64,000 bases of DNA from positions 8,171 to 72,170 of the forward strand of contig CAZMKQ010000002.1 of assembly GCA_964566955.1 (NCBI GenBank), written 5' to 3'. The DNA is from an uncultured Caldilineaceae bacterium (GTDB taxonomy: Bacteria > Chloroflexota > Anaerolineae > Caldilineales > Caldilineaceae). Numbering within the stretch: the stretch's first letter is position 1; every line of letters begins with the position of its first letter. Made by a program: the position numbers and the translations under genes. Below the pieces are notes generated by a model. The model did no database searches and was not told where the DNA came from. It was given only the letters and a program-made list of their open reading frames with translations. Below are positions 1-64,000 of the stretch, one piece after another.

Positions 1-1
1 T

Positions 2-901
2 CCGGGTCGCGACAGCGACGACCGGGAACGGCTCTGGCATGAACTCTGGTGGCGGGTCCACTTTGTGGGCCGCGGCGGCTTGGCGTCCTTCGCCCTGGCC
101 GCCGTCGATGTGGCCTTGTGGGATGCCGCGGCCAAGCAGGCGTCCCAACCATGGTGGAAGCTGCTTGGGGGCTGGCGCAAGCCGGTGCCGGCCTATGCGG
201 GAGGGATTGACCTGCAGTTTCCCTTGGACAGGCTCCTGCACCAGGCCGATGGGTTTCGGGACGCGGGGTTCCGGGCGATCAAAATGAAGGTGGGCCGCCC
301 GTCATACAGGGAGGATGCAGATCGGGCCCTGGCCATGCGCGCCCACTTGGGCGACGGTTTCCCCCTGATGGCGGACGCCAACATGCAGTGGTTGCCCCAT
401 CAGGCCATCCGGGCGGCCCGAGCCTTGTCGGACGCCAACCTGTATTGGATCGAGGAGCCGACCATTCCAGACGACTATGCCGCCCACGCCCGAATTGCCC
501 GCGAGGGCGGCCTGCCGGTGGCCACCGGCGAGAACCTGCACTCGATCCACGAATTCAAACACATGCTGGACCTGGGAGAGGTTGCCTTTCCCGAGCCGGA
601 CCTGGTGACGCTGGGCGGGGTGACGCCCTGGCTCAAGGTGGCGCACATGTGCGAGGCCCGCAATCTGCCCGTGACCACCCACGGAGTCCACGATCTGCAT
701 GTCCATCTTCTGGCGGCCGTGCCCAACGCTTCCTATCTTGAAGTGCACGGGTTCGGCCTGGAAAGGTACATGGAAGAGCCGCTTGAGGTCCGCGACGGGA
801 CGGTACTGCCCCCCGATCGGCCCGGACACGGGGTGGGACTGCTGTGGGACCGGCTGGAACCCCATCGGCGGTCGTCGTCCGTGGTCTTGACGAAGGATTA
901 A
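2..901 (+). CDS. Enolase-superfamily (mandelate racemase/muconate lactonizing enzyme family) sugar-acid dehydratase; 5' end truncated by the window edge
   Basis: The frame is open from nt 2. Translation shows 'AAVDVALWDAAAK', 'AIKMKVG' (KxK), 'MADANMQW', 'WIEEP' and 'ATGENLH', which are the metal-ligand and general-base motifs of the MR subgroup. The listed GTG start at 65 is internal. Confidence 0.8.
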   Translation, partial: PGRDSDDRERLWHELWWRVHFVGRGGLASFALAAVDVALWDAAAKQASQPWWKLLGGWRKPVPAYAGGIDLQFPLDRLLHQADGFRDAGFRAIKMKVGRPSYREDADRALAMRAHLGDGFPLMADANMQWLPHQAIRAARALSDANLYWIEEPTIPDDYAAHARIAREGGLPVATGENLHSIHEFKHMLDLGEVAFPEPDLVTLGGVTPWLKVAHMCEARNLPVTTHGVHDLHVHLLAAVPNASYLEVHGFGLERYMEEPLEVRDGTVLPPDRPGHGVGLLWDRLEPHRRSSSVVLTKD

Positions 902-980
902 CCGCTTGTATCCGAAGGCGACGGAAGCAGACGCAACGCACGCCCATTGACTCAAAACCATTGAACAGAGGAACCAAGAC

Positions 981-1943
981 ATGCAATATCGCAACCTGGG
1001 CCATACCGGTCTCAAGATTTCGGCCATCGGCCTCGGAACCATGCAATGGCGGTGGCGAACCACCGAAGAGGAGGCGTACGCGATCATGGACGCCTACCTT
1101 GAACACGGAGGCAACTTTCTGGACACCGCCAACATCTACAGCCAGTGGGTGCCGGAGTTGGGCGTGGGCACCAGCGAGACGGTAATTGGCAACTGGCTGC
1201 AGGCCCGCGGCAACCGGGATCAGGTGGTGCTGGCCACCAAGGTGCGCGGCCCGATGTCGGACCGGCCCAACGGCGAGGGACTGTCGCGCAGGCACATCAT
1301 CGAGGCCCTGGAAGACTCGCTGCGACGGCTGCAAACCGATTGGGTGGATCTGTACCAGACGCACTGGTTCGACGCGGAGACTCCGATCGAAGAAACGCTT
1401 GAGGCCTTGACCGCGCTGGTCCGGCAGGGCAAGGTTCGCTACATCGGCTGCAGCAACTACCCCGCCTGGCGACTGATGCAGTCGCTGTGGGCCAGCGACA
1501 AGCACGATCTGCATCGGTTTGCCAGCCTGCAGCCGCACTACAACCTGCTCCATCGCCGCGAGTTCGAGCAGGAACTGGCCGAGGTATGCGAAACATACGG
1601 GATTGGTGTCGTGCCCTACAGCCCGATGGCGGGAGGTGTCCTGACCGGGAGCTACAACCGGGATCGAAGTCCGGAGACCCCGCGTGCGGAAGGCAACCAG
1701 GCCAAGTATGGCCGGGAAGAGGTGTGGCAGGTCGTGGATGCCGTGCGCGATATTGCGGAGGCCCACAATACCTGGCCCGGCGCCGTGGCCTTGGCCTGGC
1801 TCCTGTCGCGGCCGGCTATGACCTCGCCCATTGTGGGAGCCAACTCCATTGAACAGTGCACGGCCAATCTGGCGGCTGCGGACTTGCAGTTGAGCCAGGA
1901 GGAGTTGGATCGCCTGACGGAAGCCAGTGACAAAGTCGGTTAG
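981..1943 (+). CDS. Aldo/keto reductase family oxidoreductase
   Basis: 320 aa. The N-terminus '[21 protein letters not shown]...FLDTANIYS' and 'VRYIGCSNY' are typical AKR signatures. Confidence 0.9.
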
Positions 1944-2009
1944 GCCTGAGGTTGAACCTATACTGACACGGTCAACCAATCGGGCAATCCATCAACCCAA
2001 GGAAGTCCA

Positions 2010-2786
2010 ATGTCCAATCCCTTCAGCCTGGAAGGCAAGGTCGCCCTGGTGACCGGCGGCAACGGCGGTATCGGCAGGGCCATCGCGCTGGGTTTCAAGG
2101 AAGCCGGCGCCGTAGTTGTGGCGTCGGGCCGCAGTCAGGAAAAGAACCAGGCGATGGCCGATGAACTGGGCGAGGGCCACGCGGTTCTCGAACTCGACAT
2201 TCGCGACGAGGCCGCCGTCGACGCGGCAGTGGCCGGCCTGGCAGAAACGCATGGACACTTGGACATCGTGGTCAACAATGCCGGCATCGCGCGGCGCGGA
2301 ACGGTTCTCGAGAGTCCGACCGCCAACTGGACCGACCTCCTGGATACCCATCTGAACGGCGCCTTCTATTGCGCGCGGGCCGCCGCGCGGCACATGTCGG
2401 CATCCGGACGCGGCGGCAAGATTATCAACATCGGGTCCATGTATTCCTTCTTCGGGCCGCCCAACGCCGCCGGCTATGCCACGGCCAAGACCGGCATGGT
2501 GGGCCTGACCAGGGCCTTGGCGGTGGAATGGGCCGAGTACAACATCCAGGTCAACGCCATCTGCCCCGGTTGGCACACCACCGACCTGAACCGGCCGCTG
2601 CTGGCCGTGATTGGCGAAGACATCGCCCTCAAGACCCCCGCCAGGCGCCTGGGTACGACCCATGACTTGGCCGGCGCGGCGGTGTTCCTGGCGGCCCCGG
2701 CATCCGATTTCATCACCGGTCAGTGCCTGACCGTGGACGGGGGCTACAGCGTTCAGGATCGCCGGTGGGACGAGGGCCAGGAGTAA
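2010..2786 (+). CDS. SDR family short-chain dehydrogenase/reductase
   Basis: 258 aa. Contains 'KVALVTGGNGGIGRAI' (TGxxxGIG), 'NNAG' and the 'YATAKTG' (YxxxK) catalytic motif. Confidence 0.9.
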   Translation: MSNPFSLEGKVALVTGGNGGIGRAIALGFKEAGAVVVASGRSQEKNQAMADELGEGHAVLELDIRDEAAVDAAVAGLAETHGHLDIVVNNAGIARRGTVLESPTANWTDLLDTHLNGAFYCARAAARHMSASGRGGKIINIGSMYSFFGPPNAAGYATAKTGMVGLTRALAVEWAEYNIQVNAICPGWHTTDLNRPLLAVIGEDIALKTPARRLGTTHDLAGAAVFLAAPASDFITGQCLTVDGGYSVQDRRWDEGQE

Positions 2787-3000
2787 CTCCCAGGTCGTGA
2801 GGTATCGGACCTGCCGTGGTCGCAGAGGCGGTGAATGGGGTCCGGTCGGACCATCGGGCCATCGGCGGTGGGTTTACCCTTGCCGAGCATCATTCAGCCT
2901 GGGCGCTTTCGAGCCCAACGAAATGCGGAGTTGACAGCTCCGGTAAGCCCGGTATAGACCTGCCTGTCGCACCCGATCCCGAATGGTGGTGCGATGTTCC

Positions 3001-4041
3001 CTACGGACCCGTGCGGGACACCCTGAAATGTCGGCCTGCCGCGTCGAGGAATTCCTCGGCGGATGGGGCTGCCATCCAAGCCTGCACCATCTGCCGCGCA
3101 GGCATGGGAGTGGAACTCTGCTGCATCAGCTGCCGTAGTGGTTCCGCAACCGAATCCCCATAACGGAACCGCGCGAGATCGGTGATGAACTCGGCGACTT
3201 CCGTGGCCTGGTCTTCCAACCGTTGTCGCTGTTGTTCCAGGTGGACATCCTTCTCCACCAGTAGTTCGTCCTGTGCCACCAGCCGTTCATCCTGCGCCAC
3301 CAGTCGTTCGTCTTTCTCACGGTCGCTGGGCAGTGGCTCGCCCGTTTCGGGGTCCAGGATCCGATAGCCGCCGTCGGTTTCCTCCCGGTGCCGTGCCTGC
3401 GAAAGGAGGATCTCACAATCCAGGGCCGGCGAGTAGGCGGACCACGCGTGGGTGGCCGCGTCCCAGAACGTGTCCAGCGGTTCGTAGCGGCCCTGCTCCA
3501 GCCGCCAGCCCCTCATTGGGCCGTCGGGCAGCAGCAGGCCGCGCTCGAAATGGGAGGGGTCCTTGGAGTCAACCGGATCCAGGATCCAGTACTCCCGGAC
3601 TCCCATCCAGGCGTACCAGTCCTTTTTGAACCCCAGGTCGTTGGTGACAGTGGATGAAGACGCGACCTCGATGACACAGTCCGGGGGACAGGGCATGTCC
3701 CCACGCCGCAGGGATCCTTCCCCGGTGTTGGGGAAGGGCATGACAATCAGGTCGGGGTCGCACCTCTGTGCCTGGCCGCGGGCATCGATGAAGTGGAGCC
3801 CGATTTCCTGGTTGACGGCAAAAGGGTGGCCGCGCCGCCTCAGGAGGGTGGACAAGGCACCAAACAGGTAGCGCAGGATGACGACGTGTCTTGGGGCCAC
3901 GGACATCTCGTCGCTCCTGGGCCATTCGGCAGGGTATTCCGGGGTGTTCCAGGAAGGGATGGGCTTGGACAGGTCCACCGGGGGCGTCGGTGCGGCCGTG
4001 AGCGATTCCTCCCGTACTGTCCAAGGTTTGGTGATGGCCAT
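3001..4041 (-). CDS. Uma2 (DUF820) family PD-(D/E)XK endonuclease with a long C-terminal coiled-coil/helical extension
   Basis: Core 'PDLIVMP...PDCVIEVASSST...DLGFKKDWYAWMGVREYWILDP' matches the Uma2 D...E-x-S/K core. I chose the start at ATG 4041 (MAITKPW), which is preceded by GGGAGG. The longer ORF to 4128 is probably over-extended. Confidence 0.75.
   Translation of the reverse strand: MAITKPWTVREESLTAAPTPPVDLSKPIPSWNTPEYPAEWPRSDEMSVAPRHVVILRYLFGALSTLLRRRGHPFAVNQEIGLHFIDARGQAQRCDPDLIVMPFPNTGEGSLRRGDMPCPPDCVIEVASSSTVTNDLGFKKDWYAWMGVREYWILDPVDSKDPSHFERGLLLPDGPMRGWRLEQGRYEPLDTFWDAATHAWSAYSPALDCEILLSQARHREETDGGYRILDPETGEPLPSDREKDERLVAQDERLVAQDELLVEKDVHLEQQRQRLEDQATEVAEFITDLARFRYGDSVAEPLRQLMQQSSTPMPARQMVQAWMAAPSAEEFLDAAGRHFRVSRTGP
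3256..3318 (-). repeat. Three tandem 21-nt units inside the Uma2 gene, encoding (D/E)ERLVAQ-like heptads
   Basis: Plus-strand units are caccagtagttcgtcctgtgc / caccagccgttcatcctgcgc / caccagtcgttcgtctttctc. They translate on the minus strand as 'KDERLVAQDERLVAQDELLVE'. Confidence 0.8.
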
Positions 4042-4341
4042 CGGTTGCCTCCCTAGCAAGTGGGACCATTGTACCCGGCTTGCAAACCTTCGTGCCGGCC
4101 GGCGTGCCGCGCGGCGGTCACAAGACACGGTTGTTCGGGTGTGACCGGCGAGGACCTCCTTACAACCTACTGGGATACTTCAAACCAAGCCCAACAAACC
4201 GACATCGAGCTGAAGTAGACAAGGGGAAGGATGTCACATGTCACGGTGCTACAATTGACTGTCGAGAGTCCCACGCACCGTCGTGGGCACGGCTGTGCAA
4301 CGGCTGACTCGGCGGTTTGTCCCATCGCTGCACCTTCCCGC

Positions 4342-5274
4342 ATGAACAAGACAGAGCGAGTTCGCGCCGTCCTGGCCGGTGAACAACCGGATCGGGTTCC
4401 GGCCAGTTTCTGGTTCCATTTCCCTGAAGGGGCCAAGCACGGCGATGCCTCGGTCAAGTCCCACATGGACTACCTGGCCGAAACGGATGTGGACTTCCTC
4501 AAAATCTTCAACGAGCACCCTTACCAAACCGAGTTCGAGATCAAGGAACCGGCGGACTGGGGGCGTTTGCGACCGGCTCCGTTGTCGTCCCCGTTCTTCC
4601 AGGCCATGCTTGAGGAAACCCGCGCCATCGTCGATGCCGTGGACGGGCAGTGCCTGACGGTGACCACCGTGTTCGGACCGTTCGGGGAAGGCAACCACGC
4701 CACCGGCGGTCTGGTTACGGACCACTACCGGGAGGATCCGGCGGCCGTGGCGCACGGACTCAAGGTGATCGCCGAGAGCCTGGCCGAGTTCAGCCTGGCC
4801 CTTCTCGACTGCGGCACGGACGGCATCTATTTTTCGGCCCAGGGCGGTGAACGTGATCGCTTCAGCGAGGAACAGTTCCTGTCCGACCTCAAGCCCTGTG
4901 ACCTAACGGTGCTGGAGGCGATCGACGGCAAGGCCGAGTTCAACCTGCTGCACATCTGCAAGGACGATGTGCGGCTGGAGCACTACACCGACTATCCCGC
5001 CAACGCGGTCAACTGGGCGGCAGCCAAGCGCAACTGGAGCATGGCCGAGGGCCTGGCCCAATTCAAGCGGCCCGTGGTCGGCGGCCTGCACGACCGCGGC
5101 GTGATCGTGGACGGCAGCCTCGACGAGATCGAGAAGGCCGTGCACGCCGTCCTTGACGATGTCGGGGATCGCAACTTCATGGTGGGCGCCGACTGCACGC
5201 TGCCCACGGACAACAGTTTGGCAAACATCAGGCAGGCGGTGGAGGCCACGGCCAACTGGTCCGCACCCGCCTGA
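4342..5274 (+). CDS. Uroporphyrinogen decarboxylase (URO-D) family protein (MtaA/CmuA-like methyltransferase or decarboxylase family)
   Basis: 'MNKTERVRAVLAGEQPDRVPASFWFHF' is a typical URO-D-family N-terminus. Length from ATG 4342 is 310 aa. The upstream extension to 4231 looks non-coding. Confidence 0.7.
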   Translation: MNKTERVRAVLAGEQPDRVPASFWFHFPEGAKHGDASVKSHMDYLAETDVDFLKIFNEHPYQTEFEIKEPADWGRLRPAPLSSPFFQAMLEETRAIVDAVDGQCLTVTTVFGPFGEGNHATGGLVTDHYREDPAAVAHGLKVIAESLAEFSLALLDCGTDGIYFSAQGGERDRFSEEQFLSDLKPCDLTVLEAIDGKAEFNLLHICKDDVRLEHYTDYPANAVNWAAAKRNWSMAEGLAQFKRPVVGGLHDRGVIVDGSLDEIEKAVHAVLDDVGDRNFMVGADCTLPTDNSLANIRQAVEATANWSAPA

Positions 5275-5348
5275 ACGGTCCCATCAAGTCTCGTATCGTT
5301 CCGCAAGCCATTTATCAACAATCCTGTTTCACACCGAGGATCCAATCC

Positions 5349-7607
5349 ATGGCCAATTCTGAATACAAGGTTATCGGTACGCGCCCCATCCGCCACGACG
5401 GTGTCGACAAGGTCACCGGCGCGGCCAAGTACGGAGCCGACACCCACCTCACCGGCATGTTGCACGGCGCCATCAAGCGCAGCCCCCATGCCCATGCCGT
5501 GATCAAGGGCATCAACACCGACAAGGCGGCGGCCCTGCCCGGCGTCACGGCCGTCATGACCGGAGCCGACCTGCCGGCCGTGTCACACGAAATCGTGGAG
5601 ATGGGCGAGGACTCGGTGGCTCAGGACTATCTCAGCGCCAATGTCATGGCCCGCGACAAGGTGTTGTTCCACGGCCACCCCGTGGCGGCGGTGGCGGCCA
5701 CCGAGTTGCAGACGGCCCTGGATGCCATCGAACTGATTGAGGTCGAGTACGAGCTGCTGGAACCGGTGTTGGATGTCGAAGAGGCAATGGAAGCGGACGC
5801 GCCCATTCTCTGGGACGGCCTGCGCACCACTGCGATGGGAGAGGAAGGGACCGAGCCAACCAATGTGGCATCGCACTTCCGCTACGAGTTCGGGGATATT
5901 GAAGCCGGCTTTGCCGAGGCGGACCACATCGTGGATCGCACCTTCCATACGGCGATGGTCCACCAGGGCTACATCGAACCCCATTCCTCCACGTGTGTCT
6001 GGCGCAAGGACGGCCGGGTCGAGGTGTGGACCGCCACCCAAGGCGCCTTCCAGATTCGCGAACAGCTGGCCAGCCTGTTGAAGCTGGAGCTGTCCCAGGT
6101 CAAGGTGACGCCAACGGAGATTGGCGGCGGCTTTGGCGGCAAGTTCACCTGCTACACGGATCTGCCGGCGGCGGTGCTCTCCCGCATGAGCGGCGGCCGG
6201 CCCGTGAAGATCACCATGTCGCGCACGGAAGTGCTCCAGGCCACCGGTCCGACCTCGGGCTCGGTAGTCAAGGTCAAGATGGGGGCCACCAGCGATGGTC
6301 GCCTTACCGCCAGTGAAGCCTCGCTGATCTACGAGGCCGGCGCCGTTCCCGGATCGCCTGTGGGCGCCGGGGCCGGGGTCATCCTGGCACCCTACAAGCA
6401 CACGAACGTGCGGATTGACGGTTACGACGTTCTGGTCAACAAGCCCAAGACCGGGGCCTACCGCGCACCGGGCGGCACCAATGCCGCCTTTGCCTCGGAG
6501 TGCGTCATCGACGAACTGGCCAAGAAGGTGGGCATGGACCCGTTGGAATTCCGCCTGCTGAATGCGGCGGAGGAGGGCGATCGTCGGCCCGACGGTCCGA
6601 TCTACCACCGCATCGGCTTCAAGGAAACGGTGGAATCCGCCATTGACCATCCCCACTATGCGACCCCGCTCGAGGGCAAGCACCGGGGACGCGGCGTGGC
6701 CTCCGGCTTCTGGTTCAACGGCGGCGGTCGCTCCAGCATGTCGGCCTCGGTCGCAGCCGACGGCATGGTCAACCTGGTGGAGGGTTCGACGGACATCGGT
6801 GGTTCCCGCGCCTCGATCGCCATGCAGTTGGCGGAGTCGCTGGGCATTGCCTCCGACATGATCAATCCACAGGTTGTGGACACCGACGCGGTCGGATACA
6901 ACGACGGTACTGGCGGCAGCCGCGTGACGTTCGCGACCGGCTATGCAGCCTGGGATCTCGGCCAGAAGCTCGGCCAGCAGATGTGCGAGAAAATCGCCGA
7001 GGTTTGGGAGGTCGAAGAGGGCAGTGTCGAGTTGAAGGACGGCGTGTTCTCCCACAATGGCAAGTCGGCGAACTTTGTCGAGGTTGCGGGTGAACTGGCA
7101 TCCAACTCAACCCCGGTGGTGGCCAGTACCTCGGTCCAACCGCCACAGCCAGGTCCGGCGTTTGCCACCCACATCGTCGATGTGGAGGTGGACGTGGAAA
7201 CCGGCAAGGTGCAGATCCTGAACTACACGGCCATCCAGGACGTGGGCAAGGCCATCCATCCCAGTTACGCCGAAGGCCAGATTCAGGGCGGCGTGGTGCA
7301 GGGCATCGGCTGGGCCCTCAACGAGGAGTACATCTACAGCGACGACGGCCACTTGGTGAATGCCAGTCTGCTGGACTACCGGATGCCGACCGCGCTTGAC
7401 CTGCCCATGGTCGAGACGCTGATGATCGAGGTTCCCAACCCCGGCCATCCGTACGGGGTCAGGGGGGTGGGCGAAGTTCCGATCGTGCCCCCGGCGGCGG
7501 CCATCGGCAACGCCATCGCGGATGCCACCGGCATGCGGTTGACCCGGTTGCCGATGAGCCCGGCCGCGGTCCTGGAGCAGCAGTGGAGCGACCAGGCCTG
7601 CGGCTAA
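5349..7607 (+). CDS. Xanthine dehydrogenase / aldehyde oxidase family molybdopterin-binding (large) subunit
   Basis: 752 aa. Contains 'IGTRPIRHDGVDKVTGAAKYGAD', 'GGGFGGK', 'GAYRAPGGTN' and 'EVPNPGHPYGVRGVGE'. Confidence 0.9.
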   Translation: MANSEYKVIGTRPIRHDGVDKVTGAAKYGADTHLTGMLHGAIKRSPHAHAVIKGINTDKAAALPGVTAVMTGADLPAVSHEIVEMGEDSVAQDYLSANVMARDKVLFHGHPVAAVAATELQTALDAIELIEVEYELLEPVLDVEEAMEADAPILWDGLRTTAMGEEGTEPTNVASHFRYEFGDIEAGFAEADHIVDRTFHTAMVHQGYIEPHSSTCVWRKDGRVEVWTATQGAFQIREQLASLLKLELSQVKVTPTEIGGGFGGKFTCYTDLPAAVLSRMSGGRPVKITMSRTEVLQATGPTSGSVVKVKMGATSDGRLTASEASLIYEAGAVPGSPVGAGAGVILAPYKHTNVRIDGYDVLVNKPKTGAYRAPGGTNAAFASECVIDELAKKVGMDPLEFRLLNAAEEGDRRPDGPIYHRIGFKETVESAIDHPHYATPLEGKHRGRGVASGFWFNGGGRSSMSASVAADGMVNLVEGSTDIGGSRASIAMQLAESLGIASDMINPQVVDTDAVGYNDGTGGSRVTFATGYAAWDLGQKLGQQMCEKIAEVWEVEEGSVELKDGVFSHNGKSANFVEVAGELASNSTPVVASTSVQPPQPGPAFATHIVDVEVDVETGKVQILNYTAIQDVGKAIHPSYAEGQIQGGVVQGIGWALNEEYIYSDDGHLVNASLLDYRMPTALDLPMVETLMIEVPNPGHPYGVRGVGEVPIVPPAAAIGNAIADATGMRLTRLPMSPAAVLEQQWSDQACG

Positions 7608-7634
7608 TGTCATTGCAGTCTTGACATTCGTGTG

Positions 7635-7665
7635 GAACCCGCACCAATCGGTGCGGGTTCTTTTT
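7635..7665 (+). terminator. Rho-independent terminator after the Mo-hydroxylase gene
   Basis: gaacccgcacc-aatc-ggtgcgggttc forms an 11-bp perfect stem, followed by TTTTT. It lies 28 nt after the stop codon. Confidence 0.75.
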
Positions 7666-7930
7666 GGCTCTTGGGTTGTCGGCCAGGATTTTGTTGCGGA
7701 CAACCACACCCATCGACTGGTTGTCAGTTCAAACCGCGGTCGTGTATGACCTTGGGTCGCGCAACGTTCCGGATCCAATGGTGGTCGCCAGAGCTTGAGG
7801 TAGGCACATGGAACTGTCCCAAGCGCGGGGATATCGATAATGTGCCCGGACCAATGTCAACGCAACTGAAACACTGCCAACCCTCAGGCTTGCGGGAACA
7901 GTATCGTAAGATGAAGCGAGAGGTGCAGAA

Positions 7931-9046
7931 ATGGCTGTGAACGTACTTGAAGGGACGGCGGTACGGGTGCCTGCCGGAAGATGGGAGCCTTGGGATTGGC
8001 GTGTACCTGCTCGCAGAGGCGACACGGACCCTCTAACGGCGCAGTCAGCGCGCAGGCGGCGTACGGTGTGGCGTATTACACACCTCGAGGAATGGCAGGA
8101 GTACCTACAGCGTTTGCCCCATTACGATCCTGCCTATGTCTATGACGAAGGGCACGAATACGACTTGGACTGGACTACCGATCCCGACTACAGCGGGGTG
8201 GGCAAACGATGCGAATACGATGCGGAAGGTTTCGTGAGCCCCGATCTGGCATCCCACGACCTGGTGATCTACAGGGTGTTGTCGGCCTTGCTCGCCCTCT
8301 TTGGGCGCGATGTCCGCAACTTGAGTGACACCCGCGTCCAGAAGGAGCCAGATCTCTATTTTTCTGCCACTTTGGGCAGGGACTTGGGCCTGTTTACCGA
8401 AGGCGGCAATGTCAAGGAAATGGTTACTCCCGACGTGGTGGTGGCTCCTGAAGGGGAGGCCTTCCCGGAGAACCGCGAGATTGCCCTCAGAGGCGACGAA
8501 TCCGATCCCGTACCCGCCATGGTGGTTGAAGTGAAGTCCCCAGCCACCGGTGGCTGGGACCTGAATGGCAAGAGGCGGCTTTATGCCGCTTTGGGCATTC
8601 AGGAGTACCTGCTGGTCGAAACAGGTGAACGTACCCGTGAACCCAAGCTGGATCTGTATTGCCTGCGAGACGGCAAGTACCACCGAGTGTCCGACAGCGT
8701 GCATGTGGAGTCCGACCGCTCGGTAGTGTCCGTGTTCAGTGAGGTTTGCGGTACTCATTTGCGGCTGCAGGGAGCCGGACACGCACCTCTTTTCCAGTGG
8801 CTTGATGCCGATGAGGGACGCTGGCGCGATCCTGAGAGCGATTTTGGGGCGGAGCGTAAAGACGAGGGTCGTTTGGAGCAGACCCTACTGATCCTGAACG
8901 GTTTGCTGCTGGACGAAACGGACTTGGAGCGGGTGGCGGAGCACTGGACTGCCACAGGTTTGCCCGACAATGCCGCGGAACTCGTTTTGAAAGTCATGGC
9001 CGATCCTCACCGATGGCGCGAGATCCTGAGTCTGCCCTCGGTCTAA
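7931..9046 (+). CDS. Uma2 (DUF820) family endonuclease with N- and C-terminal extensions
   Basis: Core 'PDLYF...VTPDVVVAPE...PAMVVEVKSPAT...KRRLYAALGIQEYLLVE' matches Uma2. GAGAGG lies about 7 nt before ATG 7931. Confidence 0.65.
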   Translation: MAVNVLEGTAVRVPAGRWEPWDWRVPARRGDTDPLTAQSARRRRTVWRITHLEEWQEYLQRLPHYDPAYVYDEGHEYDLDWTTDPDYSGVGKRCEYDAEGFVSPDLASHDLVIYRVLSALLALFGRDVRNLSDTRVQKEPDLYFSATLGRDLGLFTEGGNVKEMVTPDVVVAPEGEAFPENREIALRGDESDPVPAMVVEVKSPATGGWDLNGKRRLYAALGIQEYLLVETGERTREPKLDLYCLRDGKYHRVSDSVHVESDRSVVSVFSEVCGTHLRLQGAGHAPLFQWLDADEGRWRDPESDFGAERKDEGRLEQTLLILNGLLLDETDLERVAEHWTATGLPDNAAELVLKVMADPHRWREILSLPSV

Positions 9047-9325
9047 TCGGAAGATACCCCCAACACCAACGACTTCAACCTGCCGGAGTCTCCATGGAAG
9101 CAAGTCGTTTCATGGATTTGCCTGACTTACGAGGGCTCGAACTCGGAGCCACAGCAACGCCGGTGCGGAGGCCGCATGGCCAGCCTGAGCCCGGCAGCCG
9201 ATGAACCCGGCTACGATTCCTGAGCCGCAGGGATGTAACCAGACCGGCGGCCGATGCCGTTTCAAACTTGACACTTGCGAGGATTCCTTTCTTGATCCGC
9301 CCATTGCCTGAAAGGACAACATTGC

Positions 9326-12142
9326 GTGCGCCTATCGTGGAATGAGATCCGGGCGCGGGCCGCCGCCTTCGCGCGCGAGTGGTCCGATGCAGCCTACGAA
9401 AAGGGCGAAGCCCAAAGCTTCTACAACGAGTTCTTCGAGATCTTCGGCGTCCGGCGGCGGACCGTGGCGCGTTACGAGGAGCATGTAACGCGCCTCGACA
9501 ACTCAAGCGGTTTCATCGACCTGTTTTGGCCAGGCGTCCTGCTGGTCGAACAGAAGAGCGCGGGGCGCGACCTGGAGGCGGCCCGTGTCCAGGCCGGAAC
9601 CTACTTCGACGCCTTGCCGGAACGGGACCGGCCGCGGTATCAGTTGCTCTGTGACTTTCAGAGGTTCGAGCTCCTTGACCGCGACGAGCGGGAGGAGACG
9701 TACTTCACCCTCGCCGATCTTCCTCAGCACGTCGAGAAGTTCGGGTTCATCATCGGGGTGCAACGCCGGACGTTCCGCGACCAGGATCCGGTCAACATCG
9801 AAGCCTCCGAGCTTGTGGCCCGACTGCACGATGCGCTGAGGGCATCCGGTTACGTGGGGGACGACCTGCAGTTGTTTCTGGTGCGGGTTGTGTTCTGTCT
9901 GTTTGCCGACGACACCGGGATCTTCGAGCCGCGGGACATCTTCCTGCAGTTCGTCGAAGACCGAACGGCACCGGACGGAACGGATGTTGGCCTCTGGTTG
10001 TCGCGGTTGTTTCAGGTCCTCAACACGCCCGTCAACGACCGCCAAACCGAACTCGACGAGGATTTGTCACAGTTTCCGTACGTCAACGGCGACCTCTTCG
10101 CGGACCCACTGCGGTTTGCGGACTTCAACTCGGAGATGCGTTCAATCCTGTTGGATGCCTGCCGTTTCGACTGGACCGCAATCTCGCCCGCGATCTTTGG
10201 GGCCCTGTTCCAGTCCGTCATGGAACCTGTCGAGCGACGCCAACAGGGAGCCCACTACACGACCGAGAAGAACATCCTCAAGGTCATCGAGCCTCTGTTC
10301 CTGGACGGCCTGAGGGAGGAATTCGGGCGGCTGCAGCAACGGCGGGACGGGCGCGCCGTGTCCGATCTCCGCCGGTTTCGCGACCGGCTCGGGACCTTGC
10401 GATTCCTCGATCCGGCCTGTGGTTGCGGCAACTTCCTGATCATCGCCTACCGGGAGCTGCGTATCCTGGAGATTGAGGTGTTGCGGGAGCTGGCTGTGCG
10501 GGCCGGCGGGCAGCAACTTGCGTTGGAAATCTCCTCGGTCGTGGAGGTGGATCAGTTCTACGGCATCGAGATTGGCGAGTTTGCGTCGCGGATCGCCTCC
10601 ACTGCGCTGTGGATGATGGACCACATCATGAACAACCGGCTGAGCCTGGAGTTCGGCCAGACGTTCGCGCGCATTCCGATTGAGAAGTCGCCTCACATCC
10701 ATACGGCTGATGCATTGGAGAGCGAGTGGCAGGAAATCCTGGCTCCAGAGGATTGTTCCTGCATCCTTGGCAATCCTCCTTTTAGTGGGGCGAAGTTTCA
10801 ATCCCCTTACCAACGGGCACAGGTGCACCGTGTGGCGGCACTGGGTGGATCCGGCGGATCGTTGGACTATGTGGCCGCGTGGTTCGTCAAGTCCGGGGAG
10901 TACGTGGCTGATGCCCGGACCCAGGGCACACAGGTTCCAAGGATTGGATTCGTGGCCACCAACTCGATCACGCAGGGCGAGCAGATTGCCCAGTTGTGGC
11001 CGATTCTGTTCGACCGGTATGGACTTGAAATTTCATTTGCCCACCGGACGTTTGCATGGGGTTCCGATGCCCGAGGGAAAGCCCATGTACATGTGGTCAT
11101 CGTTGGGTTGGATGCATCCGAGCAGGTTCCAACTCGAAGGCGGTTGTTCTCGTACGAAGGCAAGGGTGACGAACCACTCGAAAGCAACCATGTAGTGATT
11201 TCACCGTATCTCATTGATGGCAGTGGCTTGGCCAATCCTCATGTGGTGGTCAGTGAAGAGGCTCGACCCATCAATGGCTTTGGGCGGCTTATCACCGGGT
11301 CGAAGCCCATCGATAACGGTCACTATATCTTCAACGCGGAACAACGTTGTGCGTTCCTGAATGTAGAACCTGGTGCACGCGAATTGCTCCGGCCGTTTGT
11401 GGGAGCAAGAGAGTTCCTTCAGGGAGGCAAGCGCTGGATTCTCTCCCTGCATCAGGTGCCCCCGGAGGTGCTGGCAAGCATGCCGGACGTGAAGGAGCGG
11501 ATTGCAGCGGTGCGTGCATATCGACAAGCCAGCAAAAGCAAACCGACCAACAAACTGGCTGAAACGCCGACTCTGTGGCACGTGAATGTCATTCCAGCAG
11601 GTCCTTTTCTCGTTGTCCCTCAAGTAAGTTCTGAAAGGCGTGAGTACGTGCCAGTAGGTTGGCTAGAACCGCCGACCATACCCAGCGATAAGCTTCGATT
11701 GCTACAGGATGCGACACTGACCGACTTCGCCCTTCTGACTTCCGCCATGCACATGGCATGGATGCGGTTGGTCACGGGACGGATGAAGAGTGATTACATG
11801 TATTCGGTGGGAGTGGTCTACAACACATTCCCAACCCCACCGGGTTTCCTGCAGGGTGGGTTGGACCTATCCGCCCTGGAGCCACTGGCACAGACTGTGC
11901 TCGATGCTCGGGGCCAATATCCCGCCTCCACGTTGGCCAATCTCTACGATCCCGACCTGATGCCTCCAAACCTCCGCAAGGCCCATCAGGCGCTCGATCG
12001 CACCGTGGACCGCCTGTACCGTTCGAAGCCCTTCGCCTCCGAACGGGAGCGTGTGGAACACCTGTTGATGCTCTATTCGGAGATGCGTGCGCCCTTGGAC
12101 GCAGCAGCAGCGAAGAAGTCAAGGAGAAGAAGGCGTCGGTAA
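9326..12142 (+). CDS. MmeI-family Type IIL (Type IIG) restriction-modification enzyme: fused PD-ExK endonuclease, N6-adenine methyltransferase and target-recognition domain
   Basis: 938 aa with a GTG start. The N-terminus 'LSWNEIRARAAAFAREWSDA...GFIDLFWPGVLLVEQKSAGRDL' carries a D-x-EQK nuclease motif as in MmeI. Methyltransferase motif I is 'FLDPACGCGNFLI' and motif IV is 'GNPPFSG'. Confidence 0.85.
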   Translation: MRLSWNEIRARAAAFAREWSDAAYEKGEAQSFYNEFFEIFGVRRRTVARYEEHVTRLDNSSGFIDLFWPGVLLVEQKSAGRDLEAARVQAGTYFDALPERDRPRYQLLCDFQRFELLDRDEREETYFTLADLPQHVEKFGFIIGVQRRTFRDQDPVNIEASELVARLHDALRASGYVGDDLQLFLVRVVFCLFADDTGIFEPRDIFLQFVEDRTAPDGTDVGLWLSRLFQVLNTPVNDRQTELDEDLSQFPYVNGDLFADPLRFADFNSEMRSILLDACRFDWTAISPAIFGALFQSVMEPVERRQQGAHYTTEKNILKVIEPLFLDGLREEFGRLQQRRDGRAVSDLRRFRDRLGTLRFLDPACGCGNFLIIAYRELRILEIEVLRELAVRAGGQQLALEISSVVEVDQFYGIEIGEFASRIASTALWMMDHIMNNRLSLEFGQTFARIPIEKSPHIHTADALESEWQEILAPEDCSCILGNPPFSGAKFQSPYQRAQVHRVAALGGSGGSLDYVAAWFVKSGEYVADARTQGTQVPRIGFVATNSITQGEQIAQLWPILFDRYGLEISFAHRTFAWGSDARGKAHVHVVIVGLDASEQVPTRRRLFSYEGKGDEPLESNHVVISPYLIDGSGLANPHVVVSEEARPINGFGRLITGSKPIDNGHYIFNAEQRCAFLNVEPGARELLRPFVGAREFLQGGKRWILSLHQVPPEVLASMPDVKERIAAVRAYRQASKSKPTNKLAETPTLWHVNVIPAGPFLVVPQVSSERREYVPVGWLEPPTIPSDKLRLLQDATLTDFALLTSAMHMAWMRLVTGRMKSDYMYSVGVVYNTFPTPPGFLQGGLDLSALEPLAQTVLDARGQYPASTLANLYDPDLMPPNLRKAHQALDRTVDRLYRSKPFASERERVEHLLMLYSEMRAPLDAAAAKKSRRRRRR

Positions 12143-12537
12143 ACAGCGCGGATGCCAACGGACTGAAGTTGGCAGTGGTTGGGTAAAGGTTTGACCAACT
12201 CGGAAGATCCAACCTGACATCGCATGGCTCTGCTGGCAGGCGGTCTGTTGAGGGGGCCTTTGAAGCAATGGATTCGGATGTCGGAATACGGACGGGGTTG
12301 GACGGGCTGAATGAGAGCAAGATGGAGCGGCGTGCCGGGCTTGACCGGGACTGGAGTTCGGATCCAAGGCGGGAGGAGGCCCGTTGTCTCTGGAATGTTG
12401 GAGAGTGCAGATTCGCCAAGGCGGGTTGGGATCGTTGCCTGTCATTTTGGGTGGCCGGTCTACCCCTGCTGCGGTCTTGACTTCGGACTACAATCCGGGG
12501 TGCCGCCACCCCCTGTGTGGTGGACTGCCAGTAGCGG

Positions 12538-13452
12538 ATGAATTCAGACATGGCCGAGCGCGAGCCTTCAGCCAACGTAGACCAGAAGCAATGTTCGGCC
12601 AACGGCAGGCCAGTGCTGCGACCCGGTGTCTCGGACTACGCACGCCTCCGGCGGGACGGACACGCCTACGTCGATAAGACTGGCGCATTGGCACATCTGT
12701 TGAACTCCGGTGAGTTTCTGTTTCTGGCGCGGCCGCGTCGGTTCGGCAAGACGCTGATGCTGTCAACCATCGAGTGCATGTACCAGGGAGACCGACCACA
12801 AGTCCGGGATCCGTTCGTGGAGTTCGCTCATCCAATCGCCAAGGTGTCGGATGAGCTGTTGTTGCAGAGTGGCTATCTGACACACCATCCTGCCCGGGAC
12901 GGTCAACCTGCTCGGTTGGGTTGGCCCAATCGGGAAGTCGCGCGGACGGTGCTACGGGACCTGGCGCGTACCCATGTTGGCAATGAATTGCCGGGCATCG
13001 AGCGGCTCCGGACATGTCTGACAACAGGGGACTATCGGAAATTGCCGAATGTCCTGTTGGACTGCCTGTACGCGTTTCCCTACAACATCATGGATGATGA
13101 ATACTCCTACCACGCCGCACTGCACGGCATCTTCCTGGGCATGGGGGTGGTGCCGAGGGCGGAACGGCGCGAGTTGTCTGGACGGTACGACTTGGCGGCG
13201 ATTTTCCGTGGCCGGGCTTGTGTGTTCGAACTCACGTACAACCGCAGCCTGCGGGAAGCACAGGCACAGGCCGACCGCCGACAATACGGACGCAGCCTGT
13301 TGGTGGAGTTGGAACAAGCGGAAGATGCCACTTGTATTGCTCTGCACGTAACCCGGACCGGGGAAGGGCAGGTTCGCATTGAAGGTGCGCAACGGCCCGT
13401 GCACGCAGTTGATGCTGAATGGATGTCACTTGAGACCGAGCCGGTTCCTTGA
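12538..13452 (+). CDS. AAA-ATPase-like (PF09820-type N-terminus) / PDDEXK_9 nuclease-family protein; unusually short and possibly internally deleted
   Basis: The N-terminus 'YVDKTGALAHLL...FLFLARPRRFGKTLMLSTIECMY' is the AAA-ATPase-like signature. The C-terminus 'ELSGRYDLAAIF...CVFELTYN...EAQAQADRRQYG' resembles the PDDEXK_9 core. The protein is only 304 aa; from memory, family members are usually about 500 aa or more. Confidence 0.6.
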   Translation: MNSDMAEREPSANVDQKQCSANGRPVLRPGVSDYARLRRDGHAYVDKTGALAHLLNSGEFLFLARPRRFGKTLMLSTIECMYQGDRPQVRDPFVEFAHPIAKVSDELLLQSGYLTHHPARDGQPARLGWPNREVARTVLRDLARTHVGNELPGIERLRTCLTTGDYRKLPNVLLDCLYAFPYNIMDDEYSYHAALHGIFLGMGVVPRAERRELSGRYDLAAIFRGRACVFELTYNRSLREAQAQADRRQYGRSLLVELEQAEDATCIALHVTRTGEGQVRIEGAQRPVHAVDAEWMSLETEPVP

Positions 13453-13944
13453 GATTGCGATACGGTTTCCTCCGGTCGGTCTGCCGACACTGTGACGAAG
13501 CGAACGGTGGTCTTTCCGGAACAGGCAATGGCAAACCTGTTCAGCAACTGTGTCGAAAGTCAAGCCTTGCCAGCCGGGGGCACAGGCACAGAGTCCTGTT
13601 GCCAAGGGACCTGGTCCCGGATTACCGAGTTCAGGATGTGGAGTAGCCGGCGGTTGTTGTGCAGCTGCTGCCACCATGGAGACCGGGTTCGGGGTCAGGG
13701 CCACCAGTAGTTTGTGAAGGTTCTGGACTACCGAACCGGTGAATACACTTTGCAGTCCAGGTCTCCGCACATGGCCGCAAGGCTCGGCGAAAGTGTGACA
13801 AGGGGCTTTTCGACTGCCTTGGAAGCTTGCCAACAGCAGGCAAGCCAGCCCATCGGTGAATTTAAAACGGGCTGTTCACACGTTCCGTGAAGTTATTTTG
13901 TTGGACGGAGGAAGGGAGCGGAGTCAAACGATCCTGAATGGCCG

Positions 13945-13978
13945 CGGGCGGGACTGGAAACAACTCCAGTCCCGCCCG
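13945..13978 (-). terminator. Strong hairpin immediately downstream of the 13994..15358 gene (terminator-like, no clear U-tract)
   Basis: cgggcgggactgga-aacaac-tccagtcccgcccg forms a 14-bp perfect stem, 16 nt past the stop codon of the minus-strand gene. Confidence 0.55.
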
Positions 13979-13993
13979 TTCAATGCCAACGGA

Positions 13994-15358
13994 TCAGCTT
14001 CGGCAGAGCAGCGGTTGCCGGGCGTCCGCGTTGTAGTCCCAAGGGTTGCCTACGGCAACCGACACAAAGTTCCGATTGCTGAATCCGGACCGGCACAGGC
14101 AATCTGCCGCTTGGCTCCGTGCGGAATCCACTTCCTGGCGAAGGATCTGGGCGTGGGTCGGTGACAGAAGCCCCCTGAGCAGGCCCAGGTTATACATGCG
14201 GAGCAGTTCTTCCTTGACACCGATGCCTCGTGTCGGGCAGGCGCCGTTGGCCGTGGCGATCCGCGAATCACACGCCTGGAGTCTCGGATCATCGAACTCC
14301 ATTACCGTTGGACCCGAGTACGGGATGCCGTGGCCTGAGAGGCACGACCTGGTTTGCGGGTCGGTGATTTGGATGAACACCCGGCCCAGATGGCTGGACA
14401 TCCCCGTGCCGGAACCAATGACCCTGATGCAGCCTTGCGCCGTGTTGCACTCGCCGAAGCCACTGGCCGTGTCCAGGTAGCCGCCATAGTTGACGTATAC
14501 GGCATCCAGGTACAGCGTGCCACTGTAGCGCGGTTGGGCCGGTGGGTGGGAAGGCTGGTAGGAAGGCGGCTGGTATACGGGCGGAGCCGGAGGCACATAT
14601 GTGGGCTGTCGCCGAGGAGCATATGGCCGGTCGCCGACATCGGCTAGGTCGTTTTCGTAGTCCTCCAAGGTGAAGCCGCGTGTGTCGTCTTCCTCATCAT
14701 CCAAGTCGTTGTAATCGTCGCCGCTGCGCATGTTGTCATCGAGCCAGTCGTCAAGGGCATCGTCGATGCACTCCCAGACATCGTCCTCGTTGTCGTCGTA
14801 CAGGCATGAACCAGCTTCGTCCCAGAGCTCGCCCATTTCAGTCCAGTCCTTCCTGCCATAGCTGTTGCCGTCGCAGTCGGCAGCGTTGAAGCAAACGCGC
14901 AATTCCTCGGCGCACACGCTGTCGCCGCGCTTGCAGTACGGGGTGATCTCGAAGTCGTCATCGGGTCTGATGACGGGCCACTCCACGGTGAAACCGTCGG
15001 CGGACTTCACGCTTTCCCAGCAGTTTTGAAATTTTTCCCACCGATCATCGCCGCTGGCATTGGCGGCACAGTCGTCAGTGGAGTCGTCGAGTTCCATGGC
15101 CCATCTGTCCCTATAGTCGGTGCCGGCTCCGGCAGGTGCTCCCCTGACTCTCACTGCGCAGTTTTCGTCTATCTCGTCACAGTCTCTGGTGATTGCAAAC
15201 CAAGCGTAGCTGGCCCTGGCCTCAATCACATCGAACCAACTGCTTTCAAAGTCGGTGGGTGTGTTCGCTAGTGAGACCGAGGTCAGGCCGGCGGTGATCA
15301 GGATGGTGCCCAGCAACACCAGCAGGAACCTGGCTGGGAGTTTCGCGTGTCTGTTCAT
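13994..15358 (-). CDS. Secreted hypothetical protein: signal peptide, acidic Cys-rich N-domain, Pro/Tyr/Gln-rich linker and a Cys-containing C-domain
   Basis: N-terminus 'MNRHAKLPARFLLVLLGTILITAGLTSVSLA' is signal-peptide-like. A D/E/C/W-rich region follows, then the linker 'PYAPRRQPTYVPPAPPVYQPPSYQPSHPPAQP'. I do not recognise a family. Confidence 0.7.
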   Translation of the reverse strand: MNRHAKLPARFLLVLLGTILITAGLTSVSLANTPTDFESSWFDVIEARASYAWFAITRDCDEIDENCAVRVRGAPAGAGTDYRDRWAMELDDSTDDCAANASGDDRWEKFQNCWESVKSADGFTVEWPVIRPDDDFEITPYCKRGDSVCAEELRVCFNAADCDGNSYGRKDWTEMGELWDEAGSCLYDDNEDDVWECIDDALDDWLDDNMRSGDDYNDLDDEEDDTRGFTLEDYENDLADVGDRPYAPRRQPTYVPPAPPVYQPPSYQPSHPPAQPRYSGTLYLDAVYVNYGGYLDTASGFGECNTAQGCIRVIGSGTGMSSHLGRVFIQITDPQTRSCLSGHGIPYSGPTVMEFDDPRLQACDSRIATANGACPTRGIGVKEELLRMYNLGLLRGLLSPTHAQILRQEVDSARSQAADCLCRSGFSNRNFVSVAVGNPWDYNADARQPLLCRS

Positions 15359-15454
15359 GGTGTCTCTCCTCCGGAGGCGTGAGGGACGGGTTGTGTTCTG
15401 GTGTGAGTGTCAGGGTGTCGACTGGGTGTTGTGCAAGTTCTTGAAGGCAGGCCT

Positions 15455-16378
15455 TCAGTTGGGAGCCCAGTCCACAATGATTTGGGCGGCAGCGCCCGAG
15501 TCGTAGTACTCGACCCTGACCAGGTGGGTTCCGGCAGGCGGCGCGTAGTCCTTGAAGTACAGCGTCGCCGCCTGGGGTACCCAGCCGTCAATAACAAGGG
15601 TGTTGCCCACCCACACGCGTACGCCATCGTCCGACAGCGCCATGAACCGGTAGTTCCGGCCGTTGAAGTGGAATGTGTTGGTCCAGGCCACACTGAACAG
15701 ATCGGCCTGCACGCCCCGTCCCGGACTGCTGTGACCCCAGTTGAAGTTGATCGCCTGATCCGATCGGTTCAGGATCAACGCGGCCGGAGGCTGGTAGTGG
15801 TAGTAGCTGGCATTCCACGGCCCTTTGGGGACGTGTGCGGCCGGACTGGGCGGTGGCGCAGGCACGTAGGCGGGGGCTGCGGGGACTGGCGCGGGTGCCG
15901 GAATGGCGACGCCCTGCCATGAGTAGTTCAGCCTCGCGTAGGACGGCAGGCACAGGATGTTGCCCGGGTTGACTGCGGCGCCGGCGTGCAGGTTGTTGAT
16001 TTGAGCCAGCGTGATCGGATTGACTCCGTAGGCGCCTCCAATCCATTCCAGCGTCTCGTTGGGATTGACGGTGTGCATCTGCGGGCACTGGGATGGCGTA
16101 GGACCGATCAACCCCGGAATGGGTACATTCACCGTGGTGCCGGCTCGTACGTACCCGTGGGTCGGAAGGCCGGGATTGATGCTCACCAGTTGCTCCACGG
16201 TGATGCCGTGGCGAATGGCAATGGTGTACACGGTGTCGCCTTGCCGGACATAGTAGCCCGACCCGACAGGAGCCTGCGCCAAAACTGTGGATCCGCCTAC
16301 CGTCAACAACAAGAGCAGGGCCAGGACCAGGGCCCGCGCCGTTTTGCTTGGCAGGTTGCGAATAAAGTACCCGTGCAT
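15455..16378 (-). CDS. Secreted protein with two LysM domains and a C-terminal PA14-like domain
   Basis: A signal peptide is present. LysM repeats are 'YYVRQGDTVYTIAIRHGITVEQLVSINPGL' and 'HTVNPNETLEWIGGAYGVNPITLAQINNL'. The PA14-like C-terminus is 'WNASYYHYQ...INFNWG...FSVAWTNTFHF...YRFMALSDDGVRVWV...'. GGGAG lies before ATG 16378. Confidence 0.85.
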   Translation of the reverse strand: MHGYFIRNLPSKTARALVLALLLLLTVGGSTVLAQAPVGSGYYVRQGDTVYTIAIRHGITVEQLVSINPGLPTHGYVRAGTTVNVPIPGLIGPTPSQCPQMHTVNPNETLEWIGGAYGVNPITLAQINNLHAGAAVNPGNILCLPSYARLNYSWQGVAIPAPAPVPAAPAYVPAPPPSPAAHVPKGPWNASYYHYQPPAALILNRSDQAINFNWGHSSPGRGVQADLFSVAWTNTFHFNGRNYRFMALSDDGVRVWVGNTLVIDGWVPQAATLYFKDYAPPAGTHLVRVEYYDSGAAAQIIVDWAPN

Positions 16379-16674
16379 GGACGTGCTCCCGAGCTAGCCG
16401 GGTTCTGCGGATCGCGCCTGTTGCGCGGTGCCGGCCTTTGCCGATCAAGGTGGCGCTGGTCTGAACTGTCTGGGGAGTAGAACGGGCGGACAGCCCCCGG
16501 GGAAGAGGTTGAGGGCTGTGGGAAGGAGTGAGTAGTACGTAGCTGGCCTGTTTACACCATTCAGTTCAGGGCAGGCGCGAACCAAAGGGACGGTCTTGGC
16601 TGTTGCAGGACCTCGTTGGCTGAGTCAATATTTGAAGTATACCCCACGCGCGAGCCGAAGAATGTCGTAGGTTG

Positions 16675-17007
16675 CCAAGCCGTCCGGGCCATTGCACTCT
16701 GTTTTGAGACGATGCCAAGCGAAAAATGACTAAACGAAAATAATCGCAACAACCAGGCACCGAATGTGGTAACGCAACCAGCCTGGCAATCGACGCGTGG
16801 GCGCACACTGCATTGCACAACGTCACAAACAGTAGGCAACTGGGAATCAGCGCCCCATGGCAATAACAGGACTGCACTCCCCAAGTTGGGGGCGGCGAGT
16901 GCGGTACCGGGACCGAGAGGGACCGGATCCGGGTCACCGCGTGCCATGGAGACTGGACTTTCGGCAGACAGGCTCGATTTCATGTCCGCAGTTCCGGACG
17001 CGCTTGG
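16675..17007. ncRNA. Candidate structured RNA core inside a 1.1 kb ORF-free region; strand and class unresolved (RNase P-like motifs, not a canonical fold)
   Basis: 16675-16687 (ccaagccgtccgg) pairs with 16994-17007 (ccggacgcgcttgg): 13 bp with a 1-nt bulge. This helix encloses three others: 16753-58/16781-86, 16799-804/16850-55 and 16855-62/16942-49 (8 bp). Inside the last one lie 16874-79/16897-902 and a ccccaa..ttgggg hairpin. The minus strand reads GAAAGUCCAGUCUCCAUGGCACGCGGUG (16962-16935), resembling the RNase P P4/P5 5' consensus. Confidence 0.3.
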
Positions 17008-17499
17008 CCGCGATGTCTCTGTGGTGTGTTCCTGGTTCCAAGGACGAATTTGTTTTTTTTAGGCCCGCCCTGTGTCCAAGGGCCGCTTCCCCAATCAGGA
17101 TGCGATTGTCCTGTCCAAGCCGGCCTGGTCCGATCGATTGCGTTGTTCTCAATCCGGATCCGCAGGCGGCAAGATGCTCCTTGTAGTGGTCACTGCAAGA
17201 CCAACCGAAACCCGGCAGGAATAGCTTCCCTGCCGTGGCCGCGTTGGGCATTGGGGAGAGTTCCGGATCGCGTATGGCCCAGTCCCTGAAGCCATTCTCG
17301 AGGATTGTGAGAAAGGCGGAAAGCCGTTGAAGTTTTAAGGGTTGATGGGCCGACAGTCAATGGCCGGCAAGTTGGTGTCGTCGTGCTGTTGGGCTGGCGG
17401 TTCGTTGGCAAGGATTCGGCGTTGTGTATTGCTTCCTTGCAGTGTGACGGGTACTGGGAACCAAGGATGGTCAACGACGCAATCCATCAGCGGATGGGT

Positions 17500-18378
17500 T
17501 TAATCCCACTCTGTCCAAATGGCCTCTCCAAGCTGTCGGGCCAGGGCCCTGTAGGCATTGCGCATGAGCATAACGGTGGTAAGGGGCCCAATGCCCCCCG
17601 GTACCGGAGTCAACCAGCCGGCCTTGGCACCCACTGAATCCGGATCGCAATCTCCCAGCACCGTCTTACCGATGTATGTGGTCCCGATGTCAAGGACCAC
17701 GGCACCTTTCTTTACATAATTTCCGGTGATGAGATCGGGCTTGCCTACGGCCACGCACAGGATGTCTGCGCCCGTGGTGAGGGATGCCAAGTTCCTGGTG
17801 TGCTTGTGGGCAATGGTTACCGTGCAGCGCCGGTTGAGCAGGCGCATGGCCAAGGGTTTTCCGACAATCGCACTGTGGCCCACAACCACCGCCTGCTGAC
17901 CGCTCAACTCAAGGTCCAGGCTGTCCAGCAGGGCCATTGCGGCAGCCGGGGTGGGGGGTGTGAAGAAAATGCCGGTATCGGCGAGCAGGTGGCCCATGTT
18001 GCCGGGCGACACGCCCTCCAAATCCTTCGAAGGTGCAATTCGCCATTGCAGCATGGTCTGATTCAGATGGGTCGGCACGGGTGTCAGCAAGATGATGCCG
18101 GTAATCTCCGCAGCGAGGTTCAGCCGGTCGATGGCCTCCATGGCGTCTGCCATCCGGCAGTCTCCCGGTAGTCGCACAAGTTGATAGCCGATGCCCGTGT
18201 TGCCGCTGGCCCTGCTTAGGGCACGCGCATAGTTCAGGGCACCTTGATCGTCCCCCACCATCACGGCCGCGATGGTGGCCGCGTGGCCGGTGCGTTCCTC
18301 GAATTCGCGCACATCCTGCGCGGTCCGGCGTCGGAGCCTCCGGGCCAACGCGCGGCCTGTGAGCGGTTTGGCGGTCAC
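17500..18378 (-). CDS. folD: Bifunctional methylenetetrahydrofolate dehydrogenase / methenyl-THF cyclohydrolase
   Basis: Contains 'AAVMVGDD..ALNYAR', 'PVPTHLN', 'DLEGVSPGNMGHL', 'VVVGHSAIVGKPLAMRLL' and 'VPGGIGPLTTVML'. GTG 18378 overlaps the upstream stop (GTGA), so I prefer it to the listed 18450 start. Confidence 0.9.
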   Translation of the reverse strand: MTAKPLTGRALARRLRRRTAQDVREFEERTGHAATIAAVMVGDDQGALNYARALSRASGNTGIGYQLVRLPGDCRMADAMEAIDRLNLAAEITGIILLTPVPTHLNQTMLQWRIAPSKDLEGVSPGNMGHLLADTGIFFTPPTPAAAMALLDSLDLELSGQQAVVVGHSAIVGKPLAMRLLNRRCTVTIAHKHTRNLASLTTGADILCVAVGKPDLITGNYVKKGAVVLDIGTTYIGKTVLGDCDPDSVGAKAGWLTPVPGGIGPLTTVMLMRNAYRALARQLGEAIWTEWD

Positions 18379-19061
18379 CGGGACTGATCCATTCGTTCGG
18401 TGCAACGGTCCAGGATGCGGTTGCTGACCCCGACCGCGTCCTTGATGCATGCCGCGATATCGGCTGCCAGGGTTTGGCCCTCCGCACCAGGCGTGGCCAT
18501 GCGCAGGTTGACGTGCACATTGACGTTGCTGCTGTGAACGGCTGCCAGTAGCAGATGGGTGCCTACCATCACGTCGGACAGCACCGTCCTGTTGCCGCGG
18601 TTTGCCACTTCCCAGGAGGCGTCGAGCACTCCCCGGCAGGTGTCCGCGACCTGAAGGGGCACGGTGGCCGCCGCGTGCAGGGCCTGGTCAAGTTCCATGC
18701 GTCGGACTGCCTGTGTGGATGGATCGGGCGCCGGCAGCTTCAGGCAGCGGTCCACTTCGGCATACGCGGCCGCGTCCTGGTCGGCCAGGTTCAGCAGTGC
18801 CAGCCGGTTGGCCTCCAGCCGCTGCTGGATCGGTTTCAGGATTCCTTCGTGGCGCTGAAACCGTCTGCGGCCCACGGTCAGATTCAGGACCATGCACAGC
18901 AGGGCTGTGCCATGGGCGCCGGTCACGGCGGCGGCGGTTCCGCCGCCCGGAACGGGTTCGCGGGACGCGAGGGCGTCCAGGAACGCGGAGGTGGGGATGG
19001 ACTGAAATGAATTCAAGGATACGGACAGGGGTCGGCGGGACGCGCGATTATAGGTTGCCAA
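18375..19061 (-). CDS. fchA: Cyclodeaminase/cyclohydrolase family protein (FTCD C-terminal / FchA-like methenyl-THF cyclohydrolase)
   Basis: 'FLDALASREPVPGGGTAAAVTGAHGTALLCMVLNLTVG' is the characteristic FTCD_C motif. The gene is translationally coupled to folD. The start is non-ATG (TTG 19061) and uncertain. Confidence 0.8.
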   Translation of the reverse strand: MATYNRASRRPLSVSLNSFQSIPTSAFLDALASREPVPGGGTAAAVTGAHGTALLCMVLNLTVGRRRFQRHEGILKPIQQRLEANRLALLNLADQDAAAYAEVDRCLKLPAPDPSTQAVRRMELDQALHAAATVPLQVADTCRGVLDASWEVANRGNRTVLSDVMVGTHLLLAAVHSSNVNVHVNLRMATPGAEGQTLAADIAACIKDAVGVSNRILDRCTERMDQSR

Positions 19062-19240
19062 CAGGCCTCAGTCTCATATCCGGTATCCCCGGCGGTTGGT
19101 TCCGCGGGTTCGGTTCGGTGGTCTGTGTATGTGTTCCGTTAAGGTTCGCTGACGGCCGGTTTTCCGGCGAATCCCTGTGCTAGACTCGCCATTCCAAGGC
19201 AGAAACCGCCTGCCTGGCGCAGAAGGTAGACAGTCCCCAG

Positions 19241-19825
19241 ATGGATGACGAACGGGTAGACAACCACTCGGATCAGGAAGAGGTTCTGTATGAATCGGAC
19301 GAGATCAGGAATCTGGGAGACCCCGAAGTGTCGGAGGGGGAGGCGGATCACCTGAAGGATCTGCCGGTCATCCCCCTTCAGGGTCTGGTTGTGTATCCGT
19401 ACATGTGGATACCCCTGACCATGGGGCAGCCCCGCAGCCTGCGCATCATCCGCGACAACATGCCCACCCAGCGCCATGTGGTGCTGGTGGCCTCCCGGTC
19501 CGACGACCAGGAACCCGGCCCGGACGAAATTTCCGGTGTTGGCGTGGTCGCCGTCATCCACAAGGTGATGCGGGCGCCGGACGGTGTCCTGCGCGTGCTG
19601 GTACGGGCCTTGGACCGGGTCAGAGTTACTGTCTGGAGCCAGTTGGATCCGTATCTGCGGGCGGAGGTGGAAGCCCAGCCGGAAACGGTTGAGGAAGGGG
19701 AGGAAATGACCGCGCTGGTGCGGCTGCTGCGCACCCGCTACCGGGAATACTCGACCGCCAGACTCCCAGCGAAGTGGCCGAGATGGCCTTGGACACCCGT
19801 TCCCCCTTGCAGTTCACCTATTTGA
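19241..19825 (+). pseudogene. lon: Lon protease, N-terminal (LON substrate-binding domain) fragment; the reading frame breaks near 19745-19755
   Basis: 'LPVIPLQGLVVYPYMWIPLTMGQPRS...VGVVAVIHKVMRAPDG.LRVLVRALDRVRV' is the Lon N-domain. After '...LLRTRYREY' the translation becomes non-Lon sequence. Confidence 0.8.
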
Positions 19826-21810
19826 TTGCCGGCAGCCTGCCCATGGACGTGGAGCAGAGCATGCAGATCCTCGGCGAGGACAGCACAGCGGCGAAGATGC
19901 GCATCGTGCTGGGCATCCTGGACCAGGAAATCAAGATCATGGAGCTGGGACAGCAGATCCAGTCCCAGGCCCAGGGCGAGATGGAACGCTCCCAAAGGGA
20001 GTTCTTCCTGCGCGAACAAATGAAGGTCATCAACAAGGAACTCGGCGACGAAGATGACCAGATGGTGGACATCAAGGAGCTGGAGGCCAGCATCGCCGAG
20101 GCGAACATGCCGCCCACGGCCACGGAGGAGGCCACGCGCGAGTTGAACCGGCTGCGGCGGGTGCCGATTCAGGCGGCCGAATACTCTGTGATCAAGTCGT
20201 ACATCGAAACCCTGGTCGGCAGCTCGTCCGACAGCCTGGATCTGCGCAGGGCCCGCCGCGTCCTCAACGAGGACCACTACGGCCTGACGGACATCAAGAG
20301 CCGCATCCTCGAGTATCTGGCGGTGCGCAAGCTGCGCCAGACCCGGCGGACCGAACAGCACGAGGAAGTGAACCTGTGGGACAAGATCCGCAGGGAGCGC
20401 GAAGGGGTGGTCCTGTGCTTTGTGGGGCCGCCCGGCGTGGGCAAGACCAGTCTGGGCATCAGCATCGCCCGTGCCATGAAGCGGGAATTCGTGCGCCTGG
20501 CGCTGGGCGGCGTGCGCGACGAGGCCGAAATCAGGGGTTTCCGGCGCACCTATGTGGGGGCCATGCCGGGGCGCATCATCCAGAACCTGCGGCGGTGCGG
20601 AACCAACAATCCCGTCTTCATGCTGGACGAGGTGGACAAGCTGGGTTCGGACTTCCGCGGCGATCCCAGCAGCGCCCTGCTGGAAGTGCTGGATCCCGAG
20701 CAGAACCGGGAATTCAACGACCACTACCTGGACGTGCCGTTCGATCTGAGCAACGTGATGTTCATCACGACCGCCAACATGGTGGAGGCCATTCCGCCGG
20801 CCCTGGCCGATCGGATGGAAATCATCCAGTTGAGCAGCTACACGGAGGAGGAGAAGGTCAAGATCGCGCAGAACTACCTGCTGCCGCGCCAGGTGCGGGA
20901 GAACGGCCTGCACGAGGACGAAATCGGCTTCACGAAAGGCGCCCTGCAAACCATCGTGCGCGGCTATACCAACGAAGCCGGGGTCCGCGAATTGGAGCGC
21001 AACATTGCCAAGCTCTGTCGCAAGACCGCCACGGACATTGCCACCGGTTCCGGCTCAGGGATTGCGCGGATCCGCAAGAACCAGGTGATGGAGCATTTGG
21101 GCAAGCCCAAATACCACAGCGAGCAGCTCTCGCACCGCACCGACATGCCGGGCGTGGCCACGGGTCTGGCCTGGACCATGACCGGCGGAGACGTGCTGTT
21201 CATCGAGTCCATCATCATGCCCGGCGAGCAGGCCTTCCAGATTACGGGCCAGCTGGGTGACGTCATGCGGGAGAGTGGCCAGGCCGCCCTGAGCTTCATC
21301 CGTTCCCGTGCCCGCGATCTGGGCATCGAACCGGGCATGTTCTCCAACCACTCCATTCACGTCCACATTCCGGCGGGTTCCATTCCCAAGGACGGGCCGA
21401 GTGCCGGCATTACGATGGCCACGTCGCTGGCATCGCTCTTGACCCGGCGGCCGGTGCGCAAACAGGTTGGCATGACGGGGGAAATCACCCTGCGCGGCAA
21501 GGTGTTGCCCGTGGGCGGCATCAAGGAAAAGGTCCTGGCCGCAGAACGACTGGGCCTGACCACCATCCTGCTGCCCCGGCGCAACGAAGCGGACCTGTCC
21601 GACATCCCGGACGCCATTCGCCGCAAGCTGCAGTTCATCCTGGTGGACGATGTCGACCAGGTGCTCGAAGCGGCCCTGGAGCCCAACGTGGATACGGTCT
21701 GGGTAAGCAGGGCCAAGCGCGATCCGCAGTCGGAGCCGCGGCCCCTGCCGCTGGACCTGCCGTTGAAGCTGCCCAAGGTGACTTCCAGGGATCCGCAGCC
21801 CAGGGTGTAG
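19774..21810 (+). pseudogene. lon: Lon protease, remainder (coiled-coil, AAA+ ATPase and S16 protease domains) in a different frame
   Basis: This frame is open from 19693 and reads '..[29 protein letters not shown]', continuing the Lon N-domain. Walker A is 'GPPGVGKTS', the protease motif is '[15 protein letters not shown]', and '[10 protein letters not shown]' follows. Confidence 0.85.
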
Positions 21811-22266
21811 GCCAGGACCACCGCGTGCCGCGTTGCAGGCACGGCTCGAATGGGATGCCGTTGCCTCGGTGGGGAGCAGAATCAGCCAATGATGGTCCAG
21901 TCCGGCCGCGGATGCCGAGAGCCGAGAAGGCAGCGGCCTTGCGCGGTGGCTGATCCGTCGGCACGACCGAGCACTTTCGGAACCAAGGTGGGTACGGGCC
22001 CAAGGGCTGTTGGGGCGCCGCGGTCGGATTAATGAGCTGCCGCCGCGGTGGCGGTTTGGGATCGGGGAGTTGGCCGGATCGTCGGGATTCTGAGCGACGG
22101 ACCTCGTCTGTCCGTCGCGCCATGCCCTTGGTCGGCACCTGTTGACCGGCTCTCCCGGAAGCAGCAGGGAGGCCACTTTCCGGACGGGGAAGTGATGGGC
22201 ATTCCGCTTGGTGGCGGTTGCCGGCTGTTCTGGTGATGAGGGCCCGGTGGCCCCGGAACTCCCGAG

Positions 22267-23722
22267 TTACTTGGTGAAGGATCTGAAAGCCGGCTGTTCG
22301 CCCGGGACTGGGGAGTTGGTGAACGCTCCGCGTGCCAGTACCGCCGCCCGTCCCCCGGCAGCGGCCACGCGGGCAACTTGGTCGGCATGGGCTTCGTCGT
22401 TGACGGCGTCCGGGTCCAGCAGCGCGCGCAACTCTTCGGCGAATCCTCGTATCCTGGCCGCATGTTCGGGGAGACCGGCAAGGTTGGTTAGTTCGAAAGG
22501 ATCTTCAAGCATGTCGTACAGCATCGGGCTGCGGCCTGTGAAGTGCACGTACTTGTACCTGCGGTTCCGCAACAGGTACCAGGCATCCTCCGTGCCGACC
22601 GTGTGGTATTCGCTGAAGACGGTGCGGTCGCCGGCCTCGTCCGCCAAGGTGCCAAACAACGATTGGCCGGGCAGATCCCGGTCCTCCGGCTGTTCCGCGA
22701 CGCCCGTGGCCTCCAGTACGGTCTGGAAGCAGTCCACCAGGCTGACGGGCACATCGCAGGTGCGCCCGGCCGGAATTTCCGGCCCCGCCATGATGAGAGG
22801 CACGGCGCAGGTTTCGTCATGAGGGCTGAACTTTCCAAACAACCCGCGCGCACCGTGGCTTTCCCCATGGTCGCTGCTGTACAGGACCCGGGTGTTTGCG
22901 GCCAGGCCCAGATCGGTTAGGGCATCCAGTACTTGGCCGATCTGGGCATCCAGGAAGGTGCACACGCCGTAATAGGCGGCCATCATGCGCCGCATTTCGG
23001 CTTCCGTCACATCCTCGAGGGCAAAGAACTGCCGCATCCAGGCCAGGGCCGGATGGGCGCTGCCCGCATGCTCGGGGGGCAGTGTCAGGTTGTCGGGATC
23101 GTACAGCTCGAAATACTCGGGCGGGGCGATGTACGGCGGGTGGGGACAGACATAGGATAGGAACAGGGCCCACGGGGCCTCGTCCGCCGCTGCGCGCGCC
23201 TGTAGCCACGCCTTGGCGTTGGCGGTGTTGCGCCGGTCGTACTCAAGATACGTCGAGTTGCCCGGACCGGCCTCGCGCACCCCGCGCCAGGCCTGGCGGC
23301 GCGGCGGATCCCGTCGTACGGAGGCCAGGATGTCCCCCTGCCCGTCGACGATGTGCAACGGTTCGATTTCGCGGCTGAAGCCGTTGTCGTCCTGCGCACC
23401 CCTGAAATGAAGTTTGCCGATGGAGTCGACTTGGTGGCCGGCGTCGCGCAGTCGGTGGTGCCAACTGGGTACCGAACCCGTGTACGGCATCGAGTTGTCC
23501 CAGGTCCGAAGCTCGTGGACATGGCGGCCCGTGGCCAGTGAGGCCCGTGCCGGCACGCAGATGGGACAGGGCGTATAGGCTGCACTGAAGCGCGTTCCGG
23601 CCGCAGCCAGGTTGTCCAGGTGGGGGGTGTGGACCTCCGGGCTCCCGGCGCTGCCCATGGCCCTGGGATTGTGTTGGTCCGAGAGGATGAACAGCAGATT
23701 GGCCGGTCTTACCTTGTCCACA
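22267..23722 (-). CDS. Sulfatase (alkaline-phosphatase superfamily, formylglycine-type)
   Basis: 'NLLFILSDQHN' and 'TPCPICVPARASLATG' (C-x-P-x-R) are present. The GTG 23722 start overlaps the upstream UbiA gene by 14 nt. The listed 613-aa ORF is over-extended into that gene. Confidence 0.85.
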
Positions 23723-24620
23723 TCGGCACCCCGTATATGACTGTGACGGTGGCTGCCAGATAACCCAGCAGGGACAGCAGCAGTGGTTTGCAGAGAAAGG
23801 GCAGGAGTTCGGGTTGTTCGCCGGCGTGATGGCGCAGAACCTGCCACAGGTATAGCGCTATTATCAGGCCGGCGAAGGGGATCGTGATCCCCATGGACCA
23901 ACCGGGGGCCGTGCGCGACGAGGCTGCGAGTGCATACAGGGTGTAGGCTCCGGCCAGGACGGTGGCGGATACCCAAACGACCGCGCCTGTCGAGCGCAGC
24001 GTTACATTGCGCAGTCCCGGCCTGAATTGGACGGCGACTCCGCCGTGGGAGCCGAGTTCCGAGTGGCGCTTGCCCGCGGCCAGCAACAGGGCGGTGATGC
24101 CGGTGCACGCCAGGAGCCAGGGACTGGTGTGGCCGATGTCGTTCCCGGCGCCGGCCAGGACCCGCAGCGGAAAACCGAGGGCGATGATGATGATGTCAAG
24201 ACCCGGAAGTTGCCTCAGACCTGCCGAATACAGGACGTTGACCAACAGAAAGGTTGCCACCCACAAGGTGGTGAACCCGCCGGCCACGGACGAGATGGCG
24301 AGACTGGTTGCGGCCAGCAGGGCGGCGAAGATGCGGGCGGCCCGAATCGATAGGGAACCGGCGGCCACCGGCCGGCGGCGTTTGCGGGGGTGCAGCCGAT
24401 CCAGTTCGACATCCTGCGCATCGTTGAATGCGTAGGCGGCACTCGAGGCCAGGCAAAACGAGATTGCCGCCACCACACCGGAGGTCAGTTCACCGGGCTC
24501 CAGCAGCGAGCCGGCAAAAAACGGGACGGCCAATACGAACAGGTTTTTGGTCCACTGCTGGGGCCGCACCAGGCGCAGCCATGGCAGGATCCGGTTCGCC
24601 GCGGTCCCGACGGCCGACAC
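23709..24620 (-). CDS. UbiA-family prenyltransferase, decaprenyl-phosphate phosphoribosyltransferase-like
   Basis: 303 aa and multi-TM. Contains 'RPQQWTKNLFVLAVPFF', 'AYAFNDAQDVELDRLHPRKRRRPVAAG' (NDxxD) and 'GKRHSEL'. Confidence 0.85.
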   Translation of the reverse strand: MSAVGTAANRILPWLRLVRPQQWTKNLFVLAVPFFAGSLLEPGELTSGVVAAISFCLASSAAYAFNDAQDVELDRLHPRKRRRPVAAGSLSIRAARIFAALLAATSLAISSVAGGFTTLWVATFLLVNVLYSAGLRQLPGLDIIIIALGFPLRVLAGAGNDIGHTSPWLLACTGITALLLAAGKRHSELGSHGGVAVQFRPGLRNVTLRSTGAVVWVSATVLAGAYTLYALAASSRTAPGWSMGITIPFAGLIIALYLWQVLRHHAGEQPELLPFLCKPLLLSLLGYLAATVTVIYGVPMWTR

Positions 24621-24623
24621 GGT

Positions 24624-25793
24624 TTAGGAACCGGCGTCGGCGGACACCGACGGGGCATGCAACGGCTGCACGGAAACGCCAAAGAAGTCGGACAACGCGG
24701 CTCGGATGGCCGTTCGGTCCGGGATCAGGACCCACATGCCTTCTTCGGAGATGGCCTCTTCGCCAAGGTGTCGATCCAGGATGAGCCTGCGCCCCGTTTG
24801 GGGCGTGTTGGCCGCGCCCTGCTGGGCCAGCTGCAGCAGCTGGGCGACGTTCATGTCGGTGCCGAAGTTGCCCCGCAGTGTGCGGATAATTTCGGGCGCG
24901 GCCGCCAGCAGCGCGGCGGCATTGTTGGGATCGGAGAGCTTGCGGAGCACTGCGCTGATGACGGCCTGCTGCCGGCCGATTCGGCCATAGTCGCCGTCCT
25001 GGGTGCGCGTGCGGGCGTACTTGAGGGTGGTCACGCCGTCAAGGTGCTGGGAACCGGCTGCCAGCTCAAAGGTTTCGACCCCGTAGTCGGGCGTCGGGTA
25101 CTTCTCATCGTAAATGGCCCACGGGACATAAATGTCGATTCCGCCCAAGAGGTCGATGATGCGGACAAACCCGTCGAAGTTGACCCAGGCGTAGTGGTCG
25201 ATGGGTTGATTCAGGAATGCGGACAAGGTGTCGGCCAGGAGGCGTTCGCCGCCGCCGGTGGAAGGCACGGTTTCGCCGAGCGAGTAGACCAGATTGATTT
25301 TGGTCGGGGGAAACCCGGGTACCGGAACCCACAAGTCGCGGGGAATGGAAAGGATGTCAAGCGCGTTGGACTCCTGGTTCCAGCTCAGGAGCATCAGCGT
25401 GTCCGTACGTGGCGCGGACGGGTCTTGCACGCGGGTGTCGAAGCCGAACAACAGGATGTTCAGGCGATCTTCACGCTGTACGGTGGTGAAGACCGGTTCC
25501 CGGTCAAGGAGTTGCGGCATTGCCGCAACCTCCGGCGGCGGCGAATTGTCGGCGGCCGCGGCCGCCGGCGCGACTTCGTCGGAGGCGTCTCCGGACGGTT
25601 CCGGTACGTGAATTGTGACCGTGGTCGCGTTCACGGCTTCCTCATAGGCCATGTTGAACACGAGCCTGCTGACAATGTAGACGCAGATGGCCAGGACCGC
25701 ACCCAATGCGGCGATGGTACCGCTCCAGACCAGTCGCCTGGGTTGGGACAACCGGCCAGGAGGCCCGGTAACGGCGTCGGTCGACATGTCCAT
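24624..25793 (-). CDS. LytR-CpsA-Psr (LCP) family cell-envelope glycopolymer ligase
   Basis: An N-terminal TM segment is followed by 'LNILLFGFDTR....RTDTLMLLSW', 'ILSIPRDLWV' and 'DHYAWVNFDGFVRIIDLLGGIDI'. Confidence 0.85.
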   Translation of the reverse strand: MDMSTDAVTGPPGRLSQPRRLVWSGTIAALGAVLAICVYIVSRLVFNMAYEEAVNATTVTIHVPEPSGDASDEVAPAAAAADNSPPPEVAAMPQLLDREPVFTTVQREDRLNILLFGFDTRVQDPSAPRTDTLMLLSWNQESNALDILSIPRDLWVPVPGFPPTKINLVYSLGETVPSTGGGERLLADTLSAFLNQPIDHYAWVNFDGFVRIIDLLGGIDIYVPWAIYDEKYPTPDYGVETFELAAGSQHLDGVTTLKYARTRTQDGDYGRIGRQQAVISAVLRKLSDPNNAAALLAAAPEIIRTLRGNFGTDMNVAQLLQLAQQGAANTPQTGRRLILDRHLGEEAISEEGMWVLIPDRTAIRAALSDFFGVSVQPLHAPSVSADAGS

Positions 25794-26044
25794 GACAAAC
25801 GGTGGGACTCAGCCTGGAGCGCGGGAAAACCCGGATGTGCAAGCGCCGCCTGACAATCCTGGGAATCGGCGGGGGCAGGGACTGGCCAACAAGTGGGCAA
25901 ACCGGCCCGTGACCTGTCGGTACAAGGTCGGGTCGGCGGATTGAGGGTAGCTAGGAAGCGTTGGACAGTGGACGGGACGGGAGCGGGAGGCGGACACGCT
26001 GCACACTAATGTTATCAGTTTCAAGAACCATAAGAGGTCCCTGG

Positions 26045-26585
26045 TTATGCGTTCTTGGCCGTCAGCTCCGTGTGCGGTCCTGCAAGCTCGAGGCCGGGAG
26101 GAGCCATCCCATCCGTGATCCCGGTTCGCATCTGAAACCGCCACTGGCCTTCTCCTTGGGGTGTGTACAGCGTAATCTCATCGCCGTATAGGCGCGGCCA
26201 TGTCACTCCGGCACCGTTTAGGACCTGGATTTGAACGCCGTCAGGTGGGGCATGGGATGTCCCACCGTGCCATTGCTTGCGCATTTGGCGGTGCAGGTAG
26301 GGATCCTCGTCCCAGCGGTTCCGTTTGAGCAGGGAGTACAGGTGGTGACGTTCGGCAACAGTGCCGCGGGTTTTGTTCCAGTTGGCCTTCTTGACGGGGA
26401 CCTTGGCCCCTTCCCGACAGGTGTGGATGTCGGGGCAGTCTGCAGCGTTGTGGACAGGTCACTGCATCGCTGCCACCCGTCGGCACGGGCGCGGGCGGCT
26501 CCTCGATGTGAACCAAGCGCCCGTACTTGGCCTTGTGCAGACCTTGGCTGCGCAGGTTGCGCGTGGCCTTCGCGGCCTTGGCCAT
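26045..26585 (-). pseudogene. Unclassified frameshifted ORF remnant adjacent to the IS607-like tnpA remnant
   Basis: 'MAKAAKATRNLRSQGLHKAKYGRLVHIEEPP...' in one frame continues as '..CPDIHTCREGAKVPVKKANWNKTRGTVAERHHLYSLLKRNRWDEDPYLHRQMRKQW...VQIQVLNGAGVTWPRLYGDEITLYTPQGEGQWRF' in another frame. Local GC is lower at 25.98-26.05 kb. Confidence 0.3.
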
Positions 26586-26625
26586 GGGGCCGCATCCTTG
26601 ATCTGCCTGTGGCCGGACAGCAGGT

Positions 26626-27090
26626 CCGACAGGCGAACGCGTCCACGATTGCTGTCAGGTCCTCGATCATCTCAGCCTGCGGCGACAGGCTTTCCTGGCT
26701 GACAACGGCGAGGGTGCAGCCATGCCCGCCGCGCAAAGTGCGCAAACCAATCGAATCCGAAGCGGGACAGACGGTGTCTGTGGACGAGCAGAAGGTGCGC
26801 AACCTCCCGCTGCTCAATGCACTCCGTCAGATCCAAGAATAGTCTGTGAGGTCGGCCCGTTGGCCACGACTTGACACACGGCAACAGACCCCGGTCAAGC
26901 CTGCTGCCACCTCTTCGCCCATACCCGAGAAACTTCGGGCGCCGGCCTCGGTGTCCTACCGCCGGCCGGTGACCGTCTACTTGGCCGGGAAGGTCCCGGC
27001 GCGGTCCATGACGCGCAGTTGATGGGCGCTGCGGTCCCCACGGACTCCGAACTGGATGATGCGGTACGGCTTGTCAATGGGATAGGGCAT
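26626..27090 (-). pseudogene. IS607-family serine recombinase (TnpA) remnant, frameshifted and with in-frame stops
   Basis: Pieces in three minus-strand frames read '..RIIQFGVRGDRSAHQL..', 'LDLTECIEQREVAHLLLVHRHRLSRFGFDWFAHFA' and 'GCTLAVVSQESLSPQAEMIEDLTAIVDAFACR'. This is the resolvase C-terminal pattern (DRL.RFGF...G..v.v......e..veDl..Iv..F..R). Confidence 0.5.
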
Positions 27091-27161
27091 ACAAACGGAA
27101 CCATCATGAAATGCGGAACTGATCCAAGCAGCGGCATTGCCTGCAATGGGTGCCGGTCTGC

Positions 27162-29729
27162 TCAGGGGTTGAAGGCATGCTCGAACAAGGCACGGGCAGT
27201 CAGGATGTACATGGTGTCCCTGTGGACGAATACGTCGAGGAGACCGTCAAAGGCTTCCTCCATGCCGTGGGGAGCCACAAGCTGGTGCCGGAACGCGCCC
27301 GTGTTGGGGTCCAGCACCAGGATGCTGCCGCGTCCGGAATCCACCAGCAACATGTAGTCGTTCTGGTCCGTGTCGGCCTCCAGGTCGACAAACCGGCTGT
27401 TGAAGCCCACGGCCCCGTGTACCGCAAAGGGCAACTGAATGTTGGCTTGGCTGCCGGAATCCTGCCGGCCCAGCGACACCACGGAGTTGTTGTCGAACAA
27501 CAACCAGATGTTGTCGCCCACGTGCATGCCGACGGCACCGCTCAGATCTATGGGTTCCGGCAGCCAAGGCTCTTCTTGCACGACGGCCTGGTTGAGGTTG
27601 TAGCGCCAAATCTGCCCGTGGCCGCTGTCGGCCACGTAGAGCCGGTTGGAGTAGAAGTCAATCTGGACCGGGTTGATCCATGCATTCCTGCTGCCGAAGG
27701 TTACAAGGGAAACAAGGTCCGTGTCGTTGTACTGGAACAGATGACGGTCTTCGTCGATGAGATACAGGCTGGGCTTGTCGCTATGCGCGGTCTTGGTCGG
27801 TTGGAACGCCATGTCCACGATCCGGCCGACCGTGACACCGTCGATCACGGTGTCCTGGCTCAGTACCTCCTGGGAAGAGCCCCCCTCCTTCCGGCGCAGG
27901 GAGTCCAGCCGGTATTTGGTAACGGTTCGGTGATCGCTGGCCAGGACGTACAGGTCCTGGAAGTTGACCGCCATGCGTGCCGGAGGGTGGTCGCGTTCAA
28001 ACGTCAACAGGGGCTCGGTCAGTCCCAGCAGCGGAATGCGTTGGAAGGCATCGTCCCAAAGTTCCAGAATCTTCAACTGGAGGGCATTCAGGCCAGGTGA
28101 CGGCCCCTGCGTCTCCTGCATGCTTTGGGCCAGTTCGCGGGCCTGCTGCAGTTGCTGCTGGGCCGCTTCGTACTGCTCGCGTTCCAGCAGGGCATCCGCT
28201 TTCTCCACCTGCTGTTGGATCAGGGCCAGGGCCACCGGGTCGTCTTGGCTGCCCACGGGTTCGTTGATGCGATACGCGAAGTAGGTGGCGGCCGGCACCG
28301 TTATCAGCAGGCACAGGAGCAACATGGCCGACCACGACTTCGGTATTCTCCGCCTGGGTTGACGTTCCCGAAGCGCGTGGTGGATCTCCTGAAAGTTGGG
28401 GAGGGCAACCGACTGGCCGGGATCCGGTGCGGCGGTCGGCGCGGTGTGGGGCGAGACCGCCGCTGCGCGCGGCCTCTCTGCGGATGGCTCCGCAGTCGCG
28501 GCGGATTGCATCCTGGCCTGCGGTTCGGCATTCGGGTCGGGAAATGCCTCGCCGAACCACACCTTTACTCTCTGGCCCGCGGATTGCAGAATCCGGCCGC
28601 CTCCGCCAAACCAGCCTGCTCCGGTCTTCGCCCCGTGACCGCGCGTGTCAAGCGCGGACTGCAGAACGGCTCCGGATTCTGGTTCCCGCTCCTTGTCCGC
28701 ACCGTGATTGGCGTCCGCCTCTGCGGCCGGACTTCGGCGTACCGCCGGGACCTCCAATTCGGCCGGAGCCAGGATGACCTTCGGTTCGGACATCTCGAAA
28801 TCGGTTGTCTCCGGAACTTCCTTGGCCTCGGGAGCGGATTCCAACATCCCGGCTGCCGGCCGTGCGTCCGGCTGGGCTGGTTCCCGTGTCGCGTCCGGAT
28901 GCGCGGGAGCCACAAACCGGGTCTTGTCGGCTTGGCCGGGCTGGTGAACGGAAACCGGGGTCGGGATTGCGATCAGAAGTCCGGGAGCCTCCTGGCGGCG
29001 GGCCTGGTCGGCCAACCAGTCCGAGCGCTCCGGCCGCGTTCCCTCCGCCAGGTCGGTTACCGCGGTGGCGAGTGTCTGCTTGGCCGCCTCCGCCGTGGCC
29101 TGCGAGTCGTTTGTGGCCAGCCAGTCGGATGTGGCCAGAAAGCACCCCTGGCCCGGGGCCAGTTGGCCTTGGTAGGTTCCGGGGAGGAGCCGGTTCGGCC
29201 CGCCGGCCAGACCGCCGACAGGCGCTGAACCGGTGGGGAACACGTCCGCGGATGCTTGCCCCGTCACGATGTGAAGGGTTCCGTCGGTCCAGGCCACTTT
29301 CAAGTCGCGGCCCCGCACCTCCGCCACCGAGGCGGTGCCCGCCACTTGGATATTGGGGTAGTCGCGGCGAATGTATCCCAGGTACACGTGGAGTGCGACC
29401 AGGGAATCGGTCAAGGCGCTGATGCCTTTGGCGGAGGACAGGAGGTAGCTGCGGCAGACCCTGAGGCTGAAGGCGGTGATCAGGTCCCCTGCCTGGGAGC
29501 CGGGCAGGTGTTCCTTAAGGACAGGAAAATCCAGAACCACGCAAAACGTGGCTCCGCCGCGCCTTCGATTCTCGCTGGCAGGAACTACCCGGGTGCACGA
29601 CCCGGATGCAAAATCTGGTGTGGAGGGATGGGAAGCGAAAAGGACGGATGGTTCGTCTTGTTCATCAGGTGCGATGTGGGATGGCATTGTCGTGTCAACT
29701 GACCAGAACAAGGGGTGGAACGGGTGCAC
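27162..29729 (-). CDS. Large hypothetical membrane-anchored protein: cytoplasmic N-domain, long low-complexity linker, one TM segment, and a coiled-coil plus beta-propeller-like C-domain
   Basis: 855-aa ORF. The TM segment is 'SAMLLLCLLITVPAATYFAY'. The C-terminus has repeated strand-like blocks such as 'LYVADSGHGQIWRY', 'NIWLLFDNNSVVSL', 'YMLLVDSGRGSILVLD' and 'MYILTARALF'. The start could instead be the internal ATG at 29687. Confidence 0.7.
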   Translation of the reverse strand: MHPFHPLFWSVDTTMPSHIAPDEQDEPSVLFASHPSTPDFASGSCTRVVPASENRRRGGATFCVVLDFPVLKEHLPGSQAGDLITAFSLRVCRSYLLSSAKGISALTDSLVALHVYLGYIRRDYPNIQVAGTASVAEVRGRDLKVAWTDGTLHIVTGQASADVFPTGSAPVGGLAGGPNRLLPGTYQGQLAPGQGCFLATSDWLATNDSQATAEAAKQTLATAVTDLAEGTRPERSDWLADQARRQEAPGLLIAIPTPVSVHQPGQADKTRFVAPAHPDATREPAQPDARPAAGMLESAPEAKEVPETTDFEMSEPKVILAPAELEVPAVRRSPAAEADANHGADKEREPESGAVLQSALDTRGHGAKTGAGWFGGGGRILQSAGQRVKVWFGEAFPDPNAEPQARMQSAATAEPSAERPRAAAVSPHTAPTAAPDPGQSVALPNFQEIHHALRERQPRRRIPKSWSAMLLLCLLITVPAATYFAYRINEPVGSQDDPVALALIQQQVEKADALLEREQYEAAQQQLQQARELAQSMQETQGPSPGLNALQLKILELWDDAFQRIPLLGLTEPLLTFERDHPPARMAVNFQDLYVLASDHRTVTKYRLDSLRRKEGGSSQEVLSQDTVIDGVTVGRIVDMAFQPTKTAHSDKPSLYLIDEDRHLFQYNDTDLVSLVTFGSRNAWINPVQIDFYSNRLYVADSGHGQIWRYNLNQAVVQEEPWLPEPIDLSGAVGMHVGDNIWLLFDNNSVVSLGRQDSGSQANIQLPFAVHGAVGFNSRFVDLEADTDQNDYMLLVDSGRGSILVLDPNTGAFRHQLVAPHGMEEAFDGLLDVFVHRDTMYILTARALFEHAFNP

Positions 29730-29814
29730 GCCACCCTGCGTGCTTGACTGAAGCGGATGTCTACATGACGTTCACGGTCGGTGGCGGGTGCGGATGTCCG
29801 GAACGCGCACGGCG

Positions 29815-30954
29815 TCAGTTGCCCGACTGCAGCGTGCGCGTGATGATGTCCAGTTGCTCCGTATCGGACACCTGGTCTTTCCGTTTGCGGCCCTTGTGCC
29901 CCTTCCGCGATCCCTGTCCCTGTTGCGCCTTCATGAATGCCAGTTCCATGGCATTCATCGGCGGGGCGTCGTTGGTGCCGAAGGGGTCCTCGATCTCCTC
30001 GTCGTCCGGGGCATCCAGAAGTCGGCGACGGCTTACATCCAGTCGCCTGCGCCGGGAACTGACCATGAGGATCATGACTTCAACTTCCTGGCCGACCTCC
30101 AGCTCGTCGTCGGCGTTCACGACACGGTGATGATCGATTTCGTCCAGGGCCATGAAGGCGTCGACGCCGACGCCGACATCCAACAGGGCGCCCCGGTCGT
30201 TGAAGCCCTTGACCGTACCGTTGATGCGGGCCCCGCGGCGCAGATCGGAGATAAGCTTGACATCGGGCGGCAGCTTGCTGACGGCAATCTGCCACTTGCT
30301 GCCCTTTTCCTTGGGCATGCTGATTTCGGTGACCCAGACATCGAACTCGTCCCCGACTTTGACGACGGCATGGATGTCCTGCACTCGTTCCTGGGACAGG
30401 CGGCTCACCGGCAGGAAGCCGTCCTTGTCGGAACCGATGTCGCAAAAGGCTGCGGCCTCAATCACAGCCTTGACCACGGCGTGACGCTTGTCGCCGATCT
30501 TCAGGTTTTTGATGGACTTGTAGTCCGGCCGGATCAGCGTCAGGTCAATCTTGTTGGATTCCCGGTTCAGCTTGTGGATCCAGACATGGATCCGGTCGCC
30601 GCGCTTGAGGTGCCTCGAGGGTTGAAACGCCTCGAGCTTCTCCTTGTTGTAACGGAGATACGGCAGGAACTGGCTCTTGTGGAGAAACCCTTCCTTGCCC
30701 GTTCCGATATCGACCCAGGCACCCTGGCGGTCCGTAACGCGGGTAACCGTCCCGTCCCGTCTGTCTCCGACGGCCAGCGTGATGATCTTTTTCTTTTGCT
30801 TGGGCCGTTTGACCGGCTCCGGACCGGCTTGTTGCGCTGTGGCATCCGCAGTCTGCGGGGCAGGCCGGGACGCAGCGGCGGCAAGGTCCTGTGCGCCCTG
30901 GATACCGTCGGAGACGGTGACCTGCCCGGAGGAGGGCGAGGGGTTGTTGTCCAT
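29815..30954 (-). CDS. S1 RNA-binding domain protein (three S1 repeats, basic/acidic C-terminal tail)
   Basis: The repeats are 'GTVTRVTDRQGAWVDIGTGKEGFLHKSQ', 'HAVVKAVIEAAAFCDIGSDKDGFLPVSRL' and 'INGTVKGFNDRGALLDVGVGVDAFMALDEI'. I chose the start at ATG 30954 (MDNNPSP). Confidence 0.8.
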   Translation of the reverse strand: MDNNPSPSSGQVTVSDGIQGAQDLAAAASRPAPQTADATAQQAGPEPVKRPKQKKKIITLAVGDRRDGTVTRVTDRQGAWVDIGTGKEGFLHKSQFLPYLRYNKEKLEAFQPSRHLKRGDRIHVWIHKLNRESNKIDLTLIRPDYKSIKNLKIGDKRHAVVKAVIEAAAFCDIGSDKDGFLPVSRLSQERVQDIHAVVKVGDEFDVWVTEISMPKEKGSKWQIAVSKLPPDVKLISDLRRGARINGTVKGFNDRGALLDVGVGVDAFMALDEIDHHRVVNADDELEVGQEVEVMILMVSSRRRRLDVSRRRLLDAPDDEEIEDPFGTNDAPPMNAMELAFMKAQQGQGSRKGHKGRKRKDQVSDTEQLDIITRTLQSGN

Positions 30955-31272
30955 TGTTGGTATGGGTCGTGGTGTGATGGCCGAGGGGCACGGAGAATGG
31001 GATGGCGGGACACAATTATAGGCCGCAGCCGATTCATTCCCCAAACAGGAGGCTTGGGCGGCATGGTTTGCGGATGCCTGCCCGCGAGGGGCTCCCGGCA
31101 TCCCATCGCGTCCGGTACTGCCTGTGCCTTTGGGCACGGCATGTCGATCGTCGCTTGCAGCTTCGAGCCAAAAGCAACGAACGTGAAACAGCGTGGGTCT
31201 GGCCCGGACGGGGCGGGGCCAAGAATTCCCTTCCACTCCCGTTGGTCGTGGATTCATGTGTGATAATCCCGT

Positions 31273-32085
31273 ATGGGGAGGATGTGCCTGACCCGAATGG
31301 CTTCAACCGTGGCTGATTCACCTGAACCCTCGACCATGTCCCTGGCTGGGCGGAGGGTGCTGGTAACGGGTGGTGCACACCGCATCGGGCGCCGCATCTG
31401 TCTGGATTTGGCGCACGCCGGGGCCAGCGTGACCTTTTCCTGGCTGAGCGCCGAACGTCAGGCCCGGACAACCCTGGCCGAGCTGCAGGCCATTGATGCG
31501 GGAGCTTCCGCGGTGCAGTGCGATGTGACCCGGCTGCGGGATGTGCGCAGCCTGCGGGACCATCTGCACCGCCGGGGGGACGGTCTGGACATCTGCATCA
31601 ACTCCGCCAGTCCGTGGGAGTTCGATGCGTTCCCCTTGGCGGACTATGCCTCCTGGCATCGCGTGACCCGTGCGTCCATTGACGGGTGCGTTTACCTCTG
31701 CAACGAACTGCTGCCCCTGTTGCTGGAGTCGTCCTCGCCCTGCATCATCAATGTTCTGGACACCATCGTGCGTCAGCCCCGAACCGGATTGACGGCCCAC
31801 GCCGTGGGCAAGGCCGGCCTGGAGGCTCTCACCCGGCAGCTGGCGCTCGAACTCGCGCCCAAGGTCAGGGTCAATGGCCTTGTGCCGGGACCGGTTTTGC
31901 CCCAGCCCGACCTGTCTGTGCATGCCCGTCGGCGCGTGGCGGACGCGACGCTGCTGGGCCGATGGGGAACACCCGAGGACGTCGTGCGCGGAGTGCGCTT
32001 CCTGATTGATTCGGACTTTGTCACCGGATCGCTGCTGTTCATCGACGGCGGGGAGAGCATTGCCATGCACCACAGGCCGCGTTGA
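31273..32085 (+). CDS. SDR family oxidoreductase (pteridine-reductase-like)
   Basis: Contains 'RVLVTGGAHRIGRRI', 'NSAS' and 'HAVGKAGL' (a YxxxK position variant). The true start may be ATG 31336 (MSLAGRR). Confidence 0.8.
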   Translation: MGRMCLTRMASTVADSPEPSTMSLAGRRVLVTGGAHRIGRRICLDLAHAGASVTFSWLSAERQARTTLAELQAIDAGASAVQCDVTRLRDVRSLRDHLHRRGDGLDICINSASPWEFDAFPLADYASWHRVTRASIDGCVYLCNELLPLLLESSSPCIINVLDTIVRQPRTGLTAHAVGKAGLEALTRQLALELAPKVRVNGLVPGPVLPQPDLSVHARRRVADATLLGRWGTPEDVVRGVRFLIDSDFVTGSLLFIDGGESIAMHHRPR

Positions 32086-33296
32086 TGCCGATGCAGGACG
32101 GGACCGGCAGTGTCCGACCGGCACTGGTGGATCGGGAGTGCCTGGAACAGCGGGAGCTCGCGACGCTGGCGCCGTACGCTGTGTGCAGCCTGCACAGCCG
32201 CGGTCGCGTCCAGCCGGAGGCAGTCGACGCGTGGCGCACATGCTTTCAGCGGGACCGGGACAGGGTTGTCCACTCGCGTGCCTTTCGGCGTCTGGCCCAC
32301 AAGACCCAGGTGCAGCCGTTGCCTGGCAGCGACCATGTCCGGACGCGCCTCACGCACAGTCTGGAGGTGGCGCAGATAGGCCGTTCCGTTGCGCGTCGGC
32401 TGAATGTCAACGAGGATCTGGTCGAGGCCATATGCCTTGCCCACGATTTGGGACACCCCCCGTTCGGACACGAAGGGGAACAGACCCTGAACGAGCTGTT
32501 GTCCGACGTCGGGGGATTCGACCACAACCTGTTCACGTTCGAACTGCTGGACGTGCGGGAACGACGTCGCCCGGACAGGCCCGGCCTCAACCTCACATAT
32601 GAGGTTAGGGAAGGTGTTCTCAAGCACGGGGCCGCGCCGTCGGCCCGCCAGATTGAACGGGTGGCGGAGGAAGGGCTGCGACCTTGGGAAGCTGCGTCGC
32701 TGGAGGCCCAGATCAGCAACCTGGCCGACGAGATTGCCTACAACTCAAGCGACTTGGACGACCTGATGCGCTTTGGTGAGGGGAACGGTCAACGCTTGGC
32801 CGGGGCCGTCCGGGAATTGGAGGTGTACCGGCGCATTCGGGCGCATGCTGCAAGCCGTGAACTGGAGGAGGCCGACCTGGCCTCTTCCACCTCGCGCAAG
32901 GTGCTGATTACCGCCATGGTGGGCCAGGCCATCGGCGACTGTGTGGAGGCCACTGTCAGCAACCTGCAGCGCGGCTACATTCGCAGTCTCACCGATGTGC
33001 GGAGGTGCCGTGATCGGCCCTTGGTGGGTCTGGATTCCGAGTTGGAATCCATGTACGGCGAGTTGCGGCGGTTCCTGACGGTCAACTTCTACCAGACCCG
33101 CAGGGTGCGGATCCGTGCCATGGCAGGCGTGGATGCCATTCACCGTGTGTTTGCGGCTCTGGTGTCGGAGCCGTCGCAGTTGCCGCCAGCCTGGCGGGAC
33201 GAACTGGACTGCCGGGATCGGCAAGCGGTGGTCGGCGCCTATATCGCGACCATGACGGACCGCTTTTTGCTGGACATGGACGCCCGGCTCCGTTGA
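32085..33296 (+). CDS. dgt: dGTP triphosphohydrolase-like HD-domain protein
   Basis: Contains 'FQRDRDRVVHSRAFRRLAHKTQV', 'RTRLTHSLEVAQIGR' and 'CLAHDLGHPPFGH'. The ATG overlaps the upstream stop (TGATG). Confidence 0.85.
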   Translation: MPMQDGTGSVRPALVDRECLEQRELATLAPYAVCSLHSRGRVQPEAVDAWRTCFQRDRDRVVHSRAFRRLAHKTQVQPLPGSDHVRTRLTHSLEVAQIGRSVARRLNVNEDLVEAICLAHDLGHPPFGHEGEQTLNELLSDVGGFDHNLFTFELLDVRERRRPDRPGLNLTYEVREGVLKHGAAPSARQIERVAEEGLRPWEAASLEAQISNLADEIAYNSSDLDDLMRFGEGNGQRLAGAVRELEVYRRIRAHAASRELEEADLASSTSRKVLITAMVGQAIGDCVEATVSNLQRGYIRSLTDVRRCRDRPLVGLDSELESMYGELRRFLTVNFYQTRRVRIRAMAGVDAIHRVFAALVSEPSQLPPAWRDELDCRDRQAVVGAYIATMTDRFLLDMDARLR

Positions 33297-33328
33297 GGCG
33301 CGGGCCAATTCGTTGTGCGCCGTCGGCT

Positions 33329-34126
33329 TCAGCGTCGGGGACGCGGTTCCCGGTACTCCTGGTACTCGGGGTCCTCCAACTCCGCGGCCTCGTCCTCCGA
33401 AGCCGAGTCTTCGGTGCCAAACCGGGTCAGGCCTACATCGCGTAACCGGGTGCGGGTCCGTTCCAGGAATGCGGTGAACTTCCCGAATTGATTCCGGAGA
33501 CCGCCTCCGGCACCCAGATCGAGCTCGGAGTGCAGGCTGGCCACCGCCTCGCCTTCCGTTCCCGCAGTCGCCTCCTGGGCAATCAGGCGCCAGGCCACAA
33601 ACAACAGGCCCGCGACCAGAACCAAACTGCTCAACAGCGAGAACAACTGAATGAACCGGTTGTCCCTGACCAGTTCCGGAGGCGGACTGCCTTCCGCCAC
33701 CGGCAAGGCGCTCCCATCCGGCGTCTGCGGGCCGTCGATGAGCACGCCCTGCAGGGCCAGGAGATTGGCTTCGATCAATTCCTGCTCGCCGTCGCCCAGG
33801 ATCAGGCCGGAACTTCCCTCGGCGCGCAGGAGGCCCAGCGCCTCGTTGACCGCCAATCTTGGATCCGAGGCCATGTAACCGAGAATTTTGGTCGCACCGG
33901 GGGACAGCGAGTCCGAACCGCTGATCTGCTGGTCCTCGGCCAGGCTGTTGACAATCAGGATTTTGTAGGCGCCAAGCAAATCGGCCGGCAGCGCTCCTTG
34001 CCACTGGACAGGCCACGCGTACCACGCCAGGGCGATGCCGGCGGCCAGGCTGAAGGCGATGACGACCACATACTTGATGAGGGGCCGCAGGAAACCCCTC
34101 ATCCGCGAATCGGAAACACGAATCAT
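33329..34126 (-). CDS. Hypothetical membrane protein (two TM segments, acidic C-terminal tail)
   Basis: 265 aa. TM segments are 'YVVVIAFSLAAGIALAWYAW' and 'LFSLLSSLVLVAGLLFVAW'. An ATGA start/stop overlap links it to the upstream manC-like gene. Confidence 0.6.
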   Translation of the reverse strand: MIRVSDSRMRGFLRPLIKYVVVIAFSLAAGIALAWYAWPVQWQGALPADLLGAYKILIVNSLAEDQQISGSDSLSPGATKILGYMASDPRLAVNEALGLLRAEGSSGLILGDGEQELIEANLLALQGVLIDGPQTPDGSALPVAEGSPPPELVRDNRFIQLFSLLSSLVLVAGLLFVAWRLIAQEATAGTEGEAVASLHSELDLGAGGGLRNQFGKFTAFLERTRTRLRDVGLTRFGTEDSASEDEAAELEDPEYQEYREPRPRR

Positions 34127-35166
34127 GTCATTCCACCGAGGCCTGATTCTTCGATTGCTGTGATGATGGACTTGACGGACTGCATGTGGTTCTTGCGTCC
34201 CACCAGCAGGGCATCGGGCGTGTCCACGACGACCAAGTCCTGAACGCCGACCATTGCCACCAGACGTCCGTTGGCGAAGATGATGTTGTGTCGGCTGTCG
34301 ACGGTGACAACCCTGTCGCCGACCACGACATTGGCATCCCCGTCCTTTTCCAATATGCGCTCGAGCGCGTCCCAGCTGCCCAGGTCGGTCCAGCCCGTCT
34401 CAAGATGAACCACCGTGCAGTCGGCGGCCTGTTCAATGACCACCTGATCGATGCTGCATGGATCCAGTGCCTGCCAGGTTTCGCCGTTCGGACCCGGATT
34501 GCGGGCCGCCTCCAGCAGGTGCGGAGCGCATTGCGCCAGGCGATGGCGCAGGCTGTCGACGCGGCTGACGAGGATGCCGCAATTCCAGAGGCAGTCGCCG
34601 CGCTCGAGCAGGCGCGCGGCGGCCGTGGCGTCCGGCTTCTCGCGGAAGCTGCGCACGCGCGCGGCGGGCGGGGTGCTGGCGGGGGCCAGCGGGGCGCCCA
34701 ACCTGATGTACCCGTATCCCGTGTGCGGATGGTCGGGTACGGCGCCCAGCAGAACCAGGGAGCCGTCGGCCGCGAGTTCGGCCGCGCGGGTCAGGGCCTG
34801 GCAGAAAACGACTTCGTCCTGGATCCAGTGGTCCGAAGGCAGCCAAATCGCAATCTCGCTGTCCGTATCCGCCGGCAGATGTGCCAACACCCAGGCGAAG
34901 GCGGGGGCCGTATTGCGGCCTTCCGGTTCGGACAGGATCCGCGCCCGGTCAAGGTGCGGAAGCTGTTGGGAAACCAGATGGGAGGTGCTGCGGCCGGTTA
35001 CCACCCATGTGCGTTCCGATGGCAGCAGGGGAGAGAGCCGACGACAGGTCGCTTGCAGCAGCGATTCCCCCTGCGCGAGCAGATCGTCAAACTGCTTGGG
35101 CGTCTGCTGCCGACTGCGAGGCCACAGGCGATTCCCGCTGCCGCCAGCCAGGACTACGCCTATCAT
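34123..35166 (-). CDS. Mannose-1-phosphate guanylyltransferase-like nucleotidyltransferase
   Basis: 'MIGVVLAGGSGNRLWPRSRQQTPKQF' is the nucleotidyltransferase G-loop. Length and C-terminal region are typical of ManC/CpsB-type enzymes. Confidence 0.85.
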   Translation of the reverse strand: MIGVVLAGGSGNRLWPRSRQQTPKQFDDLLAQGESLLQATCRRLSPLLPSERTWVVTGRSTSHLVSQQLPHLDRARILSEPEGRNTAPAFAWVLAHLPADTDSEIAIWLPSDHWIQDEVVFCQALTRAAELAADGSLVLLGAVPDHPHTGYGYIRLGAPLAPASTPPAARVRSFREKPDATAAARLLERGDCLWNCGILVSRVDSLRHRLAQCAPHLLEAARNPGPNGETWQALDPCSIDQVVIEQAADCTVVHLETGWTDLGSWDALERILEKDGDANVVVGDRVVTVDSRHNIIFANGRLVAMVGVQDLVVVDTPDALLVGRKNHMQSVKSIITAIEESGLGGMT

Positions 35167-35249
35167 CGATGATTGCTTCCATGGCGTGGCAGGGCACCCG
35201 ACCGGCTACCGCGCGGACGGACCCTGTTTGGTCTGGCCTGAATCTTATC

Positions 35250-35783
35250 CTACTTGGGCAGCAGACCCGGCAGCAGGTGCACGATTACCGATCGTTCGGG
35301 GATGTTCACCTCGGCCACCACCTCGCGGATGGCAGGCAGCAGGATGGGTTGGCTGAGTCCCAGATCCGGAGCCGGGCGCACCTCCCAGACATCGTTGGCT
35401 CCGGTCGCGGCCACGTCGGTCACCACACCCAGGTACAGACCGGCATCGGTGGTGACCGATGCACCGACAATGTCGTGAATCCACCAGGTTCCCGGATCCG
35501 GCGGCGGCACGTCCGCTTCCGGCACGGACAGCCAGGCGCCGCGCAGGGATTCGGCGGCCGTTCTGTCCCGAACCTCGACGAACTGCACGAGTAGCGCTTG
35601 CTTGTGGCGTCGCGTGGACAGAACCGTCAGCGGACTCCGCCCGAGGGTGCTGTGCAGGATCTGCCGTGGGGCAAACCGCTCGTTGTTGTCGGTGATGACG
35701 CGAATGCCCACCTCGCCCTTGATGCCGTGGGGCTTTTCGACGCGTCCGACGACGAAGTGGTCGTCGGGATAGGGGGAAGCCAT
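35250..35783 (-). CDS. rimM: 16S rRNA processing protein RimM
   Basis: Contains 'VGRVEKPHGIKGEV', 'L.VQFVEVRDRTAAESLRG' and the PRC-barrel C-terminus 'WEVRP...LLPAIREVV'. Confidence 0.9.
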   Translation of the reverse strand: MASPYPDDHFVVGRVEKPHGIKGEVGIRVITDNNERFAPRQILHSTLGRSPLTVLSTRRHKQALLVQFVEVRDRTAAESLRGAWLSVPEADVPPPDPGTWWIHDIVGASVTTDAGLYLGVVTDVAATGANDVWEVRPAPDLGLSQPILLPAIREVVAEVNIPERSVIVHLLPGLLPK

Positions 35784-35807
35784 CGGCGACCACCGGTATG
35801 GGGTGGT

Positions 35808-36131
35808 TCAGGTCCGGTCGTCCTGCCCGCGTTCGGTCGGGGTCAGGCCATCGCCGATCTCCTGCCAGGAGTCCACGTGCAGGGCGACATGGGCATGCGG
35901 GCTGGTCGACGACGCCTTGACCAGGGCCCGGAGGGCACGAATGTTGTCCCCGTTGCGTCCAATGATGAACTTCATGTCTTCCTGGTGCACCAGCAGGTTG
36001 AATTCCAGGTCCTGGTCGTACTGGTGCGCCTCCACCTCGACGTCGTCCGGATGCTGTGCCAGGGTCGACGCGACCCAGGTTACGAGCTGGCCGATGCGGT
36101 CGATGGTGTTGTCCGCGTCATGCTTCGACAT
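35808..36131 (-). CDS. KH-domain RNA-binding protein (YlqC/UPF0109 family)
   Basis: 'IIGRNGDNIRALRALV' is a GxxG KH motif. The gene sits in the conserved position between rpsP and rimM. Confidence 0.85.
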   Translation of the reverse strand: MSKHDADNTIDRIGQLVTWVASTLAQHPDDVEVEAHQYDQDLEFNLLVHQEDMKFIIGRNGDNIRALRALVKASSTSPHAHVALHVDSWQEIGDGLTPTERGQDDRT

Positions 36132-36390
36132 GTTCGTCCGTTGCGGCCGCGGCTTCGGCGGAGGCCACCTTCAGGAGACGCTGCACGGCCGGTGTCGGCT
36201 GGGCGCCGCGCGCAATCCAGTGGTTGGCCCGTTCCACGTCCACGACGATGGTTTCCGGTTCGGTGCGCGGATTGAAGTGTCCGATGTTCTCGATGAAACT
36301 GCCGCTGGTGGCCTTGCGTTGATCCGCGACCAGGATGCGGTAGGTCGGTTTGTTCTTGGTGCCTTTGCGCACCAGGCGAATGCGAACCAC
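36118..36390 (-). CDS. rpsP: 30S ribosomal protein S16
   Basis: 'MVRIRLVRKGTKNKPTYRILVADQR..RSGSFIENIGHFNP' is the canonical S16 sequence. Confidence 0.95.
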   Translation of the reverse strand: MVRIRLVRKGTKNKPTYRILVADQRKATSGSFIENIGHFNPRTEPETIVVDVERANHWIARGAQPTPAVQRLLKVASAEAAAATDEHVEA

Positions 36391-36420
36391 TGTGTGGGGC
36401 TCTCCTAGGGGTTGTGGGTG

Positions 36421-37791
36421 TCAGCGGAGATCCTGCCCCGCCATCAGTTGCTTCATCTGCCGCATGCGGCCACGCTTGCGGCCGCGGCCGCCTCCGGACA
36501 TCTCCTTAATCATGCCCTGAGCCTCGCGGAAGCGCTTGAGGAGGTCGTTGACGTCCTGTACGCGCGTGCCGCTGCCGGCCGCAATGCGTCGGCGTCGGCT
36601 GCCGTTGAGCACGTCGGGGTCGCGCCGTTCCTGAAGTGTCATGCTGTTGACGATGGCTTCGCTCTGCTTCAGGCTGTGCTCCATGTCCTCTTCGTCGAGC
36701 TCCGCGATCAGATTCCGGGCGCCCGGCAGGAGCTTCAGAAGGTCGGACAGGCTGCCCATCCGCTTGAGCGAACGCAACTGGTCGAGGAAATCCTCGAAGT
36801 CGAGCTGGCCGCGGGCCATTTTGTCGCCCAGCCGTTCGCTCTGCTCGTCGTCCAGAAACTGCTCGGCCTTCTCGATGAGGGTAAGGACGTCCCCCATGCC
36901 CAGAATGCGGCTGGCCATCCGTTCCGGCTCGAACACGTCGAGCCCGTCCATCTGCTCGCTGGTCCCCATGAATTTCACGGGGACCCCGGTCACCTGACGC
37001 ACACTGAGGGTGGCGCCCCCGCGGGCATCGCCATCCACCTTGGTCATGATCAACCCGGTGAGGGGCACACTGGCATGGAAGCCCTCCGCCACATTGACGG
37101 CTTCCTGGCCGGTCATGGCATCCACCACCAGCAGGGTCTCGGCCGGATTGACCCGCTCCTTGATCTCGCCGAGCTCCGCCATCAGCACGGAGTCGATTTG
37201 GGTTCGGCCGGCCGTGTCCAGGATGCAGACCGTATGTGCCTTGCTGCGGGCGAACTTCATTGCGCGGGCCGCGATGTCGGGCGCCCGGGCACCTTCGCGC
37301 TGGGCGAACACCGGAACGTCAATCTGCCGGCCCAGGGTCTCCAGCTGATCGATCGCAGCCGGGCGCTGGACGTCCGCGGCTACCAGGAGCGGAGTCTGGC
37401 CCCGCCGGCGCAGGTGCACGGCCAGCTTGGCTGCCATCGTGGTCTTGCCCACGCCCTGCAGGCCCACCAGGGCCAGGGCATGGGGTGCCTGGCCGGCAAA
37501 GTTCAGCGGCGCCGGTTCGCCCAGCAGCGAAATCAGCTCCGCATGCACGATTTTGACCACCTGCTGGCCGGGGGTAAGGCTCTGCAGGACTTCGGTTCCG
37601 GCGGCGCGTTCCCGGATGAGTTGGGTGAAGTCCTTGACCACCCGGTAGTTGACGTCCGCCTCCAGCAGTGCCATGCGGATTTCGCGCATGCCGGCCGTGA
37701 TGTCCTTCTCGTCCAGGCGCCCCTTGCGCGACAGGGCGTCGAACGTGTTCTGAAGTCTTTGGCTCAGCGAATCGAACATGCCTGCAAGCAC
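36421..37791 (-). CDS. ffh: Signal recognition particle protein Ffh
   Basis: Contains 'MFDSLSQRLQ', 'VGLQGVGKTT', 'DTAGR' and 'TKVDGDARGGA', followed by a Met-rich M-domain. Confidence 0.95.
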   Translation of the reverse strand: MLAGMFDSLSQRLQNTFDALSRKGRLDEKDITAGMREIRMALLEADVNYRVVKDFTQLIRERAAGTEVLQSLTPGQQVVKIVHAELISLLGEPAPLNFAGQAPHALALVGLQGVGKTTMAAKLAVHLRRRGQTPLLVAADVQRPAAIDQLETLGRQIDVPVFAQREGARAPDIAARAMKFARSKAHTVCILDTAGRTQIDSVLMAELGEIKERVNPAETLLVVDAMTGQEAVNVAEGFHASVPLTGLIMTKVDGDARGGATLSVRQVTGVPVKFMGTSEQMDGLDVFEPERMASRILGMGDVLTLIEKAEQFLDDEQSERLGDKMARGQLDFEDFLDQLRSLKRMGSLSDLLKLLPGARNLIAELDEEDMEHSLKQSEAIVNSMTLQERRDPDVLNGSRRRRIAAGSGTRVQDVNDLLKRFREAQGMIKEMSGGGRGRKRGRMRQMKQLMAGQDLR

Positions 37792-37925
37792 ATGGGGTCA
37801 AATCGGACGGCGGCGCGGTGCCCGTCCCACTCGAACGGGACCGCACATTGTAGCGGCGGCCGGGCAGCAGGCGCAATATTTGCGGTTTCCGGGCAGGCGT
37901 CGCGCCCGGCCGGGAGACCACGCGG

Positions 37926-38300
37926 TCAGAGGTTCTGGTCTTCGATGTTGTTGAGGGTGTCGTAGCGGAGTTCCGCTACGGAATCTTTATCGGCTTGCCC
38001 TGTATCCCGGATACCCTCGTCGGCCATCGGGTCCAGGTCGCCGTACAGCATGCGCTGGACCCGTTCGCGCGCCCGGCCCGACATGGACGGGGTGGCCTCC
38101 TGGGCCAGCAGCCGCAGCGCGTTGGCGATGATCAGGCTCTCCTCGACAACAGTGCGGTCGGCAGCCGCAAGAGACGCCAGATACCGATCCTGAAGTTCGC
38201 TGTTGCCTGCCAGGTGATCGGCTTGGTCGAACAACGCACCAAGGCGGCCGTCTTCCTCCGACAGCAGAGGAAACTCCGTTTGGTGATCGAACGGGGGCAT
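37926..38300 (-). CDS. Hypothetical small acidic protein downstream of the ECF sigma factor (possible anti-sigma factor or regulator)
   Basis: 124 aa, starting 17 nt after the stop of the sigma-factor gene. I recognise no motif; the suggested function rests on position only. Confidence 0.45.
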   Translation of the reverse strand: MPPFDHQTEFPLLSEEDGRLGALFDQADHLAGNSELQDRYLASLAAADRTVVEESLIIANALRLLAQEATPSMSGRARERVQRMLYGDLDPMADEGIRDTGQADKDSVAELRYDTLNNIEDQNL

Positions 38301-38316
38301 GTCGGCTTCTCCTTGG

Positions 38317-38868
38317 TCAACCCAGGTCCCGCGTCAGGGCGGCCCTGAGTTCCTTGATGGCCCTGAACTGCATCGCCCTGATGGATACCTCGGTCTTGCC
38401 CATGATCGCAGCCACTTCCTTAACGCCGTAGCCCTCAAGGAAGCGCAGGGATATTACCTGAGCCTGGGAGTCGGGCAGGCGTGCAATGGCCGCGCGCAGG
38501 GATTCGGCATCCAGGGAATCCCGCGTGGCATGGAACGGGTCCGGTTCGCGTGACGGCAGGTTCATGTGCGTGTCGATGGGGAAGAACGCGGCCCGCACGT
38601 CCCGGCGGATGTGGTCGCGGATTTGGTTGTTGGCAATGGTGTAGAGCCATGAGGTAAAGGTGTACTTCCACGGTTGGCCTCTGTTGATGGCCTCGTAGAC
38701 CTTGAGGAACACGTTGCCCGTGAGGTCCTCCGCCAGCTGAAGGTCGGGGACGCGCGTGTAGATGAACCGGAAAATGTGGCCCGAACACAGATCGAAAAGC
38801 TGGTTGAAGGCATCGGGATCGCCGTTCCGGGCGTCATCCAGAAGGTCGGTGGGGATCTTGACTCTCAC
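38317..38868 (-). CDS. RNA polymerase sigma-70 family (ECF-type) sigma factor
   Basis: Region 2 is 'FNQLFDLCSGHIFRFIYTRV.D..LAEDLTGNVFLK..' and 'FTSWLYTIANN'. Region 4 is 'QAQVISLRFLEGYGVKEVAAIMGKTEVSIRAMQFRAIKELR'. Confidence 0.9.
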   Translation of the reverse strand: MRVKIPTDLLDDARNGDPDAFNQLFDLCSGHIFRFIYTRVPDLQLAEDLTGNVFLKVYEAINRGQPWKYTFTSWLYTIANNQIRDHIRRDVRAAFFPIDTHMNLPSREPDPFHATRDSLDAESLRAAIARLPDSQAQVISLRFLEGYGVKEVAAIMGKTEVSIRAMQFRAIKELRAALTRDLG

Positions 38869-38998
38869 GTCGGGTCGGGGCTGTGAAGAAGGGAGAAAAA
38901 CGAGACCCGGCAGACTCGTCTGTACTTAACGATAGCAGTCGCAGGGCCGGCCGGGGCTGTGATTGCGAAATTCGACCGTGTTCCGGGGGGCCTTCGCC

Positions 38999-39607
38999 TC
39001 ATTCGCCCCGGACAGGTCCGCCATCGTGGCGGGCTACGTAGTGCAGCCGCTGGCCGATTGTGACCAGCAGCGCCAGACACATGGGGATCAGCACCACATC
39101 CGCCACGTTCAGCATGAGGCCGGCGCCCAGCAACACGATGCGTTCGCTGCGCTGCAGCCAGCCGGCCTTGCCGGGAATCTCAAGGCCTTCCGCCCGGGCC
39201 TTGACATAGGACACGACCACCGATGCCCCAATCACCGCGGCGGTCAACGGAATGCTCCAGCTCAACGGCAGGCGCATCGGTCCGCCAAGCTGCAGGTGGA
39301 TCAGCAGCCCCAACAGGACACAGATTTCGGATAGGCGGTCGAAAGTGCTGTCCAGGCAGGCTCCGTATCGCGTCACGCGGCCCGTGCTGCGGGCCAGCAG
39401 GCCGTCCAGGCTGTCCAGGCCCGATACCAGGATGTACGCCAGCCCTCCCCATCGGATCCATCCTGTCGCAATCAAGCAGGCCGTGGCTACGGCCAGCCAC
39501 AAGCCTATCCAGGAAATGAAGTTGGGGGTCAGCCGCAACCTCAGCAGGAACCGCACGACGGGTAGTTCGACGTGGGCCAACAGGGAACGACCCCAAGTCT
39601 CGATCAC
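38999..39607 (-). CDS. CDP-alcohol phosphatidyltransferase family protein
   Basis: '[30 protein letters not shown]' matches D-G-x2-A-R-x8-G-x3-D-x3-D. I prefer the GTG 39607 start; the ORF is open to 39688. Confidence 0.8.
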
Positions 39608-39856
39608 GGTTGTGCACAGCCTTGTTCCAGGGAATGTCGCTACATTCTGACAGCATCGGTACACCGCAGGGCGGTCCGCTGCGTACACAGGGGCCCGGAA
39701 GGCATGTTTGGGGGTGTGGCTGTGAGGGGCGGCGGGATCCGGTGCTGGCCGATATTAAGGTGCCGGGACCGGGTTCGCGTAAGATGGAATCTGGCTCGAT
39801 GCGTGCGGCCGCGCCATCTTGCCCTCCGGCACATCCTTTCATACCACACCCTGGAC

Positions 39857-40846
39857 ATGTCCCTTTCCGCCCCGATCAAAGTGGCAGTCACCGGTGCTGC
39901 CGGCAACGTCGGCTATGCACTGGTTTTCCGCATCGCGGCCGGACAGATGCTGGGTCCCGACCAGCCGGTCCGTCTGTCGCTGATTGAAATTCCACCGGTC
40001 ATGCGCCAGGCGGAAGGCGTGGCCATGGAACTGGAGGACTGTGCCTTGCCGCTGCTGGCTGGAATCGACGTGACCGATTCCGCCGAGGAGGGTTTCGACG
40101 GTGTGCAGCACGCGCTGCTGGTGGGTTCCCGGCCCCGCGGGGCCGGCGAGTCCCGGGCGGACCTGGTCGGCAGCAACCTGCCGATTTTCCGGAGCCAGGG
40201 CCAAGCCCTGAACGCACGGGCCGCCGATGACGTGCGGGTGACGGTGGTCGGCAATCCGGCGAACCTCAACGCCTTGATTGCCCATCGCCATGCACCGGAC
40301 ATTCCGGCCTCAAGGTTTACGGCCCTGACGCGCCTCGACCACAACCGGGCGGTGAGCCTGGTTGCGCGTACAGCCGGAGTGCGGCCTGACCAGGTGGCGG
40401 ACGTGGCCATCTGGGGCAATCACAGCGCTACGCAGTACCCGTGCCTGGCCCATGCCACGATCGACGGGCACAGGGACTGGCCCCTGTTTTCGGATCAGGG
40501 CTGGATAGAGGAGCAATTCATACCCAGGATCCAGAACCGCGGCGCGGAAGTCATTGAGGTCCGAGGGGCCAGCAGTGCGGCCAGTGCGGCCGTGGCCGTT
40601 ACCGACCACGTGTGGGATTGGCACTTGGGCACCGGCGGCGATCGGACCACCAGCATGGCCATCGTGGGCGAAGGGCAGTACGACACTCCGCCCGGTGTGG
40701 TCTTCAGCTTTCCGGTCAGGGTCCGGGACGGGGAAATCGAGGTTGTCCCAGGCCTTCAACTTACGCCTTTCGATCGTCGCATGGTGGACATCACAGGGCA
40801 GGACCTGCTGGAGTTGAGTTGCACGGCCGACGCGCTCTTGAGTTGA
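39857..40846 (+). CDS. mdh: Malate dehydrogenase (NAD-dependent, long 'cytosolic-type' family)
   Basis: Contains '[21 protein letters not shown]', 'GSRPRG.G..R.DL', '[12 protein letters not shown]', 'TRLDHNRA' and '[11 protein letters not shown]'. The start is ATG 39857; the listed 39572 start is over-extended. Confidence 0.9.
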
Positions 40847-40878
40847 CAACGGGGCCCTGGGTCGGGTAGTCTGGCCGC

Positions 40879-41052
40879 ATGAGCAATGCGATTGTGTCGC
40901 GGATCAACAGGTCCGCTCGTCAAACCGGCGATCGCGCCGCACAAGGTGGTGCCGGGTCGGCGCGCGCCTTCTCGTTTAGCGACTATTACTATTACCGATT
41001 TGCAGGGACGGGACCGCACCGCGAACCAGGGAGTTGCGCACAGGCCAACTGA
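40879..41052 (+). CDS. Candidate attenuation leader peptide (57 aa) rich in Tyr/Phe codons
   Basis: ATG 40879 to TGA 41050-41052. Codons 31-41 read F-S-F-S-D-Y-Y-Y-Y-R-F (ttc tcg ttt agc gac tat tac tat tac cga ttt, 40969-41001). It is absent from the ORF track only because it is under 60 aa. No strong Shine-Dalgarno sequence precedes the ATG. Confidence 0.45.
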   Translation: MSNAIVSRINRSARQTGDRAAQGGAGSARAFSFSDYYYYRFAGTGPHREPGSCAQAN

Positions 41053-41076
41053 TGCCGGACAACCAGGAGGCGCAGG

Positions 41077-41106
41077 AGCGGTCCAGAATTGGATCGCTTT
41101 TTTTTT
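41077..41106 (+). terminator. Intrinsic terminator (attenuator) in the leader of the aromatic amino-acid operon
   Basis: agcggtcca-gaat-tggatcgct forms a 9-bp stem with one G-U pair, followed by a run of 8-9 T. It lies 43 nt upstream of the aroH ATG. Its 5' arm (gcggtcc, 41078-41084) is also complementary to ggaccgc at 41011-41017, giving a possible antiterminator. Confidence 0.75.
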
Positions 41107-41148
41107 GCTCGCCGCGGTACGCCGCTTCTTTCGGCCTGAAATCCAATC

Positions 41149-41583
41149 ATGATTGTTTGCAGAGGCGTGCGCGGCGCCACCACAGTAGTCGAGAACGAAG
41201 CCCGCGAGATCCTGGCGGCCACGCGGCAACTCCTGGCCCTGATGATCCGATTGAACGGCATCGAGCCGGTGGACGTGGCCTCGGGTGTCTTTACGACCAC
41301 GTCGGACCTGAATGCCGTATTTCCTGCGACCGCGGCCCGTCAGTTGGGCTGGATGTCCGTGCCGCTGCTGTGCGGCCATGAAATGGAAGTTCCGGACAGT
41401 CTTCCCAGGTGCATCCGCATCCTGCTGCACTGGAACACGGACCGCGGCCAGGACGAAATCCATCACGTGTACCTGAAGGAGGCAGTGCAGCTGCGCCCCG
41501 ACCAGTCGGAGTTGCCGCCGGTGGACATGCAACAGCTGAACCAGTGGGTGGAAGACCAGATGCGCAGGCATGGGGGTGTGTGA
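41149..41583 (+). CDS. aroH: Chorismate mutase, AroH class
   Basis: '[21 protein letters not shown]', '[11 protein letters not shown]', '[11 protein letters not shown]' and '[12 protein letters not shown]' resemble B. subtilis AroH as I recall it. Confidence 0.9.
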
Positions 41584-42455
41584 TGAGAGTTGCCTTTCAA
41601 GGAGAGCACGGTGCCTATTCCCATGCGGCCATCCTCATGCATTTTGGAGAGGACGCCGGGATCCGGACGGTGCCCTGCCGCAGCTTTGCTGAACTCTTTG
41701 CCGCGGTGGACGCCGGCGAGGCGGAGTTCGGCATGGTGCCCGTGGAGAACTCGCTGGGCGGCGCGGTCACCGGCATCAACGACCTTTTGCTGAACTACGA
41801 CTTCAAGGCTTCGGCGGAAATCCTGTATCCGGTGCGCCACAACCTGGTCGTGGCCCGGCCGCCGGAGGGCTCCCCGCGGGAGGCAATCACCCACGTGCGC
41901 AGCCATCCCCAGGCCCTGGAACAGTGTCGGGAGTACCTGGCCCGCCAGAGCCTCGTGCCGGTGGACTGGTATGACACGGCCGGGGCCGCCAAGTCGCTGG
42001 TGGAGGAACCCGCGCCGGGAACCGCCGCGCTGTCCAGTCGGATCGCCGCCGACACCTGGGATCTCGAAATCGTGGACAGCGACGTAGCCGACGGACCGGG
42101 AAATTTGACCAGGTTTCTTTTGATTGGCCACGAAACCGCCGAACGCACGGAGGACAGCAAGACAGGGGTGCTGTTTGCGGTTCCGGACCAGCCCGGCAGT
42201 CTGGTCAAGGCCCTGCAGGTGTTTTCCGATCGGAATATCAACCTCACCAACATCAGCAGCTTCCCGCGCCGCAATCGCAGGTGGAACTATGTGTTCTTCA
42301 TGGAATTCCTCGGCCACGTCGAGGACCCGACGGTCTCGGAGGCGGTCACGCAACTGCTGGTCAACACCGCCTTCCTCAAGCTGCTCGGCAGTTTTCCGAG
42401 GGCGCCCGAACCGGATGATCTGTCGCCGGGCCGCATCCCCGGATTTGGAAAGTAG
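41583..42455 (+). CDS. pheA: Prephenate dehydratase (PDT plus ACT domains)
   Basis: Contains '[14 protein letters not shown]', 'GMVPVENSLGG.V' and 'TRFLLIG', with the ACT-domain motif 'ESRP'-like 'ISSFPRR'. The ATG overlaps the aroH stop (TGATGA). Confidence 0.9.
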   Translation: MRVAFQGEHGAYSHAAILMHFGEDAGIRTVPCRSFAELFAAVDAGEAEFGMVPVENSLGGAVTGINDLLLNYDFKASAEILYPVRHNLVVARPPEGSPREAITHVRSHPQALEQCREYLARQSLVPVDWYDTAGAAKSLVEEPAPGTAALSSRIAADTWDLEIVDSDVADGPGNLTRFLLIGHETAERTEDSKTGVLFAVPDQPGSLVKALQVFSDRNINLTNISSFPRRNRRWNYVFFMEFLGHVEDPTVSEAVTQLLVNTAFLKLLGSFPRAPEPDDLSPGRIPGFGK

Positions 42456-42524
42456 CCGCACGGCCCATGCACGTCTCGCACCCCTTGACCATTCAACCCA
42501 GCCAAGCAAAGGAACACCAACACC

Positions 42525-43541
42525 ATGATTGTCGTGATGAAACAGACAGCCGACGCAGACGACACTGCCCGGGTCGCCCGGCACATCGAGGAACGGGGCT
42601 TCAGCCTGCACATCAGCAAGGGCGAAGCCAGAACGATCATCGGCATCATCGGTGCCAATGAACATGAGCTGGACAGCGATTCGTTCGAGGTTCTGCCGGG
42701 TGTGGAGAAGACCATGCGCATCATGCAGCCGTTCAAGGCGGCCAGCCGTGACTTCACCCAGAAGAAGACCGTGATCAACGTCAACGGTTCCCAAATCGGT
42801 GGGGATCGGGTGGCCGTGTTTGCGGGTCCCTGCAGCGTGGAGACGCGCGAGCAGATCTTGGAGACGGCCTACGCGGTGGCCGACACCGGGGCGCAGTTCC
42901 TGCGCGGCGGCGCCTTCAAGCCCCGTTCATCGCCCTACAGTTTCCAGGGACTGGGCCACGAAGGGCTGGAACATTTGGCGGAAGCGCGCGAAAAGACAGG
43001 CCTGTCCATCATCACCGAGGTGATGAGTGTCGAGGACATTGAATTGGTGGAACAGTACACCGACATCTTTCAGGTTGGCGCCCGCAATACCCAGAACTAT
43101 CCTCTGCTCAAGGCCCTGGGTCGGGCCAGCAAGCCCGTGTTCCTCAAGCGGGGTCTCGCCGGCACGCTGGAAGAACTGCTCATGAGCGCGGAGTACATCC
43201 TGAGCGAGGGCAACATGAACGTGATGCTGTGTGAGCGCGGGATCCGCACCTTCGAGACCTACACCCGCAACACCTTCGATGTCAACGCGATCCCGGTGTT
43301 GCAGAACCTAACCCATCTGCCGGTGATCGCGGATCCGGCACACGGCACCGGCAAGTGGGACCTGGTGAACCCGATTTCGAAGTCGGCGGTGGCCGCCGGT
43401 GCCGACGGTGTGATGATCGAGGTTCATCCCAACCCCGCCCAGGCCAAGAGCGACGGGGCGCAGAGCCTGACGCTCAAGAATTTCGCGGCGCTGATGAAGG
43501 ACCTGAAGCGGGTGGCCGCAGCGGTCGACCGCTCCATCTAG
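42525..43541 (+). CDS. aroF: 3-deoxy-7-phosphoheptulonate (DAHP) synthase, type I-beta, with an N-terminal ferredoxin-like regulatory domain
   Basis: Contains 'MIVVMK...', 'VFAGPCSVE', '[19 protein letters not shown]', 'FQVGARN' and 'DPAHGTG'. Confidence 0.9.
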
Positions 43542-43587
43542 ATAGTCCGGCTCGGACTGCAATTGACCCACCCGGTCGAGAAGACCC

Positions 43588-44487
43588 ATGTCGTTTACAT
43601 TGGCCGACTGCCGCGTGGCGGTGGTCGGCCTGGGCCTGATCGGCGCCAGCCTGTGCGCCGACCTCACCCGCCTCAAGGTGTGTCGCGAGGTGCGCGGCGT
43701 CAGCCGTTCGTCCAGTACGGTGGCACGCGGCATCGCGGAGGGCATCATCGACCAGGGAACCACCAGTTTGCAGACCGGCGTCCAGGGAATCGATATCGTG
43801 ATTCTGGCTTCGCCGGTCCGCATCGCAATCGGACAGCTGGAACGGATTTCCGGCCATCTCAAGGTGGGGGCCATCGTTGCTGATGTTGGCAGCACCAGCG
43901 TCGAAGTGGTCAAGGCCATGGAAAGGATGCCGGCGCATGTCCAGCCGATTGCCACGCATCCGATGGCCGGTAAGGAAACCAGTGGTTTCGACTCGGCGGA
44001 ACGGGGACTGTTTGACAACGCAACCTGGATTTTGACCCCTCTGGAACGGACTTCGAGTCGGACCGTGGATGTGTTTCGCGAACTGGTCGTGGCCGTCGGG
44101 GCCCACCCGTTGATGATGGAGCCCCGCAAGCACGATCGGGTGGTGGCCGCCATCAGTCACGTGCCGTTCCTGCTGTCCAGTGCACTGGTGGGCAGCGTCG
44201 TCCGGGCCGGTGCACAGGATCCGGAGGTCTGGGAATGCGCGGCCGGCGGTTTCCGCGACACGTCAAGGGTTGCGGCCAGCGAAGCCGGCATGTTCATAGA
44301 CATTCTGATGACCAATCGAGAGAACGTCCACCGCCAACTGGACCGGTTTATCGAGGAGATTCGGGAGCTGCGTTCCATGCTGGTAGAGCGGCAGGAGGAT
44401 GCACTGGTGGCCCGGTTGTCCTCGAACCGGGATGCACGGCTGGCCTGGTATGCGGCTTGGATGGAGCGCAACCGACCGGAGATTTGA
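43588..44487 (+). CDS. tyrA: Prephenate dehydrogenase
   Basis: Contains 'VAVVGLGLIGASL', 'DVGSTS', 'HPMAGKE' and 'HDRVVAAISHVPFLLS'. Confidence 0.85.
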   Translation: MSFTLADCRVAVVGLGLIGASLCADLTRLKVCREVRGVSRSSSTVARGIAEGIIDQGTTSLQTGVQGIDIVILASPVRIAIGQLERISGHLKVGAIVADVGSTSVEVVKAMERMPAHVQPIATHPMAGKETSGFDSAERGLFDNATWILTPLERTSSRTVDVFRELVVAVGAHPLMMEPRKHDRVVAAISHVPFLLSSALVGSVVRAGAQDPEVWECAAGGFRDTSRVAASEAGMFIDILMTNRENVHRQLDRFIEEIRELRSMLVERQEDALVARLSSNRDARLAWYAAWMERNRPEI

Positions 44488-44505
44488 CGAGCGAGGGAGC
44501 AAGGC

Positions 44506-45828
44506 GTGGATACACTAAGGATTCAGGGCGGCGCGGCGTTGGCGGGCGGGATCCGCGTTCCCGGCGACAAATCGATCAGCCATCGTGCGGTACTGTTGGG
44601 AGCCTTGGGCGACGGCGCGACCAGGGTGACCGGATTCCTGGACGGGCGCGACTGCCTGGCAACCGTTGGCATCATGCAGTCGCTGGGTGTGGGCATCGAG
44701 CGCCATTCCGCTGCCGACCTGACAGTTCACGGAGTGGGCCTGCACGGTTTGCGATCGCCGGACGGGCCACTGGACTGCCGGAATTCCGGTACCACGATGC
44801 GTCTGCTGAGCGGCCTCATGGCCGGGCAGCGGTTCGCGTCCGAGTTGACCGGATCGCCCCAGCTGTGCACGCGGCCCATGGACCGCGTGGTCGCTCCCCT
44901 CCGGAAAATGGGCGCGTCCATCTCCGGTGCCGACGGAGGTGGTACGGCGCCATTGCTGGTTCGGCCCGCGGCCCGCCCCCTCCATGGGGTGCGGTATGCG
45001 ATGCCGGTGGCCAGTGCCCAGGTCAAGTCCTGTTTGCTCCTTGCCGGGTTGTACGCCGATTCGGCAACCACCGTGATCGAACCCGGTCCGACCCGGGATC
45101 ACACGGAGTGCATGCTGCGCGGGATGGGCGTGCGCGTTTTGAACGAGGGACGGCGCATCACACTGGAGCCTCCGCAACGCCTGCAGGGGACCAACGTGGC
45201 CATTCCGGGCGACCCGTCGTCGGCCGCGTTCCTGATCGTGGCGGCCTGCATTGTTCCCGGCAGCCGGGTGCGGATTGTGGATGTGGGGCTCAATCCCACC
45301 CGTACCGGACTGATGGAGGCCCTCTTGCGGATGGATGCCGACATTCGGGTGGAGAACCGCTGGGAGGCCGCAGGGGAAGCCGTCGGAGACGTGTTGATCG
45401 GGCATGCTCCGCTCCGCGGTGCCGAGTTCGGCGGGGACCTGATCGTGCGCATGATTGACGAGTTGCCGCTGCTGGCGCTCGCCTGCAGTCAGGCCGAGGG
45501 GCCCTCCCGCATTCGCGACGCCCAGGAGCTGAAGGTCAAGGAGTCCAACCGCATCCTGGACACCGAGCGGCAGCTGGCCCGGCTGGGAGCTGTCGTCCAC
45601 GGTACGGAGGACGGCTTCGCGATTGACGGCGGCAGCAGACTGTACGGGGCCTGTGTGGACAGTCGCGACGACCATCGCCTGGCGATGTTGCTGGCCGTGG
45701 CCGGCCTGGCAGCCCAGGGTGAGACGGTGGTGGCAGGCGCGCAAGTGACGGACGACAGTTTCCCCGGGTTTGCCGAAGCCCTGCAGGCTCTGGGTGGCGC
45801 AGCGGAACGGGAAGCGGCAGATGCCTGA
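44506..45828 (+). CDS. aroA: 3-phosphoshikimate 1-carboxyvinyltransferase (EPSP synthase)
   Basis: Contains 'PGDKSISHRAVLLGAL', 'NSGTTMRLL', 'SAQVKSCLLLAG', 'KESNR' and 'DDHRLAM'. GTG start with GGGAG upstream. Confidence 0.95.
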   Translation: MDTLRIQGGAALAGGIRVPGDKSISHRAVLLGALGDGATRVTGFLDGRDCLATVGIMQSLGVGIERHSAADLTVHGVGLHGLRSPDGPLDCRNSGTTMRLLSGLMAGQRFASELTGSPQLCTRPMDRVVAPLRKMGASISGADGGGTAPLLVRPAARPLHGVRYAMPVASAQVKSCLLLAGLYADSATTVIEPGPTRDHTECMLRGMGVRVLNEGRRITLEPPQRLQGTNVAIPGDPSSAAFLIVAACIVPGSRVRIVDVGLNPTRTGLMEALLRMDADIRVENRWEAAGEAVGDVLIGHAPLRGAEFGGDLIVRMIDELPLLALACSQAEGPSRIRDAQELKVKESNRILDTERQLARLGAVVHGTEDGFAIDGGSRLYGACVDSRDDHRLAMLLAVAGLAAQGETVVAGAQVTDDSFPGFAEALQALGGAAEREAADA

Positions 45829-46699
45829 GTCCATCACCCCCCGCACCCGCAAGGTTGGCTTGATCGGCTGGCCGGTCGGACATTCCGGTTCGCCCAGAAT
45901 GCACAACGCCGCCTTTGCGGCCGCCGGAATGGACTGGGTGTACCTGCCACTGCCCGTGCCGGTGAAACCGAAGGACCGGATTGGCGAAGCGGTGCGGGGT
46001 CTGGGTGCGCTGGGGTTTCAGGGCGCCAACGTGACCATTCCGCACAAGCAGAGTGTCATGCCCCATCTCTCGGGGATTTCGTCCGTGGCCCGGGCCGCGG
46101 GGGCGGTCAATACGTTGACGGTGGCCGCCGACGGCCGTCTCGAAGGCGACAACACGGATGTGTGGGGGTTCTATTCCGTATTGGAAGAGGCGGGATGGCA
46201 GGCGCGGTGTGGATCGGCCCTGGTGCTGGGAGCCGGCGGCTCGGCTCGTGCCGTGCTGACCGGCCTGCTCGAGGCTGGCTGCCGGAATGTCCGCATCCAC
46301 AATCGGACGCGTGTCCGGGCCGAGCACCTGATCCGGGATTTGCGTGATCTCTATCCCGGGGCAACGCTGCAGGTGGTTGGTTCGGGCCGGGAAGTATGGG
46401 AAACGGGCGGCGAAGTGGACCTGGTGGTGAATTCAACCTCGCTGGGCATGGATCCCAATGTTGGCACGTGTCCCGTGGCGGCGAACTTTCCGTGGCGGTC
46501 CGGGCAGTGGGCGTACGACTTGGTTTACAACCCTCCGACCACCTTGTTCCTGCAACGGGCCGGGCAGGCCGGTGCGCGCTGCATCGGCGGCATGGAGATG
46601 CTGGTCCGGCAGGGGGCTCGGTCCTTTGAGATCTGGACCGGCCGGTGGCCCGACCTCGACCTTATGCGAAGGGAACTGAAACTACATCTAGGACTTTAA
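45821..46699 (+). CDS. aroE: Shikimate dehydrogenase
   Basis: Contains '[21 protein letters not shown]', 'GANVTIPHK', 'NTD..GF' and '[11 protein letters not shown]'. ATG 45821 overlaps the end of aroA by 8 nt. Confidence 0.9.
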
Positions 46700-46703
46700 A
46701 CCC

Positions 46704-47960
46704 ATGGTTGACCAAATTGATGCCATTTTCCAGGCGGACGACTACGGGGTTCACTACCCGGACTCGCGGGGCAGGTTCGGACCGTACGGCGGCAAATATG
46801 TGCCCGAGACGTTGATGCCGGCGTTGGAGGAGCTGGAGGAAATCCACGCTACCGCCATGCAGGATGCAGGTTTTCAGGACGAGCTCAATTCGCTGCTGGA
46901 GACCTATGTGGGACGACCCACGCCCCTGACCCATGCCAGGCGGCTGACCGAGCACTTCGGTGGCCCTGAGATCTACCTGAAGCGGGAAGACCTGGCCCAT
47001 ACCGGTGCCCATAAGATCAACAACGCCTTGGGTCAGGCACTGATGGTGAAGCGCATCCTGGGCAAGAACCGGGTCGTGGCCGAGACGGGAGCCGGTCAGC
47101 ACGGCGTGGCCGTGGCGACCGTCTGTGCGCTGTTCGACATGGAATGCGTGGTCTACATGGGCTCCGTGGACATGGCACGCCAGGCACCCAATGTGTTTCG
47201 CATGCGTCTCCTGGGGGCGGATGTAAGGGAAGTGTCCAGCGGCAGCCAGACTCTCAAGGACGCCATCAACGAAGCTATCCGCGACTGGGTCACCAATGTG
47301 CCGGACACGCACTATCTGCTGGGCAGTGCCTTGGGTCCCCATCCGTTTCCGGTCATGGTGCGCAACCTGCAGTCCGTGATCGGGCGGGAGGCCCGCCGAC
47401 AGATGCTGGACCCGTCCGTGGGTCCGGGGCGGTTGCCGGATGTTGTTGTGGCCTGCGTGGGCGGCGGCAGCAACGCGATTGGCATGTTCTACCCGTTTGT
47501 GATGGATCCGGGGGTCCGGCTGGTCGGCGTGGAGGCCGGGGGCCGCGGCATAGACAGCCACCAGCATGCCGCCCGGTTCGCCGATCCGAAGATGGGCCGA
47601 TTGGGCGTCCTGCACGGAACCCGCAGCTATGTCCTGCAGGACGAGGACGGACAGATCGCCCTTACCCACTCCATTTCGGCCGGGCTGGACTATGCCAGCG
47701 TCGGACCGGAACATGCCCTGTTGCGGGATCGGGAACGGGCCGCATACTTCTACTGTACGGACGAACAGGCGCTGGCAGGATTCGAACTCCTGTGTCGGCA
47801 GGAAGGCATCATTCCGGCCCTTGAGAGTGCGCATGCCGTGGGGTGGCTGCCGGAACTGATGTCCGATGTTGCGTCCGACGACGTGGTCTTGGTGTCGCTA
47901 AGCGGACGGGGCGACAAGGATCTGGATACCGTGATGGCCGAGCTGTCCCCTGGGGCCTGA
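46704..47960 (+). CDS. trpB: Tryptophan synthase beta chain
   Basis: Contains '[16 protein letters not shown]', '[17 protein letters not shown]' and '[10 protein letters not shown]'. Confidence 0.95.
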
Positions 47961-47983
47961 TTCCAACCCCCAACCCAATTCAC

Positions 47984-48802
47984 ATGAACGGAAACGACTC
48001 CATGGCAGGCGTGGGGCGCATCAGGTCGGCGATCGCCAAACGGCAAGGCGATGCCACCGCGGCGTTCATGCCCTATGTCCTGTTGGGGTATCCCTCGCGG
48101 ATGGAGTCCGCGGCCATGGTGCGGATGCTGGCCGACGCCGGGGCCGACCTGTTTGAGATTGGGTTTCCCTTCAGCGATCCGCTGGCGGACGGAGCCACCC
48201 TCCAGGCCGCGACCCACAGGGCGCTGCTCAACGGCATGACCACGCGGGAATGTCTCGACATTGCCAAGGAGCTGCGGGATGCAGGGATCGCCCAGCCGTT
48301 CTGCGCCATGTCGTACTACAACCCGATCTTCAACTACGGATCCGACCGGTTCATTGAGGATGCGGTGCAGGCCGGGTTCGATGGTTTCATCATCCCCGAT
48401 CTGCCGCCGGATGAAGGCGGGGAGATGGAGGCGGCCTGCCGCGATGCCGGCCTGGCACTGGTATACCTCCTGGCACCGTCCAGTTCGGGGGAACGGGTTG
48501 GGCTGGTCACGGAGCACAGTACGGGATTCGTCTATCTGGTAAGTGTGTTGGGGACCACCGGGGCGCGCGCATCGCTGCCAACCTACTTGGCGGATCTGGT
48601 AGCGCAGGTGCGGGCCAACACGAATACCCCGGTCTGTGTTGGGTTCGGAGTCAGCAATCGCACACAAGCAGCCCAAATGGCCTCGATTGCGGATGGTGCC
48701 ATTGTGGCTTCCGTCCTGATTGACGCTGTTTCACGTCCCAACGGAGCGGATGCGGTGAAGTGTCTGGCCCGCAATTTGGCACAGGGCACTCACGGACACT
48801 GA
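47984..48802 (+). CDS. trpA: Tryptophan synthase alpha chain (intact copy)
   Basis: Contains '[18 protein letters not shown]', 'YYNPIF', 'GFIIPDLP', '[10 protein letters not shown]' and 'VGFGVSN'. The start is ATG 47984, or possibly 48002. Confidence 0.9.
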   Translation: MNGNDSMAGVGRIRSAIAKRQGDATAAFMPYVLLGYPSRMESAAMVRMLADAGADLFEIGFPFSDPLADGATLQAATHRALLNGMTTRECLDIAKELRDAGIAQPFCAMSYYNPIFNYGSDRFIEDAVQAGFDGFIIPDLPPDEGGEMEAACRDAGLALVYLLAPSSSGERVGLVTEHSTGFVYLVSVLGTTGARASLPTYLADLVAQVRANTNTPVCVGFGVSNRTQAAQMASIADGAIVASVLIDAVSRPNGADAVKCLARNLAQGTHGH

Positions 48803-49060
48803 CACCGGGACGGACGCTGGGGAAGTCACCAGTCGCGGTCCAACCCTCCGGGACGTCGGCAGCTAAACCATCCACCACCGGGTGCCAACGTTCCGTTGTG
48901 CCAGGGACACATGATATTGGCGGAACATTGGCGGAATTCAAGTTTGCGCGCAGGCTGGAAGGCATAATCCCAGTTTTGGCGAGTCCGTATGCCATGGATT
49001 GCCGGAATTCACTTCCGAGCTGTCCCCTGGCCACCGAGTCCAACCAAAGGTCCAATTCAC

Positions 49061-49879
49061 ATGAACGGAAACGACCCCATGACAGGCGTGGAGCGCATCA
49101 GATCGGCGATCGCCAACCGGCAAGGCGACGCCACGGCTGCCTTCATGCCATATTTTCCGTCCGGCTTCCCTTCCCGGTCGGAATCCGTGGCCATGATGCG
49201 GTCGATGGCCGATGCCGGAGCCGATCTGTTCGAGATCGGGTTTCCCTTCAGTGATCCATTGGCCGATGGACCCACCATTCAGGCCGCCACCCACAGGGCA
49301 TTGTTGAACGGCATGAAAACACGGGACTGTCTCGATATTGCCAAGGAATTGCGGGAGGCAGGGATCACCCAGCCGTTCTGTGCCATGTCGTACTACAACC
49401 CCATTTTCAACTACGGAACCGATCGGTTCATCGAGGATGCAGCTCAGGCGGGGTTCGACGGTTTCATCATCCCCGATCTGCCACCGGACGAGGGCGAAGA
49501 GATGGAGGAAGCCTGCCGCGAAGCCGGCTTGGCACTTGTGTATCTCCTGGCTCCGTCCAGTTCGCGGGAACGCATTGAACTGGTGACATCCCGTAGCACG
49601 GGATTTGTCTACTTGGTAAGTGTGCTGGGCACCACCGGGGCCCGTGCGTCGCTGCCGGACTACCTGACGGACTTGGTGGCGGAGGTGCGGGCCGGCACGG
49701 ATACCCCAGTTTGCGTCGGCTTCGGAGTCAGCAACGGCGTGTAGGCAGCCCAGGTGGCCACGATCGCGGACGGTGCCATCGTGGGTTCCGCCCTGGTCAA
49801 GGCCGCCGACGGACCCGATGGTGCGGATGCAGTGAAAAGCCTGGCCCGGGAATTGGCCCGGGGTGCCCACGGGCATTGA
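49061..49879 (+). pseudogene. trpA: Second, tandem trpA copy interrupted by an in-frame TAG at 49742-49744
   Basis: It is collinear with copy 1 and has the same length from the shared anchor 'agctgtcccctgg' to the stop: 861 nt in each copy. The codon aligned to caa (Gln) in copy 1 is tag here. The same frame continues open for 45 more codons ('[18 protein letters not shown]...') to TGA 49877-49879. Confidence 0.75.
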
Positions 49880-49902
49880 CCTGGGCATCCGAGGCTGGAC
49901 GG

Positions 49903-50688
49903 CTACAGGTTGTCCAATGAGGAGCGTGCTGCGGATGCGCCCTGTGCAATCAGGGCCGCGTCACTGGTTACGGTAATGAACTGAAACCCCTGCAGGCACC
50001 GCCTGCGGGCATCCTCCAGGCCGCGCCCGGCAATGCCGGGAATCTTGCCTGTGTCGCGACAGGCGGCCAGGACCCGTTCCAGTGCCAACTGGTGCTCGTC
50101 CCGCGTGTCCATCTCCGATGGGTGGAATCCAAGGGACAGCGCCAGGTCGGACGGTCCCATCCAACAACCCGTGATGCCGGGCGTCGCCAGAATTGCTTCG
50201 GCGTTGTCGACGGCCGTGGCACTTTCAAGCTGGACTGCCACAAACAACTCGTCGTTGATGCAGTCCGCGTAATCGTCGCCGTACATGCCCGCCTGGTTCC
50301 AGCCCCATGAGCGCCGGCCCAGCGGAGGCAACAGGCAGGCATCGGCCACGCGCCGGGCGTCCTCCGGTGTGTCCACCATGGGCACGATGATGCCCAGCAT
50401 GCCCTTGTCCAGCAGTTGCCCAATCAGGCGATAGTCGTTGGTGGCGACACGAGCCATGGGCGTGGCCGCGCCGAGGTTGATTTGGGCAATGGCCCTCCCG
50501 ACATCCCGTTCGTCCCAGTTTCCGTGCTGGCGGTCGACCATCACGAACTCGGCACCGCTCCCGCTGAGAATCGCGCCGGTTTCAGGGACGCCAAGCCCCA
50601 TCGACAGACCGAAGGCCGGCTTGCCTGCTCTCATTTTGGCCAGAGCCGTATTCGTCTTCATGTGTGGATTGTCCGGGTATGTTGTCAT
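49903..50688 (-). CDS. HpcH/HpaI family aldolase (2-keto-3-deoxy-acid aldolase)
   Basis: Contains 'AFGLSMGL', 'GAEFVMVDRQHG', 'IVPMVDTPEDAR' and 'VAVQLES..AV.NAEAI'. The start could be ATG 50661 instead. Confidence 0.85.
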   Translation of the reverse strand: MTTYPDNPHMKTNTALAKMRAGKPAFGLSMGLGVPETGAILSGSGAEFVMVDRQHGNWDERDVGRAIAQINLGAATPMARVATNDYRLIGQLLDKGMLGIIVPMVDTPEDARRVADACLLPPLGRRSWGWNQAGMYGDDYADCINDELFVAVQLESATAVDNAEAILATPGITGCWMGPSDLALSLGFHPSEMDTRDEHQLALERVLAACRDTGKIPGIAGRGLEDARRRCLQGFQFITVTSDAALIAQGASAARSSLDNL

Positions 50689-50780
50689 GGTCCGGATGGC
50701 TTTGGCCGCGGCGTGGACCTGCAGGCACGACCGGCGTGCCGAGTATACAATTGGGTGCACCGGTTCGGATCCGGCCGGGC

Positions 50781-51920
50781 ATGACGACGGGTTGGGAGAA
50801 TGTTGATTTGAACCAGGCAGTTCTGGATACCGCAAAGGCATTGATCGAGATTCCGTCGGTGTCCGCTGACAACAACGCGGCGGTTACCGAATTCCTGGCG
50901 GACCGGGCCGCAGGTCAGGGCTGGGTCACCGAACGGTTGACCTATCGTGATGCCGAAGACGTGCAAAAGCATTGCCTGGTGGCCCGGGCCGGAGAGGGCA
51001 CCGGGGGCGTGGCCTTCCTGTCGCATACGGATACGGTGCCCGGCCTGGCGGAATGGGAGCCGTTTGTGGCCCGGGTTGCGGACGGGCGGCTGTACGGCAG
51101 GGGCAGCTGCGACATGAAGGGGCCGATTGCCGCCTTTGTCTGTGCCGTGTCCGACATTCCGGTCGGGCAGTTGCGGAGCCCGGTCTACATGACCTTCTCG
51201 GCCGACGAGGAAGTGGGCCACGTGGGGGCTGCATGGATCATTGAGCATTCGGAGCTGCTGGCCGGCGTCTCCGTGGAGGGCGGCATCGTGACGGAGCCGA
51301 CCGGGATGGTGCCGGTCTACGCCAACAAGGGCGGCGCTTTCATGTCCGTCACGTCGCGCGGCATCGCGGCGCATTCCAGTACCGAACGCGGGGATTCCGC
51401 CAACTTCAGAATCGCGCCGTTCCTGGCGGAGATGGCCGAACTCAAGACCCAATTCATGACCGACCCCAAGTTCAGGAACGAGGAATTCGATCCCCCGACC
51501 AACGGCTTCAACATGACGATCACCGATTTTGGCTGCGCGACCAACGTGACGGCCGAGCGTTGCGAGTGCAAGCTGTCGGTTCGGAGCATGCCCGAATCGG
51601 GCTTCGAAGAGGCGGTCGCGATCATTCTGGAACGGGCCCAGGCATACGGGTTCGATCTGCGCAACCACGAGATCCCCTATTTCTACGGCAACAAGGACAG
51701 CCGCTTCACAAGTCTGTTGTGTGAGATTGCGGGGACTGCCGAAGCGGTTACCGTGCCTTACGGGACGGAGGCCGCCCACTACCAGCCCGTGGTGGATTCG
51801 ATTGTCTGGGGACCGGGAGACATCGCCCAGGCGCACACCGTCAACGAGTTCATCGAGCTGGAGCAGCTGCAGGCCGGTTACGAACAGTACAGCGAACTGG
51901 TGCGCCGGTTGTGTCTGTAG
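50781..51920 (+). CDS. M20 family metallopeptidase (ArgE/DapE-like deacylase)
   Basis: Contains 'LIEIPSVS', 'AFLSHTDTVP' and 'YGRGSCDMKGPIAA'. ATG 50781 lies divergent from the aldolase gene. Confidence 0.85.
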   Translation: MTTGWENVDLNQAVLDTAKALIEIPSVSADNNAAVTEFLADRAAGQGWVTERLTYRDAEDVQKHCLVARAGEGTGGVAFLSHTDTVPGLAEWEPFVARVADGRLYGRGSCDMKGPIAAFVCAVSDIPVGQLRSPVYMTFSADEEVGHVGAAWIIEHSELLAGVSVEGGIVTEPTGMVPVYANKGGAFMSVTSRGIAAHSSTERGDSANFRIAPFLAEMAELKTQFMTDPKFRNEEFDPPTNGFNMTITDFGCATNVTAERCECKLSVRSMPESGFEEAVAIILERAQAYGFDLRNHEIPYFYGNKDSRFTSLLCEIAGTAEAVTVPYGTEAAHYQPVVDSIVWGPGDIAQAHTVNEFIELEQLQAGYEQYSELVRRLCL

Positions 51921-52131
51921 CGTGTTCCACGCCCGGGATGTGGTTCCCGGGCGGCGGCACACGTAATGCGCCGGACGCGGTTGGGCTTGGTTGGGCAGGC
52001 TGTATCGCCGTCACGGCCCATTTCGGCCGGATGGGCATGCCCTGTTGACTGGCATCGTCGGCTTTCCGGAAGTCGAATTGGATGCGGTGGACCACTCGGA
52101 GCCGCAACACTCCCGGAGCCAGTTCTCAGAT

Positions 52132-52902
52132 TTACATAAATCGAGCACCCGAGGTTGAGGGCGTGTCGGCTCCGGCCGCAATGCGCGCGATGCCATAGGT
52201 CAGGCCCAGCAGCACACTGAACAGCACACTGACGGCCACGGCGGTCGGATCATCTGGCGCGTTGAGCAGATCGGCCACTACATTGCGGATGATCGTGGCT
52301 GGTTCAAGCATGATGTCCCAGCTGTTCCAATCCAGGAAGCGTCCAATGTAAATCCCCAGTCCGGTGGCCGGGATCGTGACAGCTGCCAGTACCCATCCCC
52401 ACGGTCGGCCGAACCGGCTGGCAATCAAGGCCTGCATCTGGTACAGGGAGCAAACGGCCAGGGCGAATCCGGTCCAGGCACTGAACACGATCACCATGAG
52501 GTCGTACCAGACCGGTATTGGGTACCTTGGACTGAGGTGGATCAGGTCGGTAACGATGTAGGGCGCGTTGGGAAAGAACAGGAACCAGACGCCAAACAGG
52601 ACGAGATTTCCCGCGGGCACCTGCAAGTTGCGGTGGTGGCCGTAGGTGAGGAGGCAACTGATCAGCATGGGCACCCAGGCCAAGGCGAGGTTCCACAGTA
52701 GGAACAGGTACGTGCTGCTGCCGGTCCGCCAAACGCGGACAGCCAGCAGCAGGACACAGCAGAAAGTGGCCAGCACCAACATCAGTCCGATTTGCACGGA
52801 GCGTCGATGCATGAGGGCGACAAACTGGCCCGCGGTATTCGTCGGATAGGCTCGGGGTGCAAACGGGCCGTCGGCGCGGCTTGGATTGACCAAGGTGTTC
52901 AA
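52132..52902 (-). CDS. DUF1361 family integral membrane protein
   Basis: 'LLWNLALAWVP', 'FFPNAPYIVTDLIHL' and 'WYDL' are the DUF1361 pattern as I recall it. The start is uncertain: TTG 52902 or ATG 52812. Confidence 0.7.
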   Translation of the reverse strand: MNTLVNPSRADGPFAPRAYPTNTAGQFVALMHRRSVQIGLMLVLATFCCVLLLAVRVWRTGSSTYLFLLWNLALAWVPMLISCLLTYGHHRNLQVPAGNLVLFGVWFLFFPNAPYIVTDLIHLSPRYPIPVWYDLMVIVFSAWTGFALAVCSLYQMQALIASRFGRPWGWVLAAVTIPATGLGIYIGRFLDWNSWDIMLEPATIIRNVVADLLNAPDDPTAVAVSVLFSVLLGLTYGIARIAAGADTPSTSGARFM

Positions 52903-52911
52903 GGTCGCTTT

Positions 52912-53088
52912 TCAGGGACCTCCGTCGGATTCCGGAAACCAGTTCGATAGCAGATCGCTCACCAACTCCTGGACGTCGTTTCCCATGATGAGCAGAATGG
53001 ACAGGAACACGATCACAACCAGGATGATCATCAGAAGCAGTTCGATTACCCCCTGGCTGGAGGCTCGCGGTGAAGGAGGTCTGCGCAC
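52912..53088 (-). CDS. Small (58 aa) single-TM protein, Flp/Fap-pilin-like
   Basis: AAGGAG lies 6 nt upstream of GTG 53088. The product 'MRRPPSPRASSQGVIELLLMIILVVIVFLSILLIMGNDVQELVSDLLSNWF...' resembles the Flp pattern G-x4-E-(Y), hydrophobic helix, then G..i...f. The 95-aa ORF in the track is probably over-extended. Confidence 0.4.
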   Translation of the reverse strand: MRRPPSPRASSQGVIELLLMIILVVIVFLSILLIMGNDVQELVSDLLSNWFPESDGGP

Positions 53089-53636
53089 GCTGGACTCCTT
53101 GTGGGCGGGACTTGGCACAGGGTCCGTGCGCGCCGGGTTTCGCGGAAAACTTGGGGGGCCCGGCTGCTCGGATTCTGTACATCCGTTGATTTCGATCAAC
53201 TAATTCTAGCCAATCTCTGTGCCGCGGCGTGTGCCGGTTCCGCGTCTTGTTCCGGACAGCACGGATACCAAACGGTTGCGGTCCGGTCGTAAGCACCCGG
53301 GGTCGAACCTGTCGTGTGGAGCAATGCTGGCACCATCAAACGCCAACCACGTTTGGGGCTCGCCGAGAGGTTTGCCTCGGGTCTGCCGGCCCGAATCACC
53401 AGTCACGCTCAGGGCCTTTGCCAGGCGCATCTGTGACAACGTGTGACACGGGGCCCGGAAGCGAAAAGGAACTTCCATGGCGGTGGTCGGGTTGCAAGAA
53501 ATGGGAGGCGTTGGGGCCATGTGGGGTGCGCTTGCCAGAGATCGGGACCGCGTCCAATCTACCCGTGGTCACCACCAAATTGGAACGCCATGGTCCTGTT
53601 CCGCGGACCTGAGTACGGAACTCCACTGTCAGCCGG

Positions 53637-53645
53637 TGCTATAAT
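53637..53645 (+). promoter_or_regulatory. Extended -10 promoter element TGcTATAAT upstream of the zinc-ribbon gene
   Basis: A perfect TATAAT preceded by TGc, 32 nt before GTG 53677. This is a rare AT-rich hexamer in GC-rich DNA. No good -35 element is present. Confidence 0.35.
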
Positions 53646-53676
53646 TCACAACCTAGCACAGCAAAAGCGTGGCGTA

Positions 53677-54384
53677 GTGGCAACCGATATAGAGAAGCTG
53701 TTTGACTTGCAGCAAATCGACCTGAAACGTCTGCGCATCGTCAAGCAAGTCAAGAAGTCGCTGGTCAGCGTTCGTGAGCCGATCGACCTGGTTCGGTTGC
53801 GCGAATCGGTCGGCTCCATGAGCGAGGAGCAGGAGAGCCTGAAGGAGAACCAGATCTTGGCTGAAAGCCAGGTCAAGGTGGTCAAGGAGAAAATTGCGGC
53901 CAACCAGGACCTGCTGAACAGTGGACGTCTGACCGATCCCAAGGACATTGCTGCACTGCAGTCGCAGATTGTGGAACTCGAGTCCACCAAATCCGCCTAT
54001 GAGGAACGGGCCTTGGCCGCGCTGCTTGAGTTTGAGGATAAGAACAAGCAGTATCAGCCTCTGGTCGAACGGTTGGAGGAGCGGACCGGGGAGTGGGAGG
54101 AACTGCGTCGTTGTGCCCGGGAAGAACAGGCAGGCATGGCAGCCGAGCTGAAGGAATTGAACCGGGAACGTTCGGTGCATGCCAGCGACATGGACAAGGA
54201 CGCATTGCAGGTCTATGAGGAGTTGCTGAAACGCAAGAACGGCATCGCCGTGACCACGATCACCAACTCGTCCTGCGATGCGTGTTTCATGAGCCTGCCC
54301 ACCAGCGTGGCGACGGCGCCCCGCAACGGGAGCGGCAACTACCTCCACTGTCCGAGCTGCGGCCGGATGCTGATCCAGCGCTGA
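53677..54384 (+). CDS. COG1579-type coiled-coil protein with C-terminal C4 zinc ribbon (DUF164)
   Basis: 'LFDLQQIDLK' is followed by a long coiled coil and then 'CDACFMSLP...HCPSCGRML'. I chose GTG 53677 because it gives the usual length of about 235 aa; the listed 53443 start is over-extended. Confidence 0.8.
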   Translation: MATDIEKLFDLQQIDLKRLRIVKQVKKSLVSVREPIDLVRLRESVGSMSEEQESLKENQILAESQVKVVKEKIAANQDLLNSGRLTDPKDIAALQSQIVELESTKSAYEERALAALLEFEDKNKQYQPLVERLEERTGEWEELRRCAREEQAGMAAELKELNRERSVHASDMDKDALQVYEELLKRKNGIAVTTITNSSCDACFMSLPTSVATAPRNGSGNYLHCPSCGRMLIQR

Positions 54385-54393
54385 TCCCGAAGT

Positions 54394-57300
54394 TCAGTTC
54401 CCCACCGGGTCCGAACCCGCATCCTGTGTGGTGTCCAGGGCCAGGACCTTTGCGACGAATTGCGCGCGGTTGGCGCCCGTGCCGAAATCGTTGATGTGTT
54501 CGAGGCCGAAGGTGGCCAGATAGGCCGTTCCGCGCTCTGAACCGTCTTCAGTGTCGGGCAGCGCGATGCCGACAATCCGGGTTGCGCCGTTGGCCTGGTC
54601 CTGGTGAACCAACCAGGCTTCGGCACTGCCGGCCTGTGTTCCCGTTGTCAGTGTGTGCAGGGGCAGCGTGCCTTCGGCATTGTCCGTCTGCGGTGCCAGG
54701 ACGGGCGCGTTGGCCTGCAGGACGGTGGAATCGGTCGTCTGGACTTCCACATTGAGCCGCAGGCTTCCCTGTCTGCGGGCAGTTTCCTGATCGGCACTGA
54801 GGTTGACCCGGCCCTGCCATTGGAATCGGCCGTCGATCGGGACCAAATGCGGGGTGGACCACAGTGGATCGCCGGCCACCCTTGCCCCTCCTTGCTCGTG
54901 GACAAGGTGTATCGATTTGACTCCCCTGAGTGCCGAACCCTCAACGGTGACGTCCATGAGCAATGATGCGGTGGCAGGCTGCAGTGACCAGGCAACCTGC
55001 CCGGAGAGCGGATTGTCGGTATCGGAGGTGCTTGAGCCGGAGGATGTCAGGGAGGTCTGTCCCAAATCGGTATTGGACCGTGCCAGATCCAGTACCAGAT
55101 CGCTCCAGCCATCGAGCCCGGGTTGAAGTCCGGACACCTGAAGCTGGGTTTGTCCGTATCGGTCGGCGGTCTGCTCCTGGACCTGTACTCCGTTGAGGAG
55201 TGCCGGTCGTAGCGCGGAAGAACCCAGGACTTTGTGGCTGTGCTTCCCCATCACCAGCAAATTGCCGCCCGACACCAGATAGTCGACCAACAGGTCCAGG
55301 TCGCCGTCCGAGAACGGCAGGGGAACCTTGCTGGCCTGCGGATTGCCGGCGTGATCGCCCGTGAACAGGATGACCCATTCCGGGGGCGAAGCGGCAAACA
55401 GGGCCGGCGGCACGTTGACCAGATTGAGTGCGGTGTCCCAGTAGAGGAAATCAATCCCCAGAGCCGCCAGGGTTTGCCTGTACCAGAGTGAAACGTCCGG
55501 ATACAACGGGCTGAGGTCGGCATCAATCAGGACGACTTGCGGCGAAGGGGGGTGAGAGGTCAGCCAGGCGAAGACCGGGGCGTGCCATTCATCCGAGCCA
55601 TCTGAAATCAACAGGAATCCTTCCAGGATGCCAGGGCCCGAAACTGCATCCAGGTCGAGGGTAATCGTGGCTGTGGTGGTGTCGCCCGCCGGCAGGTCGA
55701 CCTGGGAAGGCACCACCGAGACATGGGACAATGCCGGCAGGCCTGTCATGCCGGCCTGCACCAGTGAAAGCTGCAGGGACCTGGCATCGGGACCGGTGTT
55801 GGCAATCGTGATCGAACGGGTCAAGTTCCCTGTTGCCTGTCCCACAAGTCCGAAGTCGGCTTTGTGGGGCACTAGGAACAGTGAGTTGGCGATGGCGCGT
55901 TCGATGTTCAGGAGGCCGCTTCCCATGTCCAGCAGCCCGGCCGGTGAGCCGTCGGGGTTGCGCAACCCGCGAAAGTCGGCAGTGTTCGCCATGGCCGAGA
56001 ACACTTGGTCGTTGGTCCACTCCGGATGTGCCTGTTTGAGCAGAGCCGCCGCCCCTGCCGCGAAAGGCGCTGCCATCGAAGTCCCGGAGGCCTGGCCATA
56101 TCCCTTGTGGCGCAGTTCACTGACCGGGGACAAGGCGTAGCCTTGGGACATGATGTAGGCCCCGGGTGCCACCAGGTCCGGTTTCAGTGTTCCAAATACG
56201 GTCGGCCCGCGTCCACTGAACTCCGGCACCACCAACGGGTGGTTGCCGCGCTGGGTGGGAGTGGTGGAAACGATGAGCTGGAGCGAGGCTTGGGCCAAGT
56301 GTTGTCGAATCGCCATGCCGGTGTCGTGGCCCATGAACAAGGCGGGGATGCGAACGGCGCGGTTGGTATTGTCCTGGGCCATGCGCACCAGGGCGTTGCC
56401 GCCGCTGGCATGGTTGTACACGACTACCGCCGAGGAACCGGCTTGCTGTGCGTTAATCACCTTCGAAACAAACGAACAGAAACCGCGTTCGACAATCACA
56501 ACCTGACCCGTCAACGAGGAGGGTCGCCAGGCTTGGCAGCCATACGGGTTGGCCGAGTCGAAGGTGGCTCCGTCCAGGAGCGGATAGGTATGGACCTGAC
56601 CTGCCCGGAAGCGCGGTCCGAATTCCGCCTGATTGAATTCCAGATCCGTGAGCAGTCGCTGGTTCGGTTGTCCCAGCCGGCTCACGTCGGCGGACTGCAT
56701 GCTGAATCGACCGCCGGTTGATACGGCCCCGACCGTCAGGTAACTGTCGGACGGGTTGGCCACGGAAAAAGGCATCGGGCCGTAGTTGCCTGCTGCCATG
56801 ACGACCACCATATCGGTCGAGGCGGCGTTGACCAGGGCCGAATCAAGGAAATTGTAGGGGGCGCTGTTGACACTGGGGCCGGTTCCCCACGAGCCAATCA
56901 CCACGTCCATCCCGTCCTTGACGGTGTCTTCCAATGCCGCCACCCCTTCCGCCGTGAAGAACGTTTTCTTTCCGCTCTGACTGTTGTAGAACACCCGGTA
57001 GCTTCCCAGCCAGGCTTGGGGGGCAATGCCGGACAGGGTCGGCAAGGAAATCCCTCTGAAGGCTGCGTCCGTAACGATGTTGCCGGCAGCGACGGCACCG
57101 GTGTGGACGCCGTGCGAGGAACCGGCGCCGGGCCAGGCGTGGAAGTCGTTGCTGCGCGGCGGATCGGCAGTCCGGAAGTATGTTCGGGACACGACAATCT
57201 TGCCGTTGTTGGCTGCCGTAATCCCGAGGCCGCGGTCCGGGTACCAGTCCGGATAGGCAAACCCGTTGCCGTTGAACATCGGTGCCTGGTTGTGCAGGCC

Positions 57301-57942
57301 GGCATCAATGGAGCCGACCAGCACGCCGGTGCCGTCAAACCCGCCAGGATGGCCGTCCGATGTGCGGGTCCAGGCACGAATCAACTGCGGTCCGGCGTAC
57401 AGCTGTGCTTGGATCTCCAGATCCCGGTGCACTGCTCGGACGTTGGGGAGCGACGAGATGGCCGCCTGGGCCTCGGGGCCGAAACCCGAGCTGGATTGCA
57501 GGACCATTGCGTTCGTAACTGCATTGAACGCAAGGGGATGGGCAACCCCGTCCAGACCTGTGTAGGAACTTGCGGCGACTTCGCTCTGCAGGTTGTCCAG
57601 TTCGCTCCGGAATGCCTCTTGTTCGTTCTGCAGCTGGTAGGCGTATACCTCCACTGCATCGTTTTGGGCTGCAAAGGCCACACTGTCGGTACGCGCAAAC
57701 CGCTCGCGGCCGAACACCTGGGCAATTCCGGGTGACTGCAACTCCACGATCAGGCGGTTGGATGCGGACTGGCCGGGCACCGTCGCCGCCTGCGGGGCCA
57801 AGGCCTGTGGGGCGCTCTCGGCCGGAAGCGGCAAGGGGAATCCGAGCCACAACAGGACCGCGGCCACCGCGGCGGCTACGGCACCCGCGATCCAGCAGGA
57901 TGAGCGCAAAGAGGGATTGAGGCGAGGCGGCTTCGACGTCAT
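54394..57942 (-). CDS. Secreted S8 (subtilisin-like) serine peptidase with PA-domain insertion and a large C-terminal extension
   Basis: Signal/TM segment 'IAGAVAAAVAAVLLWLGFPL'. The catalytic triad contexts are 'VGSIDAGL' (D), 'HGVHTGAVAAGN' (H) and 'SGTSMAAPFAAGAAALL' (S). A PA-like insertion reads 'VVIVERGFCSFVSKVINAQQAGSSAVVVYN'. The start is ATG 57942 (MTSKPP). Confidence 0.9.
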   Translation of the reverse strand: MTSKPPRLNPSLRSSCWIAGAVAAAVAAVLLWLGFPLPLPAESAPQALAPQAATVPGQSASNRLIVELQSPGIAQVFGRERFARTDSVAFAAQNDAVEVYAYQLQNEQEAFRSELDNLQSEVAASSYTGLDGVAHPLAFNAVTNAMVLQSSSGFGPEAQAAISSLPNVRAVHRDLEIQAQLYAGPQLIRAWTRTSDGHPGGFDGTGVLVGSIDAGLHNQAPMFNGNGFAYPDWYPDRGLGITAANNGKIVVSRTYFRTADPPRSNDFHAWPGAGSSHGVHTGAVAAGNIVTDAAFRGISLPTLSGIAPQAWLGSYRVFYNSQSGKKTFFTAEGVAALEDTVKDGMDVVIGSWGTGPSVNSAPYNFLDSALVNAASTDMVVVMAAGNYGPMPFSVANPSDSYLTVGAVSTGGRFSMQSADVSRLGQPNQRLLTDLEFNQAEFGPRFRAGQVHTYPLLDGATFDSANPYGCQAWRPSSLTGQVVIVERGFCSFVSKVINAQQAGSSAVVVYNHASGGNALVRMAQDNTNRAVRIPALFMGHDTGMAIRQHLAQASLQLIVSTTPTQRGNHPLVVPEFSGRGPTVFGTLKPDLVAPGAYIMSQGYALSPVSELRHKGYGQASGTSMAAPFAAGAAALLKQAHPEWTNDQVFSAMANTADFRGLRNPDGSPAGLLDMGSGLLNIERAIANSLFLVPHKADFGLVGQATGNLTRSITIANTGPDARSLQLSLVQAGMTGLPALSHVSVVPSQVDLPAGDTTTATITLDLDAVSGPGILEGFLLISDGSDEWHAPVFAWLTSHPPSPQVVLIDADLSPLYPDVSLWYRQTLAALGIDFLYWDTALNLVNVPPALFAASPPEWVILFTGDHAGNPQASKVPLPFSDGDLDLLVDYLVSGGNLLVMGKHSHKVLGSSALRPALLNGVQVQEQTADRYGQTQLQVSGLQPGLDGWSDLVLDLARSNTDLGQTSLTSSGSSTSDTDNPLSGQVAWSLQPATASLLMDVTVEGSALRGVKSIHLVHEQGGARVAGDPLWSTPHLVPIDGRFQWQGRVNLSADQETARRQGSLRLNVEVQTTDSTVLQANAPVLAPQTDNAEGTLPLHTLTTGTQAGSAEAWLVHQDQANGATRIVGIALPDTEDGSERGTAYLATFGLEHINDFGTGANRAQFVAKVLALDTTQDAGSDPVGN

Positions 57943-58124
57943 GGGGCAACGACCGGGTTGGTTCCGGCGGAGGGGCAGCGAGCCTGTGGGACGGCAATGG
58001 TAGCAAAATTCGGCCAATCCTGTATCAGTAGCCGCGCGCCGCATGTCCGGCCATCGGGCCAGGCCGGATGGCAAGCCCATCAAGCAGGATTGTTGTCCCG
58101 GACACATCAAATTGTTTATCCCGA

Positions 58125-58150
58125 TTAACAATTGTGTTGTACAATGTCAA
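58125..58150. promoter_or_regulatory. AT-rich imperfect inverted repeat; candidate DtxR/MntR-family operator in the divergent S8-protease / mntR promoter region
   Basis: In TTAACAATTGT-gttg-TACAATGTCAA, 9 of 11 arm positions are complementary. The site also contains the palindromes ACAATTGT and TTGTACAA. It lies 26 nt upstream of the regulator start. Confidence 0.4.
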
Positions 58151-58175
58151 CCACATGTGAGCCAAGGTGTGCCAA

Positions 58176-58856
58176 GTGACTGCCGAACCCCTGGATGTCT
58201 CCCGGGCCCAGGAAGACTTTCTCAAAACAGCTTATCTGTTGCGGAGCGCCGGAACTCCGGTCACGAATTCCGAGCTGGCCCAGGCCATGGGCGTGACGCC
58301 GGCGGCGGTTTCAGGCCATTCGAGGCGTCTGGGCGAGATGGGCCTGCTGACGTACGAGCGGTACCAGGAAGTCGAACTGACCGCCCGGGGGCAATTGATT
58401 GCCCTGGAAGTCCTGCGCCACCATCGCCTGCTGGAACTGTTTTTCACGGAGACCCTAAATCTGCCGTGGCAGGTGGTTCATCAGATCGCGGAGAAGTTCG
58501 AGCACGATCTGGACGAGGTATTGGAAGACGCGATTGACAACCTGCTGAACAGTCCGCAGGTGGATCCGCACGGCGATCCCATTCCGGACAAGCAGGGGCG
58601 CATGCCGGTGGTGTCGGGGCAGCTGCTGTCCGAAGTGCCGGAGCAGGCGTGTCGCCGCGTGGTGCGCGTACTGTCGCAGGAGTCGGATGTGCTGACTTGG
58701 CTGGGGGAGATTGGATTGCGGCCGGGCGCCCCCATTGTTGTCAAGGAGAAGCTGCCTTTCGATGGTCCTGTGCGGCTGGATGTGAACGGCCGGGATGCCG
58801 TGATCGGCCATGACCTGGCGCAAAGGCTGCTCGTGTCGGGAACCGATGAACAATGA
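58176..58856 (+). CDS. mntR: DtxR/MntR family metal-dependent transcriptional regulator with a C-terminal FeoA/SH3-like domain
   Basis: Contains 'EDFLKTAYLL', 'ELAQAMGVTPAAVSGHSRRLGEMGLL', 'LTARGQLIALEVLRHHRLLELF' and 'DPHGDPIP'. GTG 58176 has AAGG 8 nt upstream; GTG 58167 is also possible. Confidence 0.85.
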   Translation: MTAEPLDVSRAQEDFLKTAYLLRSAGTPVTNSELAQAMGVTPAAVSGHSRRLGEMGLLTYERYQEVELTARGQLIALEVLRHHRLLELFFTETLNLPWQVVHQIAEKFEHDLDEVLEDAIDNLLNSPQVDPHGDPIPDKQGRMPVVSGQLLSEVPEQACRRVVRVLSQESDVLTWLGEIGLRPGAPIVVKEKLPFDGPVRLDVNGRDAVIGHDLAQRLLVSGTDEQ

Positions 58857-60007
58857 ATGCAGATTGGGCAAGGATGGTTGGAGCATGCCGCCGGGTGCCG
58901 GGATGGCTGCTGGTCGTCCTTTTCGGAGGCCTGATGGCAGGTTGTGCAGGCAACGGGAACGGTGGAGGTCCCGCTTCCGCGGCGGATCCCTGTGCCGCGG
59001 GCATGACCCAGGACGATTCGCTCCGCGTTCTGTCCACCACCGGACAAATCGGCAGCGTGGTGGAACTGATTTTGGGACTTGAGCAGATTCCGGACGGGCT
59101 TTGGATCCCCGGCACACTGGCGGAACGAACCGGTGTCGCCGCTCTGGCATCCATCGACGCCGGCGCGGCACCGGGTTTGGCTGTGATGGTCAGGCCGTCC
59201 ATCGCCGTCGAGACGCACACGATGCTGGGGCCCGGCGTTGATCCTCATCTGTACATGCCCACCCTCGGCGACGCGGAGGAATTCAACAAGGCCGATGTCA
59301 TCTTCTACAACGGTCTGCATCTGGAAGCCCAGATGCTGGGAGCCCTGGAGGAGTTGTCCGACAGCCGATGCGTGATTGCCCTGGGGGACTTGCTGTACGA
59401 GGATGTGAACCTGGCGGACCGGTTCATTCATACCGACGAGGGACTGGTGGATCCGCACATCTGGAATCATCCGGAGCTGTGGTCCCTGGCCACCGTGCGG
59501 ATGGCGCAGGTGCTGGAGGGAATGTACGCCGAACCCGTGCCCGAGTTCGCGGCCAACGCGGAGAAGGTGGCGGAACGGATCGCCGTGGCTGGATCGCTCC
59601 TTGCCGAACTGTTCGCCGGAGAACGCATTCCGGTGCGGTACCTGGTGACAGCCCACGATGCATTCGGCTACTTCACGGCGGTGACGAATCTGGAAAGCAT
59701 CGGTCTGCAGGGATTGAGCACCGAGTCCGAAGCATCGGTGTACGACATCCAGCAGATTGCCGAAACCATCGTCGCGTATCGGATCCCGGCGATGTTTGTG
59801 GAGTCTTCGGTCTCCACGGACGCGGTGGCGGCCGTGCGCGAGGCGGTCCGCGCCCGGGGATGGGACGTGCGGCTGGGCGGTGAGTTGTACAGCGATGCCC
59901 TGGGACCGCAGGGGTCGGAAGGCGCGACCTATCTGGGCATGCTTCAGCACAACGCCGTGACCATCTACTTGGCTTTGGCTGAGCCAATCCCGGAGGACGG
60001 CAACTGA
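58853..60007 (+). CDS. Metal (Mn/Zn/Fe) ABC transporter substrate-binding lipoprotein (TroA/ZnuA/MntC cluster-9 family)
   Basis: The lipobox is 'LMAGC'. 'DPHLYMP', 'DPHIWN', 'AHDAFGYF' and 'MFVESSVS' are present. An ATGA overlap links it to mntR. Confidence 0.9.
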   Translation: MNADWARMVGACRRVPGWLLVVLFGGLMAGCAGNGNGGGPASAADPCAAGMTQDDSLRVLSTTGQIGSVVELILGLEQIPDGLWIPGTLAERTGVAALASIDAGAAPGLAVMVRPSIAVETHTMLGPGVDPHLYMPTLGDAEEFNKADVIFYNGLHLEAQMLGALEELSDSRCVIALGDLLYEDVNLADRFIHTDEGLVDPHIWNHPELWSLATVRMAQVLEGMYAEPVPEFAANAEKVAERIAVAGSLLAELFAGERIPVRYLVTAHDAFGYFTAVTNLESIGLQGLSTESEASVYDIQQIAETIVAYRIPAMFVESSVSTDAVAAVREAVRARGWDVRLGGELYSDALGPQGSEGATYLGMLQHNAVTIYLALAEPIPEDGN

Positions 60008-60016
60008 GGTTCGGTC

Positions 60017-60778
60017 ATGCAGACCATGCCTCCGGCACTTGAAGTCAACGACCTGACGGTCGCCTACCGGGACAAGCCGGTTCTGTGGGATGTCGACCTG
60101 CAGGTGCCGACCGGGGTCCTGATGGCCGTGGTCGGTCCCAACGGCGCCGGCAAGACCACCCTCATCAAGTCCGTCATGGGTTTGATGCAGCCTGCGGCCG
60201 GATCCGTGCAGGTGTTTGGCGAGCCGGCCGGACGACAGCAGGTTCGGCGCATCGGATACGTGCCCCAGCGCACGTCCGTGGACTGGGACTTCCCCACCAG
60301 CGTGCGCGACGTTGTGGCGATGGGACGCTACAACCGCGGCGGCCTGTGGCGGCGCACGGACCGCCGGGATGCCGAGCGGGTTGCGCGGGCGCTCGCCACC
60401 GTGGACATGGAAGACCTGGCCGATCGGCAGATCAGCGAACTGTCAGGTGGCCAGCAACAACGGGTTTTCCTGGCCCGCGCCCTCGTTCAGGATTCTGATC
60501 TCTATTTGATGGACGAACCGTTCCAAGGTGTGGACGCTGTGACCGAACAGTCCATGGTGGCGGTGTTGCGGCGTCTCCAGGAGCAGGGCAGGACCGTGTT
60601 GGCGGTGCATCACGACTTGCGCACGGCGCCGGCGTACTTCGACTGGGTCGCGCTGCTGAACGTGCGCCTGATTGCCAGCGGCCCAATGGCAACCGCATTC
60701 TCGGAGTGCAACCTCCGGGAGACATTTGGTGGTTCGGCCCCCGCATGGGCGAGTCTGCCGGCGACGACGGCCACTTGA
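60017..60778 (+). CDS. Metal ABC transporter ATP-binding protein
   Basis: Walker A is 'GPNGAGKTT', the signature is 'LSGGQQQR' and Walker B is 'LYLMDEP'. Confidence 0.9.
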   Translation: MQTMPPALEVNDLTVAYRDKPVLWDVDLQVPTGVLMAVVGPNGAGKTTLIKSVMGLMQPAAGSVQVFGEPAGRQQVRRIGYVPQRTSVDWDFPTSVRDVVAMGRYNRGGLWRRTDRRDAERVARALATVDMEDLADRQISELSGGQQQRVFLARALVQDSDLYLMDEPFQGVDAVTEQSMVAVLRRLQEQGRTVLAVHHDLRTAPAYFDWVALLNVRLIASGPMATAFSECNLRETFGGSAPAWASLPATTAT

Positions 60779-60806
60779 ACGATATCGGCCAAGCCGATCC
60801 CGGGCA

Positions 60807-61925
60807 ATGGAAACGTTCCTTCAATTCCTCAACGACTACACCCTTCGCAACGTGTTGCTGGGCACCGCGTGGATCGGCGTGGTCAGCGGCAGCCTCGGTA
60901 CCTTTGCCTTCCTGCGAAGGCAATCGTTGCTCGGCGATGTCATCAGCCATGCGACGCTGCCCGGGGTTGTGCTGGCCTTCCTGGTCTGGCAGCGGCGGGA
61001 GATCGGCGTGCTGATGGTCGGCGCGGCCGGCACGGGCCTGCTGGCCACTGCCCTAATTCAGGTGGTCGACACGCGGACCAACATCAAGCGCGACGGGGCC
61101 ATGGGGGTCGCCCTGGCCGTGTTCTTTGGCGTTGGCGTCCTTTTGCTATCCATGATCCAGAACCTGCCCACGGCCAGCCAAGCCGGACTGGACAAGTTCA
61201 TCTTCGGCCAAGCGGCCGCCCTGGTGCAGTCGGACGTGACCGTGCTGTTGGCGGCCGGAGGGGTGGTGCTGGTCGCACTGCTGCTGTTGTGGCGGGATCT
61301 GAAGATCGTCACGTTTGATCCCGACTTTGCCCGGGCCGCGGGCTTTCGGGTCACCGTCCTTGAGGGAGGGATCGTGACGTTGATTGTCGTCACCACTGTC
61401 ATGGGTTTGCAGACGGTGGGTGTGATTCTGATGAGCGCCATGCTGATTGCTCCGGCTGCCGCGGCACGGCAGTGGACCGACCGGTTGTCGATCATGGTTC
61501 TCGTCGCGGCTTTGGTTGGCGGGACGAGCGGGGCCGCCGGTGCGGTCGTCTCGGCGTTTGGCCCCCAAATTCCAACCGGTCCCGTGGTGGTCCTGGTCCT
61601 GACCGCGCTCGTGTTGGTTTCGCTGTTTCTGGGACGCAAGCGCGGATTGGTGTGGCACTGGCGCCGACAGCGGCGAAGCAGAAAGCTGGCCGATCCGGAC
61701 ACGGTGCTGGGTGCCTTGGGTGCGCTGGAATCCGCACATGCAGGGACGGTTCGCGGACATCCCAAGGCCGTCGTCCGCATGGCGGTGGGACAGTCCGCCC
61801 AGGTTGGTCAAGCCCTGACTGCGTTGCGGGAAGCCGGTTTGGTGGACGAACACGATGGCGACTGGTCGTTGACGGAACGCGGGCGCTCCGAGGCCGGTCG
61901 GCTGGCCCGCGCCCAACGGGGCTGA
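60807..61925 (+). CDS. Metal ABC transporter permease (ABC-3 family) with a C-terminal extension of about 90 aa, winged-helix-like
   Basis: The ABC-3 core includes 'FLRRQSLLGDVISHATLPGV' and 'IFGQ'. After the last TM segment come 'RRQRRSRK' and '...VGQALTALREAGLVDEHDGDWSLTERGRSEA'. The start is ATG 60807. Confidence 0.9.
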   Translation: METFLQFLNDYTLRNVLLGTAWIGVVSGSLGTFAFLRRQSLLGDVISHATLPGVVLAFLVWQRREIGVLMVGAAGTGLLATALIQVVDTRTNIKRDGAMGVALAVFFGVGVLLLSMIQNLPTASQAGLDKFIFGQAAALVQSDVTVLLAAGGVVLVALLLLWRDLKIVTFDPDFARAAGFRVTVLEGGIVTLIVVTTVMGLQTVGVILMSAMLIAPAAAARQWTDRLSIMVLVAALVGGTSGAAGAVVSAFGPQIPTGPVVVLVLTALVLVSLFLGRKRGLVWHWRRQRRSRKLADPDTVLGALGALESAHAGTVRGHPKAVVRMAVGQSAQVGQALTALREAGLVDEHDGDWSLTERGRSEAGRLARAQRG

Positions 61926-61928
61926 GCG

Positions 61929-63041
61929 GTGTCCAGCCTGGAATTCGAAATCCTGGCGACGGCGATGACCGTGAGCGCGGCCTGTGCGGTGCCGGGCGCG
62001 TATCTCGTATTGCGTCAGATGTCCATGGTGGCGGATGCAATCAGCCACACGGTCCTGCTGGGCATCGTGCTGGCGTTCCTGGTCATGCCGCTCTACGGTC
62101 ATCCCCTGATGGTGTTCGGTGCGTCGATGATGGGGGTGGTGACCGTCCTAGGCATCGATCTGCTGAAGCGGACGGGGCTGGTCCGGGAGGACGCCGCCAT
62201 CGGGATCACGTTTCCGGCTTTGTTCAGCCTGGGGGTCCTGCTGATATCGCTGCTGGCCCGCGACGCCCACCTGGACGAGCACATGGTGTTCCAGGGCGAC
62301 CTGGTCTATTCCGTATTCCAGCGCCTGGAACTGGCAGGCCGCGGTTACGGGCCGATGACCCTGTGGAAGATGGTGGGGATTTTCCTGCTCAACGGCGCGT
62401 TGGCTCTCCGGTTCCATCGCGAACTCAAGATTGCGACCTTCGATCCGGTACTGGCGGCCACCCTCGGCATTTCCCCGTCGCTTGTGCAATTCGGACTGGT
62501 GTTGATGACCTCCGTCACGGCCGTGGGCGCTTTCGATTCGGTGGGATCGATCCTGGTCATTGGTTTCATGGTGGTGCCGCCGGTCACCGCCCGGCTGCTC
62601 ACCGACTCCCTTGCCCGGTATCTGGGACTGAGCGTCCTCCTGGGGTGTGCCTGCTCGTTGGGCGGTTTCTGGATCGCAAGGACCGTGAACGGTTCGGTCG
62701 GCGGTTCCATCTCGCTGGTGATGGGTGCCATGTTCGTCGCGGTCCTGCTGGCCTCCCCGCGGCGCGGGCTGGTTGCGGACTGGCGCAGACGGCGTCGGCA
62801 GCGGGTGGAATTCGCCGTTCGGATGCTGGTCATACATCTGTTCCAGCACCGTACCCTGGGGCAGCGGACCGAGGAGAACCATGCCGGTCATCTGGAAGAG
62901 CATCTTGGCTGGTCCGCGGAGTTCAGTGGCCGGATCACCGGGTTGGCGGAGGCGCGGGGGCTGATCAGGCGGGTGGACACCCACTGGCTTGGCTTGACGT
63001 CGGTTGGGGAGCGGCAGGCCGAACAGGCCCTGGCCGGATGA
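61929..63041 (+). CDS. Second metal ABC transporter permease (ABC-3 family), also with a C-terminal extension of about 90 aa, winged-helix-like
   Basis: The ABC-3 core includes 'MSMVADAISHTVLLGIV'. After the last TM segment come 'RRRRRQR' and '...ITGLAEARGLIRRVDTHWLGLTSVGERQA'. GTG start. Confidence 0.9.
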   Translation: MSSLEFEILATAMTVSAACAVPGAYLVLRQMSMVADAISHTVLLGIVLAFLVMPLYGHPLMVFGASMMGVVTVLGIDLLKRTGLVREDAAIGITFPALFSLGVLLISLLARDAHLDEHMVFQGDLVYSVFQRLELAGRGYGPMTLWKMVGIFLLNGALALRFHRELKIATFDPVLAATLGISPSLVQFGLVLMTSVTAVGAFDSVGSILVIGFMVVPPVTARLLTDSLARYLGLSVLLGCACSLGGFWIARTVNGSVGGSISLVMGAMFVAVLLASPRRGLVADWRRRRRQRVEFAVRMLVIHLFQHRTLGQRTEENHAGHLEEHLGWSAEFSGRITGLAEARGLIRRVDTHWLGLTSVGERQAEQALAG

Positions 63042-63176
63042 GGCGGCACCGGTTGTCCGTGCCTGTCACCGGTCCTGGACCGACTGCCCGCGGAAGTCAT
63101 CGTTGAGGGCTGCCGGGACGTTGTGCTGTGCCCTGCCCCGGGCCCTGAAACCGTATCGGTTGCTATAATGCGGACG

Positions 63177-63207
63177 CGTGCCAAAGGCTGTTTGGCACGT
63201 TTCTTAT
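63177..63207 (+). terminator. Terminator-like hairpin between the metal-transporter operon and the aldolase gene
   Basis: cgtgccaaa-ggctg-tttggcacg forms a 9-bp stem, followed by TTTCTTAT. It begins 8 nt after a TGcTATAAT element (63161-63169), so it could instead be a 5'-terminal mRNA stem-loop. Confidence 0.45.
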
Positions 63208-63247
63208 ACCTCCAACCTGCCAATCAAGGCGCGGGAGAAGACGGACA

Positions 63248-64000
63248 ATGAACTTCGAGAAGCTTTGCCAAACTGCCAGGGATCTGGTCGCGCCAGGCAA
63301 GGGCATTCTGGCTGCTGATGAGAGTTCTGGAACGATCCAGAAGCGCTTTGACAGCATCAGCGTGCCGTCCACGGCGGACAACCGACGCGACTACCGGGAA
63401 CTGTTGTTCACCACACCAGGGGTTGAGGAGGCGATTAGTGGCGTCATTCTGTATGACGAAACCCTTCGCCAGGAGTCGTCGTCCGGCAAGCGACTGGCCG
63501 AGGTGCTGGCGGATCGCAACATCATTCCCGGCATCAAGGTCGATGCCGGGGCCAAGCCTCTGGCAGGTTGTCCGGGGGAATCTGTAACCGAGGGCTTGGA
63601 CGGCCTGGCCGACCGACTGGCCGAATATGTCAACCTCGGCGCCAGGTTCGCCAAGTGGCGCGCGGTGATCGACATCAGCGACACCCTGCCGTCCGCGAAC
63701 TGCATCGAAGTGAACGCCCATGCCCTGGCCCGGTACGCGGCCCTGTGCCAGGAGTACGGTTTGGTGCCCATCGTTGAGCCGGAAGTGCTGATGGATGGCG
63801 GCCACGGCATCGAGCGCTGCGAAGAAGTCACGACCGACGTACTTCACGCCACCTACCACCACCTGCATCTGCAGGGCGTGAAGCTGGAGGGCACGCTGCT
63901 CAAGCCCAACATGGTGCTGCCGGGCAAACTGTCGGGGGCGACAGCCACCCCGGAGGAAGTGGCGGAAGCCTCGTTGCGGGCCTATTACCGAGCCGTACCC
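63248..64000 (+). CDS. fba: Fructose-bisphosphate aldolase, class I; 3' end truncated by the window edge
   Basis: This gene is not in the ORF track because no stop falls inside the window. My hand translation gives 'MNFEKLCQTARDLVAPGKGILAADESSGTIQKRF...NRRDYRELLFTTPG...ISGVILYDETL...IIPGIKVD...FAKWRAV...LVPIVEPEVLMDG...LLKPNMV'. GGGAGAAG precedes the ATG. Confidence 0.9.
   Translation, partial: MNFEKLCQTARDLVAPGKGILAADESSGTIQKRFDSISVPSTADNRRDYRELLFTTPGVEEAISGVILYDETLRQESSSGKRLAEVLADRNIIPGIKVDAGAKPLAGCPGESVTEGLDGLADRLAEYVNLGARFAKWRAVIDISDTLPSANCIEVNAHALARYAALCQEYGLVPIVEPEVLMDGGHGIERCEEVTTDVLHATYHHLHLQGVKLEGTLLKPNMVLPGKLSGATATPEEVAEASLRAYYRAVP

What the first reader, a model, noticed from the sequence alone, without database searches (positions are those of the whole stretch)
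16380..17499. 1.1 kb ORF-free, lower-GC region with nested long-range helices: candidate large structured RNA (divergent RNase P RNA, other ncRNA, or a MITE)
The gap between folD and the LysM/PA14 gene has no credible ORF in any frame. Most other same-strand gaps in the window are under 100 nt.

Structure seen in the sequence:
- A 13-bp helix with a 1-nt bulge pairs 16675-16687 with 16994-17007. A 13-bp match in about 330 nt is very unlikely by chance.
- It encloses several hairpins or helices of 6-9 bp: 16753/16786, 16799/16855, 16855-62/16942-49 (8 bp), and 16874/16902 with an inner ccccaa/ttgggg hairpin.
- A T8 run lies at 17053-17060 on the plus strand.

RNase P-like motifs:
- The minus strand carries GAAAGUCCAGUCUCCAUGGCACGCGGUG. 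This is close to the bacterial RNase P consensus GAAAGUCCGGGCUCCAUAGGGCAGGGUG as I recall it.
- Further 3' on the minus strand lie ACAGA...CCCGGACGGCUU (16705-16677) and CAGAACCCGGCUA (16407-16395).
- The plus strand also shows RNase P-like fragments: GUCCGGGC, GGUAACGC and GUGCGGUA.

I could not build a canonical P1-P4 core in either orientation. The region is therefore either a divergent or expanded rnpB, an unclassified structured RNA, or a non-autonomous element with 13-bp terminal inverted repeats.
Basis: seen in the sequence. Interest (0 to 1): 0.6.

Follow-up and report, generated by a model that had tools for sequence, protein, structure and literature searches.

The report
Decayed MITE in the folD–LysM gap
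The "structured RNA" candidate is an old, non-coding miniature transposable element (MITE) related to an ISAs1-family insertion sequence, sitting between ordinary flanking regions; it is not RNase P RNA and is an ordinary feature.

Summary
The 1.1 kb gap between folD and the LysM/PA14 gene is real, has lower GC and holds no credible gene. It is not an RNA gene.

- **What it is.** Its core (window 16684-17113, 430 bp) is a miniature inverted-repeat transposable element (MITE). The MITE has degenerate terminal inverted repeats of the CAGGGCAATCGCATTCTG type and an imperfect 10-bp target-site duplication.
- **Partner element.** The same ends flank intact 1.2-kb ISAs1-family insertion sequences in this genome.
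- **Copies.** About 97 such ends occur genome-wide. They belong to full ISs, short MITEs of about 180 bp and long MITEs of 420-550 bp.
- **Relatives.** At this site three related Caldilineaceae genomes are empty. One has the orthologous copy, two carry another lineage of the element in the opposite orientation, and one has an IS630-type IS.
- **RNase P.** Rfam finds nothing in the gap, and the true rnpB lies on another contig. The "RNase P-like" motif coincides with an apparent decayed internal terminal repeat (inferred from one alignment).
- **Structure.** 24 full-length copies show no conserved fold or covariation. The 13-bp helix pairs target-site DNA with internal sequence, and helices that long occur in 5% of shuffles.

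The rest of the gap is a conserved upstream leader of the LysM gene and the region downstream of folD. Interest is low.

The parts
15455..16378 (-). Downstream flanking gene: secreted 2xLysM + PA14 protein (307 aa)
   Evidence: ORF. Pfam LysM 6.5e-19 (2 stretches) and PA14 5.9e-13.
16379..16673 (-). Conserved upstream region (candidate promoter plus long 5' leader) of the LysM/PA14 gene. It is not part of the mobile element.
   Evidence: About 90% identical in all 7 syntenic relatives, whether or not they carry the insertion. Conservation begins near a TATAC(T) box at about 16650. The consensus fold is -72.8 kcal/mol but only 1 of 65 pairs shows a compensatory change. There is no Rfam match and no second copy in the genome.
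16674..16683 (.). Left copy of the target-site duplication (GCCAAGCCGT)
   Evidence: Direct repeat with 17114-17123, 8 of 10 identical with the core CCAAGCCG ([D3], 32). Empty sites in L026, L028 and L029 hold one copy of the homologous decamer.
16684..17113 (+). Long MITE (430 bp), non-autonomous partner of an ISAs1-family IS. The orientation given is that of the family model; it is antisense to the flanking genes.
   Evidence: nhmmer and BLAST find diverged copies in this genome and in 8 other genomes of the genus. TIRs and TSDs are seen in most of the 24 full-length copies. The site is empty in three relatives.
16684..16701 (+). Left terminal inverted repeat, degenerate (CCGGGCCATTGCACTCTG; 4 mismatches to the consensus CAGGGCAATCGCATTCTG)
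   Evidence: The IS on C5 has the perfect 23-bp TIR CAGGGCAATCGCATTCTAATTTG.
16702..16935 (+). Module A: AT-richer internal segment found only in the long MITEs. Origin unknown.
16937..16964 (+).
   Evidence: In the alignment this block falls in the same columns as the left TIR plus subterminal sequence of the short MITEs (GGGCAATCGCATTCT..TTGAC.GGACCTTGAGCAGAC). Inferred from this one alignment.
16936..17113 (+). Module B: short-MITE-like unit. It is homologous to the ~180-bp MITEs and, at its last ~80 nt, to the left end of the IS.
   Evidence: HMM positions 374-454 also match C5:16712-16640, 13 nt upstream of the transposase start.
17096..17113 (+). Right terminal inverted repeat (CAGGATGCGATTGTCCTG; reverse complement CAGGACAATCGCATCCTG, 2 mismatches to the consensus)
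   Evidence: C2:25283 corresponds to window 17113.
17114..17123 (.). Right copy of the target-site duplication (TCCAAGCCGG)
17124..17499 (-). Non-coding region downstream of folD, partly conserved, with a terminator-like hairpin at 17235-17213 on the minus strand
   Evidence: 75-94% identical to relatives. There is no Pfam match for the ORFs here and no Rfam match.
17500..18450 (-). Upstream flanking gene folD (316 aa)
   Evidence: Pfam THF_DHG_CYH_C 2.1e-53 and THF_DHG_CYH 1.5e-21.

Best explanation
Window 16684-17113 is a fossil copy of a long MITE family (about 420-550 bp) in a Caldilineaceae (Chloroflexota) genome.

Shown:
- The element has no transposase gene.
- It ends in the same inverted repeats (consensus CAGGGCAATCGCATTCTG...) as 1.2-kb ISAs1-family insertion sequences in the same genome.
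- It is flanked by a 10-bp duplication of the target.
- The rest of the gap is ordinary flanking DNA: a conserved upstream leader of the LysM/PA14 gene (16379-16673) and the folD 3' region (17124-17499).

Inferred:
- The DDE transposase of the autonomous IS binds these ends and moves the element in trans, making staggered cuts 10 bp apart in the target. That would explain the 10-bp duplications seen around the IS, the short MITEs and the long MITEs.
- The long form looks composite: a ~235-bp AT-richer module A next to the left repeat, joined to a short-MITE-like unit (module B) whose own left repeat has decayed.
- The window's copy is old. It is shared with one other species at 82% identity, its left repeat has 4 of 18 mismatches and its duplication matches at only 8 of 10, so it is probably no longer mobile.
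- It has no demonstrated cellular function.
For: 1. Multi-copy family. The core has about 8 long and about 30 partial diverged copies in its own genome. The family occurs in 9 of 20 genomes of the genus and was not found in five other genera of the family or in 16 other families sampled, apart from one weak match outside the element.

2. Ends and target duplications.
- The terminal 17-mer occurs 97 times at up to 3 mismatches, against 3 for a reversed control.
- Paired ends define ISs of 1210-1233 bp, short MITEs of 154-185 bp and long MITEs of 423-542 bp.
- Perfect 10-bp duplications flank the IS on C5 (GTTGACAGGG), the short MITEs at C2:72878-73061 and C289:1398-1580, and the long MITE on C32.
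- The window copy has GCCAAGCCGT and TCCAAGCCGG.

3. Autonomous partner. The IS at C5:16647-17877 has perfect 23-bp inverted repeats. Its 378-aa protein scores 406.6 bits on NF033564, ISAs1 family transposase (cut-off 70), and matches Pfam DDE_Tnp_1_assoc and DDE_Tnp_1. The short MITE's left end continues into the reverse complement of the IS right end, including the last transposase codons.

4. Insertion polymorphism at this site.
- L026, L028 and L029 are empty, and the window's joined flanks align straight through their junction.
- L030 holds the orthologous copy.
- L024 and L027 hold another lineage in the opposite orientation.

5. Transposase association. Full-length transposases at least 80% identical to the C5 protein occur in 6 of the 9 MITE-holding genomes and in none of the 11 without the MITE.

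6. Not RNA, not coding.
- There is no Rfam match, and rnpB lies elsewhere.
- The consensus fold of 24 copies is -12.6 kcal/mol over 585 columns with a covariation term of -0.44.
- Open frames are inconsistent between copies and have no Pfam match.
Against: - No two long copies are near-identical: the window copy is 64-82% identical to the others, and the closest pair among all copies is 93%. There is therefore no sign of recent amplification of the long form, and mobility of this subfamily is inferred, not observed.
- The window copy's left repeat and its duplication are imperfect.
- The origin of module A is unknown.
- Three MITE-holding genomes (all fragmented assemblies) have only distant ISAs1 transposases (53-58% identity).
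- At the folD site two different lineages occupy the same target position in opposite orientations, which simple one-off insertion does not explain.
Confidence: 0.9

Rival explanations
1. The element is a MITE that has been co-opted. Module A or the element's ends would supply a promoter, an operator or a small RNA that regulates the neighbouring LysM/PA14 gene, and likewise the genes next to other copies.
For: - Long copies sit in promoter-bearing intergenic regions, often 20-300 nt from a gene start.
- Orthologous copies are retained at several loci in up to six species.
- The window copy ends about 25 nt upstream of the start of the conserved LysM leader, next to a TATACT box.
- Module A carries a TTGAGA/TTAAGT-N17-TATACT-like arrangement in some copies. 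This comes from my reading of the alignments, not from a scan.
Against: - The sigma-70 scan finds no promoter-like site in 16300-17600.
- The same site carries the element in either orientation, or is empty, or carries an IS630-type IS in relatives, while the LysM leader stays about 90% conserved. The gene therefore does not depend on the element.
- Column conservation is fairly uniform, as expected for neutral decay from a master copy.
- Copies have large, differing internal deletions.
- There is no clear orientation bias once orthologous loci are collapsed.
Confidence: 0.07
2. The region encodes a multi-copy structured non-coding RNA that is not in Rfam, and the inverted ends form a closing helix.
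For: - The family is multi-copy and diverged.
- On the minus strand the consensus fold beats column-shuffled alignments (z = -6.4), mainly through pairing of the two ends.
- The single-sequence fold on the minus strand is slightly better than shuffles (z = -1.42).
Against: - The consensus energy is only -12.6 to -19.5 kcal/mol for more than 520 columns, with negligible covariation.
- The named helices are no better than shuffles.
- Copies differ by deletions of tens to hundreds of nt.
- The end pairing is explained by transposase-binding inverted repeats shared with a protein-coding IS.
- Target-site duplications and empty sites show DNA-level mobility.
- There is no Rfam match.
Confidence: 0.02
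3. The segment is an invertible DNA switch (inverton) that a recombinase flips between its inverted repeats, which would explain the two orientations seen at the folD site.
For: The element lies at the same position between the same flanks in opposite orientations in different species.
Against: - The two orientations are different lineages of the family. They are 60-66% identical while the flanks are 90-94% identical, and they do not group together in the tree.
- Dozens of copies elsewhere carry target-site duplications.
- No recombinase gene lies nearby.
- The ends are those of a DDE-transposase IS.
Confidence: 0.01
4. The region is a divergent or expanded RNase P RNA gene.
Against: - No RF00010, RF00011 or any other Rfam match even at E<=10.
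- The genome has an rnpB on contig C81 at 100.2 bits, E 3.6e-31.
- The string is an apparent decayed internal terminal repeat present in many copies of the element.
Confidence: 0.002

Closest known systems
Bacterial MITEs derived from DDE-transposase insertion sequences (for example IS630/Tc1-like, IS5-like and IS1-like MITEs; the Nezha and Correia elements are well-known examples, from my own knowledge)
   Same: Small (154-552 bp), no transposase gene, terminal inverted repeats identical in type to those of a co-resident autonomous IS, fixed-length target-site duplication, many intergenic copies, and filled versus empty sites between related genomes.
   Different: - The partner is an ISAs1-family IS. 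I know of no described ISAs1-derived MITE family, and two literature searches surfaced none, but I did not search ISfinder.
- The long form carries about 235 bp of unrelated sequence (module A) plus an internal decayed repeat, so it looks composite rather than a simple internal deletion.
- Copies are old and diverged rather than near-identical.
ISAs1-family insertion sequences (NCBIfam NF033564; includes the H-repeat/ISEc1-type elements)
   Same: The co-resident IS (C5:16647-17877) is 1231 bp with one transposase ORF that matches NF033564 at 406.6 bits. Its ends begin CAGGG and it makes a 10-bp duplication. From my own knowledge, these features fit the family description (1.2-1.5 kb, ends CAGGG, duplications of about 8-10 bp).
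   Different: The window's element shares only the ends and about 80 nt of subterminal sequence with the IS. It encodes no protein, so it is not itself an IS.
Bacterial RNase P RNA, type A (Rfam RF00010)
   Same: One 28-nt string resembles the conserved P4-region sequence.
   Different: There is no covariance-model match, the real rnpB is elsewhere in the genome, the locus is multi-copy and mobile, and a P1-P4 core cannot be built.

Membership tests
MITE (miniature inverted-repeat transposable element) | Small size and no transposase gene | tested here: met
   The element is 430 bp. ORFs in it have no Pfam match at E<=1, and open frames are inconsistent in strand and frame across 24 copies.
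MITE (miniature inverted-repeat transposable element) | Terminal inverted repeats | tested here: met
   16684-16701 and 17096-17113 have 4 and 2 mismatches to the 18-nt family consensus. Other copies have 0-3 mismatches.
MITE (miniature inverted-repeat transposable element) | Target-site duplication of fixed length | tested here: met
   The duplication is 10 bp. It matches 8 of 10 in the window copy and 10 of 10 at C32, L040, C2:72878 and C289.
MITE (miniature inverted-repeat transposable element) | Multiple dispersed copies | tested here: met
   The terminal 17-mer occurs at 97 sites against 3 for the control. There are about 8 long and at least 6 short paired elements in this fragmented assembly, and copies in 8 further genomes.
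MITE (miniature inverted-repeat transposable element) | Ends shared with an autonomous element that can supply transposase | tested here: met
   The IS at C5:16647-17877 has the same ends, perfect over 23 bp, and an intact 378-aa ISAs1 transposase.
MITE (miniature inverted-repeat transposable element) | Presence/absence polymorphism with an intact empty site | tested here: met
   L026, L028 and L029 lack the element and align through the joined flanks of the window.
MITE (miniature inverted-repeat transposable element) | Actual mobilisation by the partner transposase | not testable with these tools
   Needs a transposition assay. The only support here is the association of close transposases with MITE-holding genomes.
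ISAs1-family IS (as the autonomous partner) | Transposase matches the family model above its cut-off | tested here: met
   NF033564 at 406.6 bits against a cut-off of 70. Pfam PF13808 and PF01609 also match.
RNase P RNA (RF00010/RF00011) | Covariance-model match with the P1-P4 core | tested here: not met
   No match at E<=10 in 15800-18100 on either strand.
RNase P RNA (RF00010/RF00011) | The genome's RNase P RNA locus | tested here: not met
   rnpB is found at G000:C81:14066-14489 with 100.2 bits. The window sequence, by contrast, is multi-copy.
Conserved structured non-coding RNA (any) | Conserved secondary structure supported by covariation | tested here: not met
   The consensus fold of 24 copies is -12.6 kcal/mol with a covariation term of -0.44. 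The named helices pair in 56.7% of cells against 56.5% in shuffles.
Conserved structured non-coding RNA (any) | Discrete stable transcript | not testable with these tools

The most novel reading that the evidence does not exclude
The ~235-bp module A carried by the long MITEs could be functional cargo rather than junk, for example a portable promoter/operator or a small RNA. The ISAs1 system would then have spread it to the upstream regions of several genes (secreted proteins, an acyl-CoA-synthetase-like gene, the LysM/PA14 gene) in this clade of Caldilineaceae, where it was retained across species.
Probability: 0.07. Interest if true: 0.4.

Novelty: new member of a known kind. Interest (0 to 1): 0.12.

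Why it matters
Mainly as a clean negative. It removes a false RNase P / large-ncRNA candidate, and it explains why this gap is long, lower in GC and full of apparent helices.

It also documents an undescribed family of ISAs1-related MITEs, in short and long (composite) forms, in uncultured Caldilineaceae, some of them sponge-associated MAGs. That is useful for three purposes:
- annotating these fragmented assemblies, because the repeats sit at contig ends;
- masking repeats in ncRNA screens;
- using filled and empty sites as markers between species.

Tried and rejected
- **Rfam.** Scan at E<=10 over 15800-18100: only a chance mir-921 hit (E = 6.1).
- **RNase P.** Rejected; the real gene is on C81.
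- **Coding or pseudogene reading.** The five ORFs in the gap have no Pfam match. Frames are not conserved among copies, and indels in A1 and A2 are not multiples of three.
- **Orientation bias.** My first one-sided look suggested that the element always faces a gene start. The two-sided analysis, collapsed by orthologous locus, showed mostly divergent intergenic sites and both orientations at the folD site, so no bias can be claimed.
- **Simple inversion between repeats.** Rejected as the explanation for the opposite orientation in L024 and L027, because those copies are a different lineage.
- **Promoter scan.** Nothing in the gap.
- **Literature.** Searches for ISAs1-derived MITEs gave nothing specific.
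- **Earlier findings of this scan.** The look-up returned only notes on neighbouring genes.

Full report
**Setting**

The window is part of contig C2 of a 4.87-Mb, 308-contig assembly. Record titles of its closest relatives name uncultured Caldilineaceae (Chloroflexota) MAGs; isolate names such as SB0661_bin_34 and IRC1_bin_30 suggest to me that some are sponge-derived.

The finding's interval is the 1121-nt gap between two minus-strand genes:
- folD at 17500-18450;
- a secreted 2xLysM+PA14 protein at 15455-16378.

**Checking the observation**

- The gap, its lower GC (0.52-0.57 at 16500-16900 against about 0.60-0.69 in the flanking genes) and the quoted strings are all present.
- ORFs of up to 140 aa exist, but none has a Pfam match even at E<=1. 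Homologous copies do not keep them open in a consistent frame.
- The 13-bp helix is real and extends to 14 bp. Helices of at least 13 bp with at most one bulge occur in 3 of 60 dinucleotide shuffles of the gap.
- The segment does not fold better than shuffled sequence: z = +0.15 on the plus strand and -1.42 on the minus strand.

**RNase P**

- A permissive Rfam scan (E<=10, both strands, 15800-18100) returned only a chance microRNA hit.
- The genome's type-A RNase P RNA is on contig C81 (14066-14489, 100.2 bits, E 3.6e-31).
- This reading is refuted.

**What the core is**

*A repeat family.* BLAST of the gap against its own genome showed that query 298-746 (window about 16676-17124) is repeated on at least seven other contigs at 68-75% identity. 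The first ~300 nt and last ~280 nt of the gap are unique. Iterated nhmmer raised this to about 8 near-full-length copies and about 30 partial ones. Two modules emerged:
- module A, about 235 nt, found only in the long copies;
- module B, about 180 nt, which is much more widespread.

Some hits cover only the last ~40-80 nt of the model. Several of these (C5, C186, C221) lie just upstream of ISAs1-type transposase ORFs.

*The autonomous partner.* The IS at C5:16647-17877 is 1231 bp long.
- It has perfect 23-bp terminal inverted repeats (CAGGGCAATCGCATTCTAATTTG) and a perfect 10-bp target-site duplication (GTTGACAGGG).
- Its 378-aa protein scores 406.6 bits on NCBIfam NF033564, ISAs1 family transposase (cut-off 70). 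It also has the Pfam DDE_Tnp_1_assoc and DDE_Tnp_1 domains.

*The window's element.* It ends in the same repeats, in degenerate form:
- CCGGGCCATTGCACTCTG at 16684-16701;
- CAGGATGCGATTGTCCTG at 17096-17113.

It is flanked by GCCAAGCCGT (16674-16683) and TCCAAGCCGG (17114-17123).

*Genome-wide census.* The terminal 17-mer occurs 97 times at up to 3 mismatches, against 3 for a reversed control. Paired ends define three size classes:
- ISs of 1210-1233 bp;
- short MITEs of 154-185 bp, two of them with perfect ends and perfect 10-bp duplications;
- long MITEs of 423-542 bp, one of them with a perfect duplication.

*Origin of the short and long forms.*
- The left end of the short MITEs continues into the reverse complement of the IS right end, including the last transposase codons. 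They therefore look like internal-deletion derivatives of the IS.
- In the long MITEs, the start of module B falls in the same alignment columns as the left repeat plus subterminal sequence of the short MITEs.
- The long form is therefore probably module A joined to a short MITE whose own left repeat has decayed. This rests on one alignment.

**Comparative evidence at this locus**

Seven relatives share the folD-LysM arrangement. The alignment A1 and the family HMM show the following.

| Locus | State of the site |
|---|---|
| L030 | Orthologous copy, same orientation, 82% identical over the element (L032, same locus) |
| L026, L028, L029 | Empty, with a single copy of the target-like decamer |
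| L024, L027 | Full-length element at the same position, opposite orientation |
| L025 | A ~1.7-kb insert encoding an IS630-type transposase by my reading of its ORFs; not scanned |

- The window's two flanks, joined after removing the element and one duplication copy, align straight through the junction of the empty sites.
- The L024/L027 element is only 60-66% identical to the window's, while the flanks are 90-94% identical. It does not group with the window's copy in a tree of 24 copies.
- In that tree, copies cluster by orthologous locus, with matching flanking duplications across species. Most insertions therefore predate species splits, which explains why copies within one genome are only about 70% alike.
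- Column conservation is fairly even at about 70-90% majority, except for a deletion-prone middle, as expected for neutral decay from a master copy.

The family was found in 9 of 20 genomes of the genus. It was not found in five other genera of the family or in 16 other families sampled; the only hit outside the genus was one weak match (E 0.006) to the folD-side flank. Full-length transposases at least 80% identical to the C5 protein occur in 6 of the 9 MITE-holding genomes and in none of the 11 others.

**Tests for an RNA**

- On 24 full-length copies, RNAalifold gives -12.6 kcal/mol over 585 columns with a covariation term of -0.44.
- My alifold run with column shuffles shows a signal only on the minus strand (z = -6.4), and that comes mainly from pairing of the two terminal repeats.
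- The left arm of the 13-bp helix is the target duplication plus 4 nt of the repeat. That DNA differs at every other copy, and the pairing is not kept in the ortholog L032 (alignment).
- The T8 run is specific to this copy.

**The rest of the gap**

- 16379-16673 is about 90% conserved in all seven relatives whatever occupies the insertion site.
  - It starts near a TATAC(T) box and is unique in the genome.
  - It folds to -72.8 kcal/mol in consensus, but with almost no informative variation.
  - I read it as the promoter-proximal region and long 5' leader of the LysM/PA14 gene. This is an inference.
- 17124-17499 is the folD downstream region, with a terminator-like hairpin at 17235-17213 on the minus strand.

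**Mechanism**

Shown:
- the anatomy of the element: inverted repeats, target duplication, no ORF;
- shared ends with an intact ISAs1 IS;
- filled and empty alleles;
- multi-copy distribution.

Inferred:
- trans-mobilisation by the ISAs1 DDE transposase, with staggered cuts 10 bp apart;
- the composite origin of the long form;
- present immobility of the window copy, because its ends are degenerate.

**Not testable here**

- Transposition itself.

**Verdict**

This is an ordinary mobile-element fossil, a new member of a known kind. The RNase P and large structured RNA readings are rejected.

Noticed in passing
window 16379-16673 (minus strand): The ~295 nt upstream of the LysM/PA14 gene is about 90% identical in seven species, as conserved as the coding sequence. 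It is unique in the genome, has no Rfam match, and has a stable consensus fold (-72.8 kcal/mol) but too little variation to test covariation. It may be a long structured 5' leader.
   Followed up: partly
L024:5472-5944 and L027:5477-5968 versus window 16684-17113: The same target position between folD and the LysM gene holds a different lineage of the MITE in the opposite orientation. The elements are 60-66% identical while the flanks are 90-94% identical. The closer relative by folD (L024, 94%) has the inverted form, whereas the more distant L030 (87%) has the orthologous copy. This points to an insertion hot spot, element replacement or recombination; it is unresolved.
   Followed up: partly
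L025:5041-6749: In another relative the same gap holds a ~1.7-kb insert. Its two overlapping ORFs (160 aa and 229 aa) read to me like an IS630-type transposase; I did not scan them. The gap looks like a landing pad for several kinds of mobile DNA.
   Followed up: partly
G000:C2:72878-73061 (about 700 bp beyond the window's right end): A 184-bp short MITE of the same family with perfect terminal repeats and a perfect 10-bp duplication (GGTGTCAGTG). It is probably a recent insertion.
   Followed up: partly
L017 (G000:C3:47000-56000): Two paralogous secreted-protein genes (about 470-490 aa) are each preceded by part of the long MITE: module A at C3:48451-48720 and module B at C3:54020-54401. About 5.3 kb lies between them, encoding a 456-aa ORF and a 420-aa ORF of unscanned function. 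This may be a segmental duplication or rearrangement through the element.
   Followed up: no
L001 (G000:C81:14066-14489, minus strand): The genome's real RNase P RNA scores 100.2 bits on RF00010, only just above the gathering score of 100. The rnpB of this lineage is rather divergent from the type-A model.
   Followed up: no
window 17213-17235 and alignment A1 columns 287-437: Five relatives carry about 150 extra nt where the window and L030 have a terminator-like hairpin downstream of folD. This is an indel of unknown nature.
   Followed up: no
window about 28188 and 60685 (G000:C2:36358 and 68855): Two solo matches to the terminal 17-mer, each with 3 mismatches. They may be chance matches or remnants of further elements.
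   Followed up: no
own genome, contig ends (C120:137-290, C221:1-109, C159, C186, C252:3233-3286): Many copies of the IS and MITE ends lie at contig ends, so this repeat family is one cause of the fragmented assembly and true copy numbers are underestimated.
   Followed up: no

Follow-up and report, generated by a model that had tools for sequence, protein, structure and literature searches.

The spacer between mdh and aroH in the window (the whole stretch of 64,000 nucleotides that was analysed) very probably contains a ribosome-mediated leader-peptide transcription attenuator, which would set the expression of a downstream aromatic operon according to the charging of tRNA-Tyr and tRNA-Phe. 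The spacer spans 40847-41148, with the mdh stop at 40844-46 and the aroH ATG at 41149. Ribosome-mediated attenuation had been proposed in the initial annotation, and the ORF, the antiterminator, the terminator and the operon link all recur upstream of aroH in relatives. The features are as follows.

40843-40848, + strand: putative -35 hexamer TTGACA, overlapping the mdh stop TGA (40844-46); from sequence and clade conservation
40867-40872, + strand: putative -10 hexamer TAGTCT, with 6 nt between it and the leader ATG; from conserved spacing
40879-41052, + strand: leader-peptide ORF, 57 codons plus TGA; from translation, frame conserved in relatives
40927-40968, + strand: GC-rich hairpin adjoining the aromatic codons on their 5' side, a candidate for both the pause hairpin and 'region 1'; predicted fold
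40969-41001, + strand: regulatory codon patch F-S-F-S-D-Y-Y-Y-Y-R-F with 3 Phe and 4 Tyr codons; from sequence and homologous patches in relatives
41011-41023, + strand: antiterminator 5' strand ('region 2'), predicted to pair with 41071-41084 if the terminator 3' arm is not available
41026-41067, + strand: inner hairpin within the antiterminator-enclosed segment, with the leader stop TGA (41050-52) close to the apical loop; predicted fold
41071-41084, + strand: antiterminator 3' strand ('region 3'), overlapping the terminator 5' arm; from fold and covariation counts
41074-41106, + strand: intrinsic terminator, stem 41074-85 with 41090-101, loop GAAT, T9 at 41098-41106; from terminator scan, fold and conservation
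41149-48802, + strand: operon of 8 genes, aroH to trpA, candidate target of the attenuator; from Pfam domains, as are the genes below
41149-41583, + strand: aroH
about 41586-42455, + strand: pheA
42525-43541, + strand: DAHP synthase (aroF)
43588-44487, + strand: tyrA
44506-45828, + strand: aroA
ending at 46699, + strand: aroE
46704-47960, + strand: trpB
ending at 48802, + strand: trpA

The operon holds the end-product genes tyrA and pheA together with genes of the common pathway, and its gene order recurs at Chloroflexota loci. The suggested match between the leader codons and the pathway end products is borne out by the Pfam assignment of tyrA and pheA downstream and by the recurrence of the link to the aromatic operon in relatives.

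Translation of 40879-41052 gives MSNAIVSRINRSARQTGDRAAQGGAGSARAFSFSDYYYYRFAGTGPHREPGSCAQAN followed by the stop codon, which confirms the coordinates of the 57-codon ORF as originally read; the ORF is 2-4 times the length of textbook leader peptides. The aromatic codons are TTC 40969, TTT 40975, TAT 40984, TAC 40987, TAT 40990, TAC 40993 and TTT 40999. The 4 Tyr and 3 Phe codons fall within 11 codons, and their positions agree with the earlier reading FSFSDYYYYRF at 40969-41001. Across six frames of the 64 kb, this patch is the sole window in which 6 or more of 10 codons encode F/Y/W, and also the sole instance of a YYYY codon run. About 0.6 overlapping aromatic-rich windows per 64 kb are expected from base composition, and the rarity of the patch, taken alone, is only suggestive.

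Downstream of the patch, two mutually exclusive folds compete for the same strand. In the terminator fold, the scan match at 41074-41101 (AGGAGCGGTCCA-GAAT-TGGATCGCTTTT) forms a 12-bp stem, and 42 nt lie between the T-run and aroH. The intrinsic terminator annotated before aroH is confirmed, with a stem of 12 bp instead of 9 and T9 within 41074-41106; by itself, a simple terminator scan is not significant (1 site observed versus 2.0 expected in shuffles). In the antiterminator fold, region 2 pairs with the terminator 5' arm. A pairing of 41011-17 with 41078-84 had been pointed out, and this complementarity (GGACCGC with GCGGTCC) holds; its extent of 7 bp was too short, as the pairing continues at 41019-23 with 41071-76 and the partner strand is 41071-84. 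The two folds of 41003-41106, whose comparison had been suggested as a check, are predicted to be nearly isoenergetic, at -38.0 kcal/mol for the terminator and -36.1 kcal/mol for the antiterminator. Region 2 begins about 16-18 nt past the last Tyr codon. When 40969-41009 is masked as ribosome-covered, the antiterminator becomes the minimum-energy fold of the whole leader, and without the mask the terminator does. The predicted switch upon masking the footprint on the Tyr codons upholds the original idea that a ribosome stalled at Tyr/Phe would free 41011-17. The z-score of the whole-spacer fold is unremarkable (-0.78), and in these models the structural signal resides in the alternative local folds, not in the overall stability of the spacer.

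All clades are predicted to form the GC-rich hairpin just 5' of the U-rich aromatic codons. The 3' part of region 1 can alternatively pair with region 2 across the patch, and in the predicted folds this pairing is clear in clades G3 and G5 and only weak in the window. In most loci, 13-16 nt separate the 10-codon patch window from the strand equivalent to region 2; in G2 the gap is 3-9 nt. The stop codon is inside the antiterminator-enclosed segment in other clades too, near the apex of the inner hairpin by our reading of the folds.

The whole arrangement recurs among related loci. The sample comprises 81 sequences, namely 80 fetched loci and the window, and the same layout is found at all Chloroflexota aroH-pheA-aroF-tyrA-aroA-aroE-trpB loci fetched except L062: an ORF of 45-76 codons, an F/Y/W-rich patch, a stop inside the inner hairpin, and then the terminator. 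This settles the check proposed at the outset, whether the ORF and its aromatic run are conserved upstream of aroH in relatives. In 54 of the 81 sequences, all of them Chloroflexota, an ORF has 6-8 F/Y/W within 10 codons and ends 10-17 codons further on, and the Planctomycetota loci examined have no F/Y/W-rich patch. The hairpin and T-run are kept in all leader-bearing loci, the T-run starting 48-70 nt past the stop in those where the T-run scan picked out the terminator. In eight loci (L001-L008) the ORF is open with ATG and stop at the same positions as in the window. R1, a covariance model of the element, matches once and only once at each of 55 Chloroflexota loci, as it does in the window (40991-41105, 58 bits), and gives zero matches in Planctomycetota loci, where aroH stands alone. 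The upstream neighbour is mdh in clades G1 and G2 only; the element is linked to the operon, not to mdh. That 55 related loci conserve the arrangement in its entirety is, in our view, decisive against chance.

Within the patch, the aromatic codons are retained while the flanking sequence diverges. YYYY becomes YFYY within the window's clade by a TAC to TTC (Tyr to Phe) change, synonymous TTT/TTC changes occur in G4, and elsewhere the patch reads DYYYYGFFTY, NFWFGYYFG or FFGFYFAYFFGF. Trp codons join Tyr and Phe in the patches of sister clades.

The antiterminator helix differs in sequence from clade to clade, with compensatory differences that keep its complementarity. The two strands are GGACCGCaCC and GGaGCGGUCC in G1, GCCUCAC and GUGAAGGC in G2, CGCUCCcCGC and GCGUGGAGCG in G3, CGUCUCCGC and GCGUGGAGACG in G4, and GUCCCACGC and GCGUGGGAC in G5. 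Covariation had been named in the initial annotation as something to look for, and it is present: 73-74% of cells are paired versus 30-50% in slid controls. In the sequence-only MAFFT alignment the figures are 73% versus 31-50% with slid partners, and in the model-fitted alignment 74% versus 30-47%, the 74% being an underestimate for G4 and G2 because realignment with the covariance model leaves a register shift of one to three columns in these clades. Double-sided changes in the antiterminator number 48-65 versus 8-30 in slid controls, counted over 34-56 leaders. On the MAFFT alignment, 0 of 500 shuffles reach the observed antiterminator score, a control that overstates significance because the sequences are related by descent.

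Two other measures were less suited to this helix. A duplex-versus-shuffle test of the terminator 5' arm against the 50 nt past the patch gave a mean z of -1.75, with p <= 0.05 in 17 of 40 loci, on a truncated helix: the arm definition cut antiterminator loop nucleotides in G3-G5, and for this reason the test was replaced by pair counting on alignments. RNAalifold on the MAFFT alignment recovers 6 pairs at the base of the terminator and nothing else, with no compensatory changes, and is uninformative on the antiterminator because MAFFT misaligns the variable loops.

Evidence for translation comes from the distribution of substitutions. The variable columns of G4 are distributed over codon positions 1/2/3 as 13/5/29 in codons 11-45 and as 0/1/7 in the patch; after the stop the counts are 16/11/13. 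In the 76-residue G4 peptide, about 35 residues upstream of the patch carry 1801 synonymous versus 609 non-synonymous pairwise codon differences. As judged by this pattern of change, the comparison shows that the homologous ORF in this sister clade is translated. The window's clade has no third-position bias (variable columns 10/14/16), and its pre-patch peptide changes freely by non-synonymous substitutions. With no periodicity there, the case for translation in the window's clade is made by a frame, a start, a stop and aromatic codons that are all conserved, and by homology with clades showing periodicity, which together suggest that the window ORF is translated as well.

The start of the leader is proposed from conserved spacing, not from the promoter scan. 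The hexamer TTGACA is invariant in 9 of 9 sequences of the window's clade, the 17-18 nt spacer that follows it varies, and the pattern TTGnnn-17/18-TAnnnT-6/7-ATG is seen in 11 of 11 G1/G2 loci inspected. In G1 the ATG follows the -10 hexamer after 6 nt; six G2 loci have 7 nt at this place, and L009 has 9 nt. The consensus promoter scan reports no site at the leader; it is silent on TTGACA/TAGTCT because TAGTCT agrees with the consensus at no more than 3 of 6 positions. Judged from the -10-to-ATG spacing alone, the leader mRNA is probably leaderless. There is no Shine-Dalgarno sequence upstream of ATG 40879, and translation of the leader would consequently depend on this putative leaderless start.

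The proposed mechanism runs as follows. Transcription would start at or next to ATG 40879 from the promoter TTGACA-18-TAGTCT-6-ATG, probably yielding a leaderless transcript, and a ribosome would translate the 57-codon leader as RNA polymerase proceeds. Under shortage of Tyr or Phe, the ribosome would stall on the seven aromatic codons at 40969-41001 with its footprint ending before 41010, leaving 41011-41023 free to pair with 41071-41084. The terminator 5' arm would then be sequestered, and polymerase would read into aroH-pheA-aroF-tyrA-aroA-aroE-trpBA. When charged tRNAs are plentiful, the ribosome would pass region 2 and reach the stop at 41050 within the antiterminator loop, where its presence would prevent the long-range helix from closing; the terminator at 41074-41101 with T9 would form, and transcription would end 42 nt before aroH. 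The GC-rich hairpin at 40927-40968 probably serves as a pause or anti-antiterminator element.

The termination branch departs in part from its first formulation, in which a ribosome reaching the stop would disrupt the pairing of 41011-17. A ribosome at the stop would not cover 41011-17; it would sit in the loop enclosed by the antiterminator and melt the inner hairpin, and may in this way favour termination. This branch appears less direct than that of E. coli trp because the ribosome at the stop codon leaves region 2 uncovered.

A more distinctive design is conceivable, and we consider it unlikely. It would combine an ORF of 50-76 codons, leaderless in two clades, with a GC-hairpin/U-rich pause or pre-terminator released by the ribosome, and, in G4, sensing by the peptide itself (TnaC-like or tunnel arrest). 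If this were true, ribosome loading on the ORF would take place right at the 5' terminus of the transcript, and one element would integrate the supply of Phe, Tyr and Trp for the whole aromatic supra-operon.

Classical ribosome-mediated attenuation has also to be weighed against readings in which codon-specific stalling plays no part. The product of the ORF could be a functional small protein or a nascent peptide of the arrest type (TnaC/SecM-like), so that the peptide sequence matters and not tRNA charging. As leader peptides go, the ORFs are of unusual length, the G4 peptide upstream of the patch is under clear purifying selection (1801 versus 609; 13/5/29), and gene callers call it as a hypothetical protein. 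This reading is nevertheless improbable: the pre-patch peptide of the window's clade varies non-synonymously and without periodicity, only aromatic richness and the RNA helices are common across clades, and Pfam and NCBIfam give no match. A stand-alone small gene would also leave unexplained the covarying terminator/antiterminator pair that overlaps the 3' end of the ORF.

Still less credit is due to a riboswitch-like or factor-dependent attenuator, such as a tRNA-Tyr T-box, a TRAP-like element or the target of a U-rich-patch-binding protein, with the ORF incidental. T-box leaders occur in Chloroflexota, a spacer of about 300 nt with a terminator/antiterminator pair is also a T-box leader feature, and the conserved hairpins go beyond the minimal four regions. 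What is conserved here, however, is F/Y/W coding potential in one frame, with kept start and stop and with Tyr-to-Phe and synonymous changes, and neither a single specifier codon nor a fixed RNA motif. Rfam returns no match for the whole window at the gathering score, nor for 40600-41400 at E <= 10, T-box included. A further reading, a terminator that ends the mdh transcript or is constitutive, with the aromatic run and complementary heptamer arising by chance, would fit a terminator scan that finds no more sites than shuffles and the 0.6 or so aromatic-rich windows per 64 kb expected from composition. Yet the arrangement accompanies aroH where mdh is not the upstream gene, occurs in one copy in each of 55 loci, is absent where aroH lies outside the aromatic operon, and shows helix covariation. 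The mere 42 nt from the T-run to aroH, in addition, offer no room for an independent promoter. An mdh terminator or chance is effectively refuted by these comparative data (mdh as neighbour only in G1/G2; R1 in 55 loci).

Comparison with catalogued elements gave no counterpart. Among the known Rfam leaders, Phe_leader, Trp_leader, His_leader, Leu_leader, Thr_leader, Bacteroid-trp and leu/phe-leader give no covariance-model match. The T-box riboswitch (RF00230) has no Rfam match at E <= 10, and the spacer has no T-box core motif. As a TRAP site, 40879-41106 offers just 5 scattered GAG/TAG triplets, compared with an array of 9-11 (G/U)AG spaced 2-3 nt. At the protein level, an exact-sequence look-up shows that the window leader peptide has never been called as a protein, and five representative leader peptides have no family match in the NCBIfam or Pfam scans. 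No description of Chloroflexota attenuators was found in the literature searched. The Chloroflexota element itself is new to Rfam, Pfam, NCBIfam and that literature, and the class of mechanism is already known. Its unusual features are the long ORF and, probably, the leaderless start.

The E. coli leader peptides pheL (about 15 codons, Phe only) and trpL (about 14 codons, Trp only) are both Shine-Dalgarno-led, with stop codons placed so that a terminating ribosome covers region 2. In comparison, the window ORF has 57 codons, is probably leaderless, mixes Tyr with Phe, and has its stop inside the antiterminator loop. AroR of Corynebacterium glutamicum is a short peptide with three aromatic codons only. 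The Chloroflexota leader (6-8 aromatic codons, 45-76 codons long, an eight-gene supra-operon) differs from this actinobacterial system with its smaller operon, the two being compared by description, not by sequence. The logic of pheL/pheA (Rfam Phe_leader) and trpL/trp is common to the Chloroflexota leader: a leader ORF of cognate codons, mutually exclusive antiterminator and terminator, and a terminator before the first biosynthetic gene (PMC3082878, PMC11802643). As far as it is summarised in PMC11802643, AroR lies upstream of aroF and encodes a Phe-Tyr-Phe leader peptide (Neshat et al. 2014), at which ribosome stalling increases transcription; the system is reported to respond to Phe and not to Tyr. 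On that summary AroR is the closest precedent, sharing a mixed Phe/Tyr leader upstream of an operon with DAHP synthase (PMC11802643). The initial annotation was not aware of a Tyr-codon leader described for such an operon; read as a claim that there is none, this was too strong, since the mixed Phe/Tyr leader of AroR exists (PMC11802643).

T-box leaders of aromatic genes in Firmicutes and Chloroflexota occupy the same position, and their output is likewise a choice between terminator and antiterminator that reflects tRNA charging. They read uncharged tRNA itself, by means of a specifier codon and the T-box sequence and with no need for translation. No T-box model or motif matches the leader in the window. 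In mycobacteria, leaderless polycysteine short ORFs reportedly attenuate Cys genes, as Canestrari and co-workers are said to have described in 2020. These ORFs are short, and they are not known to work through a canonical pair of intrinsic terminator and antiterminator. They are likewise leaderless and rich in end-product codons and control a downstream operon, in another phylum and for another amino acid.

The Chloroflexota attenuator would extend classical leader-peptide attenuation from Proteobacteria and Actinobacteria to Caldilineales and Anaerolineae, in a large, mostly uncultured phylum with almost no experimental studies of gene regulation. A single element with mixed Tyr/Phe codons, joined by Trp codons in sister clades, seems to govern an operon of eight genes spanning the common shikimate pathway, the Phe and Tyr branches and tryptophan synthase, which would amount to multivalent supra-operon attenuation. 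The long, probably leaderless ORF and the clade with a conserved peptide offer handles on ribosome loading and transcription-translation coupling beyond model organisms. In metagenome-assembled genomes the leader ORF is uncalled or labelled "hypothetical protein", and the covariance model together with the codon-patch signature could annotate the regulator in hundreds of them. The G4 peptide is annotated by gene callers solely under that label.

The spacer between the malate dehydrogenase gene (mdh) and aroH in the window is 302 nt long, and the spacer features described in the initial annotation are all present at the positions reported there. The annotated pairing of 7 bp between a segment 3′ of the aromatic codons and the terminator 5′ arm stands as claimed; the helix itself is longer, with additional pairs supplied by folding. 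Pfam domains agree with the earlier description of a downstream operon containing tyrA and pheA. The window AroH is 96-97% identical to AroH of Caldilineaceae metagenome-assembled genomes, and the source genome is, judged by sequence, a Caldilineaceae-like Chloroflexota.

Features of the locus (window numbering; operon genes assigned by Pfam)
ends at 40846: mdh, upstream neighbour of the leader
40843-48: putative -35 element TTGACA, overlapping the mdh stop codon
40867-72: putative -10 element TAGTCT, 6 nt before the leader ATG
40879-41052: leader ORF, translated as MSNAIVSRINRSARQTGDRAAQGGAGSARAFSFSDYYYYRFAGTGPHREPGSCAQAN and then a stop
40969-41001: seven aromatic codons, read from the sequence
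41011-17 with 41078-84: complementary pair GGACCGC and GCGGTCC; folding adds 41019-23 with 41071-76
41074-41106: terminator, AGGAGCGGTCCA-GAAT-TGGATCGCTTTT, then a T9 run
41149-41583: aroH, chorismate mutase type I
to 42455: pheA, prephenate dehydratase with ACT domain
42525-43541: DAHP synthase with ferredoxin-like domain
43588-44487: tyrA
44506-45828: aroA
to 46699: aroE
46704-47960: trpB
to 48802: trpA

The 42 nt between the terminator and the aroH ATG (41107-41148) contain nothing that is obviously a GGAGG-like Shine-Dalgarno sequence.

Across six frames of the 64 kb, the patch of aromatic codons is the sole stretch with at least six F/Y/W in 10 codons, and four Tyr codons in a row occur nowhere else; from base composition, about 0.6 overlapping aromatic-rich windows would be expected per 64 kb. 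A generic terminator scan returns no more sites than shuffled sequence, and the stability of the whole-spacer fold is not unusual (z = -0.78). From the window alone, the non-randomness of the leader is suggestive; the case is strong because relatives carry the leader.

Scanning of AroH relatives, with one genome per species, yielded 80 loci, mostly from Caldilineaceae, Caldilineales, Anaerolineae and other Chloroflexota, together with Planctomycetota. In 53 of the 80, as in the window, an ORF with 6-8 F/Y/W per 10-codon stretch lies 160-300 nt upstream of aroH, and all 53 loci belong to Chloroflexota. The stop codon follows 10-17 codons 3′ of the patch, and a hairpin with a T5-T9 run begins 48-70 nt past the stop where the T-run scan picked out the terminator; in 6 loci the scan settled on an earlier T-run or returned none, yet the covariance model R1 locates the element in these as well. 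R1, built from 34 leaders, extends from the patch end to the T-run and takes the antiterminator as its structure. It has exactly one match in each of 55 Chloroflexota loci, 7 of them outside the training set, one in the window (40991-41105, 58 bits) and none in the Planctomycetota loci, which have neither the ORF patch nor the terminator and in which aroH is not followed by pheA-aroF-tyrA. The leaders fall into five clades (G1-G5) whose peptides share little beyond aromatic richness.

Aromatic patches and antiterminator strands of the leader clades
G1 (window and L001-8): patch ...FSFSDY[Y/F]YYRF...; 5′ strand GGACCGCaCC, 3′ strand GGaGCGGUCC
G2: patches ...DYYYYGFFTY... and ...CYYYYYFF...; 5′ strand GCCUCAC, 3′ strand GUGAAGGC
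G3: patch ...FFGFYFxYFFGF...; 5′ strand CGCUCCcCGC, 3′ strand GCGUGGAGCG
G4: patch ...EWRGFSFGNFWFGYYFG...; 5′ strand CGUCUCCGC, 3′ strand GCGUGGAGACG
G5: patch ...RRGSFYFGFFYFF...; 5′ strand GUCCCACGC, 3′ strand GCGUGGGAC

The Tyr run of G1 contains a single substitution, TAC to TTC (Tyr to Phe), so that aromatic identity is, on these sequences, kept within the window's clade. The conservation of aromatic codons in related mdh/aroH spacers, which the initial annotation had left to comparison, is borne out by this change and by the recurrence of the patch.

In every clade, a segment shortly 3′ of the patch pairs with the terminator 5′ arm and often also with its loop nucleotides. In most loci, 13-16 nt separate the start of this segment from the 10-codon patch window; in G2 the distance is 3-9 nt. 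Enclosed by the antiterminator is an inner hairpin, and this stretch includes the leader stop codon, which our reading of the folds puts close to the hairpin apex. The sequence of the helix varies by clade while its complementarity is kept. In a MAFFT alignment made without reference to structure, the 13 antiterminator pairs hold in 73% of cells; sliding the partners by 1-3 columns lowers this to 31-50%. Two-sided changes occupy 48 cells, compared with 8-29 in the slid controls. The observed score was not reached in any of 500 shuffles, a control that overstates significance because the sequences are related; the slid controls preserve relatedness and remain clearly separated from the observed pairing. 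With 56 leaders aligned by fitting to the model, pairing holds in 74% of cells, against 30-47% in slid controls. These pair counts support the predicted antiterminator helix, and with it the covariation raised in the initial annotation. The two folds whose energies it proposed to compare are close over 41003-41106, at -38.0 (terminator) and -36.1 kcal/mol (antiterminator). For the whole leader, minimum-energy folding yields the terminator when no ribosome is present and the antiterminator when a ribosome footprint is masked over 40969-41009. The predicted energetics fit a switch. What the analysis shows are the parts themselves, the two competing folds and how widely they are conserved.

When Tyr or Phe is limiting, the ribosome would stall at 40969-41001, leaving region 2 (41011-23, the antiterminator 5′ strand) free to pair with region 3 (41071-84, the 3′ strand); this helix would preclude the terminator, and the operon would be transcribed. 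With ample supply, the ribosome would cross region 2 as far as the stop codon (41050), which lies in the antiterminator-enclosed loop. The long-range helix would then be unable to close, the local terminator would form, and transcription would stop at the T9 run. Stalling, pausing, coupling and the physiological response are modelled on the E. coli trp/phe attenuation paradigm (PMC1183508, PMC3082878 and PMC11802643). Of the geometry initially proposed, the stalled state is reproduced by the footprint mask; the termination branch follows the trp scheme less directly, since a ribosome positioned at stop codon 41050 leaves region 2 uncovered. The attenuation interpretation as such is supported.

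Immediately 5′ of the aromatic codons, folding of every clade predicts a GC-rich hairpin (40927-40968 in the window). Since the aromatic codons are U-rich, the hairpin and the following tract look like a pause signal of the hairpin-dependent kind. The 3′ arm of the hairpin has an alternative partner in several clades, region 2 on the far side of the patch; in the window this pairing is weaker. The hairpin is a candidate pause or 1:2 anti-antiterminator element. Equivalent hairpins occur in all leader-bearing loci, for example at L021:~155-190 and L040:~5675-5705; in L021 and some other loci the hairpin is followed by UUUUCUUUUGCUUUUU and itself looks like an intrinsic terminator or strong pause site.

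All 11 G1/G2 loci inspected carry a TAnnnT hexamer 6-7 nt before the ATG (9 nt in L009), spaced 17-18 nt from TTGnnn. No Shine-Dalgarno sequence lies ahead of the leader ATG, and a promoter scan did not report the TTGACA/TAGTCT site. The simplest reading is that the G1/G2 leader mRNA is leaderless, beginning at or beside the AUG. G3 has an untranslated region of 25-35 nt, and G4 a Shine-Dalgarno sequence and a GTG start.

The G4 ORF (L022:5584-5814, 76 codons; equivalents in L023, L027, L032, L033, L037-39, L045, L063, L064, L067, L070-73, L076, L078 and L079) bears on whether the peptide itself has a function. Among 19 distinct sequences, variable columns at codon positions 1/2/3 number 13/5/29 over codons 11-45, 0/1/7 in the patch and 16/11/13 past the stop codon, and pairwise codon differences over codons 11-45 are 1801 synonymous versus 609 non-synonymous. 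This substitution pattern indicates that the G4 ORF is translated and that its peptide, which is unexpectedly conserved, may have a function of its own. For the window's clade a peptide-level function is not supported: the G1 counts of 10/14/16 show no such constraint and no direct sign of translation, and the peptide outside the patch is therefore unconstrained, as expected of an ordinary leader peptide. Translation of the window's ORF has indirect support from the start, frame, stop and aromatic codons kept in G1 and from counterparts in G2. The N-terminal part of the G4 peptide, TIADLI.SEDDSLLPINLLDGPSAAEILLSSNLR.EWRGFSF..., shows clear purifying selection at the amino-acid level, which would not be expected of a leader peptide.

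A T-box is opposed by the lack of any Rfam match, even at E <= 10, and of the T-box core motif, and a TRAP-like site by the absence of a GAG/UAG triplet array. A terminator serving mdh, or chance, is excluded by the linkage of the leader to aroH across clades: mdh is the upstream neighbour in G1 and G2 only, and the leader belongs with the aromatic operon, travelling with aroH and not mdh. The proposed mechanism is that of a classical leader-peptide attenuator.

The initial annotation knew of no described Tyr-codon leader for this operon architecture; the closest precedent, AroR of C. glutamicum, is already described (PMC11802643). This Phe-Tyr-Phe leader peptide precedes aroF and responds when Phe is limiting. 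Because AroR is known, a mixed Phe/Tyr leader is not new in principle. Unlike textbook cases, the Chloroflexota leader has an ORF of 45-76 codons, a start that is probably leaderless in two clades, a stop codon inside the antiterminator loop, and mixed F/Y(/W) codons that appear to control an eight-gene supra-operon. Rfam has no family that matches it, its peptides match no NCBIfam or Pfam family, and no description of attenuators in Chloroflexota was found in the literature searched. A collection of ~15 billion proteins lacks the window's ORF and lists the G4 peptide only as "hypothetical protein" (e.g. MCY3898988.1). The leader is a previously undescribed family, widespread in Chloroflexota. 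An attenuation specialist would not find it surprising, but the phylum is poorly studied and the element is clean and testable; the questions it raises are the long, probably leaderless ORF and the conserved G4 peptide.

The sole exception among Chloroflexota loci is L062:5540-6011 (Caldilineales), which has an aroH-pheA-aroF-tyrA operon yet lacks both an R1 match and an F/Y/W-rich leader ORF; upstream of its aroH lie an AT-rich spacer and an apparent divergently oriented gene. In G3/G4, the T-run is 130-200 nt from the aroH start (e.g. L022:5869-6000), compared with 42 nt in the window. DAHP synthase matches in these clades are often >2 kb or doubled (L018-L028, L033, L037-L040, L053, L055, L063-L079; e.g. 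L022:7483-9674, and L073:7465-8475 and 9893-10906), versus a single copy in the window, which points to tandem duplication or to insertion of another gene between two DAHP-synthase-like segments. AroH of Planctomycetota (Pirellulales and others; L017, L029, L035, L036, L041, L043, L044, L046-L051 and further loci), encoded by aroH alone with no leader, is 60-68% identical to Caldilineaceae AroH and belongs to its top hits, outranking many Chloroflexota; this chorismate mutase may have been transferred horizontally.
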